Shown here piece by piece: positions 1-64,000 of a DNA stretch of 64,000 bases. Under the pieces are notes generated by a model. The model was not told the DNA's origin, made no database searches, and saw only the letters and a list, made by a program, of their open reading frames with translations. Both the position numbers and the translations under genes were made by a program. Every line of letters begins with the position of its first letter. Position 1 is the first letter of the stretch. Origin of the DNA: an uncultured Alphaproteobacteria bacterium (GTDB lineage Bacteria; Pseudomonadota; Alphaproteobacteria; RF32; CAG-239). Where the stretch lies: the NCBI GenBank assembly GCA_944393685.1, contig CALYAW010000008.1:772-64771 (forward strand), written 5' to 3'.

Positions 1-99
1 ACATTTAACCCCGACACACTTATTCTAGTTACAGGCCAAATTGATAAGAACGGTGACATAACGCAACTGGATGTAACCGAGATTCAAGAAGCACAATAA
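1..99 (+). CDS. 3' end of a gene, possibly a YgiW/YdeI-like OB-fold protein (partial)
   Basis: Frame 1 reads TFNPDTLILVTGQIDKNGDITQLDVTEIQEAQ*, resembling the BOF-family C-terminus; a terminator hairpin follows. Confidence 0.4.
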   Translation, partial: TFNPDTLILVTGQIDKNGDITQLDVTEIQEAQ

Positions 100-115
100 C
101 ATTTTAGTTTTCAGC

Positions 116-149
116 AAGGCTTCCTTCAAAAAGGAAGTCTTATTTTTTT
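116..149 (+). terminator. Rho-independent terminator
   Basis: aaggcttcctt-caaa-aaggaagtctt followed by a T-run. Confidence 0.65.
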
Positions 150-228
150 ATATTTTAACCTAAAATTAAAACATCTTTATTTATAATTTAGCAAGATTTA
201 GAATAAATTTTAGTTAGGACAGAGAATT

Positions 229-1005
229 ATGGAAAAGTCTACTTTTATCGGTTTTATTGGTGGTATCGCAGCAGTTGGTGTTGGTATGGCTCTTAAAGGC
301 GCAGACCCACACGCTCTTATTAATCCGGCAGCATTCTTAATCATCTTTGCAGGAACTGCAGCAGCAATATTTAATGCCTTTCCGATGAAAGAGCTCAAAA
401 AATTTCCAACACTATTAAAAATTATATTTTTTGGAAAAAATTTTACCTCAAAACAAGAAATTCTTGAATTGTTTGTTAGTGTTGCAAAATCAGCCAAACA
501 AGAAGGTGTTATGGCAATTGAAAAAAGAGCCAACGAAATTTCTGATCCTTTCATCAGAGCTACCATGACCATGGTCGCTGATGGTTTCAACGGAGAATTT
601 ATCAACAGCGTTGTTGATGCGGAAATAAAACAAATGGAAGAGCGTCATCGTTCTGGAGCACAAATATTTGCTCAATGCGGTATGTATGCTCCCACTTTGG
701 GTGTTCTTGGAGCTGTTATAGGTTTGATTGCAGCACTGGGTAGCCTAAGCGATATAGATCAACTTGGTCATTCTATTGCCGCAGCTTTCGTTGCAACGCT
801 TCTGGGTATTTTTACTGGTTATGTATGTTGGCACCCGTTTGCAAACAAATTAAAACAAATTAACGCCGAAGAAGTAGAAATGCGTAAAATGGTTTTGGAA
901 GGCGCTCTAGCCTTACAAGAAGGAGCATCATCTATTGCCATGGAAACAAGATTACAGGCTTTTATCCCGCAATCAGAACGGAAATCCCTAAGAGATAGAG
1001 AATAA
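229..1005 (+). CDS. motA: Flagellar-type stator protein MotA
   Basis: N-terminal TM with NPAAFLII, motifs APTLGVLGAVIGLI and AAFVATLLG; directly upstream of motB. Confidence 0.92.
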   Translation: MEKSTFIGFIGGIAAVGVGMALKGADPHALINPAAFLIIFAGTAAAIFNAFPMKELKKFPTLLKIIFFGKNFTSKQEILELFVSVAKSAKQEGVMAIEKRANEISDPFIRATMTMVADGFNGEFINSVVDAEIKQMEERHRSGAQIFAQCGMYAPTLGVLGAVIGLIAALGSLSDIDQLGHSIAAAFVATLLGIFTGYVCWHPFANKLKQINAEEVEMRKMVLEGALALQEGASSIAMETRLQAFIPQSERKSLRDRE

Positions 1006-1016
1006 GGTAAACACAC

Positions 1017-1694
1017 ATGGGAAAAATGGTTAAGAAAAAACCCGCACACCCGATGCACGAAGATCATCCTGATGAAACATGGTTAATTCCGTATTCGGAT
1101 TTATTGACTTTGCTTTTAGCCCTATTTATTGTTCTTTTTGCATCTTCAAGTCTTGATAAGAATAAAGCCGCTCAAATACAATATGCCTTAGCAGCAGCTT
1201 TCAGCAACACAACAATAGATACCTCAGACAGCAGCATCATAAGTTTTCTAAACGATGCTAAAGATTTGCAATTAGAAGAAGACGGCGTTATTATATCATC
1301 AGATTCACAAGGTGCCACCTTAGAAATGACCTCTATGAATCTGTTTGATAAAGGAAGCGCGAATATCAAGGCCTCGGCAATTCCTGTAATAAAGAAAATA
1401 TCACGCCTTTTAGATTCGAACAAATACAAACGTTTTCGCATTGTTGTAGAAGGTCATACCGACGATACCAGAGAATCTCAGATTGCAGAATTTCCCTCCA
1501 ACTGGGAACTCTCCGGAGCACGTGCCGGAGCCGTAGTACGGACAATGCTCTCAAACGGCATGGAAGACAGCCGCTTTAAAGCTGTTGGTTTAGCAGGTAT
1601 TTCCCCCGCATATCCCAACCTCAACCCATATGGCGAGCCGATTCCTGAAAATCGCATCAAAAACCGTCGCGTTATAATTCGTATTGAGCTGTAA
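1017..1694 (+). CDS. motB: Stator protein MotB (OmpA-like C-terminal domain)
   Basis: WLIPYSDLLTLLLALFIVLFA with the conserved Asp; VEGHTD, SNWELSGARA, NRRV. Confidence 0.92.
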   Translation: MGKMVKKKPAHPMHEDHPDETWLIPYSDLLTLLLALFIVLFASSSLDKNKAAQIQYALAAAFSNTTIDTSDSSIISFLNDAKDLQLEEDGVIISSDSQGATLEMTSMNLFDKGSANIKASAIPVIKKISRLLDSNKYKRFRIVVEGHTDDTRESQIAEFPSNWELSGARAGAVVRTMLSNGMEDSRFKAVGLAGISPAYPNLNPYGEPIPENRIKNRRVIIRIEL

Positions 1695-1696
1695 TA

Positions 1697-2659
1697 ATGG
1701 ATCCAATCAACAATTTATTATCTCACCCGCTAATTGTATCAACACCAATAATGTGGATGATATTTGGATTAATCGTATTTACGATTTTGTTTTTGGATTT
1801 ATTTGTATTTCATAAAAAATCAGAGGAACCTTCTTTCAAAGACTCTTTAACAGCCTGTATTGGCTATATGGTCGTAGCAGCCTTATTTGGTCTTTTTGTC
1901 ATCTACGAAAAAGGTTTGGATACCGGCATGTTATTTTACACCGGATACTTGGTTGAGTTTAGTCTATCCATGGACAATATTTTTGTAATTTCCTTGGTAT
2001 TTAGCAGCTTATCCATTCCCGGAAAATATCAGCACCGAGTACTGTTTTGGGGCATCATCGGAGCAATAATCATGCGAGCTGTAATGATTCTGCTCGGAGA
2101 AAGTCTGGTAAGCAATTTCCACTGGGTACTATATGTATTTTCTGTTTTTCTTATATACACAGGAACACATATGCTAATTATTCGGGAGCAACAAGAAGAC
2201 TTAACAGAATCCCCCCTATTTCGTTTTGTCGAGCAAAGGATTCGTGTAACCAGAAAATTGCATGAAGAGCACTTTTTTGTAAAACTTCGCGGCAAGCATT
2301 ATATGACGCCATTATTTTTCGCTCTAATTGTTATTGAACTAATGGATGTTATTTTTGCAGTAGATAGTATTCCAGCTATTTTTCTTATAACACAAGATTT
2401 GTTTGTAGTTTATACCAGCAATATTTTTGCAATTTTAGGTCTTCGTTCTCTTTACTTTTTGCTAGCAGCAGCGGTTAATCGTTTTATATATTTAAAACCG
2501 GCCTTGGCAATTATTTTAATATTTATAGGAAGCAAAATTTTTCTCCCTTATTTAGGAATAAGAATTGAAGCTTGGCACTCGCTACTAATAACATTTACCC
2601 TTATTGGCGGCGGAATTATATGCTCATTTCTCAAAAGCCAAAAAACAGTCCAAAACTAA
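1697..2659 (+). CDS. TerC/Alx family membrane protein
   Basis: GYLVEFSLSMDNIFV, QHRVLFWGI, DVIFAVDSIPA, SNIFAILGLRSLYF. Confidence 0.92.
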   Translation: MDPINNLLSHPLIVSTPIMWMIFGLIVFTILFLDLFVFHKKSEEPSFKDSLTACIGYMVVAALFGLFVIYEKGLDTGMLFYTGYLVEFSLSMDNIFVISLVFSSLSIPGKYQHRVLFWGIIGAIIMRAVMILLGESLVSNFHWVLYVFSVFLIYTGTHMLIIREQQEDLTESPLFRFVEQRIRVTRKLHEEHFFVKLRGKHYMTPLFFALIVIELMDVIFAVDSIPAIFLITQDLFVVYTSNIFAILGLRSLYFLLAAAVNRFIYLKPALAIILIFIGSKIFLPYLGIRIEAWHSLLITFTLIGGGIICSFLKSQKTVQN

Positions 2660-2731
2660 TCAATTTTACTATACATTAAAAAATAAGGAGCTAATATCTA
2701 AGTATAGATAAAAAAACAAGAAGGAGCTCCT

Positions 2732-3886
2732 ATGAATTCTGCGATTTGTTTCCATAATGCTACAATTTTAACCGGTTTAAGCATTATGCGAAATTGCGCT
2801 GTCTATATTAAAGAAGGTAAAATTATAGACGTTTACAACGAACAAAGATTCAAGAACAAAAAATTCAATCCCCACGTAAACATAATAGATGCCCAAGGAG
2901 CTTACATTCTTCCCGGATTTATTGACTCTCATATTCACGGGATTGGCGGTTTTAGTGTTGATGACTGTTCGGAAAAATCTATTCTGAGGATGTCTGATGT
3001 TCTTGCCTCTTATGGCGTTACATCTTTTATTCCCACATGCGGAGCAGCTCCGATTGAAATTATGCTCAAAAGAATAAAAGCAATTATCAAAGCAATGGGC
3101 AAAGAAAAAGGCGCCAAGATATTAGGAATTCATCTTGAAGGCCCCTTTTTATCACCGGAGCGAGCCGGAGGACAAACGACTGACGGCATTTATCCGGTAG
3201 ACATAGACATGATGAAAAAGCTATGGAAGACATCCAAAGGTCGCATTATAAACATGACAGTAGCTCCAGAGCTTAAAGGCATGAGAGAACTAGCCCTTGA
3301 ATGCAACAAATTAGGCATTATTCTCCAAGCTGGACACACCAATGCAACCTACAACCAAATGATAGAAGGAATGCAAGCCAACATCATGCATGTCACCCAT
3401 TTATTCAATGCCATGCGTCCCATGCATCATCGAGAGCCAGGGGTTGTCGGCGCCGCTCTTATCCATCCAGAGATCTCATGTGAAATCATAGGAGACGGTA
3501 TTCACGTTAACCCCAACCTTATCCAACTTCTCTTAAAGAGCAAACCCTTAAGCCAAATAGTATTAATAACAGATGCTTTCAAACTTGCAAAAACAGATTT
3601 ATTGGAAGATTCTGAATTTTATCTTGATAAGTGTTTCTATCGCAAAAGAGATAACGTCATTATCGGCTCAGCCATTTCAATGTTAGACGGTTTTCGCAAT
3701 CTTATTGACTATGGAGTGTCAATAGAAAAAGCAGTACGTATGGCATGCACCAACCCAGCTCAAATAATGAAGCAAAAAAACAAAGGATTACTTTTGCCTG
3801 GTTATGATGCAGATTTAATCATGTTAGACCAAAATTTACAATTACGGCAAACAATTATAGACGGAAAATTTATTAAGGAGAATTAA
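2732..3886 (+). CDS. nagA: N-acetylglucosamine-6-phosphate deacetylase
   Basis: PGFIDSHIHG, HLEGPF, THLFNAM, DGIHV; adjacent to nagB. Confidence 0.93.
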   Translation: MNSAICFHNATILTGLSIMRNCAVYIKEGKIIDVYNEQRFKNKKFNPHVNIIDAQGAYILPGFIDSHIHGIGGFSVDDCSEKSILRMSDVLASYGVTSFIPTCGAAPIEIMLKRIKAIIKAMGKEKGAKILGIHLEGPFLSPERAGGQTTDGIYPVDIDMMKKLWKTSKGRIINMTVAPELKGMRELALECNKLGIILQAGHTNATYNQMIEGMQANIMHVTHLFNAMRPMHHREPGVVGAALIHPEISCEIIGDGIHVNPNLIQLLLKSKPLSQIVLITDAFKLAKTDLLEDSEFYLDKCFYRKRDNVIIGSAISMLDGFRNLIDYGVSIEKAVRMACTNPAQIMKQKNKGLLLPGYDADLIMLDQNLQLRQTIIDGKFIKEN

Positions 3887-3887
3887 A

Positions 3888-4691
3888 ATGCGTCTGATTA
3901 TCCAAAACAACTACTCCGAATGCTCTAAATGGGCTGCCAACTATGTTGCATACAAAATTAAAGCCTTCCGCCCGACGGCAAAAAAACCATTTGTTTTGGG
4001 ATTAGCAACAGGCTCTTCTCCTTTAGGCATGTATGAAGAACTTATTCAGATGTACAAGACAGGAAAGCTCTCATTTGCCAATGTTGTGACATTCAATATG
4101 GATGAATACATAGGTCTAGGCCCCAATGATGCCCAAAGTTATTATAACTATATGTATCAAAACTTTTTCAATCACATAGATATTCCCAAAGCCAACATTC
4201 ACCTTCTTAATGGTCTGACCAAAGACTATCTCAAAGAATGTGAAAATTATGAAGATACAATTCGCCGCTATGGCAAAATACATCTACAAATCGGCGGAGT
4301 AGGATCAGACGGACACATCGCTTTTAATGAACCAGGTTCATCATTAAGTTCCCGCACACGCGTCAAAACTTTAACAACCGAAACAATTGAGGCCAACTCA
4401 CGCTTTTTTGGCGGAGACATGAGCAAAGTTCCGACTACGGTTTTGACCATGGGAATAGGAACCATTATGGATGCCGAAGAAGTTTTGATAATTGCCACCG
4501 GCGATAAAAAGGCGCGTGCCATACACCATGCGGTTGAAGGAAGCATCAACCATATGTGGCCGATAAGTATCTTGCAAATGCATCAACACGGAATTATAGT
4601 TTGCGATGAACCGGCTACAAATGAGCTAAAAGCGGACACCGTACGCTATTTCAAAGACATAGAAAATCAACTACGTCCAAAAATTAAATAA
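3888..4691 (+). CDS. nagB: Glucosamine-6-phosphate deaminase
   Basis: VLGLATGSSP, FNMDEY, GHIAFNEPGSS. Confidence 0.95.
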   Translation: MRLIIQNNYSECSKWAANYVAYKIKAFRPTAKKPFVLGLATGSSPLGMYEELIQMYKTGKLSFANVVTFNMDEYIGLGPNDAQSYYNYMYQNFFNHIDIPKANIHLLNGLTKDYLKECENYEDTIRRYGKIHLQIGGVGSDGHIAFNEPGSSLSSRTRVKTLTTETIEANSRFFGGDMSKVPTTVLTMGIGTIMDAEEVLIIATGDKKARAIHHAVEGSINHMWPISILQMHQHGIIVCDEPATNELKADTVRYFKDIENQLRPKIK

Positions 4692-4759
4692 ATTTTTTGA
4701 CAAACGCCGATTATGGCGCTAGATTAATTATATCTAACCGAGACAAAAGGATTAAGGCT

Positions 4760-5596
4760 ATGTTTACGTTGATAAAAGATTCTTATAAAATGTACTTAAA
4801 GAGCTTCCCTATTATCTTGCTCTTTGCAGTTCCGTTACTTTTTCTTTCAGGAATTGCCTCATGGATAGAAAACTCCGAAATTTTAAGTAATGGAATGTTG
4901 TATTTTTATTATGCAACTTTCATTTTAATTCCGATAATAAGTGTCGCGACAGATATTGCCTTATATCGTCGTTTTTTTGGCTTCTCGATAATTAATCCTT
5001 TCAGCAGCCTAAAGCCATTCATTATCTATCTTGTCACACAATTGGCTCTGGGGCTGGTAGCTTCTGCCCCCATAATCCTTTTTCGCTATATATTTGACAT
5101 GTTCGGTATGCCCAACCTACCGGCATTCATTTTAGCAATCTTTCTCGACTTATTTATTGGTATTTATCTTCTGGCTCGTTTCAGCATTTTATTCCCGTTG
5201 ATTGTCCAAAATAAAGTACCAAGTTTAAAAGAATTTTCGCAATACACAGCCAAACCCTATAAAGAATGGATGATGGTAGCCTTTCTTGTTTATATGCCTT
5301 ACGTTATCTTTAACTATGTTATTTCCTGCCCGTTTTTAAATATTTTGGTTGTTAATCTGTTTGCTTTCGTATTTATTTGCTTTAACATTAAATATACGGA
5401 AAAATTTCGTGTTCCAACCACAAAAGCAGCAGCATCAGCACTAAAAAAAGCTCCTGTTGCACAAAATGATTCCAACAAAAAAGAAGTAAATATTATTTCT
5501 GCCAAAGCATCAACAAGAAAAATATCTTCAAAAAAGACAGGGATGTCGCGGACCAAAAGCACAACCAGCAAGTCTACGACGAAAAAGCCCAAATAA
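4760..5596 (+). CDS. Hypothetical multi-pass membrane protein with K/S/T-rich basic tail
   Basis: Several hydrophobic segments; start moved to ATG 4760 after AAGGA. Confidence 0.7.
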   Translation: MFTLIKDSYKMYLKSFPIILLFAVPLLFLSGIASWIENSEILSNGMLYFYYATFILIPIISVATDIALYRRFFGFSIINPFSSLKPFIIYLVTQLALGLVASAPIILFRYIFDMFGMPNLPAFILAIFLDLFIGIYLLARFSILFPLIVQNKVPSLKEFSQYTAKPYKEWMMVAFLVYMPYVIFNYVISCPFLNILVVNLFAFVFICFNIKYTEKFRVPTTKAAASALKKAPVAQNDSNKKEVNIISAKASTRKISSKKTGMSRTKSTTSKSTTKKPK

Positions 5597-5613
5597 CTTT
5601 TTTTAATCAAATG

Positions 5614-5649
5614 AGCAGGCTATGACAAATTGTCATAGCCTGCTTTTTT
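5614..5649 (+). terminator. Rho-independent terminator
   Basis: Perfect inverted repeat agcaggctatgacaa/ttgtcatagcctgct plus T-run. Confidence 0.8.
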
Positions 5650-5691
5650 ATAAATAAAATTTATTTTGTCAAAGAGACGCTTGATTTGTTG

Positions 5692-5720
5692 TTGACACAT
5701 TATGAAAAATGTCCGATAAT
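5692..5720 (+). promoter_or_regulatory. sigma70-type promoter of the Cys-rich gene
   Basis: TTGACA-N17-GATAAT, 40 nt upstream of ATG 5761. Confidence 0.65.
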
Positions 5721-5760
5721 AAAATAAATATCAATTTAGCTCTTTTGAGGATGTTTCATA

Positions 5761-6549
5761 ATGTCTTATCAATCTTTATCTTATCTCTTTCTATCCTCTG
5801 CCGCCGTTTTGTTGGTCACTGCGGCAGAGACCTCCGCTCAAACATGCACAACTGCACCTTCTTGCAGCGAGCTCGGATATACAAAATCTGCCTCACAATG
5901 TTCCGGCAAACATACTCTTAAGTGTCCTTTCGATAGTACAAAAGTTTCTTGCGAAGACAATGTTATCATCTCTTGTGATTCTCTTGGCTTTACCGACACC
6001 GTCTCCGAATGCCCAGGAGAATACGTCAAATGCCCGACTGATGCAACCAAAGGAAAATGTATCATGGAGGCTCGTGCAGGAGATTTAAAATATTCTCTCA
6101 AAGGTCAAAATCACAATGGTTGGTTATTATGCAACGGCTCCTATTATGACAAAACAAAATACGCGGAATTATATGCAGCCATCAGTACAAAATTTGGCAG
6201 TTCCGGAAATAAATTTCGAGTTCCCTACTATTCTAATTATTTCTTCAAGGGTGCCGCGAGTAGCTTTACCGGTTCAAATATGCCCTCAAGTTTTACAACA
6301 TATCAACAGGCTGGCTTGCCCAACATAACTGGAACCATCCATGTTGGAAGAAGCGAAAACTCTTGGGCCGGAGCTTTCAGAAAACCTCAACAAAGCGGAG
6401 GATATTCTAGTCACCACGATGCACGTGACGGAGGATATTACACATTTGACGCTTCTCTTTCTAACTCAATTTATGGACGTTCATCCACTGTCACTCCGCA
6501 AAACTATTCCGTTAATGTCTTTATTTATGCAGGAAAAATAAAACCATAA
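5761..6549 (+). CDS. Secreted Cys-rich protein with phage tail-collar and tail-fibre-tip module
   Basis: Signal-peptide-like N-terminus; CSELGY/CPFD repeats; collar motif GWLLCNG..Y....YAELY; QAGLPNI...DAS..NSIYGRSSTVTP. Confidence 0.75.
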   Translation: MSYQSLSYLFLSSAAVLLVTAAETSAQTCTTAPSCSELGYTKSASQCSGKHTLKCPFDSTKVSCEDNVIISCDSLGFTDTVSECPGEYVKCPTDATKGKCIMEARAGDLKYSLKGQNHNGWLLCNGSYYDKTKYAELYAAISTKFGSSGNKFRVPYYSNYFFKGAASSFTGSNMPSSFTTYQQAGLPNITGTIHVGRSENSWAGAFRKPQQSGGYSSHHDARDGGYYTFDASLSNSIYGRSSTVTPQNYSVNVFIYAGKIKP

Positions 6550-6570
6550 ATTAAAATTATATACTCAACT

Positions 6571-6600
6571 AAAAAAAGCCTGTCAAAACAGGCTTTTTTT
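6571..6600 (+). terminator. Rho-independent terminator (bidirectional form)
   Basis: A7-gcctgt-caaa-acaggc-T7. Confidence 0.7.
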
Positions 6601-6689
6601 ATTCTATAACAGAGATAAAACATAAAATATATCCACCTAAAAAAGAAATACCACCTGTTTCCAGATGGTATTTCTTTTAAGAAAAAAAA

Positions 6690-9080
6690 CTATGCTTGAC
6701 GCAGCTCTGCTCCGTACTTATTTTTAAGAGCTTGAGCAACCTTTTGCATCAAAATCTCTATATCTTGATCACTAAAGGTATTCTCCAAAGGCTGAAATGT
6801 TACCGACAGAGCCAAAGACTTCTTCCCTTCCGGCAAATTCTCGCCCTCATAGACATCAAACACCCGAACATCTACAATATGAGAACGATCGGCGTTTCTC
6901 GCTGCGGCAATTACATCAGCAGCCTTAACATTCTTATCCATCACAAAAGCCAAATCTTTATCCACCGATTGGAAAGATGAAAGTTCTAGCTTTTTCTTCG
7001 CCTTATCGTTGTTCTGGCGAGGCGTCGGTAAATTGGTCAAAATCACCTCAAAAGCACATACTCTTTGCTTAAGACCAAATTTTTTAATAATCAATGGGTG
7101 CAGTTCACCAAAATAAGCAATAACATTTTTTCCCAAACGTAAAGCGCCGCTTCTTCCGGGATGATAATATTCCGGGGCATCAAGACTAATCTGAGCACTC
7201 TCAAAAGGACCATTTGCAGCTGCAATTGACGCCAGAGCATCTGCTTTAACATCAAAGACATCAAATCCTCTTTGGTCATTAAGCCAATGTTTCTTAGAGG
7301 TCATTCCGGATCTAATTCCCGCAGCAACCAAGGATTGTTCTCCGGGTTTACGCCCATAAAATTCCGGTCCTACCTCAAACAATGAGACATTGGTATAACC
7401 ACGAGCAATGTTGTTTTTCAAGCCCAATAACAGATTGGGCAATAACGACGGGCGCATTTCATCAAGTTCAGCTGTAATTGGATTACACAATGCGACAGCC
7501 TCATTCCCTTTTCGAAAATCTTTAGCCAACGCTGAATCGGTAAAACTCCATGTAACCGTTTCTAACAAGCCGCGAGAGGCCAATTCATGTCGAACAGTCA
7601 CAATACGACGTTGCTCTGCAGATAAGGTTTGTATCGGAAAATAATCACGAGGCATAGATTCAGCCGGAATATTATCCAATCCTACCATACGCACAACCTC
7701 TTCTATCAAATCGTGCTCACCTTCTATATCTCCGCGCCAAGTAGGTGTCGTTGCATAAATTTTATCAGCCTCGACCCTCGTCTCAAACCCCAAACGGGTC
7801 AAAATCTCAATAATTTTTTCTTTAGAGACATCAATTCCGATAAAGGTTTTAAGTCTCTCTGGACGAATGAAAGTTGTCACCGGTTGATAATTTTCATCAC
7901 CGGCAATTTCCAATTCCGATACTTCGCCGCCACAAATATCCGTAATCAATTGAGTAGCATAGTCAGAGCCCAAGACATTTGATTTTGGATCGACCCAACG
8001 TTCATAACGATACCTAGAATCTGAATCTATTTGAAATTTACGTCCTGTCCGAGCAATACAAACAGGATTAAATAAAGCACACTCCAAAAAGACATTCGTC
8101 GTATCAGCTGAACAACCCTTGGCCTCGCCACCCATAATACCGCCCAAACATTGTATCCCTTCATCATCACAAATACCAAGAGAGAGATTATCTAGATGAT
8201 ACTCTTTTTCTTCCAAAGATACAAATTTTTCGCCTTCATGAGCCATGCGAACACAAATATCACCAACCAATTTATCCGCATCAAAAACATGTAAGGGGCG
8301 TGCCATATCATAATTAATATAGTTTGTAACATCAACCAACGGCGAAATAGAACGCAACCCAATAGCATTCAGACGATCTCTCATCCATTTAGGGGTTTCA
8401 ACTTTATTATTAACGCCTCTAATATAACGACCGACATAAACAGGACAGGCATCAAAATCTTCAACTTTAACTTTAACTGGAGATTTGAATGAGCTGTTTT
8501 TTCTTATAATATTCAAGGGCTTAAGTTTTCCGAGTCCAGCGGCGGCCAAGTCCCTAGCTACACCGCGCACCCCCAAACACTCAGCTCTGTTAGGCGTAAT
8601 AGAAATATCAAACACCGGATCAAGTGCCATAATTTTACTGACAGGAACTCCAATTTCAGTATTCTCCGGCAGAGAAATAATCCCGCTATGGTCTTCACCA
8701 ATGCCAATCTCTTTTTCCGAGCACATCATACCATAACTCTCAACTCCTCTAATTTTTCCTATCTCTATTTTTTCGCCAAAAGCAGGTATCAACGTCCCCA
8801 CATGAGCCAAAACACCAACCATACCAAGTTTAACGTTAGGAGCGCCACAAACGATTTGCAAAATTTGCTTTCCATCATTAACTTTTAATATATGTAAATG
8901 ATCTGAATCTGGGTGGTCTTGCAAATCTTCAACTTTTGCTGTAACAAAGTTTTCTAATCCTTTGGCGGGGTTTGTAATTTCCTCTACTTCAAGACCAATT
9001 TTTGTCAGTGTCTCGGCAATTTCATCCACCTTTGCATCAGTATCCAAATGCTCTTTTAACCAAGATAACGTAAATTTCAT
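6690..9080 (-). CDS. pheT: Phenylalanine-tRNA ligase beta subunit
   Basis: MKFTLSWL, VCGAPN, ITPNRAECL, C-terminal FDX-ACB domain; follows pheS. Confidence 0.97.
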   Translation of the reverse strand: MKFTLSWLKEHLDTDAKVDEIAETLTKIGLEVEEITNPAKGLENFVTAKVEDLQDHPDSDHLHILKVNDGKQILQIVCGAPNVKLGMVGVLAHVGTLIPAFGEKIEIGKIRGVESYGMMCSEKEIGIGEDHSGIISLPENTEIGVPVSKIMALDPVFDISITPNRAECLGVRGVARDLAAAGLGKLKPLNIIRKNSSFKSPVKVKVEDFDACPVYVGRYIRGVNNKVETPKWMRDRLNAIGLRSISPLVDVTNYINYDMARPLHVFDADKLVGDICVRMAHEGEKFVSLEEKEYHLDNLSLGICDDEGIQCLGGIMGGEAKGCSADTTNVFLECALFNPVCIARTGRKFQIDSDSRYRYERWVDPKSNVLGSDYATQLITDICGGEVSELEIAGDENYQPVTTFIRPERLKTFIGIDVSKEKIIEILTRLGFETRVEADKIYATTPTWRGDIEGEHDLIEEVVRMVGLDNIPAESMPRDYFPIQTLSAEQRRIVTVRHELASRGLLETVTWSFTDSALAKDFRKGNEAVALCNPITAELDEMRPSLLPNLLLGLKNNIARGYTNVSLFEVGPEFYGRKPGEQSLVAAGIRSGMTSKKHWLNDQRGFDVFDVKADALASIAAANGPFESAQISLDAPEYYHPGRSGALRLGKNVIAYFGELHPLIIKKFGLKQRVCAFEVILTNLPTPRQNNDKAKKKLELSSFQSVDKDLAFVMDKNVKAADVIAAARNADRSHIVDVRVFDVYEGENLPEGKKSLALSVTFQPLENTFSDQDIEILMQKVAQALKNKYGAELRQA

Positions 9081-9089
9081 TTTTCTCTC

Positions 9090-10193
9090 CTATCTTGCCA
9101 ATCCACCGTTATTACTCAAGCCTCCTGTCATAGAAGACTCATCCAGCGGCATAAAACCATAATGTTTCAACCAACGAACATCAGATTCAAAAAATGTTCG
9201 CAAATCAGGAATACCATATTTAAGCATAGCCAAACGATCCAAACCAAGACCAAAAGCAAACCCCTGATACTCATCAGGATCAATTCCACATGCTTTCAAA
9301 ACATTCGGATGTACCATTCCACATCCCAAAATTTCCAACCAATCATCTCCGGCACCAATTTTGAGCTCAGCCTTTGTTTTTTTACATCCAATATCCATTT
9401 CAGCAGACGGCTCCGTAAAAGGAAAATAAGATGGACGATAACGAACCGGCAATTCATCCAACTCAAAAAACGCTTTTACAAAATCATACAAACACCCTTT
9501 CAAATTTGCAAACGTTGTTGTTTTATCAACTACCAAACCCTCAACTTGGTGGAACATCGGGGTATGTGTAGCATCATAATCCGAACGATAAGTGCGTCCC
9601 GGTGCAATAATGCGAATTGGCGGCTGTTTCTTTTCCATAGTCCGAATTTGCACGGCAGACGTCTGCGTCCGAACAACGTAACTATCATCAAAATTCTCAC
9701 TTTCTGGATTTGGAATATAAAAAGTATCTTGCATCTGACGAGCGGGATGATTAGCTGGTGTATTTAAGGCATTAAAATTGTGAAATTGATCTTCAATATC
9801 AGGACCCTCAGCAACCTCAAATCCCATTTCGCCAAAGATAGCAACAACCTCCTCATAAATTTTAGAAACAGGATGAATCCTGCCCTGAACTTCCGGACGG
9901 ATAGGCAATGTTACATCTATTTTCTCTTGAACTAAACGAGCATCTAATTCAGCTTTTTCAAGTTTTTCTTTTTGTTCTTCCAAAGCACGTTCAATCTCTG
10001 TTTTCAAAATATTCAATACCTTGCCCGTTTCTTTTTTTTCTTCCAAAGAAAGTGCTCCGAGATTTTTCATCATTTCCGTAATCCGCCCTTTTTTTCCCAA
10101 AGCAGATATACGCACTTCTTCAAGCGCTTTTATATCTTTAGCGCCAACAATTTCAGATAAAAGCTGAACTTTCAGATTTTCAATATTTTCCAT
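9090..10193 (-). CDS. pheS: Phenylalanine-tRNA ligase alpha subunit
   Basis: HPARQMQDTF, HTPMFHQVEG, YFPFTEPS, GCGMVHP; start moved to ATG 10193. Confidence 0.97.
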   Translation of the reverse strand: MENIENLKVQLLSEIVGAKDIKALEEVRISALGKKGRITEMMKNLGALSLEEKKETGKVLNILKTEIERALEEQKEKLEKAELDARLVQEKIDVTLPIRPEVQGRIHPVSKIYEEVVAIFGEMGFEVAEGPDIEDQFHNFNALNTPANHPARQMQDTFYIPNPESENFDDSYVVRTQTSAVQIRTMEKKQPPIRIIAPGRTYRSDYDATHTPMFHQVEGLVVDKTTTFANLKGCLYDFVKAFFELDELPVRYRPSYFPFTEPSAEMDIGCKKTKAELKIGAGDDWLEILGCGMVHPNVLKACGIDPDEYQGFAFGLGLDRLAMLKYGIPDLRTFFESDVRWLKHYGFMPLDESSMTGGLSNNGGLAR

Positions 10194-10273
10194 TTTTCCA
10201 CCATAATTTAAAATGTAAAAGAGTCCAACCTGATTTCTCAAGCAGACTCTTCATACATGATTGATTTTGATAA

Positions 10274-10633
10274 TTATTTGCTTAAAGAAGCCTTTGCCTG
10301 GTCAACCAGTTTTGCGAAAGTTTCGGGCTCTTTAACAGCGATATCAGCCAATACTTTACGATCAAGCTCGACACCGGCTAAGGCGAGCCCGTTCATAAAT
10401 CGGGAGTATGTCATATCATGCAAACGGGTTGCAGCATTGATACGTTGAATCCACAAAGCGCGGAAATTTCTTTTTTTGGCTCTTCTGTCGCGATAAGCAT
10501 ATTGCAGAGCTTTTTCAACTTTTTCAACAGCAACTCTAAAAACATTTTTGTTACGTCCTCTGTAGCCTTTAGCCATTGAGAGAACTTTTTTATGACGAGC
10601 GTGAGCGGTCATACCTCTTTTCATACGAGACAT
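10274..10633 (-). CDS. rplT: 50S ribosomal protein L20
   Basis: [25 protein letters not shown]. Confidence 0.98.
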
Positions 10634-10646
10634 CTTTCACTTCCCC

Positions 10647-10844
10647 TTACAAATATGGTAAAAACTTTTTGATAATTTTGACATCAACGCTAGCCAACAA
10701 AGTAGCTCCGCGAGCTTGTCTTTTCATCTTTTGAGATTTGCAAAAGAGGCAGTGTCTCTTGAAAGCAAAATTTCTTTTTAATTTTCCGGTACCGGTAACG
10801 CTAAAACGTTTTTTAACGGCACTTTTAGTTTTCATTTTAGGCAT
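10647..10844 (-). CDS. rpmI: 50S ribosomal protein L35
   Basis: [14 protein letters not shown]; upstream of rplT. Confidence 0.97.
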
Positions 10845-11029
10845 TTTAATCCCTTTCTAACATCAAAATTAAGTTGGATTTTAGCGATTCGTCAGGCATG
10901 CCAATTAGCTCTGAACAAATCGGTTCGGGGTGTCTTATACAACCAAATTCTCTAAATTGCAAGTATTTTATTCATAAGAAACAAATCAATCAACTCGTTT
11001 ATTTTTTAATACAATAAAATATTTTACAA

Positions 11030-11060
11030 AGAAGCCGTCATTTCATCAATGACGGCTTCT
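11030..11060 (-). terminator. Terminator hairpin after the Cys-rich gene
   Basis: agaagccgtcatt/aatgacggcttct inverted repeat. Confidence 0.65.
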
Positions 11061-11079
11061 AGAAGCAGAGCTGTTGTTA

Positions 11080-12120
11080 TTAAAAACTACCATCCCAAAA
11101 ACATTTTACAGCACCGTTACACCAATATGTTTCAAGGTCTATATAACCGGTGTTACATGTGCCATATTTATAGTAGTTTGTAGTATCACCACATCCCGGC
11201 TGACAAGCAGTCCCACAGTTTGCATTGGCAGGACAAGACGTCTGCGTGTAACCTTCTGCCTTACAATCACGTTTGGTGCAAACAGTACCTTTTTCACACT
11301 TGGAAGCGCAATCAGCCCAATATTTATCACATCCATACTCTGTTTTATTATCAGAGCGATTACGACAGTTGTCTGGCCAACATTCGGCACATTTTGAAGT
11401 ACAAATTGTGCTGGACGTCGTTTTACATCCATATTTACAACTGGAAACCAACGGATGATTATAAAGATGGCAATCATCCGTATAACAAGAGCTGGCAAGA
11501 CACTTCTGACAGTTAGCATCTACATAGCTCGGACATCCCCATTTACAAGAAGCATCACCTTTGTCAACAAGATTAGAATATTTCCAGCATGTATCCGCGT
11601 AACATTTTTTGTAGTGAACCTTGTTAGCGGGCTTATCGGAACAAGTCCCTTGCGCCGTATCTGGAAATTTACAAGTTGTTCCATTAATAACGTAAGGAAA
11701 GACATCTGTTTTACAGAGGCATTGAGTACCACGTTGCATTGTATCGGAACAAAGCGTTCCTCCCAACTTATAGTTTCCATTACAATTGCTGGTATTATAA
11801 ATAAACTTGCTGGGATCACACTTACAGTTACCTACACAGTTCTTATTAATAACGGCATTAGGATAAGGAGTACAAATTTGTCCTGACGGGATTTCACTGG
11901 GAGCCAACAAAGGATTACCTGCACTATCTTTAAATTTGGAACACTCCGTTGCAGGACGCGGCGGGGTTCCGCCACTTTCGTTCACTCTGTTTCGATATGT
12001 ATTTGGAATTTTTTCCATGTATTCAGGAAGGAACCATGTTTTTGCCATAGCTTCATGTAAATAGCAAAAAATTCCCAATACAGCGAGGCATACTGACAGC
12101 AATCCCAGTCTTTTGCTCAT
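11080..12120 (-). CDS. Secreted, very Cys-rich hypothetical protein
   Basis: Signal peptide (…HEAMA/KTWFLP), dense Cys, repeated C(K/E)YGC…C..KC..C units; RBS GAGGAG. Confidence 0.75.
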   Translation of the reverse strand: MSKRLGLLSVCLAVLGIFCYLHEAMAKTWFLPEYMEKIPNTYRNRVNESGGTPPRPATECSKFKDSAGNPLLAPSEIPSGQICTPYPNAVINKNCVGNCKCDPSKFIYNTSNCNGNYKLGGTLCSDTMQRGTQCLCKTDVFPYVINGTTCKFPDTAQGTCSDKPANKVHYKKCYADTCWKYSNLVDKGDASCKWGCPSYVDANCQKCLASSCYTDDCHLYNHPLVSSCKYGCKTTSSTICTSKCAECWPDNCRNRSDNKTEYGCDKYWADCASKCEKGTVCTKRDCKAEGYTQTSCPANANCGTACQPGCGDTTNYYKYGTCNTGYIDLETYWCNGAVKCFWDGSF

Positions 12121-12155
12121 GATAATTACTCCTCAAAAAGACACTACTTATAAAT

Positions 12156-12184
12156 ATTGTATTACAAAGCTAAATTTGTGTCAA
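12156..12184 (-). promoter_or_regulatory. sigma70-type promoter
   Basis: Minus strand TTGACA-N17-TACAAT. Confidence 0.65.
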
Positions 12185-12290
12185 CAACTATACCCTGCCG
12201 ACAAAAAATTATACACATCACAACGCAGACCTGCTTGTAATAAAAACGAAACAACACTATAAAAATTATAACTGTCATGGAGAAAAACAA

Positions 12291-13538
12291 ATGTTATTTT
12301 CTAAATTTGAACGCCTTGTGGCCGGAAGATATCTGAGAGCAAAACGTAAGGAAGGATTTATTTCCGTCATTACCGGTTTTGCTTTTACTGGTATTGCGCT
12401 TGGTGTTGCCACCCTAATCATTGTAATGTCTGTCATGAATGGGTTTCGACACGAATTATTATCAAGGATATTAGGCATTAACGGACACATTGGTCTTATG
12501 TCTCCACTTGGCTATCCTTTCAACAACTATCAACAAGCCATCAAAGAACTATCCGAAATAGAACACGTCAGTCTTGTTATTCCAATGATAGAAAATCAAC
12601 TTTTGGCAAGTGCAGGAAAATCAGCGGAAGGAGCCATGGTTCGAGGAATAACAAAAGAAGATTTATTAAAAAAAACGATTCTAAAAAATGGTGTCAAAAC
12701 GATTGATTTGAACGACTTTCAAAAAGATAATGTTATCATGGGTATTCGTTTGGCTCGCAAAATGGGAATAGTCCCCGGAGATAAAGTAACGTTGATATCA
12801 CCAAACGGGAAAGTAACAGCTTTTGGTACAGTCCCAAGAATGAAATCATACCAAGTTATTGGAACTTTTGATCTCGGTATGTATGAATATGATGCCAACT
12901 ATATTTTTATGCCATTGGACACAGCTCAAACATATTTTGGCTTAAAAGGTGCCGTTACCAATATTGATGTCACGCTTGATGATGAAAAAATGCTCTCACC
13001 CGTCAAAGAAAGTATTGAGCAAAGTGTTGGTGCCGGCGCCTATGTCTATGATTGGAAACAATCAAACGCTGCTTTTTTTAATGCCATAGATGTTGAGCGC
13101 AACGTGATGTTCCTGATTTTAACATTAATAATTTTGGTTGCCGCATTCAACATTATTACAGGATTAATAATGTTGGTAAAAGACAAAGGACGAGACATTG
13201 CCGTTTTAAGAACGATGGGAGCGACCAAAGGGATGATAATGCGTATCTTTTTTATGGATGGGGCTTTAATTGGCGTTGTCGGAACAACTTTAGGACTAAT
13301 TCTTGGACTTGTCTTTTGCCACAATATTGAAAGTATACGCCAAGGTCTGCAACATATGCTTGGACGCGATTTATTCTCGGCAGAAATCTATTTTCTGTCA
13401 CAATTGCCGGCAAAAGTTGACAATTTTGAGGTAATGATGGTTGTTGGAATCTCTTTACTTTTATCTTTCTTGGCAACCTTATATCCTGCATATAGAGCCG
13501 CTAAATTTGATCCGATGGAGGCCTTGCGCTATGAATAA
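12291..13538 (+). CDS. lolC: Lipoprotein-releasing ABC transporter permease LolC/E
   Basis: GIALGVATLIIVMSVMNGF, DIAVLRTMGA, ATLYPA…P.EALRYE. Confidence 0.93.
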   Translation: MLFSKFERLVAGRYLRAKRKEGFISVITGFAFTGIALGVATLIIVMSVMNGFRHELLSRILGINGHIGLMSPLGYPFNNYQQAIKELSEIEHVSLVIPMIENQLLASAGKSAEGAMVRGITKEDLLKKTILKNGVKTIDLNDFQKDNVIMGIRLARKMGIVPGDKVTLISPNGKVTAFGTVPRMKSYQVIGTFDLGMYEYDANYIFMPLDTAQTYFGLKGAVTNIDVTLDDEKMLSPVKESIEQSVGAGAYVYDWKQSNAAFFNAIDVERNVMFLILTLIILVAAFNIITGLIMLVKDKGRDIAVLRTMGATKGMIMRIFFMDGALIGVVGTTLGLILGLVFCHNIESIRQGLQHMLGRDLFSAEIYFLSQLPAKVDNFEVMMVVGISLLLSFLATLYPAYRAAKFDPMEALRYE

Positions 13539-14256
13539 ACAAAATGCACCAACCATAGAACTCAAAAACGTCTATCGTTCATTCAAACAAGGAAACCAGA
13601 CACTGGAAGTTCTAAAAGGAATAAATTTGGACATTGAGAAAGGAGAAATCATTGCTCTTATCGGTCCATCCGGAGCTGGTAAATCCACTTTATTACAAAT
13701 TGCCGGCTTGCTAGAAAAACCGACCAAAGGAGAAATATACATCGAGGGGCAAAAATGCAGCAAATTAAATGATACCATGCGCACAATGTTGCGCCGAGAC
13801 TATCTCGGATTTGTCTACCAATACCATAATCTCTTGCCTGATTTCAACGCAACCGAAAATGTCATGATGCCCCAATTAATTGCCGGTATCAAACCCAAGA
13901 TTGCACGTGAAAAATCCGAATGGCTGCTTTCAAAACTTGGTTTATCCAAACGTTTTAAGCATCGACCGGCAGAGCTTTCGGGAGGTGAGCAACAACGAGT
14001 GGCCATAGCACGCGCTTTGGCAAATACCCCTAAGCTGTTATTAGCTGATGAGCCTACCGGAAATCTTGACCCTAAAACATCCGAAACCGTTTTTTCAGAA
14101 TTGCTCTCAATTGTTAAAGAAACCGGGTTATCCGCTCTGATTGCGACACACAACCATGATTTGGCCAACCAGATGGACAGAAAAGTTGAGCTTGAAGACG
14201 GAAAACTTCTTGATTTACGAGCCAGCTTAAGTATTAGCAAAGAAAATTTTTACTAA
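13531..14256 (+). CDS. lolD: Lipoprotein-releasing ABC transporter ATPase
   Basis: GPSGAGKST, LSGGEQQRVAIARAL, ADEPTGNLD; ATG 13531 overlaps the lolC stop. Confidence 0.93.
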   Translation: MNKQNAPTIELKNVYRSFKQGNQTLEVLKGINLDIEKGEIIALIGPSGAGKSTLLQIAGLLEKPTKGEIYIEGQKCSKLNDTMRTMLRRDYLGFVYQYHNLLPDFNATENVMMPQLIAGIKPKIAREKSEWLLSKLGLSKRFKHRPAELSGGEQQRVAIARALANTPKLLLADEPTGNLDPKTSETVFSELLSIVKETGLSALIATHNHDLANQMDRKVELEDGKLLDLRASLSISKENFY

Positions 14257-14325
14257 AAACCATCTATAACAAAAGACCGGATTCAATAATGTGCATCCGG
14301 CCTTTTGTTATAATCTCACAGCAAA

Positions 14326-15519
14326 CTATTTATCTGACAAATGAGCTTTTTTAACAGTATCTTGAGCGATAACCAATTCTTCGTTAGTCGGAATAACAAA
14401 AGCACGAACTTTTGAGCCGGACTTGGTAATTTCAATAGTTTCACCACGCTTATTATTATTCTCTTCATCAAGCTCAATTCCAAGATAGCTCAAGCGTTCC
14501 AAAAGCATCTTGCGCAAAATCGGAGAATTCTCACCGACACCGGCGGTAAAGACTATAGCATCAACACCACCCATTGCAGCAATATAACTACCAATAAAGC
14601 GCAAAATAGCATAAGCATAAACATTCATGGCATCAACAGCGCGAACATCGCCTTTCAAATAGGCGGCCTCCACATCTCTCATATCAGAAAAACCGCACAA
14701 ACCTTGCATTCCACTTTGTTTATTAAGAAGTTTATTAACCTCATCAACCGACTTATTCTGATATTTCATAATATGCAAAGGAATATACGGATCTATATCC
14801 CCGGAACGAGTTCCCATAACCACACCGGCCAAAGGCGTAAAGCCCATAGATGTATCAATACATTTGCCATCTTTAACAGCAGAGATTGATGCGCCGTTTC
14901 CAATATGGCAAGTAATAATTTTTTTGCCTTTTCCGATAATTTTTGCAGCCTCTTGTGAAACATACAAATGAGAGGTTCCATGAGCACCATAACGGCGAAT
15001 TTGGTGAGAAGTATACTGTTCCAAAGGCAAGCCATATAAGAAAGCCTCCTTAGGCATAGTCTGATGGAAAGCCGTATCAAACACTGTTACCTGAGGCACA
15101 TTTGGCAAAGCCGCTTTCACAGCTTTTAATCCAAGAACAGCCGCAGGATTATGTAAAGGAGCCAAAGTTGACAATTCATCAATTTGATCAATAACCTCGT
15201 CTGTCACCAACGTAGATTCCTTGAAGATTTCACCGCCATGTACAACACGATGTCCTACAGCGGCAATTTCGTCCAAGCTACTAATGGCTCCGTTCAACAA
15301 TAGAGCAAAGACTTCTCTTAGAGCCTCATTATGTGTTGGCAAATCGACATTAACCGTCTTTTTCTCTCCTGTGGCCAAATACTTGATACTGACGCAAGAA
15401 TCATTAATACCAATACGTTCGGCCAAACCTTTGGCAATTACCTCATATTTATCGCCGTTAACATCAAACAATTGATACTTAAGAGAAGAAGATCCTGAAT
15501 TTAATACTAAAATTTTCAT
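14326..15519 (-). CDS. ackA: Acetate kinase
   Basis: LVLNSGSSSLKY, GHRVVHGG, FDTAFHQT, IPTNEEL. Confidence 0.97.
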   Translation of the reverse strand: MKILVLNSGSSSLKYQLFDVNGDKYEVIAKGLAERIGINDSCVSIKYLATGEKKTVNVDLPTHNEALREVFALLLNGAISSLDEIAAVGHRVVHGGEIFKESTLVTDEVIDQIDELSTLAPLHNPAAVLGLKAVKAALPNVPQVTVFDTAFHQTMPKEAFLYGLPLEQYTSHQIRRYGAHGTSHLYVSQEAAKIIGKGKKIITCHIGNGASISAVKDGKCIDTSMGFTPLAGVVMGTRSGDIDPYIPLHIMKYQNKSVDEVNKLLNKQSGMQGLCGFSDMRDVEAAYLKGDVRAVDAMNVYAYAILRFIGSYIAAMGGVDAIVFTAGVGENSPILRKMLLERLSYLGIELDEENNNKRGETIEITKSGSKVRAFVIPTNEELVIAQDTVKKAHLSDK

Positions 15520-15530
15520 CAAATTTATCC

Positions 15531-16538
15531 TTATTTCTGGGTTTGCAAAACGGTAATAGCTATAACACCGACAATATCTTCGGCAAAACAGCCTCGAGAT
15601 AAATCATTAATCGGAGCGTTCAATCCTTGCAACAAAGGACCATACATTTCAGCTCCGCCCAAACGTTGCAAAAGTTTATAACCAATATTTCCTGCTTCAA
15701 TGTTTGGAAAAATCAGTACATTAGCTTGGCCGGCGACATTCGAACTGGGAGCTTTTTTCTTTGCTACAACAGCATCAAGGGCGGCATCAACTTGCAATTC
15801 ACCGTCTAAATTGACCTTCAAAGATGCGTATTCTTGATTTTTGAGAGCCTCTTTTGCCATAGCGGTAGCTTCTCTGACTTTATCTGCCCCCTCTCCTTTA
15901 CCGGAACCGTATGTAGAATAAGATAACATTGCAATATTAGGTTCATCACCGAATTGAACCACACTTTCGGCGCTGCTCAAAGCAATATCAACCAATTCTT
16001 TAACTGTTGGATTAATATTAATGGCACAATCAGACAAATAATATGTTTTACCGTTTTGAGCCACCATAATAAACAAAGCGGAAACCACCCGATCTTTATG
16101 CGCAGATTTAATAATTTGCAAAGCCGGACGAACTGTATCCGCGGTTGAATGATTAGCTCCTGACACCATTCCATCGGCATCACCCGCTTTAATCATCAAA
16201 GTTGCAAAATAATTAGGTATCAAAACAGTTTTGGCAGCTTCTTCTTCAGTCATACCTTTTTCCTTCCGAAGTTCAAAAAGCAGTTTTGCATACTCTTTGA
16301 GCTTTGGAGATTGAAGGGGATCTAGAAGTTCAATGCCCTCAAGAGACCAATTTTGTTTTTCAAAATAAGCCTTAATCTCGTTTGGATTTCCTAAAATAAT
16401 TAATTTTGCGATTTTACGAACGGCGGCTTCATGTGCTGCTTGCAAAACACGTTCATCCTCGCCTTCCGGTAATACAATTGTTTTATTGAGTTTTCCGGCT
16501 TTTTCTATAAGATTTTCAATATATGGACTGATTTTCAT
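15531..16538 (-). CDS. pta: Phosphate acetyltransferase (short form)
   Basis: IVLPEGED, DGELQVDAA, GNIGYKL, NDLSRG. Confidence 0.96.
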   Translation of the reverse strand: MKISPYIENLIEKAGKLNKTIVLPEGEDERVLQAAHEAAVRKIAKLIILGNPNEIKAYFEKQNWSLEGIELLDPLQSPKLKEYAKLLFELRKEKGMTEEEAAKTVLIPNYFATLMIKAGDADGMVSGANHSTADTVRPALQIIKSAHKDRVVSALFIMVAQNGKTYYLSDCAININPTVKELVDIALSSAESVVQFGDEPNIAMLSYSTYGSGKGEGADKVREATAMAKEALKNQEYASLKVNLDGELQVDAALDAVVAKKKAPSSNVAGQANVLIFPNIEAGNIGYKLLQRLGGAEMYGPLLQGLNAPINDLSRGCFAEDIVGVIAITVLQTQK

Positions 16539-16672
16539 AATGACTTCCTTTACCTTTTATTAATTATTTTTTATAAAGGTTTACACTCTTCATCTCGAAA
16601 AGTCAAAATATCTTTTGATTCTTTAGACAAAGTATTATATCTTGAAAAAAAATCACAAATCAGGGAGATTTT

Positions 16673-17092
16673 ATGATGGGAAGAACATTGTCAATTATTA
16701 AACCGGATGCGACCACTCGTAATATCACGGGTAAAGTAAACACCATGATTGAGGATGCCGGTCTTAAGATTATTGCTCAAAAGCTGATTCGTCTTACCCC
16801 TTCTCAGGCCGAAGAATTTTACTCAGAGCATAAAGACAAAGCCTTTTTCACCAGCTTAATTGACTTTATGACATCAGCTCCGGTTGTTGTACAAGTTCTT
16901 GAAGGAGAAGATGCCGTCACCCGCTATCGCAAGATTATGGGCGCCACCAATCCGGCAGTTGCCGAAGAAGGAACCATTCGAAAAACCTATGCCTTATCAA
17001 TCGATAAGAACACTGTTCACGGCTCCGATTCTCAAGAAAGTGCCAAACGAGAGGTTAGCTTTTTCTTTAGTGAAACAGAAATTTGTGAATAA
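16673..17092 (+). CDS. ndk: Nucleoside diphosphate kinase
   Basis: [24 protein letters not shown]. Confidence 0.97.
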
Positions 17093-17103
17093 AGGAAGTA
17101 TCC

Positions 17104-18159
17104 GTGTCCAAAGTTATTCGTTTTTTTATATATTTATTAGTGTGTTTTCAGTTCATCGGAGCAGCATCTGCCGCAGATGAACGTTTCAGCGTAGATATCA
17201 ATGTTGATGTTACGGATGTCAACGCCTCAACCGCACGAGAAAAAGCCATGTCTGAAGCCAACAAAGCTGCTGTTTTGGCTGTAACGAAACGTATTTCAAC
17301 AGCAGACGGCGTTGCTCGCATGAGCACTCTAAATGAAAATCAGTTGGTCAACTTTATCAAAGAAGTATCCGTCATTGACGAAAAAACCTCTCCTATCCGC
17401 TACATTGCACATCTACGCATAGTTCTTAACGAAGACATACTCAAGCAATACATGAAAGAACGAGAAATTCCTTTATTATTAACCGGCAGCGGAAAGATTA
17501 TTGTCATTCCCGTTTTTAGAGAATTCAGCAGTGACAAACCTTTATTGTGGGAAAGCACCAATCTTTGGAAAGCTGCATGGAATAATTCTGAAAACATCTC
17601 AGCAATAAGCATTATTCCCATTCAAGATAATGCCTTCAATTATGCCACTATCAATGCAGAAAAAGCTCTTGCTCTGGATGGTGAAGCTCTTTCCAAGCTT
17701 ATCAGAGCCCACAATGCCTCTGACGCCTATGTTCTTGATGCCACTTATGACGGAATAGATGGACTGATTATTCATGCCGTTTCATACGGAGGGGATAGTA
17801 GAACAATCAGAGTTCCAGGTTCTCGCAGTTCCGGAGAAATTTTATTTTCCAATGCTGTAAATGCCGTAAAAAAACAACTTGAAAATCATGTTTCCGCTCA
17901 AACGATTAGTGAAAACTCTCTTGAAAATTCTATAACTGTACTTTATAGTTTTTCACGATTATCCGAATGGGTTGCGGCAGAAAAAGCCTTATCTGACACT
18001 CCCATCATAAACGAAGTCACGCTTCAGGCTTTTGCCAACAATCGCGCCCAAATAAAATTAACTTATGTAGGAACGGAAAACAAATTGATAAAATTGCTTA
18101 ATTCTCAAGGTTATACCCTCACCAATCAAGGTGCATACTACACACTCGAAAAATATTAA
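17104..18159 (+). CDS. Exported protein, DUF2066-like
   Basis: Signal peptide, VDVTDVNASTAREKA, LLWESTNLWKAAW; typical alphaproteobacterial position before an AI-2E gene. Confidence 0.65.
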   Translation: MSKVIRFFIYLLVCFQFIGAASAADERFSVDINVDVTDVNASTAREKAMSEANKAAVLAVTKRISTADGVARMSTLNENQLVNFIKEVSVIDEKTSPIRYIAHLRIVLNEDILKQYMKEREIPLLLTGSGKIIVIPVFREFSSDKPLLWESTNLWKAAWNNSENISAISIIPIQDNAFNYATINAEKALALDGEALSKLIRAHNASDAYVLDATYDGIDGLIIHAVSYGGDSRTIRVPGSRSSGEILFSNAVNAVKKQLENHVSAQTISENSLENSITVLYSFSRLSEWVAAEKALSDTPIINEVTLQAFANNRAQIKLTYVGTENKLIKLLNSQGYTLTNQGAYYTLEKY

Positions 18160-18171
18160 AAAGGAATACCC

Positions 18172-19236
18172 ATGCTTTCACATCGCCTTACCAACCGCAA
18201 CATGATTATTTGGCTCATAATATTTTGTATTTTTTGTGCGGCCGTTTATACACTGCGTTCCGTTTTACTTCCATTTGTAGCAGGTATTATCATAGGTTAT
18301 TTACTAGATCCATGGGCGAGTAAGATTGAAAAATGGGGAATTAATAGAACTTTAGCCTCTGTTCTTGTTATGATAATTCTGATTCTAATTCTTATTCCGT
18401 CATTAATTGCATTATTTAGCGTCATAGATAGTCAGGTAGGACACTTTATCAGCGTTGTTCCGCAGTATCTATCATCTTTTGCCAAAAAAATTGAACCTAT
18501 TTTTATCAGTTTGCAAGATCGTTTTCCCGCTCTTGAGCCAGAAAAAATTCGTGAATATCTCAATAGCAATATAAGCAACACGCTTAAACTTACCGGCAAA
18601 TTAGCTCGTCGTCTTATCACCGGAGGCTTCGCGCTGGTTAACATTTTATCTTTATTACTGATAACGCCAATCGTTGCTTTTTATATGTTGCGTGACTGGG
18701 ATAAATTCATTGCACAGGTTGATAGTCTCTTGCCAAAGAAATCAAAGAAATCCATAGAAAAACAAGCAAAAGAAATAGACAATATTCTCTCCTCATTCAT
18801 TCGCGGACAATTTTCGGTTTGTGTATTACTTGGTAGCTTTTATGCCATAGGGCTATATATTGTAGGACTTGATCTTGGAGTTTTAGTTGGTTTTTTAGCC
18901 GGTATCATCTCATTTATCCCGTATGTTGGCAGCATTACCGGCTTTTTAATCAGCATATTAATCGCCTTTGCGCAATTCGATTCTCTCATGCCAATTTTGC
19001 AAGTAGTTGGTGTTTTTGCAGTTGGACAATTTATAGAAGGCAACTTTTTAACACCCAATTTAGTTGGGGATTCTGTCGGCTTACATCCGGTATGGATAAT
19101 GTTTGCTTTACTTACGGGAGGTGTTTTACTAGGATTTTTAGGTTTAATGATAGCTGTTCCCGTAGCCGCCATCATTGGTGTTTTGACACGCCATGCCATA
19201 GAAAACTACAAAGAAAGCTCTCTCTACAAAGATTAG
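18172..19236 (+). CDS. AI-2E (PerM) family transporter
   Basis: LLPFVAG, FIPYVG, EGNFLTPNLVG, GLHPVW. Confidence 0.92.
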   Translation: MLSHRLTNRNMIIWLIIFCIFCAAVYTLRSVLLPFVAGIIIGYLLDPWASKIEKWGINRTLASVLVMIILILILIPSLIALFSVIDSQVGHFISVVPQYLSSFAKKIEPIFISLQDRFPALEPEKIREYLNSNISNTLKLTGKLARRLITGGFALVNILSLLLITPIVAFYMLRDWDKFIAQVDSLLPKKSKKSIEKQAKEIDNILSSFIRGQFSVCVLLGSFYAIGLYIVGLDLGVLVGFLAGIISFIPYVGSITGFLISILIAFAQFDSLMPILQVVGVFAVGQFIEGNFLTPNLVGDSVGLHPVWIMFALLTGGVLLGFLGLMIAVPVAAIIGVLTRHAIENYKESSLYKD

Positions 19237-19244
19237 AATTCTGC

Positions 19245-19273
19245 TTGCCATATTTTCAAAAAAATATTATGAT
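19245..19273 (+). promoter_or_regulatory. sigma70-type promoter
   Basis: TTGCCA-N17-TATGAT. Confidence 0.6.
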
Positions 19274-19412
19274 ATAAGAAGATGGTGTGAGGCCATCCGA
19301 GGTTTCGAAAGCCTTATAACTGTAGTCATGCAAAAAGACTTAAATATTTTTGCAAGGTTTTTTGTGTGAAAGCACGTATTTTTAACAGTTATATTGCTTA
19401 GACCAACTAAGG

Positions 19413-20633
19413 ATGACCAACATGACCAACACATTATATACACGCAATATTTGCGCCTATTCTCTATTTACATTTACATTTCTGGCAAGCGTTGCAGCGC
19501 AGGCTCAGACATGTGCCAAAGCCCCCTCATGCAGCGAGCTTGGCTATACCAAATCAGCATCACAATGTTCTGGCAAAACAATGCTTTATTGCCCGTTTGA
19601 TAAGACAAAAGTTTTTTGTGTAGACGAAATAACTTGTGCTTCTCTAGGCTTTACCGACACAATTTCAGAATGTCCGGGCGAATATACCCTCTGCCCGTCG
19701 GATTCAAGCAAAGGTAAATGTATCTTTGAGGCTTCTCCCGGTGATTTGAAATACTCTCTACGCACATCAGATCATAACGGTTGGCTTTTGTGTAACGGAA
19801 GAACTTACTCCTCCTCTCAATATCCAGAACTTTATACCGCAATTAGTGGTTCTTTTGGCGACAGGTTACCTAATTACTCCGGTTACTTCTTAAAAGGCGC
19901 CGCCACCACATCTGCCTCAACGTTTAAAACCTATCAACAGGCAGGTCTGCCTAATATTTATGCAACATTTGCAATCGTTGGTAAAAATGCTAATAATACA
20001 GGAATCTCTGATTATACTGGCGCCATCAAATTTGATAATTGGGGAAGTGCTGGATATGATTCGGGAAAATATAATTTATGGCAAGGACGAGCTATTTTGG
20101 ATGCCTCAACTTACAACTCCATTTATGGTCGTTCATCAACCGTTACTCCGCAAAACTACTCGGCGAATATCTTTATTTATGCCGGAAGGAAAAAAAGTTC
20201 TGCTCCTTCCTCTTGTTCTGCAGGAAATTTCTTTTACAGCGATGGCTCTTGTTCTTCGACATACACTTCGTCAAAAACTCTACTTGGTATGGTAAACACT
20301 GTATATAACTATTCTGACTATATGACAATAACATACGTATGGGGAGGAAACAAAACTGCTGCTAATCGCACCGCTGCAGATGCTGCGTGCCAAAGTCAAG
20401 GAGGAAGTTCAGCCTATACAGCTTGTGACCAACATGTTAAAAATTTTACATCTGTAAGCATTCCGTCTAATTCGGTCGTTGTTTCTCCCAACAGCTCCAC
20501 CAAAAAATATGTTCTCTGCTTTAATGAAAACAGTTACTTTACTTGTAATTCAAGTGGATGCACTCGTGGTGGAAGCAATTATACAGGAACAAAATATTAT
20601 TTCTGCTACAAAAGTGTTAACCTTTATAAATAA
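19413..20633 (+). CDS. Secreted Cys-rich tail-collar/fibre-tip protein with an extra C-terminal domain (paralog of 5761..6549)
   Basis: Shares APSCSELGYTKSASQCSGK, SLGFTDT.SECPGEY, HNGWLLCNG, TYQQAGLPNI and NSIYGRSSTVTPQNYS with 5761..6549. Confidence 0.78.
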   Translation: MTNMTNTLYTRNICAYSLFTFTFLASVAAQAQTCAKAPSCSELGYTKSASQCSGKTMLYCPFDKTKVFCVDEITCASLGFTDTISECPGEYTLCPSDSSKGKCIFEASPGDLKYSLRTSDHNGWLLCNGRTYSSSQYPELYTAISGSFGDRLPNYSGYFLKGAATTSASTFKTYQQAGLPNIYATFAIVGKNANNTGISDYTGAIKFDNWGSAGYDSGKYNLWQGRAILDASTYNSIYGRSSTVTPQNYSANIFIYAGRKKSSAPSSCSAGNFFYSDGSCSSTYTSSKTLLGMVNTVYNYSDYMTITYVWGGNKTAANRTAADAACQSQGGSSAYTACDQHVKNFTSVSIPSNSVVVSPNSSTKKYVLCFNENSYFTCNSSGCTRGGSNYTGTKYYFCYKSVNLYK

Positions 20634-20638
20634 ACAAG

Positions 20639-20671
20639 ACTTAACCCCGGAAGCAATTCCGGGGTTAATAT
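20639..20671. terminator. Hairpin between convergent genes
   Basis: ttaaccccggaa-gcaa-ttccggggttaa. Confidence 0.7.
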
Positions 20672-20672
20672 T

Positions 20673-21584
20673 TTAGGCATTAAAGTTAAGATTCCAAGTA
20701 TCGTATCTTGCCGCGTCTTCCTGCCAATTCTCGCGTACTTTCACAAATAAGAACAGGTGGATGCGCTCTTCCAACAATTCTTCAAGTTCTTTACGCGCCG
20801 CCTGACCAATACGTTTAATCATTGTCCCTCCTTTGCCAAGAACAATAATTTTTTGGCTATCTCGAGCAACATAAATTGTTATTTCGGCTCGAACAGAGCC
20901 ATCTTCGCGACGCTCCCACAATTCGGGCTCAACCGTCAACTCATAAGGAAGCTCTTGATGTAAAAACATAAACAACTTTTCTCTTACAATCTCGGCGCTC
21001 AGAAGTTTCAACGGCATATCAGAAATTTGATCTTCCGGATAATACCAAGGACTTTGAGGCAAATTATCAGCCAAATAATGATAAAAATCTTCTGTATTTT
21101 GTCCGGTCTGTGCCGAAATAAAAAAAGTCTCCTTAAACTCAAATTCCGCATTCAAAGCAGCACTCAAACCAAGTAGCTTCTCTTTTTGAACCAAATCAAC
21201 CTTATTTAATACCAAAACAGCTTCTAATTTTCTTTTTTTCAACCGTGCGATAATACTTCTGGTTTCATCATCAAATCCTCTCTTGGCATCCACCACCAAC
21301 ACAATAATATCAGCATCACCGACACCATCCCAAGCAGAACCGACCATTGCACGATCAAGACGCCTTTTAGGCTTAAATATCCCTGGGGTATCAATAAAAA
21401 TAATTTGGGTATTTCCTTCTATTCCTATTCCCTTAACCAAAGTACGTGTTGTTTGCACTTTGGGAGACACAATGGAAACCTTTGATCCCACAAAATTATT
21501 GGTAATGGTTGACTTCCCGGCGTTAGGCGCTCCTATCAAAGCTACAAAACCACAACGCGTCATATTTGGTTGCTGTTCAGTCAC
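20673..21584 (-). CDS. era: GTPase Era
   Basis: GAPNAGKST, QTTR, DTPG, NKVD, C-terminal KH domain. Confidence 0.97.
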   Translation of the reverse strand: MTEQQPNMTRCGFVALIGAPNAGKSTITNNFVGSKVSIVSPKVQTTRTLVKGIGIEGNTQIIFIDTPGIFKPKRRLDRAMVGSAWDGVGDADIIVLVVDAKRGFDDETRSIIARLKKRKLEAVLVLNKVDLVQKEKLLGLSAALNAEFEFKETFFISAQTGQNTEDFYHYLADNLPQSPWYYPEDQISDMPLKLLSAEIVREKLFMFLHQELPYELTVEPELWERREDGSVRAEITIYVARDSQKIIVLGKGGTMIKRIGQAARKELEELLEERIHLFLFVKVRENWQEDAARYDTWNLNFNA

Positions 21585-22237
21585 AAAATTTGCTCCAACA
21601 TTTTGGACGCAGCATCAAATTCTGCTGCTTTTTTATTACGCCCAAACCCGACAACTTCATACTTATCACCAAGGTTGACAACAATCTCAAAAATCGGTTC
21701 ATGCTCCGATCCGGAACGTTTTTTGAGCCGATACACCGGCTGTTCCAAATTTTTAACATGCGCAATTTCTTGCAACCGTGTTTTAGAATCTTTGGGCGGA
21801 GCAACATTTCGATCAATTAATTCACGCCAATGATTATTCACAAAATTTATGGCCTCTTCAACGCCGGCGTCAATATATATCGCGCCGATAACAGCTTCAC
21901 AAACATCGCACAAAACATTTTCATTCTTGCGTATATCCTCATTGGCAACAAACATAAATTTACCTAAATTCAGCATACGACCAACTTGAGCTACTGTTTC
22001 TTTACAAACCAAACCGGTAAATCGCTGAGACAAGTTCCCCTCAGGCTCGTGTGGAAAAAGCCGATACAATAAAGACGCAATAGAGACACCCAACACGCGA
22101 TCTCCAAGAAACTCCAATCTTTCATAATTATGATCAGCATGAGGATTAACGGAACTATGTGTCAATGCTTTATGCAGAAGCTCTTTGTTACGAAAATTAT
22201 ATTTTAAAATATTTTCCAAATCTTCTGAATTTTTCAT
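21581..22237 (-). CDS. rnc: Ribonuclease III
   Basis: ALTHSS, YERLEFLGDRVLG, C-terminal dsRBD. Confidence 0.96.
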   Translation of the reverse strand: MKNSEDLENILKYNFRNKELLHKALTHSSVNPHADHNYERLEFLGDRVLGVSIASLLYRLFPHEPEGNLSQRFTGLVCKETVAQVGRMLNLGKFMFVANEDIRKNENVLCDVCEAVIGAIYIDAGVEEAINFVNNHWRELIDRNVAPPKDSKTRLQEIAHVKNLEQPVYRLKKRSGSEHEPIFEIVVNLGDKYEVVGFGRNKKAAEFDAASKMLEQIL

Positions 22238-22243
22238 ATCAAA

Positions 22244-22972
22244 TTAACCTATACTTGAAAATAAGCGTGACCAACGTATCTTTTTGGGCCAAGTCCAAGG
22301 TAAATACCAAGCATCTTCATCATTATGCGAAAAGAACAAAAATCGAGCTTTTCCTTCTAAATTTTCTGCCGGCACAAAACCAACGTTCACACGACTATCA
22401 TCTGAACGATCTCTATTGTCTCCCATCATAAAATAGGTTCCTTGAGGCACTTCCAACTCAGCAAAATCATCATTCGGCTCGCTGTCTGATATTTCCAATA
22501 TATTATGCTTAACCCCGTTTGGCAAGGTCTCCTCATATTGACGATACCTTTCTGCACTTCCGTTTGCCGTACGAATAATAAAATCATCTAATCTTTTACG
22601 TTCAACAATTTTACCGTTAATATACAACCGTCCGTTCACCAATTTAATTTTATCTCCGGGTAAACCGATAACTCTTTTAATAAAATCAGTTTTGTTATCT
22701 TGCGGATACTTAAATACCACAACATCACCACGCTCTGGTTCAGAGGCCCAAATTCTTCCCTCGAACAAAGGCAAGCTCCACGGTAACGAGTGTTTTGAAT
22801 AACCATAAGTATATTTAGAGACAAACAAATAATCTCCCACATACAAAGTAGGATACATTGAACCAGAAGGGATTTTAAAAGGTTCAAACCAAACCGTACG
22901 AATTAAAATTGCAATTAATATCGCATAAAAAACCGTTTTTAGGGTATCGCCCAGACTTTCTTCTTTATCCAT
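22244..22972 (-). CDS. lepB: Signal peptidase I
   Basis: IPSGSMYPTL, FIKRVIGLPGD, MGDNRDRSDDSR; start moved to ATG 22972. Confidence 0.96.
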   Translation of the reverse strand: MDKEESLGDTLKTVFYAILIAILIRTVWFEPFKIPSGSMYPTLYVGDYLFVSKYTYGYSKHSLPWSLPLFEGRIWASEPERGDVVVFKYPQDNKTDFIKRVIGLPGDKIKLVNGRLYINGKIVERKRLDDFIIRTANGSAERYRQYEETLPNGVKHNILEISDSEPNDDFAELEVPQGTYFMMGDNRDRSDDSRVNVGFVPAENLEGKARFLFFSHNDEDAWYLPWTWPKKIRWSRLFSSIG

Positions 22973-23038
22973 CAAACTTCTCTTTTCAATTTTGCTTATA
23001 TAATGGTTGCATAATAACTGTTTTTTTTCAGATGACAA

Positions 23039-23440
23039 CTAAATTTTTTCAATAATAACAACCGCTTGCGCAAAGGGATAATCATCGCTCAAACTCAACA
23101 AGACTCTTGGCTCAGAACCCTTACACAATTTTTGTGCTCGCTCTAAAGATTTGCCATTTAAACTTACTTTAGGAGCCCCAAAAGAATCATGAAAGACAAC
23201 AATGTCTTTCCACTCCACCCCGTCACGAAAACCTGTCCCCAAAGCCTTCGCCGCAGCTTCTTTGGCTGCAAAATATTTAGCAGCTTTAGATGCTCTTAAT
23301 CGTTCTGTTTTTGCGGCACTTTCAATATCTTTTTGCTCTGAGACGGCAAAAAATCTTTCCACAAAATGCGCTCCGAAACGAGTCAATATTTTTTCAACTC
23401 TGGCAATATTAACAATATCTGCACCCAACCCGACAATCAT
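23039..23440 (-). CDS. acpS: Holo-ACP synthase
   Basis: GLGADIV, FAAKEAAAKALGTG. Confidence 0.95.
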   Translation of the reverse strand: MIVGLGADIVNIARVEKILTRFGAHFVERFFAVSEQKDIESAAKTERLRASKAAKYFAAKEAAAKALGTGFRDGVEWKDIVVFHDSFGAPKVSLNGKSLERAQKLCKGSEPRVLLSLSDDYPFAQAVVIIEKI

Positions 23441-24024
23441 AATTTTTTTTCCTTTCTGCGACGAGCTATTCTTTCCAAAGCTATTTTAAAAAGATAATAA
23501 CTCACCCCCCAAGAAATTATATAAAAAGGAATGCATCCCACCATCATCGGCCATAAGATAGGCCATATATCATGAAAGAACATCGTAAAATCAAAAGTCA
23601 TTAACGCATGCATTCCTTTTTCAAAGACCGACAAAAAATCTACTTTTGTTGAAGGCACATCTCCCGTTCCCAAGACATAACGCCCCGTATACAAAACAGA
23701 AAGCCAAATGAAGGGAAATGTCCACGGATTACCGGCTGCTGTACCCAAAGCGCTGGCCAAAATATTTCCCCTCACCAACCAAGCCGTAATTGCCGCCAAA
23801 ACAAAATGAAATCCAACAAATGGTGTAAATGAAATCGCAACTCCGCAAGCAACTCCGGCCGCAATTTCCTGAGGAGTTCCTTTTAATCGATTAAGACGCA
23901 TCAAAATATATTGACCATAGCGTTTCCACCCGCCTTCCGGCCAAATCATATTCCGCAAACGAGTAGTCAAGCTTGGTTTATTCCGACGTCGAAACAAGAT
24001 TTCATCCCCCCATTTACACACCAA
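23437..24024 (-). CDS. DUF2062 family membrane protein
   Basis: TPQEIAAGVACGVAISFTPFVGFH, GNPWTFP; position between relA and acpS; start uncertain. Confidence 0.8.
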   Translation of the reverse strand: MVCKWGDEILFRRRNKPSLTTRLRNMIWPEGGWKRYGQYILMRLNRLKGTPQEIAAGVACGVAISFTPFVGFHFVLAAITAWLVRGNILASALGTAAGNPWTFPFIWLSVLYTGRYVLGTGDVPSTKVDFLSVFEKGMHALMTFDFTMFFHDIWPILWPMMVGCIPFYIISWGVSYYLFKIALERIARRRKEKKL

Positions 24025-24033
24025 CCGCTATCA

Positions 24034-26172
24034 TCAACCGGCTCTTGAAACATAAGAAACAACTTTTGATCCGCGCAGTGCCGCGATAATATCAGTCAAA
24101 TGTTTAAGATCCTTAACCTCCACATCGACCAACAACTCAAAATAACTCACCGTCCGATTAACAATATTTAAATTACATATATTACCGTTATTGCGCGCAA
24201 TCAAGTTAGACAAATCACCAAGTGACCCAGGCTCATTGGCCAGCATCAATTTCAAGCGTCCGATATGAGGTGCATCATCCACCGCGTCTCCCCATGAAAT
24301 GTCTAGCCAGCGTTCAGGCTCATCAGCAAATTTTTCCAATAGCTTACAATCAATTGTATGAATAGCCACACCTTTTCCGGTTGTCACAATTCCCACAATT
24401 CTATCGCCCGGCAACGGATGACAACATCCTGCATAATGCACCGCCATTCCAGGAATCAAGCCTTTAATTTTCAGAGGTTCTGCTTTGGATTTGTCTTTTT
24501 TTGGCGTTCTGCTGAATGTTAATGATTTTACAACCTTGCCGAGCTTAGATTGTTTATACGCCGGATATACAGCTTTCATAACATCCCATGCGGTTACCAG
24601 TCCTTCGCCGACTTTTGCATAAATATCATCTATTGATTCCGCCTCAAAATTAGGCAAAACATTTACCAATCCTTTTTCATTAAACTCCAAATTTTCATTT
24701 TTGAATGTCCGTTCCAGCAATTGCTGCCCAAGCGTAATAAACTGATCCCGCTTATGAGCTCGCACATAACGACGAATTGCCGCTTTTGCCTTGCCTGTTA
24801 CAACAAAACGATCCCATTCTGTTGAAGGATGTTGCGCTTTTGATGTCAATATTTCAACCTGATCACCATTTTGCAACACAGTACGCAAAGGTCTTATTTC
24901 TCCGTTGATTTTAGCACCAACACATGTATCACCGACAGAAGAATGAACGGCATATGCAAAATCAACAGGCGTTGAATTAACAGGCAAACCTATTAAATCT
25001 CCTTTTGGAGTAAAACAAAACACCTGATCATTATACATTTCCAATTTGGTATTTTCTAAAAACTCTTCCGGATTAGAAGCTTGCTCCAAAATCTCAAGCA
25101 ATTCCCTAATCCATCTAAAGTTTTTACCGACGACACGTTCACCTTGTTTATAAGCCCAATGCGCCGCAACACCTTTTTCATTGACTTCGTGCATCTCATA
25201 TGTGCGAATTTGAATTTCAATACGAGTATTTTCAGGCCCGATAACGCCGGTATGAATAGATTTATACCCATTGGGTTTAGGAGTAGATATATAATCCTTA
25301 AAGCGTCTTGGCACCATATGATACTTACTATGCACCACCCCAAGAGCCTGATAACAAGATCCGACATCATCAACAATAATGCGAAAAGCCATAATATCAG
25401 ACAATTGCTCAAAAGAAGCGTTTTTCTGTTGCATTTTGCGCCAAATAGAATAAGGCGATTTTTCTCTTCCCGAAACGCTAGCTTTAATGCCATTGTCTTT
25501 CATGTCTTTTTCAAGCTGAGCAATAATCTTTGGCACTAAATCGCTGTCTTGCTCACGTAAGAAGTTTAAACGAGCTTGTATAGACTCATAAGCCTCTTTA
25601 TGCAACTCCGCAAAAGCTATTCCCTCTAATTCGGTTTTTACTTCCTGCATACCAATACGTTCTGCCAAAGGAGCATAAATATCTAAGGTTTCTTTTGCAA
25701 TACGAGCGCGCTTCTCGGGAGCGCAATAATGTAAAGTACGCATATTATGTAATCTATCAGCAAGTTTTATCAATAAAACTCTGATATCTTCAGACATAGC
25801 CAACAACAACTTACGAAAATTTTCAGCTTGTTTATTATTGGCGGATTTTTGCTCAATCATTGCCAACTTTGTCAAACCATCAACAATCTGAGCCACCTGA
25901 TCACCAAATAATTTACGGATTTCCTCTACTGTTGTATCCGTATCTTCAACCGTATCATGCAACAATCCGGCGATAATTGATGTTGAATCAAGTTTAAACT
26001 TGGTCAAAATACCGGCAACCTCGACAGGATGAGAGTAATACGGATCACCTGAGGTTCTAAGCTGTGCGCCATGCTTTTTCATTGCAAATACATAAGCACG
26101 GTTTAACGCGTCCTCGTCTGCATCAGGATCATAAGATTTAACCAAATCAACTAATTCATACTGTCTTAACAT
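24034..26172 (-). CDS. relA: Bifunctional (p)ppGpp synthetase/hydrolase (RelA/SpoT homolog)
   Basis: LLHDTVEDT, KLADRLHNMRTL, PKPNGYKSIHT, TGS and ACT domains. Confidence 0.97.
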   Translation of the reverse strand: MLRQYELVDLVKSYDPDADEDALNRAYVFAMKKHGAQLRTSGDPYYSHPVEVAGILTKFKLDSTSIIAGLLHDTVEDTDTTVEEIRKLFGDQVAQIVDGLTKLAMIEQKSANNKQAENFRKLLLAMSEDIRVLLIKLADRLHNMRTLHYCAPEKRARIAKETLDIYAPLAERIGMQEVKTELEGIAFAELHKEAYESIQARLNFLREQDSDLVPKIIAQLEKDMKDNGIKASVSGREKSPYSIWRKMQQKNASFEQLSDIMAFRIIVDDVGSCYQALGVVHSKYHMVPRRFKDYISTPKPNGYKSIHTGVIGPENTRIEIQIRTYEMHEVNEKGVAAHWAYKQGERVVGKNFRWIRELLEILEQASNPEEFLENTKLEMYNDQVFCFTPKGDLIGLPVNSTPVDFAYAVHSSVGDTCVGAKINGEIRPLRTVLQNGDQVEILTSKAQHPSTEWDRFVVTGKAKAAIRRYVRAHKRDQFITLGQQLLERTFKNENLEFNEKGLVNVLPNFEAESIDDIYAKVGEGLVTAWDVMKAVYPAYKQSKLGKVVKSLTFSRTPKKDKSKAEPLKIKGLIPGMAVHYAGCCHPLPGDRIVGIVTTGKGVAIHTIDCKLLEKFADEPERWLDISWGDAVDDAPHIGRLKLMLANEPGSLGDLSNLIARNNGNICNLNIVNRTVSYFELLVDVEVKDLKHLTDIIAALRGSKVVSYVSRAG

Positions 26173-26283
26173 AAGGCCTCGCCTGCATATTACAAAAAAA
26201 GAGTTCCAGTTATTTTAGACCTAACACATTTTTATTAAATAAGTCTAAACTTTAGGAACTCTACTTGCAATCAAACAAAAGAA

Positions 26284-26757
26284 TTATTCTTCAAAATCAT
26301 CGCCGGCATCAAAATCATCACCGCCGATTTCATTATCAAAACCTTCTCCCAAACTACCATCTAAATCAACATCATCAGCATCCAAATCAAGCGCATCATC
26401 ACCGCCATGAATCTGCATATTATCATCCAGCTCAGCATCCGGCAATAATCCTGTAAATTGCTCATCCAATTCAGCTAATTCTTTTTCGGCTGCCATAATT
26501 TCGAGTTCTTCCTCTTCAGGCTCCTCAACTTCAACAAACTTCTGCAATCCCATAACCAAAGATTTTTGAAGTTCTTCAATACTGACAGTTTCTTCGGCAA
26601 TTTCACGCAAAGCCACAACTGAATTTTTGTCGTTATCACGCAAAACAGTCAACGGAGCTCCGGCTGATATATCTTTCGCTCTTTGAGCAGCCACCATCAA
26701 CAATTCATAACGATTAGGGATTTTATCAATACAATCTTCTACTGTAACGCGAGCCAT
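26284..26757 (-). CDS. rpoZ: RNA polymerase omega subunit with long acidic tail
   Basis: MARVTVEDC…NRYEL…[14 protein letters not shown]; start moved to ATG 26757. Confidence 0.95.
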
Positions 26758-26856
26758 TTTATTCACCTTGAAAAAGTTAAAAATATATTCTGAGCATGTA
26801 TACAATATTTTTTTTTGCAAATGCAAGAAAAAAATTAAAAAAACATTATATATCAA

Positions 26857-28104
26857 TTAGTTATTTCTAGCCAAAGGAGTCTCTGCCAACTGAAAATTAT
26901 ATTTTTTCCACTTTTCTTCCAACAGACTCCGATTCTTGCGCACTTCTTGCAAATCAATCAGCGGAACCTTATACATCTCTACAAGAGCTTGCATGGTAGA
27001 ATATCGTATTGCCCTATATTTGGGACTAAGTTTATTAATTTCATCATCATAAGTACCGTTTCGATAGTTTTTCAAAGCCTGAAGCATATACCTGTTCATC
27101 AAAGAAACTCGATAAGCCTTAACAACCTTATCGCAAGTATAAGCCCATTCATGCAAAGTAAAACCTTCTTTAGCCACTCTAAAAGCCAGCTCTCTTTCTC
27201 GTCCGAGAATTTTAGCTTTAACAACTAACCTTGCACAAGGATTAACCAAATCACGTATCCCCGGGGCAATTGTTGGATCTTCAGCTGCTTCCTTTGCCAT
27301 TAGCATTGATGCCACCTGAGATATCTTATAGCGATTATCACCACTTCGATACCAATCCTCTACCGCATCAATAGTATTAGCAAAAGCTCGAACATCGGCA
27401 GAGGTCAGGACAGTATTTCTATCCGGACTAATTGTGCGCATATCACTACGTGTCACCTGTTTTTTAGCCTCTCCGCCCAACATATATTTTTCTGGACGCA
27501 CGATCGATTTTATCTTTTTATAAAAATTTTCATCATAAACAACTTTCGGGTGATAAGGTGTCATCTGTGGGATTTCTATATTTTTACGATTTTCCGGCCA
27601 CATCTCCGGCTTCAGAATATAATATAAAAACGGTGACAAAAATTCTATATTTTCGACATCTTTCAACTGAGGAGCAATTCTTTCGGGAAACTTATTTTTT
27701 GTCTCTTTAATTTTAGGAAGATTTAAGATTTTATCAGACATATTGGGAATAAGGAACAACATTGGGCCAATATAAGGATACATATCTTCCGGCATAGAAT
27801 TGATAATGGCAAGAATATCCTCTTCTTCTTCCCATTTTAAGCGTTTTTCGTTAATACCATAAGTTGCTATACGAGCATAAAAATCTTTATCAAACTCCCC
27901 CAACAGCTCCCAAACACTATGATATCGCGGATCATATAATTTATTTTCTTCATTAAAAAGTTTTTCCAATTCCGAAAAACTTGGAAAATTATCTTGCTCC
28001 AAATCTATTATAAAAGATTTTTGATAATCAGCCATTGATACGGCTCCGGCCGTTTTCACGTCCAGAGCAATCAATATAATTAATATAAATACAAATTTCC
28101 GCAT
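26857..28104 (-). CDS. Hypothetical exported protein
   Basis: Long ORF with signal peptide, translationally coupled to the upstream gene. Confidence 0.7.
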   Translation of the reverse strand: MRKFVFILIILIALDVKTAGAVSMADYQKSFIIDLEQDNFPSFSELEKLFNEENKLYDPRYHSVWELLGEFDKDFYARIATYGINEKRLKWEEEEDILAIINSMPEDMYPYIGPMLFLIPNMSDKILNLPKIKETKNKFPERIAPQLKDVENIEFLSPFLYYILKPEMWPENRKNIEIPQMTPYHPKVVYDENFYKKIKSIVRPEKYMLGGEAKKQVTRSDMRTISPDRNTVLTSADVRAFANTIDAVEDWYRSGDNRYKISQVASMLMAKEAAEDPTIAPGIRDLVNPCARLVVKAKILGRERELAFRVAKEGFTLHEWAYTCDKVVKAYRVSLMNRYMLQALKNYRNGTYDDEINKLSPKYRAIRYSTMQALVEMYKVPLIDLQEVRKNRSLLEEKWKKYNFQLAETPLARNN

Positions 28105-29528
28105 CAGTTTCTTGTCTGTCTGAGTTTATAAGTTAATGTATTCTTTCCTCCTGCAGCAACATTGATTTTCCATCTTAATTTTCCGGCTGAAACACTCTCA
28201 CTATCTAAACTCTCTTTTAATACGGTTGTGTCATTAGGAATTTTTTGCTCCCAAACAACATAAACATCAGATTTTCCGGCATTATAAAGCTGAATTTCAT
28301 ACTCGACTTCCGTCACATTTTCTGCAATTTGATTCAAATTGATAATTTTTCCGTCAGCATAAACATCATAGCTTTTTCCAATTATCAAATCTGCACTTTC
28401 GTCGACAGCTAACCTAGGCATTTGAGCAGCACCCATAAAAGAAAGCGTCCCATTTTTTTCTTTTTCATAAAAACGCACAATTCCCTCGGGCATCGGACGA
28501 CCAAGTTTTTGCTTTGTATTATTAACAATTCTGTAAATGACATTGGCATGCAAACGTTCAAATATTTTTGAATAATTATTCAAAGGAGAAAGAAATTTAT
28601 ACTGTTTTTCATAACCGACACCTTGTTCATACCATAAACTTATCTGCTTGCTTTGTTTAGCCAACAAATCCACTTTTCCGGGAATCTCATAGCTATAATA
28701 ATCTCCCATGGATTGGGCTGCAATTTCCTCTGACACAGCCTCTGTTTCAGTCATATTAACAGTATCGGCTTGTCGCAGTGCAGCCATCATCAGCGGCCGT
28801 GGAGAAGCATCTGAGGAGATATTATTTATATCACCAGATACCAAAGAAATATTAGCCATCGTAAAATCAGTTGCAGATTTATTATCAATCTCTACCCAAG
28901 ACTGCAGATTCATTTTATTTTTATCCGTAATTTCTGCAACATAATTTCCTGTCCAACTCAGTCCACCACTCAAATAACTAAGAGAAATATCTTTACTATC
29001 ATTCCCTTTGCTTGCCATTTTTGCAATTAAAGTCGGCTGAAGGCGAAGGTTTTTAGGAACATCAGGAAAGACAATTCTTCCCGGAAAATGCGGATCAATA
29101 CCATAATCAAACTGTAACATCGGATAACCAAAATCATTATTCAGCAACACAGCTTTATCAAAAAGATTTTTACTTGTCTCATGATCAATAGTTACCGCCT
29201 TAACTTCTTTCCCAACATACGCATCCAAAAGATTTTCACGATTTAGCAAATTATAAACATAATTTTTCTCTAAAACAGTTACATTTTTTCCATCGATTAA
29301 AGTCGTTTGCGGCTGTATTTTATCAGAAACACCTTCGAATGCGACAGAAGAAATACCATCTGGCAATTTAATTTTGTATTGAGATTGAACTAAAGCCATA
29401 TTTTGTTGATACACATTTAAGAACAGCCCTGCTCTATCATCAAAAGAAACCTTTATTTCCTCGGCTTGAAGAGGAGCAACAAAGACACTTAAAAGCCCAG
29501 GCAAAGTAGCAACGATATACCTATTCAT
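28104..29528 (-). CDS. DUF4139 domain exported protein
   Basis: NVYQQNMALV, LSYLSGGLSWTGNY, PMPEGIVRFY; ATG 29528 after AAGGAG. Confidence 0.8.
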   Translation of the reverse strand: MNRYIVATLPGLLSVFVAPLQAEEIKVSFDDRAGLFLNVYQQNMALVQSQYKIKLPDGISSVAFEGVSDKIQPQTTLIDGKNVTVLEKNYVYNLLNRENLLDAYVGKEVKAVTIDHETSKNLFDKAVLLNNDFGYPMLQFDYGIDPHFPGRIVFPDVPKNLRLQPTLIAKMASKGNDSKDISLSYLSGGLSWTGNYVAEITDKNKMNLQSWVEIDNKSATDFTMANISLVSGDINNISSDASPRPLMMAALRQADTVNMTETEAVSEEIAAQSMGDYYSYEIPGKVDLLAKQSKQISLWYEQGVGYEKQYKFLSPLNNYSKIFERLHANVIYRIVNNTKQKLGRPMPEGIVRFYEKEKNGTLSFMGAAQMPRLAVDESADLIIGKSYDVYADGKIINLNQIAENVTEVEYEIQLYNAGKSDVYVVWEQKIPNDTTVLKESLDSESVSAGKLRWKINVAAGGKNTLTYKLRQTRN

Positions 29529-29682
29529 ATATTTCTCCTTTGGTATTTTCCGATATCTTTTAGAGAATATAATCCAAAAAAATATAAAAAAGAAGAAATA
29601 AATCAAAATTAATCTAGACTCGGTAAAAATATTGCCCTAATATAAGCCTAGTTAAGGATTTTACATTAAGAGGAGAAAGCAT

Positions 29683-30216
29683 ATGGCATGGACGGATGAA
29701 ATGGTCGAAGATCTCAAAAGGATGTGGAAAGAAGGTCTTACCACCGGAGAAATCGGCAAAAGATTAAACGTATCTAAAAACTCTATTGTTGGCAAAGTGC
29801 ATCGTTTAGGACTTTCTGGTCGTCCATCTCCAATTAAGAAAAAGGATGAAACGACCAAAGAAACTAAAGTCACCAAAACGAAACCGACGAAAGCAGCCTC
29901 ATCCGAACCTCAATCCATAGAAAAAAAAGCTCCAATTGTTGAAAAAGAAACAAAACCTTCTAATGTACCCGCTCCTGAGAGCAAAAAAGATAAAAAAGAA
30001 ATGCCGTTTCATGCAACTCCTGTCAAAATGCCAACACAAACAAGCAACCGTCCTCACAATCTGTCACTTACAGAATTAGACAATCACACCTGTCGCTGGC
30101 CAATAGGAGACCCGAAAGACGCAAATTTTCATTTTTGCGGAAAAAAAGTACGCTTAGGGCAAACTTACTGTGAAGAACATTCTGCCATTGCTTATGTTAA
30201 ACCGGGAAAAAAATAA
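29683..30216 (+). CDS. gcrA: Cell-cycle regulator GcrA
   Basis: MAWTDEMVEDLKRMW…SKNSIVGKVHRLGL and C-terminal CRWPIGDP…FCG…YCEEH. Confidence 0.93.
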   Translation: MAWTDEMVEDLKRMWKEGLTTGEIGKRLNVSKNSIVGKVHRLGLSGRPSPIKKKDETTKETKVTKTKPTKAASSEPQSIEKKAPIVEKETKPSNVPAPESKKDKKEMPFHATPVKMPTQTSNRPHNLSLTELDNHTCRWPIGDPKDANFHFCGKKVRLGQTYCEEHSAIAYVKPGKK

Positions 30217-30227
30217 TCTTTCTTAAT

Positions 30228-30267
30228 AAAAAAGCTGTTTGCAAGATAGAGCAAACAGCTTTTTTTT
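30228..30267. terminator. Bidirectional terminator
   Basis: aaaaaagctgtttgc…gcaaacagctttttt between convergent genes. Confidence 0.7.
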
Positions 30268-30281
30268 GCAAATACATAACT

Positions 30282-30785
30282 TCAATCAACAAGGCAAAGC
30301 CCGATAAATCGTATATACCCCACATACTCACGAATATATTTACGATTAAAGCGTTCTTGTTCTTCAGAGGAACAAACGCATAAAGATTTCGGAACGAAAC
30401 CAAGATGTTGCAGTCTTTCCAGCAGGACAAGCCCTTCGTCACAAAAGTTTTTGCGACAGGCAAACTCTCGAATCAAAGTATTAACAATGTCCTGAAAGCA
30501 CGCTTCTTTTCGGATAAGTTCATCTCCATGAATTCCGACAAAACGTAGCAACAACGCCTGCGTTTTTGAACAAAGTCCGTATTTACTGATGTAAAATAAT
30601 AAAGTTTGATACTCAAGAGTATTATAATCTCTATTTGATCTACGAGAGACAAATTCTAATACCCTTTGAATAAAACATATTTCACTTTTTGGCTGAAGCC
30701 TGTGATCGTAAAGATATTCGACCACATGAAAGATGTTTGCATTTTTTACAAAATCTCTCTCTTGAGAATATTGTACTTGTTTCAT
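30282..30785 (-). CDS. Hypothetical protein
   Basis: ORF of about 167 aa with no recognised motif; start uncertain. Confidence 0.55.
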   Translation of the reverse strand: MKQVQYSQERDFVKNANIFHVVEYLYDHRLQPKSEICFIQRVLEFVSRRSNRDYNTLEYQTLLFYISKYGLCSKTQALLLRFVGIHGDELIRKEACFQDIVNTLIREFACRKNFCDEGLVLLERLQHLGFVPKSLCVCSSEEQERFNRKYIREYVGYIRFIGLCLVD

Positions 30786-30980
30786 AAAATAATATTTTGA
30801 AGTTAACAAATAAATTCAATTTTTTGTTTCAAAGTAAATCTTAAAAATACATAAGTGATGCGGAATATATTCAACAAACAAAACTTTGTCAACAGAAAGA
30901 AAAAAAGATAAACAAATTAGCAATACTCTCTGATACTCCGTCCGTGATACAAAAAACACCCTAAAAAGGGTGTTTTGAAG

Positions 30981-31054
30981 TGGAGCGGATAACGGGAATC
31001 GAACCCGCATCCTAAGCTTGGGAAGCTCACGTTCTACCATTGAACTATATCCGC
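30981..31054 (-). tRNA. tRNA-Gly(CCC)
   Basis: Reverse complement gcggatatagttcaatggtagaacgtgagcttCCCaagcttaggatgcgggttcgattcccgttatccgctcca folds as a cloverleaf with encoded CCA. Confidence 0.96.
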
Positions 31055-31108
31055 AACGCACATAGAAATAATACAAAAAAAACCGCTTGGCAAGACCTAA
31101 ATTACATA

Positions 31109-32029
31109 TCAGTCAACAACCAAAACAACACCCAGTATAATTAATACGAAACAAAAAAGTTTCTTCATCAACACCTGAGTTGATATCTTTTCATTCAACG
31201 GAATATTGTAGTATTTAAGCATATAATAGCAAAATCCCAACAAGAAAATCGGCTCTGTAGCACCAATGGAAGAGCTGACAACAGGAGATAAACCTGACAT
31301 TCCGTATACCTGAGCCACCACCTCCAAAAAACAAACAAATTCATTAATTGCAAATATTTTAAACTTATCCAAATAAGGCGGAAAATTTTTGATAATATCA
31401 CGTCGCCATTTTTGCCTGAATAAGAATACAAAAGGCATCAATCCTGAAATTAAATTTGGATAAACCACCATATTAACCCAGTTTACATCTTCAATCAGAA
31501 CATATTTTTCAACGATTGCATAGACAGCTCGTAATAAAGAAGCAAGTACCATATAGTAAAAAGCACGACTTAATTTGGGAATGCGCGTTCCTTTAATGCT
31601 CAAGGCAACGGAAGCCATAATAATAACCATAAACCCAATATATTGCGTCAAGCTCAAAACTTCTCCCAAAAACAAAAAAGACATCAAAGGGATAGTAATT
31701 TGTCCAAGAGAAAACAACGCTGCAACTATTGAACTATCAATAACTTTCAAAGCCGTATAAAACGGATACAAATACAAAACATCAATCAAAGCCAAGACGA
31801 CGTAACACAACATCGCATGCCAAGTTGGAATAGAAGGCATTCCGAACAAAAGCACTAAAGGCAAAAAGACGCAATTCATCATTGAGATATAAAAAATCAT
31901 TGTTGTCTGACGTTTAAACGTACAATTAGACAAACGGCTTTCTATTATGCAGGCGGTAGCTCCGAAAGCAGGAGCAAGAAAAGCTATCAAAACATAGAGC
32001 ATTAGGGATCCGTTCTCCGAATATCTCAA
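31109..32029 (-). CDS. DMT/EamA-like transporter
   Basis: About 10 hydrophobic helices in two repeats, FLFLGEVLS…IG; start uncertain. Confidence 0.75.
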   Translation of the reverse strand: MRYSENGSLMLYVLIAFLAPAFGATACIIESRLSNCTFKRQTTMIFYISMMNCVFLPLVLLFGMPSIPTWHAMLCYVVLALIDVLYLYPFYTALKVIDSSIVAALFSLGQITIPLMSFLFLGEVLSLTQYIGFMVIIMASVALSIKGTRIPKLSRAFYYMVLASLLRAVYAIVEKYVLIEDVNWVNMVVYPNLISGLMPFVFLFRQKWRRDIIKNFPPYLDKFKIFAINEFVCFLEVVAQVYGMSGLSPVVSSSIGATEPIFLLGFCYYMLKYYNIPLNEKISTQVLMKKLFCFVLIILGVVLVVD

Positions 32030-32121
32030 TCAAATAGATAGGTACGTAATAACAAATTACGGTTAATCTTTCTTTAAAAAAGCCTCTGATTTAAAATCAG
32101 AGGCTAAAAAGAGTTTTGGAG

Positions 32122-32451
32122 CTATTCAGCTAACGCCTTAATCTTGGCATTCAAGCGTTCGATACTTGCTCTGGCATTTGCAATTTTTTCTTGGGTTTCC
32201 GAATTTTGTAGTTCTTCAGAAGACTGCCATTTTTCAATTTTTGCTTTTAAATTGGCAATTTTGTCTTCTAACTGAGCCTTGTATTCTTCAGTGCTTTCAA
32301 TATTTTTCAGTTTTGCCTTATCAATTTTAGCACTTGTTTTATCAGCGACTTTCTGCACAGCATCTGCGGCTGTAGCAACTTCCCAAGCAGCAACATTTCC
32401 CGCATAAGCCAACATCAAAATAGCAGCAACAATTCCACATACTTTGTACAT
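32122..32451 (-). CDS. Small exported coiled-coil protein
   Basis: Signal peptide, A/K/E-rich heptads; RBS AAGGAG before ATG 32451. Confidence 0.7.
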   Translation of the reverse strand: MYKVCGIVAAILMLAYAGNVAAWEVATAADAVQKVADKTSAKIDKAKLKNIESTEEYKAQLEDKIANLKAKIEKWQSSEELQNSETQEKIANARASIERLNAKIKALAE

Positions 32452-32674
32452 TTCAATCTCCTTTAACAAATTACGCAGGAATTATAAAAAAAGCATAACA
32501 GAGCTTCAACAAAAAACATCAACAAATTCAACATTTTTTTCTAGTCTTTAAAAAAAGAGTATGATATAAAACGCGCAGAAAGATTCTATTTAAATAACCG
32601 AAGGCCGGCAGATCAGGCATTAAACCGTCTAATCTGGGGTCTTTTTTATGCTAACATTAACTTAAGGATATGCT

Positions 32675-35600
32675 ATGTCAGAAGTTAAAATGAAAATGAT
32701 GGACGGTAACGAGGCAGCTGCTTCCGTTGCCCACCGCATGAATGAAGTTTGCGTCATCTACCCGATTACGCCGTCCTCCCCGATGGGTGAATGGGCTGAC
32801 GCATGGTCTGCAGCCAAACAAAAGAATATCTGGGGTATTGTTCCTGAGGTTCAGGAAATGCAATCGGAAGCTGGTGCCGCCGGTGCGTGCCACGGCTCGA
32901 TACAAGCAGGTGCTTTAACCACAACATTCACCGCCTCTCAAGGCCTCTTGTTAATGATTCCAAACATGTACAAAATTGCTGGTGAACTCTCACCATTTGT
33001 TATGCATGTTGCAGCTCGTTCTTTGGCATACCACGCCTTGTCCATTTTTGGAGATCATACCGACGTAATGGGTTGTCGCCAAACTGGTTTTGCAATGTTA
33101 GCTTCTAATTCCGTTCAAGAAGCCCATGATATGGCAGCCATTGCACAAACATCTACATTGCGTTCACGTGTTCCGTTTATGCATTTCTTTGACGGTTTCC
33201 GTACTTCACATGAAATCAAAAAAATTAAACTTCTCTCTGATGATGATTTAAGAGCGATGCTTGAAGGTGTTGACTATACATTCAATGCTAAGAATGCTCT
33301 TCGTCCGGAAGCTCCTGTAATTCGTGGTACGGCCCAAAACCCGGATGTCTTTTTCCAAGGACGTGAGGCTTCAAATCCGTACTACAAACAGGTTGAAGGC
33401 ATCGTTCAAGAAGAAATGGACAAGTTTGCAAGAATATCCGGTCGTCAATATCACGTTGTTGACTATTATGGAGCTCAAGACGCAGATCAAGTTATCGTTA
33501 TCATGGGTTCTGGCGGCGAAACAGTTGAAGAAGCAATTGATTATCTCAACGCCAATGGTCAGAAATTGGGCGTCATGAAAGTACACCTCTATCGTCCTTT
33601 CCCTGAGAAATCCTTCTTAAAAGCCCTACCCTCGACGGTTAAAACAGTTTCTGTTCTGGATCGTACCAAAGAATCAGGATCAACCGGTGAGCCACTATAT
33701 CTTGATGTTGTAGCCACCTTAAGTCAGGCTTTTGCCCGCGGCGAACTCAAATCGATGCCTAAAATTGTCGGTGGTCGTTATGGACTATCTTCAAAAGAAT
33801 TCACTCCCGGAATGGTAAAAGCCGTATATGACAATGGCGCATCATCTAACTCTATTAATGGTTTTTCAGTAGGTATTACGGATGATGTCAACAACACATC
33901 TTTACCTTTTGACGATTCTATTGATACAGAACCTAAAGACGTTGTCCGCGCTGTCTTTTTTGGCTTAGGCGCAGACGGCACTGTTGGAGCAAATAAAAAC
34001 TCAATTAAAATCATTGCGGAAGATGCCGGCAAATATGGGCAAGGTTATTTTGTATATGATTCTCGCAAGTCCGGCTCAATGACAACATCTCACTTACGTT
34101 TTTCGGACAATCCGATTAAATCGGCTTATTTGGTAAACAAAGCAGATTTCGTTGCTTGCCACCAATTCCCGTTCATGCGTAAGGTTGATATTCTAAAAAT
34201 TGCAAAACCGGGCGCAACATTTTTACTTAATGCTCCCTATGAAGGCAACGAAGTATGGAATCATTTACCCAAAGAAGTTCAACAAACCATCATTGACAAG
34301 AAACTCAATTTCTACGTCATTAATGCTGTTGATGTTGCTCGCAAGACAGGTATGGGTCAACGCATTAACACCGTTATGCAAACATGCTTCTTTGCGATTT
34401 CCAACATTCTTCCCAAAGATGAAGCAATTGCTCAAATTAAAAATGCCATCAAAAAAACATACAGTAAAAAAGGCGATGCCATTGTTCAAAAGAACTTTGA
34501 AGCAGTTGATGCCTCTTTGGAACACCTTCACAAAGTTGACGTTCCAGCGCAAGCCACTTCAGAACTGACAATGTCAGCTCCTGTTCCGGCGGATGCACCT
34601 GAATTTGTCAAGAAATTGACAGCAGAAATTATTGCCGACCGAGGCAATGAATTACCGGTGTCCGCATTTAAGGATGTTGTCGACGGAACTTGGCCGACAG
34701 GAACTACACAATATGAAAAACGTTGCATTGCAACAGAAATTCCTGTATGGGATGCTGACACATGTATTCAATGCGGCAAATGCTCTCTGGTATGTCCACA
34801 TGGTGTTATCCGTATGAAAGTAGCATCTGCCGAAGAACTCAAAAATGCACCATCCACATTAAAGCATGCTGCATATAAAGGTAAAGAATTTGCAGGTAAA
34901 GAATTCATTTTGCAAATTTCTCCTGAAGACTGCACAGGCTGTGGTATTTGTACTTCAGCTTGTCCGGCAAAGAACAAATCCAATCCGGAACTCAAAGCCA
35001 TCAACATGGATCATATCGAGAACCATCTTGACGCAGAAGTTGCAAACTGGAAATTCTTTGAGACGCTTCCTTATGTAAAGAGAACAGAAGTAACAAAGAA
35101 TTTGCCCAAAACCACGCAAATGATTCAACCTCTGTTTGAATTTTCCGGTGCATGTGCTGGCTGTGGTGAAACCCCTTATGTCAAATTATTGACTCAACTC
35201 TTTGGTGATCGCATGGTTGTTGCAAATGCGACAGGTTGTTCTTCCATTTACTCAGGCAACTTACCAACCACGCCGTATGCCAAAGATGAAAAAGGTCATG
35301 GTCCGGCATGGGCAAACTCCTTGTTTGAAGACAATGCAGAATTTGGCTTAGGCATGAGATTCTCAATTGATCAACAAACAGGTTTTGCAAAAACCTTATT
35401 GGAAGGCTTAAAAGACAAGATTGGTGCAGAATTGGTTGAAAAGATTTTAAGCAACCCGCAATCAACCGATATTGAGATTGATGATCAACGTGCTTTGGTT
35501 AAGCAATTACGAGACAAGTTGGTCAGCCTCGACACAGCGGAAGCCAAACATCTTGATAAACTCGCCGACTATCTGATTAAGAAATCCGTATGGATTTTAG

Positions 35601-36235
35601 GTGGTGACGGCTGGGCTTATGATATTGGCTTTGGCGGTCTTGACCATGCTATTGCCTCAGGCAAAAACATAAATATTTTGGTTATGGACACAGGCGTATA
35701 CTCCAATACCGGTGGTCAACAATCCAAAGCAACCCCGATGGGTGCATCTGCTAAATTTGCAACCGCAGGAAAGGCTCTGCCGAAAAAGGACTTAGCAATG
35801 ATTGCAATGTCTTATGGCAATGTATATGTTGCTCAAGTAGCCTTTGGAGCCAATGATTCTCAAGTCATTAAAGCCATGAACGAGGCAGAAGCATATGATG
35901 GTCCATCCATCATCATAGCATACTCTCATTGTATTGCCCAAGGCTTTAATCTGGCAAATGGTTTGGAACACCAAAAAGCAGCTGTTGAGACTGGTTCTTG
36001 GCCATTGTTCCGCTACAATCCGGAAAACATAGCTCAAGGTAAAGCTCCGTTGATGCTTGATTCCAAAGCTCCAAGCAAACCACTTGCCGAATACATGGCA
36101 AACGAGACTCGTTTCCAGATTGTCAACAAAGCCAATCCTGAGCGTTATGAAACTCTATTAAATAAGGCTCAAGAACTGGCCAATGAAAAACGTTCACTTC
36201 TGGAACATATGGCTGAATTTAAAACTGCCGAATAA
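32675..36235 (+). CDS. nifJ: Pyruvate:ferredoxin (flavodoxin) oxidoreductase
   Basis: YPITPSSPMGE, two CxxCxxCxxxCP ferredoxin motifs, FSGACAGCGETPY, GGDGWAYDIG. Confidence 0.97.
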   Translation: MSEVKMKMMDGNEAAASVAHRMNEVCVIYPITPSSPMGEWADAWSAAKQKNIWGIVPEVQEMQSEAGAAGACHGSIQAGALTTTFTASQGLLLMIPNMYKIAGELSPFVMHVAARSLAYHALSIFGDHTDVMGCRQTGFAMLASNSVQEAHDMAAIAQTSTLRSRVPFMHFFDGFRTSHEIKKIKLLSDDDLRAMLEGVDYTFNAKNALRPEAPVIRGTAQNPDVFFQGREASNPYYKQVEGIVQEEMDKFARISGRQYHVVDYYGAQDADQVIVIMGSGGETVEEAIDYLNANGQKLGVMKVHLYRPFPEKSFLKALPSTVKTVSVLDRTKESGSTGEPLYLDVVATLSQAFARGELKSMPKIVGGRYGLSSKEFTPGMVKAVYDNGASSNSINGFSVGITDDVNNTSLPFDDSIDTEPKDVVRAVFFGLGADGTVGANKNSIKIIAEDAGKYGQGYFVYDSRKSGSMTTSHLRFSDNPIKSAYLVNKADFVACHQFPFMRKVDILKIAKPGATFLLNAPYEGNEVWNHLPKEVQQTIIDKKLNFYVINAVDVARKTGMGQRINTVMQTCFFAISNILPKDEAIAQIKNAIKKTYSKKGDAIVQKNFEAVDASLEHLHKVDVPAQATSELTMSAPVPADAPEFVKKLTAEIIADRGNELPVSAFKDVVDGTWPTGTTQYEKRCIATEIPVWDADTCIQCGKCSLVCPHGVIRMKVASAEELKNAPSTLKHAAYKGKEFAGKEFILQISPEDCTGCGICTSACPAKNKSNPELKAINMDHIENHLDAEVANWKFFETLPYVKRTEVTKNLPKTTQMIQPLFEFSGACAGCGETPYVKLLTQLFGDRMVVANATGCSSIYSGNLPTTPYAKDEKGHGPAWANSLFEDNAEFGLGMRFSIDQQTGFAKTLLEGLKDKIGAELVEKILSNPQSTDIEIDDQRALVKQLRDKLVSLDTAEAKHLDKLADYLIKKSVWILGGDGWAYDIGFGGLDHAIASGKNINILVMDTGVYSNTGGQQSKATPMGASAKFATAGKALPKKDLAMIAMSYGNVYVAQVAFGANDSQVIKAMNEAEAYDGPSIIIAYSHCIAQGFNLANGLEHQKAAVETGSWPLFRYNPENIAQGKAPLMLDSKAPSKPLAEYMANETRFQIVNKANPERYETLLNKAQELANEKRSLLEHMAEFKTAE

Positions 36236-36250
36236 GTAGTTTTACAGCCC

Positions 36251-36283
36251 AAACACCCTGCCCTCAAAGCAGGGTGTTTTTTT
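36251..36283 (+). terminator. Rho-independent terminator
   Basis: aaacaccctgc…gcagggtgttt followed by a T-run. Confidence 0.8.
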
Positions 36284-36369
36284 TGTGTATTAATCAAGAA
36301 TCCACTCGCCAAGTAACCACTGGTTTATCATAATAAAGCATACGTAATATTTTAACGGAGTCTTAGATA

Positions 36370-36795
36370 ATGAACGATCAAAATCAATCCTATAAACTTA
36401 CTCCAGAACATATCTCTAACTTATATAACCAAGAATACTTACGAGATGCTATAAAATGTGAAAAATTCAAGAGTTTGGACGGAGCCCTACAACGAGCCGT
36501 TATTGAAGAAGCTTTAATTGAAACAGAAGCGATGAAGCTGTCGACAACTTATGGTGAAGAAGCACGCCAAAAAGAAGCTTTTTATTTTAGCAAATATACC
36601 GAATACTACTCTTACCAAGCAGCAGCAGATCCTAAAAGATTTAGAGATAAGGATTCTCGCTTTCTATCAACCAACGTCATGAAAAGAGAACGGGATTCGG
36701 CTCGAGCCCTTGCAATTACGGAACGAGCTAAGACTATAGATATGCCGCACAATATAGTCAGAATGAAAGTAATAGAAGCATCTCGCCAAAAATAA
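36370..36795 (+). CDS. Hypothetical protein
   Basis: ORF with upstream GGAG; no recognised motif. Confidence 0.6.
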   Translation: MNDQNQSYKLTPEHISNLYNQEYLRDAIKCEKFKSLDGALQRAVIEEALIETEAMKLSTTYGEEARQKEAFYFSKYTEYYSYQAAADPKRFRDKDSRFLSTNVMKRERDSARALAITERAKTIDMPHNIVRMKVIEASRQK

Positions 36796-36891
36796 ATACT
36801 ATTTAAGAACTTTAGTTCTTGACAAAAATAGTCTAAAAATTTTACACTATGTCCATAACAACATATTATGAACAAATTAAAATTTTGAGAC

Positions 36892-37596
36892 ATGAAAAGA
36901 CTATCTGTCCCCGCCGAAGAATGTCGATATTACGACTTTTCAATGGCTGCGGCTTTTTTCAAGGAAATTGGCTGCGTTAATACTCCACAATTAGGAGTAC
37001 TACAATACACATCAGGAAGCGAGAGCATAATAACCATTGGCTGGTGTAGTGAAGAAGATGACAAGTATCAAGATATTCCAATCTTCAAATCATTTGAAGA
37101 CAAAGAAGAATATGACACTGTTCAATTCATGCCCATGGGCGAACGAGAAGTATTCACCGTTGACGGCCGTTTATATATCACGGTTTCAGTAGATGGCGGT
37201 TTAGGAATACGCCGAATTAATCTTCTTTACGATGAAAGCATTGTTCGAGCGCTAAACCTCATAAGAGGTATGCCGGATATGAATTATGAATTATGCCGAA
37301 TATACACTATCGGTACAAAACGCTCTCTGATTGGCTATTATTGGGTTGGCAAATGGGAACCGAAAGATTTTTCAGAAAATCCTATTATGACAATTGCTCC
37401 GGTATTTGGAGGAGAAGATAATATTTTTTCTCACTATGATATTTCTGATTTAGATATCGTAGCACTCCCCAAAGGAGAATCTTTCCTCAAAAACGGAACG
37501 CTTTGGCAAGTATCTGAAGATAAAGAGTATGGAACTTCCATTTTTGCCATAATGGAAGTATACGGCAACTTTACAGACAATCAACTTCTTAACTAG
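36892..37596 (+). CDS. Hypothetical protein
   Basis: 234-aa ORF followed by a hairpin at 37603-37634. Confidence 0.6.
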   Translation: MKRLSVPAEECRYYDFSMAAAFFKEIGCVNTPQLGVLQYTSGSESIITIGWCSEEDDKYQDIPIFKSFEDKEEYDTVQFMPMGEREVFTVDGRLYITVSVDGGLGIRRINLLYDESIVRALNLIRGMPDMNYELCRIYTIGTKRSLIGYYWVGKWEPKDFSENPIMTIAPVFGGEDNIFSHYDISDLDIVALPKGESFLKNGTLWQVSEDKEYGTSIFAIMEVYGNFTDNQLLN

Positions 37597-37647
37597 AAAA
37601 ACATAAAAGCCTCCGTTTATACCGAGGCTTTTATATTTTTGTAAAAA

Positions 37648-39111
37648 TTACAATTTAACATTCAAAAACTTATTTAATAAGCGGATACCAAAAGCTGTTG
37701 CTCCTTTCGGACAAAGCTCGGTTGACTTTTCTACCCGATCCACGCCTGCAATATCAAGATGAGCCCATTTAACACCTTCAGCAACAAAACGCTGCAAGAA
37801 ACAGGCAGCAGTACTTCCTCCTGCATTGGCTCCACCAATATTTTTCATATCGGCAACGGAAGAATCAACCATTTTATCATAGGCCTTATTAATTGGTAAA
37901 TGCCACAAATTTTCACCGCTTTTTTCTCCGGCATCAATCAAGTCGGCAATTAATTTACTATCATTACCAAAAATACCGGCATATTCACTTCCCAGAGCTC
38001 GCATTGTAGCACCCGTCAATGTTGCAATATCAATAATTTTCTTCACTTTATATGTATCTTGAACATAGGTCAAACAATCTCCCAAGACCAACCGACCTTC
38101 AGCATCTGTATTTAATACCTCGACTGTCTGTCCTGATAATGAAGTTAAGATATCACCGGGTCTGATAGCGCTTCCGGAAGGCATATTTTCAACCAATCCG
38201 ACAATTCCTACAACATTAACCGGAGCAGCTTGTAAAGCCAGAGCTTTCAAACTTGCCACGACCACGGCAGCTCCCGTCATATCACCTTTCATATCTCCCA
38301 TACCGGCACCGGGTTTTAGAGAAATTCCACCGGAATCAAAGGTTACACCTTTTCCGACCAAAGCGACATCAAATTCTTCTTTATCAGGTTTTCCTTTCCA
38401 TTTCAGAATAGCAACTTTGGGCTCATTAACAGAACCTTGAGCCACCCCCAATAACAGTCCGAACCCTTTTTCTTGCAATATTTTTTTATCTAAGATTTCA
38501 ACATCCAGTCCCAAATATTTCAATCTATCAATATCATCGGCAAAAACTTGCGGTGTCAAATAATTGGCAGGCTCATTGCACAAATCCCGTCCATATCGGA
38601 CAGCATTGGCCAAAGCAGCATATTTCTTAAATGCTTCTGCAGCTTCATCCGCTTCTTTAAGTTTGAATATAATCTGCTCCAAAGCAGGATATTCATTTTG
38701 TTGTTTTTTAGTAAAATATTTATCAAACCGATAGCTTCCGAGCATTAAACCAAAAGCCACATTATAAGAAATTTCTATTTTTGAAAGTTTACACCCTTTA
38801 ATTTCATTTACAATATAACAAGCAACACTATCTTTAAACAATTTTTTTGCAAGACTTCCGCCTAATTTCTGCCATTCAATTTCTCCCGGATTTTTTCCAA
38901 TTCCGGCTAAAATGATTTTACTTTTTCCACCCAGCACTTCAACGAACTGACCATTTTTCCCTTCAAATTTTGACTGTCGACAAGCTTTCAAAACAGCCTC
39001 TTTTTCATTTTGATTCAAAACATCCAATTCAAGCCGAGATTTTTCTCCGCAAACAAAAATCCTAACAGCCTCTACACCGATTCTTCCTTTTGTAAAAACA
39101 ACTTCTAACAT
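37648..39111 (-). CDS. pepA: Leucyl aminopeptidase (M17)
   Basis: VGKGVTFDSGG, MKGDMTG, NTDAEGRL, WAHLDIAG. Confidence 0.96.
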   Translation of the reverse strand: MLEVVFTKGRIGVEAVRIFVCGEKSRLELDVLNQNEKEAVLKACRQSKFEGKNGQFVEVLGGKSKIILAGIGKNPGEIEWQKLGGSLAKKLFKDSVACYIVNEIKGCKLSKIEISYNVAFGLMLGSYRFDKYFTKKQQNEYPALEQIIFKLKEADEAAEAFKKYAALANAVRYGRDLCNEPANYLTPQVFADDIDRLKYLGLDVEILDKKILQEKGFGLLLGVAQGSVNEPKVAILKWKGKPDKEEFDVALVGKGVTFDSGGISLKPGAGMGDMKGDMTGAAVVVASLKALALQAAPVNVVGIVGLVENMPSGSAIRPGDILTSLSGQTVEVLNTDAEGRLVLGDCLTYVQDTYKVKKIIDIATLTGATMRALGSEYAGIFGNDSKLIADLIDAGEKSGENLWHLPINKAYDKMVDSSVADMKNIGGANAGGSTAACFLQRFVAEGVKWAHLDIAGVDRVEKSTELCPKGATAFGIRLLNKFLNVKL

Positions 39112-39255
39112 AGCTTACTCCTAACACATTATTTTTTTATATTTTAAACAAAAATAATAAATATTTTGCTAAATTTTCTCCACATAATTTCTTTTATTCT
39201 GGACACATCATAATATTCCTCTTATAATAAATTATAGACAAAAAAGAGCAAAAAC

Positions 39256-40290
39256 ATGAGCAAAGCCCAAAATGATAAAAGACTAGCCATAGAAAGAAAG
39301 CTCGTTGCCGCCATTCGAGACAAGATGACAGCCCTAGCGAACGCTCAATTTTGCAAATCGCGTTCAGATTCTAACTCAAATCGAGATCGTGGCAATTATA
39401 AACATATGTCTCGCGCTGAAAGACAGCGCATGCGAAGACTCAAAATTCAGTGGCTTAAGAATGAAATACATATGCTTTTATATGCAAACGGTCTGAAACC
39501 ACACATTCGGGACCCACAAATTCCAAGAGCCACTCCAGAAGAAAGTCTCGCTATTCGTTTTGATTTTGATGGCATTTTACATCGTCCGGACAATAGTCTT
39601 CTATCAATATCTTATCTTTCAGCCAAGCAAGAATACATGGAATCTTTGAGTAATCAAGATGTTTCTCCTCCCCCCAAATATGACTATACCAATTACGCTC
39701 TTGATACTTCCCCTGTTTGGCAATGGCTGAAAAACTTTGATAATTTTCGTCAACTACGCAAAAGAATTACACACCAACTTGCTAAAAATCATATTCCGCC
39801 CACAGCAGTCCAAACAATGAATTATTATGATTTTGTTGACACCATCACAGATTATTGCAAACAAACAAATACTCGTCCTTTTGAAGGAAAACGCGCCCAA
39901 AATCTAAAAATGTTTGCGCATTGCTATCACGAAGAGTTTAGTCAGGTTATGCTTTCTCTCCATTACAAACCACGAGATGTCCAATCTATGCTCCAACAAA
40001 TGCAAAAAGGCTATTGCCCTAATATATTTGACCTCCACCACAAAACTAACGTAACCAATTTTCGAGAACTTGAAGAACACAAACAAATAAATGATTTTTC
40101 CAATATGCTTTTAGCATTTATCCATCCACACCATCGTTCATTGCATTTTGATAAAGGCTATGATATAAACAAAGACATTGTTTTCTTTGGAGGATTTGAC
40201 CCTGCTTACCAAATTCGCCGAAATCCGGAAAGAGAACGTCAATACCTAATCAGTAAAGGACGATTGCCTAAAGATGCAAAAACTCGTTAA
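39256..40290 (+). CDS. Hypothetical protein with C-terminal HNH-like motif
   Basis: FDLHHKTNV…INDFSNM…HPHHRSLH pattern. Confidence 0.55.
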   Translation: MSKAQNDKRLAIERKLVAAIRDKMTALANAQFCKSRSDSNSNRDRGNYKHMSRAERQRMRRLKIQWLKNEIHMLLYANGLKPHIRDPQIPRATPEESLAIRFDFDGILHRPDNSLLSISYLSAKQEYMESLSNQDVSPPPKYDYTNYALDTSPVWQWLKNFDNFRQLRKRITHQLAKNHIPPTAVQTMNYYDFVDTITDYCKQTNTRPFEGKRAQNLKMFAHCYHEEFSQVMLSLHYKPRDVQSMLQQMQKGYCPNIFDLHHKTNVTNFRELEEHKQINDFSNMLLAFIHPHHRSLHFDKGYDINKDIVFFGGFDPAYQIRRNPERERQYLISKGRLPKDAKTR

Positions 40291-40705
40291 ACAGCTTAAA
40301 GTTTTATCCGATGCCAATGCCGGTACTCCCGTTGATAGAACACAAATAATTCTTTACCAAAAACAATTACAAGAAAATGATTTTACGACACTACCAAATG
40401 AATACGTAGAACTCTTGCATCATTTTAATGCATTTGCATGGAATGGTAGTTTTTTATACGGAATAAAACCTTTCAAAGACTTTTTTCTAGATATCCTAAG
40501 CGAGAATGTTCTGTCTTTTCATCCCCTACCATCCATAAACCTAATTTTGGGCAACAATGAATATGACTACCTCGTATGGAATTGCGCCGACATGCGCTAT
40601 CAAATAATTGACAAAGAGACTTTCATGGTGCTAAATACATACTCAACTTTAGCAGATGGTATCAGACATATTTTGAAGATTGAAAATGATTTCAGTGATT
40701 TATAA
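40274..40705 (+). CDS. SMI1/KNR4 (SUKH, YrhA-like) protein
   Basis: LPNEYVELLHHFNAFAWNGSFLYG, ILGNNEYDYLVWN. Confidence 0.65.
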   Translation: MQKLVKQLKVLSDANAGTPVDRTQIILYQKQLQENDFTTLPNEYVELLHHFNAFAWNGSFLYGIKPFKDFFLDILSENVLSFHPLPSINLILGNNEYDYLVWNCADMRYQIIDKETFMVLNTYSTLADGIRHILKIENDFSDL

Positions 40706-41642
40706 CAATAGCCCTGCAAATATACAACAAGCGGCCAAAATCATTAAAGACGGAGGCTTGGTTGCCTTTCCAACAGATACGGTTTATGGACTTGGAGCCA
40801 ATGTTTATAATCCTAAAGCAGTTGCTGCAATTTTTGAAGCCAAAGGTCGTCCGACCTTTGATCCCCTGATATCGCACATTGCCGAAGTTGATTTTCTTTC
40901 AGAATACGCATGCACGGATGAACGCGTTCTGGAACTGGCCAAACACTTTTGGCCGGGACCTCTTACTTTTGTTCTCAAACGCAAAGATAACAACCCTTCC
41001 CTTGATTTGGTTTGTTCCGGATTGCCCCACATAGCCGTGCGTATGCCCAACCATCCTTTGGCGCTTAATCTTATAAAATCCGCCGGTGTTCCGATAGCCG
41101 CCCCTTCTGCCAACAAATTCAAATGCATATCTCCGACAACAGCTCAGCATGTAGCAGACAGCCTTGGAGATAAGGTTGATATGATTCTTGATGGCGGCCC
41201 ATGCAAAATTGGCGTTGAGACAACCATTATAGATCTCACCACGCCAGAAATTGTAATGTTGCGAGCAGGCGGACTTAGCAAAGAAGATATTGAATCTTTT
41301 ACCGGAGAAAAAGTTATTATCTCACACGGCGATCCCAACAAGCCAAGTGCTCCTGGACAATTACTCAAACATTATGCTCCAAGGATGCCCATGCGTATTA
41401 ATGTATTAGAAGAAGATGTCCGCCCAGACGAATTTTTTATTGGTTTTGGTCAAACCCCAAAAGCTCAATTAAATTTAAGCCCCTCCGGCAATCTTAGCGA
41501 AGCAGCCAGTAATTTATTTGCTTATATGCGAATAGCGGAAACCCATACAGAATATAGCGGAATAGCCATGTCTCCCATTCCTGAAGACGGACTTGGTTTG
41601 GCGATTAATGATCGTATCCGGCGAGCCTCTTATGACAAGTAG
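40686..41642 (+). CDS. L-threonylcarbamoyladenylate synthase (Sua5/TsaC)
   Basis: VAFPTDTVYGLGA, AKGRP, FWPGPLT, AAPSAN, APGQLLKHYAP. Confidence 0.95.
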   Translation: MISVIYNNSPANIQQAAKIIKDGGLVAFPTDTVYGLGANVYNPKAVAAIFEAKGRPTFDPLISHIAEVDFLSEYACTDERVLELAKHFWPGPLTFVLKRKDNNPSLDLVCSGLPHIAVRMPNHPLALNLIKSAGVPIAAPSANKFKCISPTTAQHVADSLGDKVDMILDGGPCKIGVETTIIDLTTPEIVMLRAGGLSKEDIESFTGEKVIISHGDPNKPSAPGQLLKHYAPRMPMRINVLEEDVRPDEFFIGFGQTPKAQLNLSPSGNLSEAASNLFAYMRIAETHTEYSGIAMSPIPEDGLGLAINDRIRRASYDK

Positions 41643-41750
41643 GCATTTTTAATACCCATAAAAAAACTTTTAAATTTTTGCCAACCATTTTATTGACAAA
41701 AATTTCGCAAAGTTATACTCTATAGCTCTAATTCTTAAAACTTACAAATT

Positions 41751-41891
41751 ATGAAAACTCTGATTATTTTTTTAGCAGTAATAGTCGTATTTTTAGGCTT
41801 CATCGGCTTAATGTTGTGTGGTATATTCTCCTTGTTGCACGACCTCAAATCCCTGCTCAAAAGAGAAAATCCCGAAGATGAAGAAATATAA
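41751..41891 (+). CDS. Small single-pass membrane protein (46 aa, below the ORF-track cut-off)
   Basis: MKTLIIFLAVIVVFLGFIGLMLCGIFSLLHDLKSLLKRENPEDEEI*; TTGACA and TATACT upstream, terminator at 41986-42025. Confidence 0.55.
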   Translation: MKTLIIFLAVIVVFLGFIGLMLCGIFSLLHDLKSLLKRENPEDEEI

Positions 41892-42036
41892 AGGTTATGC
41901 TGATAATAACTTTTCTTCTAATTATTTGTATGCTATCAGGCTCATACAAATTCCGCCACAGACTATTACGTATTGTTGTAAAATTAAAAAAGCTCTGGCC
42001 TTTTTAGGTTTCCAGAGCTTTTTTTCTAAAAAACAC

Positions 42037-43401
42037 TTATTTATTAAAATAATCCAATAAATAAGCTCGCAAATCAGCAGTATTAACCCTTATTTGCTCC
42101 ATCGTATCACGATCGCGAATAGTCACAGACTCAGGTTGATTTTCAATAGTCTCAAAATCGACAGTCAAACACAAGGGTGTACCGACCTCGTCATGACGAC
42201 GATAAGCCTTACCAATATTTCCAGTATTTTCCAAAGCCACGCGGCCAATACCGAGCTTAAGCAAACTCTGCTTAATTTCATGACATTTCGCCATAATTTT
42301 TTCATTATTTTTTTTCAAAGGGATAACAGCAACCTTAATCGGAGCCAAATGTTTTTTGAGTTTCAAAACAATACGGCTATTTCCACCGCCCAAATCCTCT
42401 TCTGTATAAGCCTCAGTCATCACGGCCAACACACCTCGATCAACCCCCATAGAAGGTTCAATTACGAAAGGAACCACCCATTTATTATTATCATCCATAA
42501 TACATAATTTTTGGGTTGAATCAGTATTTGGATGACAATGAGAAGTCAAGTTCATTTCATCCTGAGCTTTAGTATGATTTCCCAAATCATAATCCGTACG
42601 ATTGGCAATTCCCTCCAATTCTTCCATTCCATGAGGAAACTGATATTCAATATCATAACAGGCTTTGGCATAATGAGCCAAATCGTCTTTAGGCGTGGTG
42701 TAGATATTTATATTTTCTCTTTTCAGCCCCTGTTCTTCCCACCATTTAATTCTTTCATTTTTCCATATTTCATGCCATTTTTCATCTTCTCCTGGCATAA
42801 CAAAATATTCCAGCTCTGCTTGTTCAAATTCCCTGACACGAAAGATAAAATTACGCGGTGTAATTTCATTTCGAAAAGACTTACCGATCTGAGCAATACC
42901 GAAAGGCAATTTACGAGAAGTAGCATCCACTACATTTTTAAACTGAGTAAAGATAGCCTGAGCAGTTTCTGGACGCAAGTAACCAAAAGAAGAACCATCA
43001 TCAACAGGCCCAATAGCGGTCTTAAACATCAAGTTAAAAGGTCTTGGCTCTGTCAAATCCGTTGAACCGCAATTCGGACACTTTCCATCTTTAATATGGT
43101 CAGCCCGAAAACGACCTTTACATTTACGACAATCAGTCATCGGATCAGAAAAAGTATCTTCATGCCCGGAATAATGCAAAACTTTTTGATTAGTAAGGAT
43201 AGCCGCATCCAATCCTTCAATATCATCGCGCTCATACACCATTGCGCGCCACCAAGCAGCTTTAAGGTTGTTTTTGAGTTCGACACCCAGCGGACCATAA
43301 TCGTATACTCCTTGCAGACCGCCGTATATATCTGAATTTTGGAAAATAAACCCACGCCGTTTGCATAAAGAAACCAATTGATCCATAGATGTTGCAACCA
43401 T
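42037..43401 (-). CDS. glyQS: Glycine-tRNA ligase, alpha2 (single-subunit) type
   Basis: [47 protein letters not shown]; ATG 43401 after GAGGA. Confidence 0.95.
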
Positions 43402-43488
43402 TTTACAATCCTCACTGACTATGTAGTAAAAAATTAACTTATTCTTTGTATAATAACTAATTCCAAAAAGCAAGCGGAGATACTTTAA

Positions 43489-44358
43489 ATGAGCAAAAAA
43501 ACAACCAAAGTAGCTATGATATACGATTTTGACGAGACTTTAAGCGTTACCTACATGCAAGATTACATATTGATACCGTCTTTGGGCATGAAACCCGGCA
43601 CATTTTGGAAAAAAGCCAATCAATGGTCCAAAGATAATTGTGCCGACCAAGTAACCGGTAGCATGTACTATTTTTTCAAAACCGCCAAAGAAAAAGGTAT
43701 TAAGCTCACAAGAGAATATTTTAAGAATGCAGCCAAAAGCATCACCTACTTTGAAGGAGTTGAAGAATGGTTTGATAGAATAAACGAATACGGAAAAGAA
43801 AGAGATTTACAAATAGAACATTATATAGTTTCATCAGGCTACGAAGAAATTATAGCAGGATCAAGCATTCGCAAACATTTCAAGGATGTTTTTGGTTGCT
43901 CATATGCTTTTGGAGAAGATGGGACACCTGTTTGGCCAGCCAGAGTAGTCAATTATTCCACTAAAACACAATACTTATCAAAAATAAATAAAGGTCTGGG
44001 CAAGACGGAAGATCGAGCTGTAAATGAATTTATGCCAGATGAAGAGCGCCCTATACCTTTTCGACGTATGATTTATTTTGGAGACGGAATGACAGACATT
44101 CCATCTATGAAACTGACTAAGATACGCGGAGGAAACGCCATTGCGGTATACCAACCCAAAAGCAAACATAAAAAGAATGCCATAAAACTGCTCAGCGATA
44201 ATCGAGTAAACTTTGCGCTTCCGGCAGACTATAGAGCAGGTAAGCAACTAGATATTGTTGTCAAAACCATCTTAGACAAATTAGCAACCGAAAGAGATTT
44301 GGAAGAACTCCAAGCCAAAGAAGAAAAGAAAAAAATAAGCTCACTAATAAAACGATAA
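43489..44358 (+). CDS. HAD-superfamily hydrolase
   Basis: YDFDETL (DxD motif), [14 protein letters not shown]. Confidence 0.88.
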
Positions 44359-44382
44359 TCAATACATTAACGATAGCGATCA

Positions 44383-45258
44383 CTAAAACAATTTAACAAT
44401 TTCTGTAAAAGCAGCTGCCACTCCAAACATAAGATTGGAGGCAGCTTTTTTATGTTCACGATCCTCTGCCCTGAAATAAGATATATAAGGTTCAAGAAAG
44501 AATTTATTTCGCATCATAACATTCAACTTTGCGATGGTAAAAAATTCATATCTAAAATCAGTTGATTCATAGCGAGAATAGCTAAGATAATCCCGATAAT
44601 AACACTCCAACTCAAAGCGATATTTTTGCGCAAAAGGATGTTTATAAGTAAAACCTATTTGCCAAGCTGTTTTTGTATCTTCATTTGCATAGGTAAAATC
44701 AAGTTCTTCCAGAGCAAGCAAATGAAAATCAGTCAATCCTTCAGTTCCATTTATCATCTTTAAACCCTGCATAGATTGTACAACTTTTCTCCTGTTAACA
44801 TCCGTGTCAGAAGTAAATTCCGTTAGATAAGAAATATTGACTAAAGGTCCTAAAACAGCTGAATTATCAAAATGCCAAATTTTATAGATATATTCACTAG
44901 TCAACCGCAGCTCATCTGCATTTTCCGTATATTTCTTTTTACCAGGATTTCCATAAATACGGCTTTTACCATATTCGGCATAAATCATATTATCAAACCG
45001 ATATTTTGGTTTCTCATACTCAAAAGCAAAATCAAACACACCTTTTAATACCCCTTGAGTATTCCTATTTATTTCCGAATAAGGAGAGTTTTCATATTCT
45101 TGATAATTACTAACTTTAGTAGTTGCCAGATCAAACCCAACGCGCTTAAAATTAGCATACAACCCCTCAATCTCATATGCATGCGCAGCAGAAACATAAA
45201 GTCCGATCCAAGCAACAATAATCCCCCGCTCAAACGACACAAGAAAATTTCTCAACAT
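44383..45258 (-). CDS. Probable outer-membrane beta-barrel protein
   Basis: Signal peptide, aromatic-rich alternating strands, terminal Phe. Confidence 0.6.
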   Translation of the reverse strand: MLRNFLVSFERGIIVAWIGLYVSAAHAYEIEGLYANFKRVGFDLATTKVSNYQEYENSPYSEINRNTQGVLKGVFDFAFEYEKPKYRFDNMIYAEYGKSRIYGNPGKKKYTENADELRLTSEYIYKIWHFDNSAVLGPLVNISYLTEFTSDTDVNRRKVVQSMQGLKMINGTEGLTDFHLLALEELDFTYANEDTKTAWQIGFTYKHPFAQKYRFELECYYRDYLSYSRYESTDFRYEFFTIAKLNVMMRNKFFLEPYISYFRAEDREHKKAASNLMFGVAAAFTEIVKLF

Positions 45259-45522
45259 CTACCTCTCCTTGATTTAGACATTATTTAAGAATTACAATTA
45301 TTTATTCAAGGGAATTAATAAAAGAAGGTATTAATATATTATCAAAAGACTTAAACAGGAAGGAATACAAGCAGTAAAGAATAAAGAGTAATGAGATAAA
45401 GATAAACGCCCCAACTGGAAGTAAAGGCGATAATAACATTTCAAATAGAAAAAAATATAAAAACAGAAAAAAAAGACTTGCGTTTATATTTTTTTTATTC
45501 TACATATATCAGAGCAAAAGAA

Positions 45523-45597
45523 TGGGGTGTCGCCAAGTGGTAAGGCAACGGTTTTTGGTATCGTCATTCGTTGGTTCGAATCCAGCCACCCCAGCCA
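45523..45597 (+). tRNA. tRNA-Gln(TTG), probable integration site
   Basis: tggggtgtcgccaagtggtaaggcaacggtttTTGgtatcgtcattcgttggttcgaatccagccaccccagcca cloverleaf. Confidence 0.96.
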
Positions 45598-45607
45598 AGC
45601 AAAATGA

Positions 45608-45635
45608 GAAGCCATTGATTTTCAATGGCTTTTTT
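45608..45635 (+). terminator. Terminator after tRNA-Gln
   Basis: aagccattga-ttt-tcaatggctt followed by a T-run. Confidence 0.7.
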
Positions 45636-45705
45636 CTTTAGAAAAAGCCTTCAAATGTCGGGAAATGCCCTTTTGTAACATCTGAGACAGTTGGGTGAGA
45701 CAGTC

Positions 45706-47526
45706 ATGGCCTTAAAACAAAATCATTTGGAACGCAGAAATCACACCTATTATTTCCGCTATTGGATACCCAAATCACTCCAACCTTTCTTCAAAAAAAC
45801 GCACGTTAGGTATTCTTTAAACACTAATGATTACAATATAGCCATCCTGCTATTGAAGCGAGAAACTTTTAAGTTTGATACGTTAATCAATGATTTGGAA
45901 CGGCTGCTGATGGAAATAAAAAACAACAAACTCATTCTTTCCGATGACGATATCGAAAATATCGTTGCCAGCCGCATTAAAGAGATTCAAAACAAGTTAG
46001 ACGATTCTTATTTTCAAATTAAAAATAATCAGCTCTCGGTACATGAGCTTGATATCACTATGCTCAGCCGCTCGGATTATGAACATTCCGATAGTTATGG
46101 TTCTTATGAAGATTTTAAGGATGAGCAAGTTGTCAGCTTTGTAAAGAAATATATCACTTCGCTCAAACAAAACAAACGTATTCCCCCTTCGGTATTTGAT
46201 TTCTTAAAACGAACCGTTAAAAAGAACGCGGTTGAACCTGAGCCCAATCAAAGACCGGAATGGCTGGATAAGCTGGAAAATCATTTGGCTCTGGCCGATG
46301 ATTATGCTCTGAACAGAGCCAATGCCATTCAAACCGACAACCGCAATTTCTACATTCCGGCAGTCATTGAGCGTTGCTTAAGTTATATAGAAGAAGAAAG
46401 AACCGCCAATACCGTTCGTTCGCCGCAAATTAAAACACATTGGAAGACTCTGTTTGAAAAATTCAGAGAATATAAGAAAAATGTCAAAGGAACCGGCGAT
46501 AACACTTTATATCAAGATGAAACCTGTCTGGATGTGGTGTTCAGTTTGGTTAATAAGAAATATGTTGAAAATTTAACCGCTAAAGACTGTGATACGATTT
46601 CAACCAAAATCTATTATGTGCCACGCGGTTGGAAGAAGATGAGTGCTTCCAAACACAAAAAGCTAACCGATATGCTTTTGCCCGAGATTGGTGATAAGAC
46701 CATGTCCACCACCACGGTCAAACGCTACTTACGCGTATTCAAAGAATTTTTAACCTACGCCCAGAGAAAAGGTTATGTCAGTGCGGACTTAAACGTTCAG
46801 ATAGAAATTCCGGTCAAAGATAGCCGCCAAAGCTATGACCGCTTTACCAAAGCCAAGTTATTGAAGATATTTAATCCTGAATATTATCCCTATCCGGAAG
46901 ATGAAAACTTTGCCTATCGCTACTTTATTCCGCTAATGGCCTTATACAGCGGTGCTCGTCTGAACGAATTATGCCAACTTTATTGCGATGACATCAAAAA
47001 AGAAAACAATATTTATTATATGATTTTTACAGATGAACGTCCCGACCAACATTTGAAAAATAAGGTTTCTAAAAGAATTGTGCCGATTCATCCCAAAATT
47101 ATTGAAATGGGCTTTTTAGATTATTTGCTTTCGGTGAAATCCAAACGCAAACAACGCGTATTTTATCAGCTTACTTACGCTCAATATAATCACTATGCCG
47201 ATAAAATGTCCAAATGGTTTGGCAGATATTTAGAAAGCATAGGTATCAGCGGCAAGAGAAAAGTCTTTCACAGCTTTCGCCATACGGTAAAACCGGAACT
47301 CCGCGATGCCAATGTCGGCAGAGAATATCAAAACGCTATTTGCGGATGGGAAGGTATTGATACCGGTGAAAGAGTATATGGCAGCAATTTCCCGATTGAA
47401 ATCCTTTATAACGAAATCTGCAAATTGCAATATCCGTATTTGGATGAAAACTTAAAGAAAATCAAAGCCCGCGTCCCCTCACCCCGCCAAAGACTAAGAA
47501 TGCGTCTTTATGGTGATAAAGCGTAG
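45706..47526 (+). CDS. Tyrosine integrase with DUF6538-like N-terminus
   Basis: YYFRYWIPKSL…SLNT; catalytic SGARLNE, HLKN, FHSFRH, ICGW, RVYG. Confidence 0.9.
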   Translation: MALKQNHLERRNHTYYFRYWIPKSLQPFFKKTHVRYSLNTNDYNIAILLLKRETFKFDTLINDLERLLMEIKNNKLILSDDDIENIVASRIKEIQNKLDDSYFQIKNNQLSVHELDITMLSRSDYEHSDSYGSYEDFKDEQVVSFVKKYITSLKQNKRIPPSVFDFLKRTVKKNAVEPEPNQRPEWLDKLENHLALADDYALNRANAIQTDNRNFYIPAVIERCLSYIEEERTANTVRSPQIKTHWKTLFEKFREYKKNVKGTGDNTLYQDETCLDVVFSLVNKKYVENLTAKDCDTISTKIYYVPRGWKKMSASKHKKLTDMLLPEIGDKTMSTTTVKRYLRVFKEFLTYAQRKGYVSADLNVQIEIPVKDSRQSYDRFTKAKLLKIFNPEYYPYPEDENFAYRYFIPLMALYSGARLNELCQLYCDDIKKENNIYYMIFTDERPDQHLKNKVSKRIVPIHPKIIEMGFLDYLLSVKSKRKQRVFYQLTYAQYNHYADKMSKWFGRYLESIGISGKRKVFHSFRHTVKPELRDANVGREYQNAICGWEGIDTGERVYGSNFPIEILYNEICKLQYPYLDENLKKIKARVPSPRQRLRMRLYGDKA

Positions 47527-47541
47527 AAAGAAAGTAGTTCA

Positions 47542-48327
47542 ATGCAAAAGCATAAAGAAGAAGAAAAAGAAATTTTAAATTATTTTCTATCAACTCCAAT
47601 GGGAAAAAGATGGTATAACAAACTCAATGTAAAAGAAACTATAGAAACAGAAAGCCCTGATTTTATTTTTCTTACTCAAACAGGAAAAAAAATTGGCTTA
47701 GAAGTAACAAAATTTCTTGTTAAAAGCAAACATCGGCGTGCTCTGCAAGCATTGAAAAATACAGGAAATAAAATCTGTAATTATTCCCTAAAACATCATA
47801 ATTTACCATTATCAATAATTATTGATAAATTTGATAAAAGGATTCACCAAGGAAGAACAAAGAAAGACCTTCTTGATGCCGTATATAATCCTGGATTTAT
47901 TGATATATTCAACGAAAAAGAAATAAAGGCTCAAATTGAACCATTTATTGATGATAACGTAGAAAAATTAAAAAAATTTCCTAGATTAGTAAAAAAGTGG
48001 GTCAAAGTTAATGATGAATTTTTATGTTTTACAATTTCAGGTTTCCCCAATATTGATGGGCAGTACGACTGCTTCGTTAACAACGAATGCTTTAGTTTAG
48101 AAGACCCTTTTGAACAATTACAACAAACAATAGATAACAAAAATGAAAAATACAATACTTTTATAAAGAAATGTGACGAGTGCAATTTGTTAGTTTTCAA
48201 TCCGAGTGTATCTGAAGGGAATTACTGTCATTTTACCAATAAAATAAAGCAACATAAATTTATATCAAAATATAAACAGACTTTTTTCTGTGGAGCTTAT
48301 ACTCCGTCTTGTATCAACCTAAAATAA
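47542..48327 (+). CDS. Hypothetical protein with PD-(D/E)XK-like motif
   Basis: ESPDF…IGLEVT near the N-terminus. Confidence 0.55.
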   Translation: MQKHKEEEKEILNYFLSTPMGKRWYNKLNVKETIETESPDFIFLTQTGKKIGLEVTKFLVKSKHRRALQALKNTGNKICNYSLKHHNLPLSIIIDKFDKRIHQGRTKKDLLDAVYNPGFIDIFNEKEIKAQIEPFIDDNVEKLKKFPRLVKKWVKVNDEFLCFTISGFPNIDGQYDCFVNNECFSLEDPFEQLQQTIDNKNEKYNTFIKKCDECNLLVFNPSVSEGNYCHFTNKIKQHKFISKYKQTFFCGAYTPSCINLK

Positions 48328-48375
48328 TTCACCCCTTAAATTGTTCCCTAAAAATAACAACAAAACAGGAAAATA

Positions 48376-49680
48376 CTATTTCTTAGTCAAAGCATCTTCT
48401 TTGTACTTTTTAATTATATCATTCTTATTCTTCTGATCGATAATATCCATAGATCTTTTAATCCCCAATCTCTGTCTGCATTCCGCCGCCGATGAATTTT
48501 TAATTTTTTCTTGATATTTATTAAAGAACGCGAACATTTCTTTATCTATCTCTGCATCTAAAGCATTAAATTCATTTTTAGCGTGACAAAATGAGTAATG
48601 ATGAGACCAGCCTGTTATTTTTCCATTTACAGTATTTAGCGTTTCAAAAAAACTTTTCCTTTTTATTGCTTTATCATTCAAAGCATCTGTTAGCAAATTA
48701 CGTATTTCTGTTTTTATTTTGTTAAAAGCTTTTTGAGTAGGTTTTATCCGACATTTTGAAATATCAACACCTAAATATTCGATACAATTTTTTGCAAGAT
48801 TAACACAATCTTTTGTTGTTTTATTTACAGAAATACCCAGCCCCAAAGCTTCCAAATCAGGCACTAATTGTTCTAAAAAAGCCTTTTCAACATCTTCTTT
48901 CGTTTTACCTAAGATAATAACATCATCTATATATCTAAGATAGGTAATATTTGAATTTGAAAGCATTTTCAAATCTAAATCATACAAATAAATATTACCA
49001 AACAACGGTGATAAACAACTTCCTTGAGGAACTCCTTCTTCCGTATAAATATACTGGTAATACAAGTCTTCTCTATCTTTGATTGTATCTAAATTAGAAA
49101 CCTCTAACTGAATAGCATTTTTTAACAATTTCATAAAATCATCATCATGACAAAATTCAGCAATCCTATTTAAAACGCTATCACTCTTAATTTTAGTAAA
49201 AAATGATTTAATATCAGTTGCTTTTGCAAAAATATGCCCTTTATCTCTAAGAGAACAATATATTGTCTTTACTGCCATAGCCACATTTTTCTTTCTAAGG
49301 CCACCATAGCTCGCATCACAATTAAAATATTTTTGCATTTTAGCATGATTTTGTAAGATATCTAACAAACACTTTTGTACAATTCTACCTTCAACCGTAT
49401 TTAGGTTAACAACAGGCCTTTCACTTTTTTTGTCTTTCTTTTTAATTGGTGTTGCTTCTGAACTGAATTGAAAAGTATGTTGCCGCAATTGTTCTCTGAG
49501 ATTTGCCAGACTTTGTTCTATATTTTTCTGAAAATGTTCGGCCTTGCCTTTCATCTTTTCATTTTTTGATGCAGATATGCGTGCCTGAACATGCCCCCAC
49601 GCACTACGCAAATTATCCAACTTGCATAGCTCATTATAAAATTTTGTTCTTATTCGACTACATTTTTTCACTTTGGGCAC
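48376..49680 (-). CDS. Reverse transcriptase, DRT2/UG2-like
   Basis: ERPVV, GRIVQ, SYGG, DIKSFF, GVPQGSCLSPLFGNIYL, RYIDD, EYLG; 434 aa; no retron VTG motif and no endonuclease domain. RT call is firm; subclass rests on the upstream template features. Confidence 0.85.
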   Translation of the reverse strand: MPKVKKCSRIRTKFYNELCKLDNLRSAWGHVQARISASKNEKMKGKAEHFQKNIEQSLANLREQLRQHTFQFSSEATPIKKKDKKSERPVVNLNTVEGRIVQKCLLDILQNHAKMQKYFNCDASYGGLRKKNVAMAVKTIYCSLRDKGHIFAKATDIKSFFTKIKSDSVLNRIAEFCHDDDFMKLLKNAIQLEVSNLDTIKDREDLYYQYIYTEEGVPQGSCLSPLFGNIYLYDLDLKMLSNSNITYLRYIDDVIILGKTKEDVEKAFLEQLVPDLEALGLGISVNKTTKDCVNLAKNCIEYLGVDISKCRIKPTQKAFNKIKTEIRNLLTDALNDKAIKRKSFFETLNTVNGKITGWSHHYSFCHAKNEFNALDAEIDKEMFAFFNKYQEKIKNSSAAECRQRLGIKRSMDIIDQKNKNDIIKKYKEDALTKK

Positions 49681-49698
49681 TCAGCAGCTCTCTCAAAC

Positions 49699-49974
49699 CT
49701 ATTCATGAAGGGGGACTGTAGCTTCAATTGGTGTAGTAGATATTATCTCTAGACCTATGTCAAGTTCTTGGACTTGTGTCCTTGTTCTTGACTTCTCGGA
49801 TGTATTGACGGCTTGGGATATTTGGCTTCCTTCTGCTGTCTCTTTCCTTATTGAAACAGTCAAACTCTTTGCAAAGCGTTTCTTCTTTCGAAGTTGTGCT
49901 TTCAACTCTAAGATTCCGGAAATCTTTATTAGACAAAATTTCCAAAACAATTCTTTTGTTTGCTTTAATTTCAT
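49699..49974 (-). CDS. 91-aa ORF containing one in-frame copy of the 120-nt template unit
   Basis: RBS GGAGGT 6 nt before the ATG; extended -10 TGtTAAACT (49993-50001) and TTGACT (50014-50019) upstream. Confidence 0.55.
   Translation of the reverse strand: MKLKQTKELFWKFCLIKISGILELKAQLRKKKRFAKSLTVSIRKETAEGSQISQAVNTSEKSRTRTQVQELDIGLEIISTTPIEATVPLHE
49714..49856. repeat. 143-bp perfect direct repeat, copy 1 (RT-proximal)
   Basis: gactgtagcttcaattgg…tttccttattgaaa, identical base for base to 50140-50282. Confidence 0.97.
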
Positions 49975-50044
49975 TTCTTTACCTCCAACTTGAGTTTAAC
50001 ACTTTTTGTTTTTAGTCAAGAACAAAATTTCAAGCTTCATTTCT

Positions 50045-50291
50045 CGCCAGCTTATCTCCAACTTCAAAGAAAATCTAGCAACCGCCTGCTGAGTTCCACT
50101 TCTGGATTGAGATACGGTTCTCTTCTTTATGAATAGGCTGACTGTAGCTTCAATTGGTGTAGTAGATATTATCTCTAGACCTATGTCAAGTTCTTGGACT
50201 TGTGTCCTTGTTCTTGACTTCTCGGATGTATTGACGGCTTGGGATATTTGGCTTCCTTCTGCTGTCTCTTTCCTTATTGAAAACTACTGGC
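50045..50291 (-). ncRNA. Putative DRT2-type template ncRNA (boundaries approximate)
   Basis: Promoter TTGAAT-N16-CATAAT upstream; ACA motifs 120 nt apart (50263-65 and 50143-45); 5' GCCAG can pair with CTGGC at 50046-50. Confidence 0.6.
50140..50282. repeat. 143-bp perfect direct repeat, copy 2 (RT-distal)
   Basis: Identical to 49714-49856, offset 426 bp. Confidence 0.97.
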
Positions 50292-50295
50292 TTTA

Positions 50296-50323
50296 ATTAT
50301 GCATAAAAAATTTGGATATTCAA
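50296..50323 (-). promoter_or_regulatory. Candidate promoter of the RT-associated RNA
   Basis: Minus strand TTGAAT-N16-CATAAT. Confidence 0.5.
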
Positions 50324-50567
50324 TAAAAAATGTTAAAGAACATACCTTTTTTAACATTTTCTTTGAAATGCTTGGAATTGCTAGGGATTTTATTTAAGCC
50401 TCTAGGGTGGCAAGGTAAAAATGTTAAACTTTGTTAGTTTTAATAACTTTTCTTAACATTTTGCCCTTTTATTTGATTTGGTATCAGTTCATTCAAGAAG
50501 CTTATTCTTCCCTAATACCCCTAGTTTTAATTTTTGAAATTTTGATTTTTTTAATTTTACTCAAAAG

Positions 50568-50601
50568 AAAAAGCCTTACAAAAAAATGTAAGGCTTTTTT
50601 T
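50568..50601 (-). terminator. Terminator after the small recombinase
   Basis: aaaagccttaca/tgtaaggctttt inverted repeat. Confidence 0.65.
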
Positions 50602-50620
50602 ACTTGGAGTTGATTTGATA

Positions 50621-51250
50621 TCACACTCTTGCATTTTCAACCGCATTTGCGAGCATATGTTCATTATAATTAAAATATCTTTGCGTGGTTGAGATGTTTT
50701 TATGATTAGCCAGCTTTTGCACCAAACAGATATTCACGCCGGAATTTACCAATTTTGATACAAACAAATGTCGGCCGAGGTGGCTGGCTCCTTTTATGCT
50801 GAATTTGCGATAAACGGAACTAAACAAACGGCTGATACTCACGCGATTGTAGGGTTTGTTTTGCTTTTGCGATGTAAATAAATAGCTCTCTTGGTTCAAA
50901 TTGCTTCGTGTTTGTTGCAGATACTTCAAATATTCGGCAAATTCCTTCTTAATCTGCGAGTTCAAATAGTAGGAACATTTATTTTTGCCTTTGTTCTTGT
51001 CATAATCTAGGCAAATGGCGTCTTTGACTTTCAGGGTTTCGGTATAAACATCCTTAACCTGAAGATAACAAAAATTGATAGAACGCATACCGTTCAGCGA
51101 GCATAAAAACATCATCCGGATTTGTTCGGCGTGTTTCATTCCGCTGATATAGGTCAAAATATCTTTAATTTTCTTATCATCTACAAAAACGTCATTTACC
51201 ATTGATTTTACTCTTTTTAACTTATTTATACTCATTTTGAAAGGAGACAT
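50621..51250 (-). CDS. Small tyrosine recombinase (catalytic domain only)
   Basis: NGMRS, KNKG, SHLGRH, LANHKNISTTQRY; start uncertain. Confidence 0.85.
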   Translation of the reverse strand: MSPFKMSINKLKRVKSMVNDVFVDDKKIKDILTYISGMKHAEQIRMMFLCSLNGMRSINFCYLQVKDVYTETLKVKDAICLDYDKNKGKNKCSYYLNSQIKKEFAEYLKYLQQTRSNLNQESYLFTSQKQNKPYNRVSISRLFSSVYRKFSIKGASHLGRHLFVSKLVNSGVNICLVQKLANHKNISTTQRYFNYNEHMLANAVENARV

Positions 51251-51270
51251 AATAATATTGAAAGGAAATC

Positions 51271-51426
51271 CTAGTTTTTAATGATGGCTTGATAAAACAC
51301 TTTATAACTTAAACCTTGGGTCAAAATCCCCACACCGCCTTGGCATTGCCACCCGTTTTGAAGTGCCGCATTCACATATTCAATCAGATTATCCAAACTT
51401 TCCGAACATAAAATATCATATTTCAT
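51271..51426 (-). CDS. Small protein, DUF1737-like (51 aa, not in the ORF track)
   Basis: MKYDILCSESLDNLIEYVNAALQNGWQCQGGVGILTQGLSYKVFYQAIIKN*; RBS AGGAG. Confidence 0.6.
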   Translation of the reverse strand: MKYDILCSESLDNLIEYVNAALQNGWQCQGGVGILTQGLSYKVFYQAIIKN

Positions 51427-51438
51427 TTTAAATAACTC

Positions 51439-51765
51439 CTAGTATTCATAAGCATACATCACGGTTAAAACACGGTTCGTCTGACTAGGGTCAGCTGCAT
51501 TCGGCGAAGCAAATTCAAAATTGCGGTCATAATAATCAATCTTCCAAAAAATCTTTTCACCCTTGAAACTAAACGCTCCGAAATCTTTTTCGCCGTAGGG
51601 ATTGTTTTCTTCACTGAAATCCTTAAAATGACGAACCTTGTTCAAAATGACTTCAATATCATCAAAACTATTGGCTCTAATTCCGGGCGTTAAAACAAAA
51701 GTTCCCAGAGATGGATTAGCTCTGAAATCATCATTAAGCTTGGCGATTGCGGCGATATTATTCAT
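51439..51765 (-). CDS. DUF3768 family protein
   Basis: IAKLNDDFR, NNPYGEKDFG, FWKIDYYD, RVLTVM. Confidence 0.85.
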   Translation of the reverse strand: MNNIAAIAKLNDDFRANPSLGTFVLTPGIRANSFDDIEVILNKVRHFKDFSEENNPYGEKDFGAFSFKGEKIFWKIDYYDRNFEFASPNAADPSQTNRVLTVMYAYEY

Positions 51766-52285
51766 GCTCGCTTTCCTCTAACAATCTGATACAAAGATAT
51801 TCGGTCATACCTTCTTGTTCGGCGGCATAATCCCAAACCGAAAGACCACGATTGTTCTTTATCTCAGCATTAGCTCCGTTATCAATCATAAAGTCCAAAA
51901 TCCGAATTCGCATTAAGGCTTGGGGATGACGAACCACATATATAAAAGAAGTATTGCCGAACTTATCGCGAGCGTTAATATCTGCTCCGGCTTCAAGCAA
52001 AACCGCCAGAGTTTGCGGCGAACTGCGTTTAACTGCGGCAATCATAAAAGGTGTTTCTCCGTTGCGATTGCGAGATTTAACATCCCCGCCGGCTTGAATA
52101 AATGCTTTTATCACATCTGGCTCATAAAATTCTTTACAAACCCACATAAAAGGTGTCCAACCGTGTTTGTTATAGGGCTCATTAACATCAAAACCTTGCT
52201 TTAAGATAGATTTGATACGTTCAAAATCCATATCATAAAGTGCTTTCATCAGTATATTTTCTTCATTAACCATCTGTTTTTCCAT
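51758..52285 (-). CDS. Ankyrin-repeat protein
   Basis: GWTPFM, GETPFMIAA, GADINARDKFGNT; start uncertain. Confidence 0.85.
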   Translation of the reverse strand: MEKQMVNEENILMKALYDMDFERIKSILKQGFDVNEPYNKHGWTPFMWVCKEFYEPDVIKAFIQAGGDVKSRNRNGETPFMIAAVKRSSPQTLAVLLEAGADINARDKFGNTSFIYVVRHPQALMRIRILDFMIDNGANAEIKNNRGLSVWDYAAEQEGMTEYLCIRLLEESEHE

Positions 52286-52456
52286 GAATTGTTTTAAAAA
52301 GATGGTCCCCGGGGTAGCATTCAAAAATGCTAAAGTCAAGCACTTTTTATAACATTTTTCGTGTTATGTTATTGATTCTGAATGATTTTATTTTAAATTC
52401 AAAGGGTTGCAGGGAAAATATTTTTTTGTTGTTGAAAGTGAATCTATGCCAAAGGT

Positions 52457-52939
52457 TTAGATTTGTTTTAATTCTTCAATCAGTTCAAAGATTGTCATAT
52501 CTGAGGCTTGAAGCTTGGGAACAGAAACCGGTGTCGGTTTATGTTCATCATAAATCGGACTACCAGTGCGGCGAACAAATATCGCCGAGCTGATTTGCTT
52601 TCCGAAAGTCGGCGTATATTTGTTAGCAAGGCCTTGTTCTTTGTTCCAATATCTTGATGTATTGCTGCCCGAAAGAGGACTTCCTGTTATACAATAAAAA
52701 TAGGTATCTTCTTGTTTCCATGGCGAGTGTTGCCACAAAAGCAACAATTCCCCCAAACATAAAGAGAAAGTAGGAATACATAAGGCAAAAACACCGCTGC
52801 CTTGAATATGAATGTTGTAATATTTGGGATTGGATAAGATTAAATCTTGATGTTGTTGCAATAAGTCTAAGTTATCAAACAATGCTTGCAACACTTCTTT
52901 ATCAGGCGTGGCCGCCTGAACATAAAATCTGGCTGTCAT
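52457..52939 (-). CDS. Hypothetical protein
   Basis: RBS AGGAG; GSPLSGSN motif; function unknown. Confidence 0.65.
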   Translation of the reverse strand: MTARFYVQAATPDKEVLQALFDNLDLLQQHQDLILSNPKYYNIHIQGSGVFALCIPTFSLCLGELLLLWQHSPWKQEDTYFYCITGSPLSGSNTSRYWNKEQGLANKYTPTFGKQISSAIFVRRTGSPIYDEHKPTPVSVPKLQASDMTIFELIEELKQI

Positions 52940-53041
52940 TATATTTCTCCTGTTTAGTCCGTTTGGTTAAAGTGGGACAAGTTGGCATAAATTCACTTTT
53001 AAGGGGATTATGTTAAATAATCCCCCGAATGTCAAGTCTTC

Positions 53042-53590
53042 TCAATTTTTGTAAAGCACCGCTCCGTTATCAAGCAATAGGTTAGCAATATCCAGTTCTA
53101 TTCGCTCCAAGGCCAAGGTTAAGGCTGTTTCACCTTGGATATTGAGCCAATTCACATCAACACCTTTGTTTATCAACATTTGGATAGTTTGTAATTTGAT
53201 ATCATCTTCCATATTTTCATTCAATATTACCGACATAATAGCGTTATATCCGAATATATCGGTTCTATTGACTTCGCTTCCCTCGGCAATAAGAAAATCA
53301 AGCGGCTCTTTTTCCATACAGAAATAACAAGCCACCAAAAATAAACTGGCTCTGCGGCGATTGATTGATGAATTTAAGTTAAAATTGTTGCTTCTAATCA
53401 ATTTTTTCAACTCGCTGACCGAATTGATATCAATATTACCTTCGCTCTCAAAATTATACGGCGGATTAACCGGCGTATTCTTTAATCTCTCTTCTATTTG
53501 CTTGATTTTTTCTTGGACTTCAGCCATTTCTTCGATGGTAATAAATTTGGAATAAGTTTTATCTTCGGGATTATACATTAACATTTTCAC
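53042..53590 (-). CDS. Ankyrin-repeat protein
   Basis: VNRTDIFGYNAIM, GVDVNWLNIQGETALTLA, LLLDNGA. Confidence 0.8.
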   Translation of the reverse strand: MKMLMYNPEDKTYSKFITIEEMAEVQEKIKQIEERLKNTPVNPPYNFESEGNIDINSVSELKKLIRSNNFNLNSSINRRRASLFLVACYFCMEKEPLDFLIAEGSEVNRTDIFGYNAIMSVILNENMEDDIKLQTIQMLINKGVDVNWLNIQGETALTLALERIELDIANLLLDNGAVLYKN

Positions 53591-53996
53591 TCCTTATCTG
53601 GTTTCTCATAAGGATATTTATCGGAAATAAAACCTATTTTGTGATTTGGCAAAAAACAAACTTTGGCTAGATAAATACCTGTGTAGCTGATGGCTATGTT
53701 TCGATTATAAACACGAATTGTCTGGGTTGAGGTGTGATGTGCGAGCATGACACCTCTTTTTGTTGGGCAGCACACGGCGGACGGCTTTCTGATTTCTTTT
53801 TAATTTCCGGATGATTAAATCACCCCCAGAGGTTTGTTTTGTTTATTTGAGAGCTATTTTAAGCTAAGAAAAAAGAAAGCTATTTTAATTCCGGTTCTAT
53901 TATAATAGTTCTTTTTTATATCTATTATAATACTATTATAGAGGGTAAATTTTGCTCTAAAATCCTTGTCTGATAAGGAATTGAGCAATTTAATGA

Positions 53997-54139
53997 GGAA
54001 ATATAGCTTTCCGATGGCGGAAATAACGGTTTCCGGAACTGGAAATATAGACTTCCCCAAGTGGAAATATAGATTTCCGTTTTTGAATTTCCGGAAATAA
54101 CCGTTTCCGCAAGCTTTATAAGTGGAAATAACGATTTCC
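53997..54139. repeat. Six 16-bp quasi-palindromic GGAAATA-N4-YTTCC sites (iteron/operator-like)
   Basis: Copies start at 53997, 54019, 54041, 54063, 54093 and 54124. Confidence 0.85.
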
Positions 54140-54219
54140 GCCTCTGATTTTGTTCAATTTAAAATCTCGCATTCTCCGCAAATAAATATTTTCAGGACAA
54201 AAGTTTATAAGGAGAAAAC

Positions 54220-54630
54220 ATGAGCAAAAGTAAAGCTACATTATCTATTACCGAACGTCTGTTATTGGACTTCGTCAAATACAAAACAAATAACAATCAT
54301 AAATTTTTTATGGGGAATGATAAAATCGCCATGGCTTTAGGATTAACGGTAAATTCCGCCAAAGTGATGATAAACGGACTTATCCGTGAAGGGTATCTTA
54401 TCAAATCAATGGATACCCACGGCCGCAGAATATTAGAATTATCCGACAAACCATACTTAACCATCGCTTGTGTTGATTTAAGCAACGTTGATAAACGCAT
54501 TATATTGCAAGAAGCCCTGAACTTTCAACGAGACGCCGAATACTACCAAAAACAATACGAATTTGAAAAAGCACGAGCCGACAGACTTCTGTCCGAACTC
54601 ACACAGTTGAAGCTAAGCAGAATAGGCTAA
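54220..54630 (+). CDS. Winged-HTH DNA-binding protein with C-terminal coiled coil
   Basis: FFMGNDKIAMALGLTVNSAKVMINGLIREGYL; RBS AAGGAG. Confidence 0.65.
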   Translation: MSKSKATLSITERLLLDFVKYKTNNNHKFFMGNDKIAMALGLTVNSAKVMINGLIREGYLIKSMDTHGRRILELSDKPYLTIACVDLSNVDKRIILQEALNFQRDAEYYQKQYEFEKARADRLLSELTQLKLSRIG

Positions 54631-57600
54631 ACTCTTTTAGCTTCTTTATTTGGATTTTGTTTCAAATCATTGTATAAAGCAGCAAACAAAGCTTTTTTCA
54701 TAAAATCCATCTTTTCACTATCTTGGAACAAATCCTTAAAGAACTGGTCATTTTGTTCGTATCTACTAACCATTGTTTCAGTAAAGTTTTCGTTATAAAG
54801 CCCCTTGAATAGAGTTTTATTTCTTTCTTTTCCAGCCTCAACCAAACGTTCATCCTGTTTTAAGTCTTCCATCACTTGGCTTAAAACTTTATCTTGTCCT
54901 GAAAAATTAGTTCCAAATCTTTCATTAAACTTTTCAATAATGGTTGAAAGAGGGGATTTCTCTTTTTTACTACTACCTGAACCACCCTTAGGGGCTGAAG
55001 TTGTTCCTACCTTATCTTCTAGAATAATTCTACCTTCAAAGGTCTTTTCGTTCTTATAATATTCAAGCAAAAGCTTATCATCAACGTTAATTGGAGAACC
55101 TTTTTCTCTCCTAATACATTTGATTAAAAATTTAGCAAAAACATAAAACTTTTCTAATTCAGCATCAAACATTCTAATAACTTGAGTTACAAAAGAATAC
55201 ATTTTCAAATAATTGTTTAAAGATGTTCTAAATTGCTCTTGTTCTACTTCTTTCATAACCTTAAAACGGTCTATTGCTGGTTGTAAAATGCTTGATAATT
55301 TTCCTAAATCATCCATATTGGCGGCAGAAGCATAATAAATATCCGCAAATCTTTCTACTTCTTGATTTTGATAAATTTGCATATCATCTAAAATTGATTT
55401 AAGTTTATATAACTCATTGGGGTCAATTTCTTTATCTAAAATTGTAGCTTGGTAATATTGCTGAAAAGATTGTTTAATATCTTCTGCTTCATTAACAAAG
55501 TCCAAAACAAAGGTATCTGTTTTTCCTTGTGTTGTTCTGTTGAGGCGAGAAAGGGTTTGAACAGCTTTCACATCATTGAGCTTTTTATCAACAAACATTG
55601 TATGCAATAAAGGTTCATCAAATCCTGTCTGATATTTTTCTGCCACAATCAGAATATTAAAATCATTGTGAAAATATTCTGGTAACTGTGTCTCTTTTAT
55701 ATGCTCTCCATCGGCTGTAACATTTAATTTTGTTTCAGAATAAGTAATACCATTATCTGTTAAGTCTCCAGAAAAGGCAACTAAGACATTTATATCTTTA
55801 TAATCATGGTCTGCAATATATTTTCTAAATTCTTGTAAATAGCGAACAGCATGTAATCTAGACGGAGTTACCACCATTGCTTTAGCTTTTCCGCCAATTT
55901 TATTTTTGGTAATTTCGTTAAAATGCTCAACCATAATGGCTGTCTTTTGGGCAATATTATGAGGATGCAATGTTTCAAAGCGAGAAATTGCTTTTGCTCC
56001 TTTAGATGTTTCCAGTTCAGGATCATCAGCTACTTTTTTGATTAGTTTGTAATAAGTCTTATATGTCGTATAATTTTGTAAGACATCTAAAATAAATCCC
56101 TCTTCAATAGCCTGTTGCATTGAATAGATATGAAAAGGTTTAAATGTTCCGTCTGGTTGTCTTTCTCCAAATCTATTCAAAGTTTTTGCTTTAGGAGTTG
56201 CCGTAAAAGCAAAAAAGGATAAATTTTTATGATTTCCTTGTGCAGCCAATGTTTTAATCAGTAAATCTTCACTATCTTCTTTAGAAAGCTCTTTTTTACC
56301 TTCAATATCGGCATATTCTTTTAAAGTTTCTTCTAAATTTGCTAAGCCTTTAATTACTGTTCCGGCATCTTTGCCTGATTGTGAAGAATGGGCTTCATCA
56401 ACAATAATGGCAAAGTTTTTATTATCTGAAGTAATATCTTTGTATATCAACGGAAACTTTTGCAATGTAGAAATAATGATTTTTGTATCACTATTGATAG
56501 CTTCCAAGAGCTCTTTTGAACCATTTTTCACTTTTTTAACCACACCTGCTACATGGTCAAATTGATAGATTGTATCTTGTAACTGAGCATCTAAAACTCT
56601 TCTGTCGGTTAAAACAATAATAGAATTAAAGATATTTTCATCATGGTTGTCGTGAAGTCCGGCCAATTGATGAGCTAGCCAAGCAATAGAGTTAGATTTT
56701 CCTGAACCAGCCGAGTGTTGAATTAAATAATTTTTTCCTACTCCGTTTGTCTTTACATCAGCTAATAGTTTGGTAACAACATCTAATTGATGATATCTTG
56801 GAAAAATCATAATTTCTTTGGTTTTGACACCTTTTTTATCTTTTATAATTTGCAAATGCAGATATTTTTGCACAATTTCCATAAAACTATCTTTAGCAAG
56901 AACTTTCTCCCAAAGGTAAGATGTTGCAAAACCATTCGGATTAACAGGATTTCCTTTACCTCCAACATTTCCGGCTCCATTTGAACCTTGGTTAAAAGGT
57001 AGAAAATAAGTGCTGTCTCCTTGTAATTTGGTTGTCATATAAACATTATACAAATCCACGGCAAAATGAACCAATACTCTATTCTTAAATTCAAAAATGG
57101 CATCTTTTCCGGCTCTGTCAAATTTATATTGAGAAATTGCATTGCTATAATCTTGTCCGGTAAATTGATTTTTTAATTCCATAGAAACTAACGGAATACC
57201 ATTTAAAAACAAAACAATATCTATACTATTTTCATTAGATAACGAATAGTGCAATTGGCGAGTGCAGTGTAGAATATTTTGATTATATAAATCAACGGCC
57301 TCTTGGTTGATATGGCTTTCTGGCTTAAAATAACATAGATAAAACTTTACACCGCGGTCTTGGAAAGGTTTTCTCAAACATTTGAGCAAACCGTTATCCT
57401 TTATTGCCTTGCATAAGTTAGAAATAAAACATTCTTCCGGATTAACAGGATAATGAGTTTGATAACGTTTCCAAGCCTTAGGCTGAGTTGTTTTAATAAA
57501 ATTAAGCAAAGTTTCAGTATCAAGAGCCAATTTTCGGTCAAAATTGGCTGGATTACCTTTTTGGTATCCTCCTTGGGTAATAAGAGAATGCTCAATTGCT

Positions 57601-57638
57601 TCTTCTAAATTTATTTCTTTTAAGTTATCTTCAGCCAT
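54627..57638 (-). CDS. hsdR: Type I restriction enzyme R subunit
   Basis: DIVLFLNGIPLVSMELKN, QHSAGSGKS, IVDEAHSSQ, FTATPK, QTGFDEP, VQTLSRLNR. Confidence 0.95.
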   Translation of the reverse strand: MAEDNLKEINLEEAIEHSLITQGGYQKGNPANFDRKLALDTETLLNFIKTTQPKAWKRYQTHYPVNPEECFISNLCKAIKDNGLLKCLRKPFQDRGVKFYLCYFKPESHINQEAVDLYNQNILHCTRQLHYSLSNENSIDIVLFLNGIPLVSMELKNQFTGQDYSNAISQYKFDRAGKDAIFEFKNRVLVHFAVDLYNVYMTTKLQGDSTYFLPFNQGSNGAGNVGGKGNPVNPNGFATSYLWEKVLAKDSFMEIVQKYLHLQIIKDKKGVKTKEIMIFPRYHQLDVVTKLLADVKTNGVGKNYLIQHSAGSGKSNSIAWLAHQLAGLHDNHDENIFNSIIVLTDRRVLDAQLQDTIYQFDHVAGVVKKVKNGSKELLEAINSDTKIIISTLQKFPLIYKDITSDNKNFAIIVDEAHSSQSGKDAGTVIKGLANLEETLKEYADIEGKKELSKEDSEDLLIKTLAAQGNHKNLSFFAFTATPKAKTLNRFGERQPDGTFKPFHIYSMQQAIEEGFILDVLQNYTTYKTYYKLIKKVADDPELETSKGAKAISRFETLHPHNIAQKTAIMVEHFNEITKNKIGGKAKAMVVTPSRLHAVRYLQEFRKYIADHDYKDINVLVAFSGDLTDNGITYSETKLNVTADGEHIKETQLPEYFHNDFNILIVAEKYQTGFDEPLLHTMFVDKKLNDVKAVQTLSRLNRTTQGKTDTFVLDFVNEAEDIKQSFQQYYQATILDKEIDPNELYKLKSILDDMQIYQNQEVERFADIYYASAANMDDLGKLSSILQPAIDRFKVMKEVEQEQFRTSLNNYLKMYSFVTQVIRMFDAELEKFYVFAKFLIKCIRREKGSPINVDDKLLLEYYKNEKTFEGRIILEDKVGTTSAPKGGSGSSKKEKSPLSTIIEKFNERFGTNFSGQDKVLSQVMEDLKQDERLVEAGKERNKTLFKGLYNENFTETMVSRYEQNDQFFKDLFQDSEKMDFMKKALFAALYNDLKQNPNKEAKRV

Positions 57639-57648
57639 TGGCGTTCTC

Positions 57649-58068
57649 CTAATCTTTTATGCTCAACTCTTTACGAATATAATCCTTAAATATCTCTAGT
57701 CTTGCCTGTGCTTTATCTGGCTCATCAAGCAGAGATTGTTGAATTTCATAAAATTTATTACAAATATTTTTTGAACCATAAATTTGCAAACTCATATTCA
57801 GATTATTTAGATTATCTAGCTCTTCTGGGCTGCAAATATTATCACATTTGACCCTTATTACTATATTTGCACATATTTGTAAAATTTTCGTATAAGTTTC
57901 TTCTCTCTTCCTTTTTAAGTGTAGCTTTTCTTCTCTTTTAGCTCTTAAATATTCTATAAAGAACGTAAAACCCGATGTTAAAATAGCTCCGACAATAACA
58001 CCTACCAGAGAGAAAAATCCTCCCAAAAAAATATCCAAGTTTTCTTTTATAAACACACTCCAATCCAT
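57649..58068 (-). CDS. Small N-terminal-TM protein (paralog A)
   Basis: GVIVGAILTSGFTFFIEYLRAKREEKL…KRKREE. Confidence 0.65.
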   Translation of the reverse strand: MDWSVFIKENLDIFLGGFFSLVGVIVGAILTSGFTFFIEYLRAKREEKLHLKRKREETYTKILQICANIVIRVKCDNICSPEELDNLNNLNMSLQIYGSKNICNKFYEIQQSLLDEPDKAQARLEIFKDYIRKELSIKD

Positions 58069-58071
58069 AAC

Positions 58072-58467
58072 TTAATCCTTTATACCGAGTTCTTTACGAA
58101 TTTCTTTTGCTAAGCTATTAACTTGACCTTCTGTAATTCCGTAAAATGCCTCTTTTAGAGATTCTGAAAACCATTCTTCTATATGTTGAGATGCATATAC
58201 TTTTACTTCTGGGCGTAATTTTTTATGTTTTTCCCAAAAGTCCTTTATTTCAATATCACTAGGAGTCTTGTTGTCTCTATGGAGTTCCGTATATTCACTT
58301 AATAAATCTAATAATTTAAGATATACTTCTTCTCTTTTTCTTTTTAGATATAATTTTTCTTCTCTTTTAGCTCTTAAATATTCTATAAACCAAGTAAATC
58401 CTGCTGTTAAAACAGCTCCGATAATAACACCAAAGGTTTGAGATGAAAAGAAATCAGACCATGTCAT
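58072..58467 (-). CDS. Small N-terminal-TM protein (paralog B)
   Basis: GVIIGAVLTAGFTWFIEYLRAKREEKL…KRKREE. Confidence 0.65.
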   Translation of the reverse strand: MTWSDFFSSQTFGVIIGAVLTAGFTWFIEYLRAKREEKLYLKRKREEVYLKLLDLLSEYTELHRDNKTPSDIEIKDFWEKHKKLRPEVKVYASQHIEEWFSESLKEAFYGITEGQVNSLAKEIRKELGIKD

Positions 58468-58468
58468 A

Positions 58469-59752
58469 CTAAGCCACCTCTTTTTTGCCGGTTACACATT
58501 CAAAGATTAAGGATTTTTTATATTCTTCCAATTTGCTAATAGTTTCTTCTTTTTGTTTAATTGCTTCATCTATTTGGTTGCATTTTTTATCTAAATACTC
58601 AGCAATTTCTTTCTGCTCAGAAAGAGGAGGAAAAGTATAAGGGATATTTTTAAAGTCATCGTATCCTAAATCCCATTGTCCTATCCGAATTCCTTCCGAC
58701 AATCTACGATATTCCGGTATATAGGCTTTATTTCTAAGTAAATAATGTATATAACGAGAAAAAACTTTTATTGTAAATTCACATACATAATAAGCTGGAC
58801 TAACGATACCTTGATAATTTGATACAGCTATTGAGCCTTGCCATGTTTTCATTTTATTGATAACGACGTCATTTTCTTCAACAAATTTATAATTTTCGGT
58901 ATTCTCTGATGTTACGTTGAAATTATCTTCACGAGATGATTTGATGACCACCCCTAAATCTCTGTATAATGAAAGAACCTCTTCGTTTGGCTTGTTTTTA
59001 ATGCCTTTTTGACGCAGAAAATGTTTTGCTTTTCTGATGTTCCAATGTTCGGGGATTGAGCCAATCCATTCAATTCCACTATCTTTCAATTTTACATTTG
59101 GGTTCAGACCTTTGGTTACGGTTTCTGTAATCAAAGATTGTTTATATTCTTTGAGCTTTTCTATGATTTGCTTCTGATTATCTATAGCAGTATCAATCTT
59201 CTCACATCTTTTATCCAAATAATCCGCTATTTTTTTCTGCTCAGAAAGAGGAGGTATGGGAATAAATATATTCTTGATTTGTTTTGTTGAAACTCCTCCT
59301 ATTAAGCCACTCATACTCAAAAAGAAATCAGTCAAAAACGAACTACTTTGCAAAGAATAATACATATATTTAGATAAACACTTTCTTAATGACTTGAAAC
59401 AACATAATTTATTAACAAAACAAACATCTCTCTCAGTAAAACCAATTTTTTTTCCAGCACTTCCACCTTCTATACATAACAAAGATGAATTTTTAGGAGC
59501 TATTTTAAAATTTTTATCCATACAAGAAATAAACATTCCTGTATCATATGTAATGCTATTTGTACTTACATCAATGTCTTTTGTAGAAATATAAGGAACA
59601 GAATTATCTTGATATTGATAATTATCTTTTTCATTATCACTAATGCTATTCCCTGTGTATATTAGGCTATTATATTTTATTTTTGTTAATATCCAATTTT
59701 CAGGAATTTGACCAATCCATTCAATCCCGCTATCTTTCATCGCCCTAGTCAT
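58469..59752 (-). CDS. hsdS: Type I RM specificity subunit
   Basis: Two repeats of KDSGIEWIG.IP and PPLSEQK.IA.YLD flanking two TRDs. Confidence 0.93.
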   Translation of the reverse strand: MTRAMKDSGIEWIGQIPENWILTKIKYNSLIYTGNSISDNEKDNYQYQDNSVPYISTKDIDVSTNSITYDTGMFISCMDKNFKIAPKNSSLLCIEGGSAGKKIGFTERDVCFVNKLCCFKSLRKCLSKYMYYSLQSSSFLTDFFLSMSGLIGGVSTKQIKNIFIPIPPLSEQKKIADYLDKRCEKIDTAIDNQKQIIEKLKEYKQSLITETVTKGLNPNVKLKDSGIEWIGSIPEHWNIRKAKHFLRQKGIKNKPNEEVLSLYRDLGVVIKSSREDNFNVTSENTENYKFVEENDVVINKMKTWQGSIAVSNYQGIVSPAYYVCEFTIKVFSRYIHYLLRNKAYIPEYRRLSEGIRIGQWDLGYDDFKNIPYTFPPLSEQKEIAEYLDKKCNQIDEAIKQKEETISKLEEYKKSLIFECVTGKKEVA

Positions 59753-60748
59753 TTATAATTCTCCAATTTTTGAAGAAAGAACTTTTTCCATAATAAATCG
59801 CTCTGTAACCTTATAATCTTTTTTATCCTTTCCTGTGTATTCATAACTTACATTATCATTATCTTCTCCAAAAACTTTATCATAATTTTTACGAAGTTCC
59901 ATCTCTGTACCAGGATTTACAATAAAGATTTTGGCATTACTTTCACGAAGTGCTGACTGAAACAAGAACCTTACCGATGTATCTGTTACAGGAAAAGAAA
60001 AACCTATTATATAAATTTCTTCAGCATTTTTTAACAGCTGTTCAGCTTCTTGCCATAGAAACCTTATGGCAACATGGTTATAAAAAGCATTTTTATCCAT
60101 TACCGGTGGAATAATATATGGCTTCAATCCTGCTTTTGAAACCTCGTTTTCGTTCCCCGTTGAATAGTATATAGTATCACCGGCTGATATTCCTGCCCAA
60201 AACCAATTTGCTGATCCATGCAATTTCAATATTGCAGGTGCATCTTCTATTTTATTTCTTCCCCACAGAGGCCCTTCTCTACTAGCAACAGAAAGCATCG
60301 GATATTTATAGAAATCCTCATATTTTGAGCCTTCAATTTTATCTTTTAGCAAATTCTCCAACAAAAGATCATAATTTAGAGTAATAAAATCATATTCTGT
60401 TCTATGCTCTGCTATATGCTTAGAAAAACATTCAAATTCTTCTGATATTGCCACAGTCTGTGAGCTTAGCTTTATAAACTTGTCTGATATAATTTTGCTT
60501 ATTGCTGCATATAATGCTTGATTTGCATATTTAGTTGTATCTGACTTCCATGGAAAATCGGTGGAAAGATATGTTAATAAAGCTTCAACATCCTTTTTAA
60601 TTTCTGGTGCTATTTCTTCATAGTGCTTTGCTACAGACCCTTTTTCTAATTGCAAATTAACATTTTCTGTTAAATCTTTTAGCAATGGATAATTTGGATT
60701 GATAGCCTTTGAGAAACCGGCACCTAAAAAAAACACTTTCTTACCCAT
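59753..60748 (-). CDS. SIR2-like (SIR2_2) domain protein
   Basis: FFLGAGFS, ITLNYDLLLE, LKLHGSANW, IIGFSF; ATG 60748 after AGGAG. Confidence 0.85.
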   Translation of the reverse strand: MGKKVFFLGAGFSKAINPNYPLLKDLTENVNLQLEKGSVAKHYEEIAPEIKKDVEALLTYLSTDFPWKSDTTKYANQALYAAISKIISDKFIKLSSQTVAISEEFECFSKHIAEHRTEYDFITLNYDLLLENLLKDKIEGSKYEDFYKYPMLSVASREGPLWGRNKIEDAPAILKLHGSANWFWAGISAGDTIYYSTGNENEVSKAGLKPYIIPPVMDKNAFYNHVAIRFLWQEAEQLLKNAEEIYIIGFSFPVTDTSVRFLFQSALRESNAKIFIVNPGTEMELRKNYDKVFGEDNDNVSYEYTGKDKKDYKVTERFIMEKVLSSKIGEL

Positions 60749-61427
60749 TGTTTTTCTCCTGTTCTGCAATGAATTGAAGAAATTCTTGTCCTAATTGCGT
60801 GGTTATAGGAGCAGATAATCGTCCCCAGTTTAAAATAACTTTATCAATATGGTTGGTTGGATATATCAGTAATTCTTCTGTTAATTCTTTAATAATTATA
60901 TGCTCAATTTCTCTCTGTTCATACGTGACATTTTTTGCTTCTTGGGAAAATCTTTCCCCTGATATGTGATATAGTATTGCTCCATGAATATTATGTTTTT
61001 TTATAAACGAAAAATACTTTGCAGGATTATTAAAATACATTAGTGTTTCAATATGTGCCAATGTATATCTTCTCAGCATATTCAAAAATATATGGGTTTT
61101 CATATTATCAATATTTTCATTTTTGATAGCATTGATGACAGCATTAATGTACAAACCCACTTTATCTTCTTCTATATCTTCCAATGCACCCCTTTGTGCC
61201 GTTGCTAATATATTGGCAAAATTAGACATATCCCTTATTTTTTGTTCCATATCTTGGTCTAATTTAGATAATCTTTTTATCGTTTCCTCTTTCCACAGCT
61301 CTATACGTTTTTGCCAATTGGAATTTACATAATCTTCAAAAAATTTTGAAAATGCAGAAACGACTGGCATCTGGCTTAACAGAGCCAAAGCTCCCATTTT
61401 ACCAATTTCTTTTACTTCCTTACTCAT
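60741..61427 (-). CDS. Hypothetical protein inside the RM operon
   Basis: Translationally coupled ORF ending in a wHTH-like TTQLGQEFLQFI. Confidence 0.6.
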   Translation of the reverse strand: MSKEVKEIGKMGALALLSQMPVVSAFSKFFEDYVNSNWQKRIELWKEETIKRLSKLDQDMEQKIRDMSNFANILATAQRGALEDIEEDKVGLYINAVINAIKNENIDNMKTHIFLNMLRRYTLAHIETLMYFNNPAKYFSFIKKHNIHGAILYHISGERFSQEAKNVTYEQREIEHIIIKELTEELLIYPTNHIDKVILNWGRLSAPITTQLGQEFLQFIAEQEKNNG

Positions 61428-61428
61428 C

Positions 61429-63138
61429 TTAAAACAATCCCTTTAAGGTTTGTTCCAAATCTTTTTGTAAAGTCATAATTTCTGATAATACCTCATCAGA
61501 TGAGCGAGGTGGAACATATTTGTAAAAATATCTTGTAAATGGAATTTCATAGCCAATTTTAGTTTTGCTTTCATCTATCCAAGCATCCGGAGCAAAAGGA
61601 ATCACTTCTCGCTGAAAATATTCATGAATATCTTCTGTTAAAGGCACATTTTCTGTATCTCTTAATTCAGAATCCGCTACAGGCTTACCTTTTTTCAAGA
61701 TAATTTCGCCATTTTCATCCCTTTGCGGACGTTCAACTACAATCTTTGCATAGCCAAAGTCTTCGTTATTAAAAATCTTACTGATTTCATTTTCTTTGAA
61801 ATCTCCGTAAATTTGTGTGATTTTATCTATATACTTTTGCGGAATGTCGTTTCTCTTATTTCCTAATGATTTACGGCGTTTTTCATATAGTCCATTAGCA
61901 TTTATAAGTTGAACCTTGCCTTTTCTTTCTACAGGCTTTTTGTTGTTAAATACCCAAATATAGGTTGCAATGCCGGTATTATAAAACAAATCATTAGGTA
62001 GAGCTACGATAGCTTCTAACAAATCATTTTCTAATATATATTTGCGTATTTCTGATTGTCCGCTTCCGGCATCACCACTAAATAAAGGAGAACCATTTTG
62101 AATAATAGCAACTTTTGAACCTTCCGGTCTCATTTTGTGGATTGCTGTTTGCAAAAAGAGCATTTGCCCATCACTAATAGGCGGTAATCCAGCACCAAAA
62201 CGCCCTGCAAAACCCAATTTTGCTTCTTTTTCCACGGCGTTTTTATCATTTTTCCATTCCCTACCAAAAGGCGGATTAGATAATATATAATCAAACTTAT
62301 CATCTGCAAATTGGTCATCAGATAATGTATTGCCGCATTTAATATTGTTTGCATCATTTCCTTTAATGAGCATATCTCCTTTACAAATAGCAAAGGTTTG
62401 GTCATTTATCTCTTGTCCATAACAAATAAGCTTTGCGTTTTTGTTTAGCCTTGAAAGATATTCTTCTGCAACAGAAAGCATTCCACCCGTTCCTACGGTT
62501 GGGTCATATAGTGTTTTTGCAACATTTCCGGTCAATATACTATTATCATTATTGAAAAGTATATTAACCATGAGTTCTATGACTTCTCTTGGGGTATAGT
62601 GTTGTCCAGCATCTTCGTTATGAGCTTCTGAAAAGCGGCGAATAATTTCTTCAAAAATATATCCCATTTCCAAGTTGCTAACTTTTGAAGGATGTAAGTC
62701 AGCATCTGGTGTATTAAACTTTTTTATAACCATATAAAGTAAGTCATGTGAAGCTAATCTTTCAATATGGCGTTCAAATTCAAAATGCTCTAAAATATCT
62801 TTTACATTATCGGAAAAATCATTCAAATATGAACGGAAATTTATTTCAATACTGTCAGGAGCGTCTAATAATCGTTTGAAATTAAATTTACTTGTATTGT
62901 AAAACGGATGTCCGCTTGCCTTTTTTAAAAAGATATCTTTCATCGGCAAATTGCTAACTTCAGGCAATTTTTTTAATACAGCTTCCTTGGTATCTTCCAA
63001 AATACAATCAAAACGCTTAATAACCATCATTGGCAAAATAACTTCGCCATATTCATGAGGTTTATATGTTCCGGTCAAAACATCGGCTATTGACCAGATT
63101 AAATTTGCTTTTTGATTGATATTTCCGTTTATAGACAT
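61429..63138 (-). CDS. hsdM: Type I RM methyltransferase subunit
   Basis: GQHYTPREV, YDPTVGTGGML, SNPPFG, FYNTGIATY. Confidence 0.96.
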   Translation of the reverse strand: MSINGNINQKANLIWSIADVLTGTYKPHEYGEVILPMMVIKRFDCILEDTKEAVLKKLPEVSNLPMKDIFLKKASGHPFYNTSKFNFKRLLDAPDSIEINFRSYLNDFSDNVKDILEHFEFERHIERLASHDLLYMVIKKFNTPDADLHPSKVSNLEMGYIFEEIIRRFSEAHNEDAGQHYTPREVIELMVNILFNNDNSILTGNVAKTLYDPTVGTGGMLSVAEEYLSRLNKNAKLICYGQEINDQTFAICKGDMLIKGNDANNIKCGNTLSDDQFADDKFDYILSNPPFGREWKNDKNAVEKEAKLGFAGRFGAGLPPISDGQMLFLQTAIHKMRPEGSKVAIIQNGSPLFSGDAGSGQSEIRKYILENDLLEAIVALPNDLFYNTGIATYIWVFNNKKPVERKGKVQLINANGLYEKRRKSLGNKRNDIPQKYIDKITQIYGDFKENEISKIFNNEDFGYAKIVVERPQRDENGEIILKKGKPVADSELRDTENVPLTEDIHEYFQREVIPFAPDAWIDESKTKIGYEIPFTRYFYKYVPPRSSDEVLSEIMTLQKDLEQTLKGLF

Positions 63139-63240
63139 TCCAAATTCCTCTAGACTTTATTGGTATATTTCTAATGCCTCAAAGCCTAAAGTAAAAAGGT
63201 TTATTTTTCAATAAGAATATCTGTTTAATTGCAGAAATAA

Positions 63241-64000
63241 TTACTTCCCTTCCATTTCTTTGGCAAGTTCGGAAACGAGTTTCCAGTTCTGGCTTTTGTA
63301 GGCTTCTAACAAGGGGAGATAGTAGCGAGAATTTTTGCCTTCTCCTATATATGGTATTCTTCTGACGCCGCCTGCCTTATCTTCTTTTCGCATAGCCAGC
63401 AAGGTTGTATAAGATATGCCTAAAAATGCCGCAGTTTGTTTAATATTCAACCAATTTGAACGAGCCGCAATATCAAATGCTTCTTGTTTTTTAGCACTAT
63501 CAAGGTCATTTAAATAAAACTCTGATAATTCTGCGGCGTAATCACTAAACCCACTACTCTCTAATGCCTTTACAAAGGAGCGAATAGAATTACTCATAGT
63601 TTTAACAACATTTGCAGAAAATACAATCTGCTTGAAATTAACATGTTTTGTAAATGTAATATTCTTAACTCTGAGTTCATTCAAAAATATAACATTAACA
63701 ATCTGACCATAATGAAAGTTTACATCAGAAAAGGATACTTTACCCCCAAAAATTGTATTGCTAAATATAATTTTCAATTTAGATATATTAGATAATAAAA
63801 AATTTGCCTGTTCTGAAAAAGTACAATTTCTTAAAATAAGAGCTGAATAACACCCTTTTTGTATTTTATCAATCTCAAAATTACCATTGAATATACAGTT
63901 TTCAAACTTTAACAAACTTATTACTGTTTGAAAATTTCTATTTAGTCCCGTTTCCCAATAACTAACCCGACAATTAAAAATGCAATTTTTGAACATAAAT
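63241..64000 (-). CDS. 5'-truncated protein with pentapeptide-like repeats and C-terminal HTH
   Basis: F.NC.F repeats, then WLNIKQTAAFLGISYTTL (excisionase/MerR-like HTH). Confidence 0.55.
   Translation of the reverse strand, partial: FMFKNCIFNCRVSYWETGLNRNFQTVISLLKFENCIFNGNFEIDKIQKGCYSALILRNCTFSEQANFLLSNISKLKIIFSNTIFGGKVSFSDVNFHYGQIVNVIFLNELRVKNITFTKHVNFKQIVFSANVVKTMSNSIRSFVKALESSGFSDYAAELSEFYLNDLDSAKKQEAFDIAARSNWLNIKQTAAFLGISYTTLLAMRKEDKAGGVRRIPYIGEGKNSRYYLPLLEAYKSQNWKLVSELAKEMEGK

Follow-up and report, generated by a model that had tools for sequence, protein, structure and literature searches.

A probable G2L4 reverse transcriptase cassette with paired long direct repeats in an uncultured gut alphaproteobacterium

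The 64,000-nt stretch of DNA analysed here (the window) carries a reverse transcriptase (RT) gene that is preceded by two identical direct repeats. The locus is probably (at roughly 75%) a G2L4 (group II intron-like 4) RT cassette with the pair of repeats, called LDRs, that is typical of this family. This reading follows from the match of the RT to solved G2L4 enzymes, the recurrence of the layout in 36 of 49 related loci, and a published precedent: according to 10.1101/2022.03.14.484287, two LDRs of ~140 bp with a ~240-bp spacer lie within 1 kb upstream of ~70% of G2L4 RT genes. The repeat pair has been in print since 2022, so the architecture is known. A sequence-only reading of the window had proposed an undescribed arrangement of the DRT2 type, and its DRT2 framing was wrong. 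What is added here is a covarying fold encoded on the strand of the RT, evidence that the copies evolve in concert, conserved promoter-like elements, a leader that looks translated, and complementary flanks. These comparative results turn the role of the LDRs into testable hypotheses. The G2L4 RT is studied as a polymerase-theta-like repair model, and group II-like RTs are in use as tools.

The open reading frame of the RT was called from a GTG at 49680. The GTG at 49671 is the likely start, since homologous loci show an ATG or GTG at this position and a 1-nt indel lies upstream of it. Close RT homologues are 431–432 aa long. Pfam detected RVT_1 (92.7 bits) and GIIM (23.3 bits) and no other domain in the ~431 aa. 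In a search of solved structures, PDB 9d5x_A, named 'Group II intron-like 4 reverse transcriptase', matched query residues 13–413 at E 6.3e-50, and 9d4s_A matched at E 1.3e-49. The next-best solved structure after G2L4 was a group II intron RT (E 2.4e-13), and the solved Drt2 reached E 2e-05. The active site is YIDD, not YADD (RT residues 250–253). Its RYIDDVII aligns to RYIDDFLL of the solved protein, and isoleucine occupies the second position of the motif in 24 of 27 aligned homologues. The enzyme is group II-like with a thumb/maturase region, and it lacks DNA-binding and endonuclease domains as well as an intron RNA; Intron_gpII had no match in 48000–51500. These comparisons strongly support placing the RT in the G2L4 family. 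In a sample of 36 other genomes of the window's own genus, no match to the RT was better than E 6e-9. The host is represented by a low-GC (33%) gut alphaproteobacterial MAG.

The assignment to DRT2 did not survive the same searches. The NCBIfam Drt2 model NF041746 gave 56.7 bits against a cut-off of 390, and the PADLOC scores for Drt2 (50.6 and 43.6 bits) fell below those of 18 other models, with the generic RT model at 149.6 bits. RT_UG17 in PADLOC scored 131.2 bits, also under the generic model, and the search of solved structures favours G2L4. Membership of DRT10 was rejected, as the SLATT effector gene is absent beside the RT; Pfam found SLATT in 0 of 10 neighbouring ORFs. The two-template DRT2 variant first proposed for the window could draw on an RT with a structured RNA upstream and, in the window, on a repeat period of 426, which is a multiple of 3, and on one frame that stays open through the repeat. 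However, 22 of 29 loci have a period that 3 does not divide, and the variant, now scarcely credible, is refuted at the level of the RT family. An endless ORF of the DRT2 type running across the units was likewise rejected, since only 7 of 29 loci have a period divisible by 3, about the chance rate. The '120-nt unit with both ACA motifs' and the 'predicted cDNA end' of that reading presuppose a DRT2 model that is inapplicable here.

The repeat pair itself was exactly as first reported. An exact-match script gave two copies of 143 nt at 100% identity with a spacer of 283 bp, and a repeat scan gave 148 nt at 99% (49709–49856 and 50135–50282) with a start-to-start spacing of 426. The 143-nt repeat has these two matches only in the window's own 1.46-Mb genome, and a perfect 143-bp repeat cannot have arisen by chance in 64 kb. 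The pair lies directly upstream of the minus-strand RT gene. The order on that strand is P1, LDR1, the spacer (with a stem, P2, a Shine-Dalgarno sequence and the start of a short ORF), LDR2 and the RT (Table 1). With 143-bp repeats, a 283-bp spacer and 42 nt between repeat and RT start, the window fits the published LDR layout. An assembly artefact had been named as a possible source of the duplication, but an independent contig, contig graphs and depth show that both copies are genuine. Both are present in L019, an independent metagenome contig. In contig graphs from two DNA runs of two studies, a 343-nt contig (49827–50169) bridges the spacer and 30 nt of each copy. In run X1, possibly the same sample that yielded the window's assembly, the 143-nt repeat contig has a depth of 67.6 against 33.5 and 33.8 for its neighbours; the corresponding values in X5 are 14.1 against 9.7 and 7.5. 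The lower depth of the spacer in X5 (7.5, against 9.7 on the RT side) hints at a single-copy sub-population, a hint too rough for use.

Table 1. Coordinates of the features at and around the repeat pair in the window.
Feature	Position	Strand	Evidence or remark
G2L4-type RT gene, ~431 aa	48376..49671	-	ORF 48376-49680; RVT_1, GIIM and 9d5x_A matches
Arm a', 3' flank of LDR2	49698..49710	-	complements arm a; holds the small-ORF stop codon
Small ORF P0002, 91 aa	49699..49974	-	GGAGG (49986-49982) upstream; starts in spacer, reads through LDR2
Proximal LDR2 (copy 1 of the sequence-only reading)	49714..49856	-	RT leader; ends 42 nt before RT start
Promoter-like P2 in spacer	49993..50019	-	TTGACT (50019-50014), 15 nt, TAAACT (49998-49993), TG 50001-50000
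Conserved spacer stem AACCG...CGGTT, then T-rich stretch	50080..50119	-	alignments A5, A8
Arm a, 3' flank of LDR1	50125..50137	-	complements arm a'
Distal LDR1 (copy 2 of the sequence-only reading)	50140..50282	-	exact repeat; fold z -4.2
Promoter-like P1, TTGAAT-16-CATAAT	50296..50323	-	consensus scan, 9/12 hexamer matches
Terminator-like site of tyrosine recombinase gene	50568-50599	-	terminator scan
Tyrosine recombinase gene, directly upstream	50621..51250	-	Pfam Phage_integrase, 69 bits

The same architecture was found beside homologous RTs. Among 49 related loci with enough upstream DNA, 36 carry a repeat pair whose proximal copy adjoins the RT. These pairs are 102–164 nt long, 95.6–100% identical and spaced at 343–426, and all of them are direct. 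A plasmid locus of Pseudomonas aeruginosa (L100) has two 137-nt copies at a spacing of 376. The second copy is missing in 13 of the 49 loci and is therefore dispensable in some hosts. In single-LDR loci, the promoter stands directly at the LDR and the start region of the small ORF is absent. Viral contigs contributed one related locus (L099), which has a single repeat-like element. Copies are 96.6–100% identical within a locus but only 32–97% between loci, and both copies in L019 show the same G-to-A change when compared with the window. The homogenisation of the copies suspected from the window was thus borne out, and these values strongly support the view that the two copies evolve in concert and are kept nearly identical in each locus.

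Published work gives the RT and its repeats a context. In Park et al. (10.1101/2022.03.14.484287), bottom-strand RNA-seq depth is 20-fold higher across the LDRs, survival of DNA damage was 'modulated' when the LDRs were co-expressed, and the P. aeruginosa G2L4 RT is reported to carry out double-strand break repair by microhomology-mediated end joining. The G2L4 RT is described as a symmetric homodimer in 10.1101/2025.01.14.632616. The published biochemistry presents the enzyme as a free-standing DNA-repair polymerase with no need of an RNA partner. Within the literature searched, LDRs are mentioned only in 10.1101/2022.03.14.484287 and in none of the later G2L4 papers checked.

Each copy had been credited with its own closing stem formed with flanking sequence. 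These stems can be read on the minus strand and are recovered by RNAfold: GTAG-TTTTCAAT...ATTGAAG-CTAC for the distal copy and GACTG-TTTCAAT...ATTGAA..ACAGTC for the proximal copy. Both copies are predicted to fold into a closing stem with three hairpins, with z values against shuffles of -4.2 (distal) and -3.8 (proximal). In the window, however, the antisense strand folds better than the sense strand (-42.8 vs -31.3 kcal/mol). Across 12 environmental loci, compensatory changes occur at 25 of 34 predicted pairs. In the environmental clade, double changes are seen at 29 of 34 pairs, with many G-U pairs. Paired cells make up 87.7% of the environmental alignment against 43–46% with partners slid, and 0 of 500 shuffles reach the observed values; these counts come from an alignment that was itself fitted to the model, and from lineages that are related to one another. 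The 12 loci were used to build a covariance model (R1), which produced 47 matches in 84 sources. Every one of these lies upstream of the RT and on its strand, and R1 also matches both P. aeruginosa copies. Covariation strongly supports a structured RNA of ~110–160 nt for the environmental-clade LDR, encoded on the same strand as the RT and made up of a closing stem and three hairpins. R1 found no match at E <= 1 in the window or its gut-clade relatives (the window, L019–L027 and L008 are unmatched), so that no sequence-level homology to the environmental repeats is seen. In the gut clade, the shared fold is indicated by RNAfold topology and by 5 of 23 compensatory pairs among five sequences, and from this topology the window's LDRs presumably adopt the same fold. 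The earlier proposal of a functional RNA with a closing stem on the RT strand therefore stands on covariation for the environmental clade and on fold topology for the window. Rfam returned no match on the window's repeats and spacer, the sole match being the terminator of the upstream gene at E 0.1, and none at E <= 0.1 on nine environmental loci. ARAGORN found no tRNA- or tmRNA-like element in 49500–50700.

Promoter-like elements accompany both copies. Transcription from P1 would begin close to the 5' edge of LDR1. Both P1 and P2 are matches to the consensus only, and sites of the P1 type are no more frequent here than in shuffled sequence. Inspection by eye shows a -35 of the type TTGA(C/A/T), accompanied by a -10, immediately before the distal copy in 9 of 12 environmental loci. 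For the proximal copy, P2 is the closest conserved element of promoter type and lies ~137 nt upstream of that copy; it was missed by the promoter scan because its hexamers are 15 nt apart and the scan needs 16–18 nt. TTGAC is kept across 18 aligned spacers from both clades, and TTGACA...TAnAnT is common to 15 environmental loci. The sequence-only reading had given each copy a promoter of its own. P1 fits this for the distal copy, the proximal copy lies behind the conserved promoter-like P2 in the spacer, and the idea that each copy has its own transcriptional context is supported in spirit. Contigs from RNA libraries span LDR1 with the spacer and the spacer with LDR2; these contigs cover the stretch in part and are no proof of transcription, strand or ends. 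The spacer stem has ACGG/CGG among its few invariant columns and consists of five pairs with compensatory changes at two. It was considered as a terminator and was not flagged by the terminator scan. Another spacer motif, TGCAAAAACGTGCC, was considered as a sigma-54 promoter on the opposite strand and rejected, the GG-to-GC distance being one base short of the consensus. By eye, the 3' half of TGCAAAAACGTGCC could pair with downstream bases as a small hairpin in several loci.

The small ORF that begins in the spacer ends 27 nt before the RT start. It is quite improbable that its protein is the functional product of the region, with LDR1 a leftover partial gene duplicate, although several features are favourable to this idea. 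The ATG and Shine-Dalgarno sequence are kept in five of five gut-clade loci with indels in multiples of 3, 26 of 27 lineages keep the frame open across the repeat (14.5 expected), the stop falls ~1–25 nt past LDR2 in most loci, and the equivalent P. aeruginosa ORF (64 aa, MQKRA..., with a hydrophobic N-terminus) is annotated by NCBI's pipeline. However, the antisense strand is open as well in 21 of 27 lineages, and substitutions by codon position number 23/18/24 in the small ORF against 73/57/249 in the RT of the same loci; without a third-position excess, a conserved protein is doubtful. The ORF has no Pfam or PADLOC match, the single-LDR loci have a promoter at the LDR and no ORF start region, and a leftover duplicate would not remain 97–100% identical. 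Another frame of ~95 codons, open from LDR1 into the spacer in the window and in L024, was rejected as inconsistent in GC-rich loci; it is broken in L062 and intact in the close relative L051. The RT strand has no ORF of at least 50 aa over the distal copy.

The two copies have mutually complementary 3' flanks. In the window, arms a and a' form inverted repeat I18, which is 13 nt long at 92%. The longest Watson-Crick run from flank to flank has a mean of 7.7 and reaches at least 8 in 15 of 27 lineages. In contrast, the cross-locus control has a mean of 5.1 with at least 8 in 21 of 702, and three other controls gave 4.9–5.3.

The surroundings raise the question of whether the repeats act as DNA, either as sites of recombination or mobility (att-, res- or LTR-like) that neighbouring recombinases would use, or as a switch that deletes the spacer promoter. 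The gene directly upstream codes for a tyrosine recombinase, and a second integrase follows past the RT; the window also contains a type I restriction R subunit. Serine recombinases occur at 2 of 10 upstream neighbours tested in other loci, and Park et al. (10.1101/2022.03.14.484287) raise mobility as a possibility. In L020, whose RT is 98% identical, exactly one copy is present, with the upstream flank of the distal copy and the downstream flank of the proximal copy, though this may be an assembly collapse. On the other side, the covariation with G-U pairs and the strand bias of the 47 matches point to RNA, and the RT lies outside the repeats. Neighbours across loci are diverse (AbiEii, recombinases and terminase among them), with recombinases a minority. 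An invertible switch is unlikely because all 36 pairs are direct. A role of the repeats as DNA is highly improbable.

It was also considered that the LDR RNA is a template or primer copied into cDNA, as in DRT2, DRT9 and DRT10, with two copies for switching or with copies homogenised by cDNA. This is clearly unlikely. The element is not a DRT2-type template, and the template role claimed by the sequence-only reading is unsupported. Those systems do share the layout of a structured ncRNA directly upstream of an RT (PMC12632851 and 10.64898/2026.04.29.721553). The cassette also sits amid mobile and defence-type genes, the repeat edges coincide with the predicted RNA edges, and the concerted evolution of the copies would suit cDNA-based homogenisation. 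One RNA-library contig terminates in adapter sequence at 49711, 3 nt beyond the repeat. Against this, the repeat unitig is 2.0 times as deep as its neighbours in X1 and no more than 1.9 times in X5, and there is therefore no extra DNA copy in these libraries, an argument that is weak because single-stranded DNA is poorly captured. The period is seldom a multiple of 3 (7 of 29 loci), and the units therefore do not join into an endless reading frame as in DRT2. Beside the RT, neither the window nor the other loci show a conserved effector partner, and published work assigns the G2L4 RT to DNA repair.

Within the G2L4 cassette reading, our best guess is that the LDR RNA binds the RT and serves as a regulator or cofactor. 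It is known that a group II intron-encoded RT binds domain IVa of its intron and autoregulates its own translation. A regulatory model is considered because the RT is kin to such intron-encoded RTs and a structured RNA precedes its start. By this analogy, the LDR RNA would be bound by the RT as intron RNA is bound by intron-encoded RTs. LDR2, in the RT leader and with the short ORF passing through it, would control translation of the RT in cis. LDR1, transcribed on its own, would either compete for the RT homodimer or bind it jointly, and the complementary 3' flanks may bring or tether the two copies together. This model as a whole is tentative, with chances somewhat below even; the regulatory or decoy copy offered in the sequence-only reading comes close to it. 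A bolder form, which is doubtful, holds that G2L4 RTs, instead of being free-standing enzymes, are ribonucleoproteins in which flank-tethered LDR RNAs, one per homodimer subunit, gate the synthesis or activity of the RT, and that RT-made cDNA keeps the copies identical. Should this doubtful form be true, the cassette might be an RNA-guided stress or anti-phage module, beyond a repair polymerase alone.

Comparison with known systems places the locus beside some and apart from others. Diversity-generating retroelements (DGRs) resemble the window in having two copies of ~100–150 bp near a group II-like RT, one adjoining the RT and the other a few hundred bp off, with information flowing between them. 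In contrast to DGRs, the copies in the window are identical, adenines included (0 mismatches in 143), the distal copy does not form the 3' end of a target gene, and there is no Avd-like gene; DGR membership was rejected on the 100% identity and the lack of an ORF over the distal copy. DRT2 (UG2) and DRT10 (UG17) also encode a structured ncRNA upstream of the RT, but their RT is of another family and the window has no SLATT partner. As described in PMC12632851 and 10.64898/2026.04.29.721553, they have one ncRNA gene and no 140-bp duplicate. Group II introns have a closely related RT and likewise a structured RNA before the RT start, whereas the window has no intron ribozyme and its element is duplicated. 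The nearest likeness is with P. aeruginosa. The repeat sequence there is not recognisably similar to that of the window, the RT of the plasmid copy has ~29% protein identity, and the small ORF of the window is longer (91 aa) with a less hydrophobic N-terminus. The G2L4 locus of P. aeruginosa AZPAE12409, like the window, combines a free-standing group II intron-like RT of ~410–430 aa with YIDD, direct repeats of ~140 bp with a spacer of ~240–280 bp directly upstream on the RT strand, and recombinase genes close by. The plasmid locus L100 has the spacer promoter, the TGCAAAAACGTGCC motif, the small ORF and, by eye, the flank complementarity in common with the window.

The RT gene of the window is preceded on its own strand by two copies of a repeat (LDRs), which are identical across 143 nt and are the only matches to it in the 1.46-Mb genome. 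The perfect 143-bp duplication described in the sequence-only reading was thus confirmed, and the closing stem proposed there for each copy is present in the sequence and was recovered by RNAfold. The duplication is genuine and not an assembly artefact. Both copies are present in an independent contig (L019), and the contig graphs of two DNA runs from two studies contain a 343-nt contig comprising the spacer and 30 nt of each flanking copy. The depth of the 143-nt repeat contig is about double that of its neighbours in both runs, at 67.6 versus 33.5 and 33.8 in X1, which may be the source sample of the window, and 14.1 versus 9.7 and 7.5 in X5. The RT is 100% identical in three MAG contigs (L001, L002, and L003) that start 536, 160, and 500 nt ahead of the RT match; these positions, calculated from where the matches begin, fall within a repeat copy, indicating that the repeat fragments short-read assemblies.

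Features of the RT cassette and its neighbourhood in the window
Feature	Position	Strand	Detail
Type I restriction R subunit	54627-57638	minus	1003 aa; HSDR_N, SWI2_SNF2, T1R_D3-like domains; 5 kb away
Ankyrin-repeat proteins (two)	51758-52339 and 53042-53590	minus	upstream of recombinase
DUF3768 protein	51439-51765	minus	upstream of recombinase
Terminator of upstream gene	50599-50568	minus	
Promoter-like site	50323-50296	minus	promoter scan
Distal repeat copy	50282-50140	minus	143 nt
Spacer	after distal copy	minus	283 nt
Proximal repeat copy	49856-49714	minus	143 nt
Spacer-started frame (P0002)	49699-49974	minus	91 aa
RT gene	3' of proximal copy	minus	
ORF between second integrase and RT	47542-48327		261 aa; no Pfam match
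Second tyrosine integrase	45691-47526	plus	611 aa; N-terminal DUF6538; converges on RT gene 3' end

The RT belongs to the G2L4 (group II intron-like 4) family. Its best two matches among solved structures are both named 'Group II intron-like 4 reverse transcriptase' (E 6.3e-50 and 1.3e-49, residues 13-413), followed by the next best at 2.4e-13 and Drt2 at 2e-05. The active site is YIDD, which Park et al. 2022 (10.1101/2022.03.14.484287) describe as a G2L4 hallmark. Pfam detects RVT_1 and a weak maturase domain, and the NCBIfam group_II_RT_mat model scores 157.7 bits, under its cut-off of 300. The locus had been read as a two-template DRT2 variant. This assignment failed, as Drt2 reaches just 50.6 bits in PADLOC, behind a generic RT model (149.6) and RT_UG17 (131.2), and 56.7 bits in NCBIfam against a cut-off of 390; the probability of a DRT2 system is negligible. 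Translation of the RT probably starts at GTG 49671 rather than at 49680. The family comprises 225 clusters at E <= 1e-30 in a representative library, nearly all of about 400-450 aa. One related locus (L074) also matches group II intron domain 5/6 (Rfam RF00029, 68 bits) at 2058-2134 on its minus strand, immediately after its G2L4-like RT gene and in the opposite orientation to that gene.

The same architecture was sought beside homologous RTs, and the two-copy layout is conserved across the family. The survey covered 49 loci in which at least about 790 nt precede the RT homologue (27-100% identity); 36 of them carry the repeat pair, or about 29 of 40 once duplicate loci are removed. These pairs are 102-164 nt long, 95.6-100% identical, and spaced by 343-426, and the proximal copy ends 25-103 nt ahead of the protein match. 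In seven further loci, on contigs starting near the RT, the distal copy is cut off by the contig edge. The pair extends to a P. aeruginosa plasmid (NZ_CP131792.1, L100), where the RT is 29% identical to that of the window and two 137-nt repeats are spaced by 376; the record annotates a 'recombinase family protein' and a TIR-domain protein after this RT (3905-5681). No pair was found in 13 of the 49 loci, 10 of which have a single repeat-like element adjoining the RT in a covariance-model search. Of 13 single-copy loci searched, one has the spacer motif upstream (L053, whose contig begins just 90 nt upstream of the element); the others, inspected by eye, have promoter-like -10 and -35 elements immediately before the element.

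In the window, the cassette is immediately preceded by a tyrosine recombinase gene, and Park et al. (10.1101/2022.03.14.484287) report that the cassette is often near tyrosine recombinases or other integrases. The same recombinase-RT neighbourhood occurs in a 60.8-kb gut metagenome contig with a 98% identical RT (L020), in which there is exactly one copy and no spacer, the copy being flanked upstream as the distal copy is and downstream as the proximal copy is in the window. Either the repeats recombined in nature and lost the intervening DNA, or the assembly collapsed them. That the repeats are DNA-level recombination sites is highly improbable. Upstream neighbours at ten other loci include two serine recombinases, AbiEii, a phage terminase, an IS200 transposase, and housekeeping genes, and two have no family; this variety implies that the approximately 2-kb cassette travels on its own. 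The restriction R subunit near the cassette suggests a defence or mobile island.

In the environmental clade, the LDR is an RNA-level fold on the RT strand. RNAalifold on 12 loci predicted a closing stem and three hairpins, with compensatory changes at 25 of 34 pairs. A search of 84 sources with the covariance model built from these loci yielded 47 matches, every one of them upstream of the RT and in its orientation; the two P. aeruginosa copies were matched as well (E 8e-5 and 1.5e-4). In an alignment of 41 distinct rows, which was fitted to this model and holds related lineages, 87.7% of cells pair versus 43-46% with slid partners, G-U pairs are frequent, and 29 of 34 pairs show double changes; the observed values were reached by 0 of 500 shuffles. 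The model has no match in the window's gut clade, which is too diverged. When folded individually, all five gut-clade sequences take the same topology, and 5 of 23 pairs show compensatory changes. The antisense strand of the window repeat folds even better than the sense strand; therefore, fold energy alone cannot settle the strand there. Bottom-strand RNA-seq depth was 20-fold higher over LDRs in Park et al. (10.1101/2022.03.14.484287); since the top strand is termed antisense there, the bottom strand is taken to be the sense strand of the RT.

The two copies are homogenised within loci. They are 96.6-100% identical within one locus, whereas orthologous copies between loci are 32-97% identical, and distal copies from different loci are no more alike than a distal copy from one and a proximal copy from another. 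The single change in L019 relative to the window is carried by both copies. Candidates for what maintains identity are RecA-type conversion, across a repeat distance of 426 bp, and conversion by RT-made cDNA. The LDR as a template for cDNA is an unlikely explanation.

The spacer of both clades contains a conserved stem with an invariant ACGG and then a T-rich stretch, a promoter-like element TTGAC(A/T)...TAnAnT, and GGAGG with a start codon. A -35/-10 pair sits just upstream of the distal copy: the promoter scan identified it in the window, and inspection by eye placed one in 9 of 12 environmental loci. Downstream of the spacer signals, 41-76 nt before the proximal copy, TGCAAAAACGTGCC is nearly invariant in the environmental clade and P. 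aeruginosa (L032, L037, L042, L048, L051, L053, L062, L065, L068, L074, L076, L081, L082, L085, L088, L092, L093, L096, and L100). Conservation extends even to codon wobble positions, and in several loci, as read by eye, the 3' half of the motif can form pairs with sequence a few nt further downstream. The motif is missing from the window's clade, which has CAAAAAGTG within the spacer promoter.

The spacer-started frame continues across the proximal copy, and in most loci its stop codon lies no more than about 25 nt past the repeat. At least one sense frame is open through the repeat in 26 of 27 lineages versus 14.5 expected from dinucleotide shuffles, and 21 of 27 are likewise open on the antisense strand. 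Substitutions by codon position (23/18/24) show no third-position excess, compared with 73/57/249 for the RT at the same loci. The small ORF may be translated as a leader or small peptide; in our reading, selection on the encoded amino acids is not visible, and a small protein as the real product is improbable.

The 3' flanks of both copies are complementary, with 12 of 13 nt paired in the window (50137-50125 versus 49710-49698). The longest Watson-Crick run has a mean of 7.7 over 27 lineages and is 8 or more in 15 of them, versus a cross-locus mean of 5.1 (8 or more in 21 of 702) and 4.9-5.3 for three other flank combinations; the helix sequences differ among lineages. Contigs from two RNA-library runs cover the spacer with the proximal copy (49711-50124) and the distal copy with the spacer (49900-50276), although they are uninformative on strand, level, and true ends, and may reflect DNA carry-over. 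The former (run X15) stops at 49711, 3 nt past the proximal repeat, joined directly to adapter-like letters, which hints weakly, from one contig in one run, at a discrete RNA end.

Intron RNA binds intron-encoded RTs. By analogy, it can be hypothesized that LDR RNA binds the RT. RT synthesis would be set by the proximal copy, which lies in the RT leader and would be translated as part of the frame crossing it. The distal copy would be transcribed separately from its own promoter and serve in trans as a competitor or co-ligand. The complementary flanks would join two identical LDR domains, an arrangement that fits the symmetric homodimer reported for the G2L4 RT (10.1101/2025.01.14.632616). This model as a whole is tentative, with a probability of about 0.4.

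The locus had also been proposed as an undescribed system, a claim superseded by the repeat pair already published for the G2L4 family (Park et al., 10.1101/2022.03.14.484287), in which about 70% of RT genes follow a pair of ~140-bp LDRs separated by a ~240-bp spacer. In the text available from that paper, LDR co-expression 'modulated' survival after DNA damage and no function is ascribed to LDRs. Two later G2L4 papers contained no mention of LDR, direct repeat, or long direct, and a literature search found no further paper on G2L4 repeats. The interest of the locus lies in the role of the repeats, for which the comparisons yield concrete tests. Relative to the published systems, it is a diverged new member of a known architecture, from a gut alphaproteobacterial MAG.
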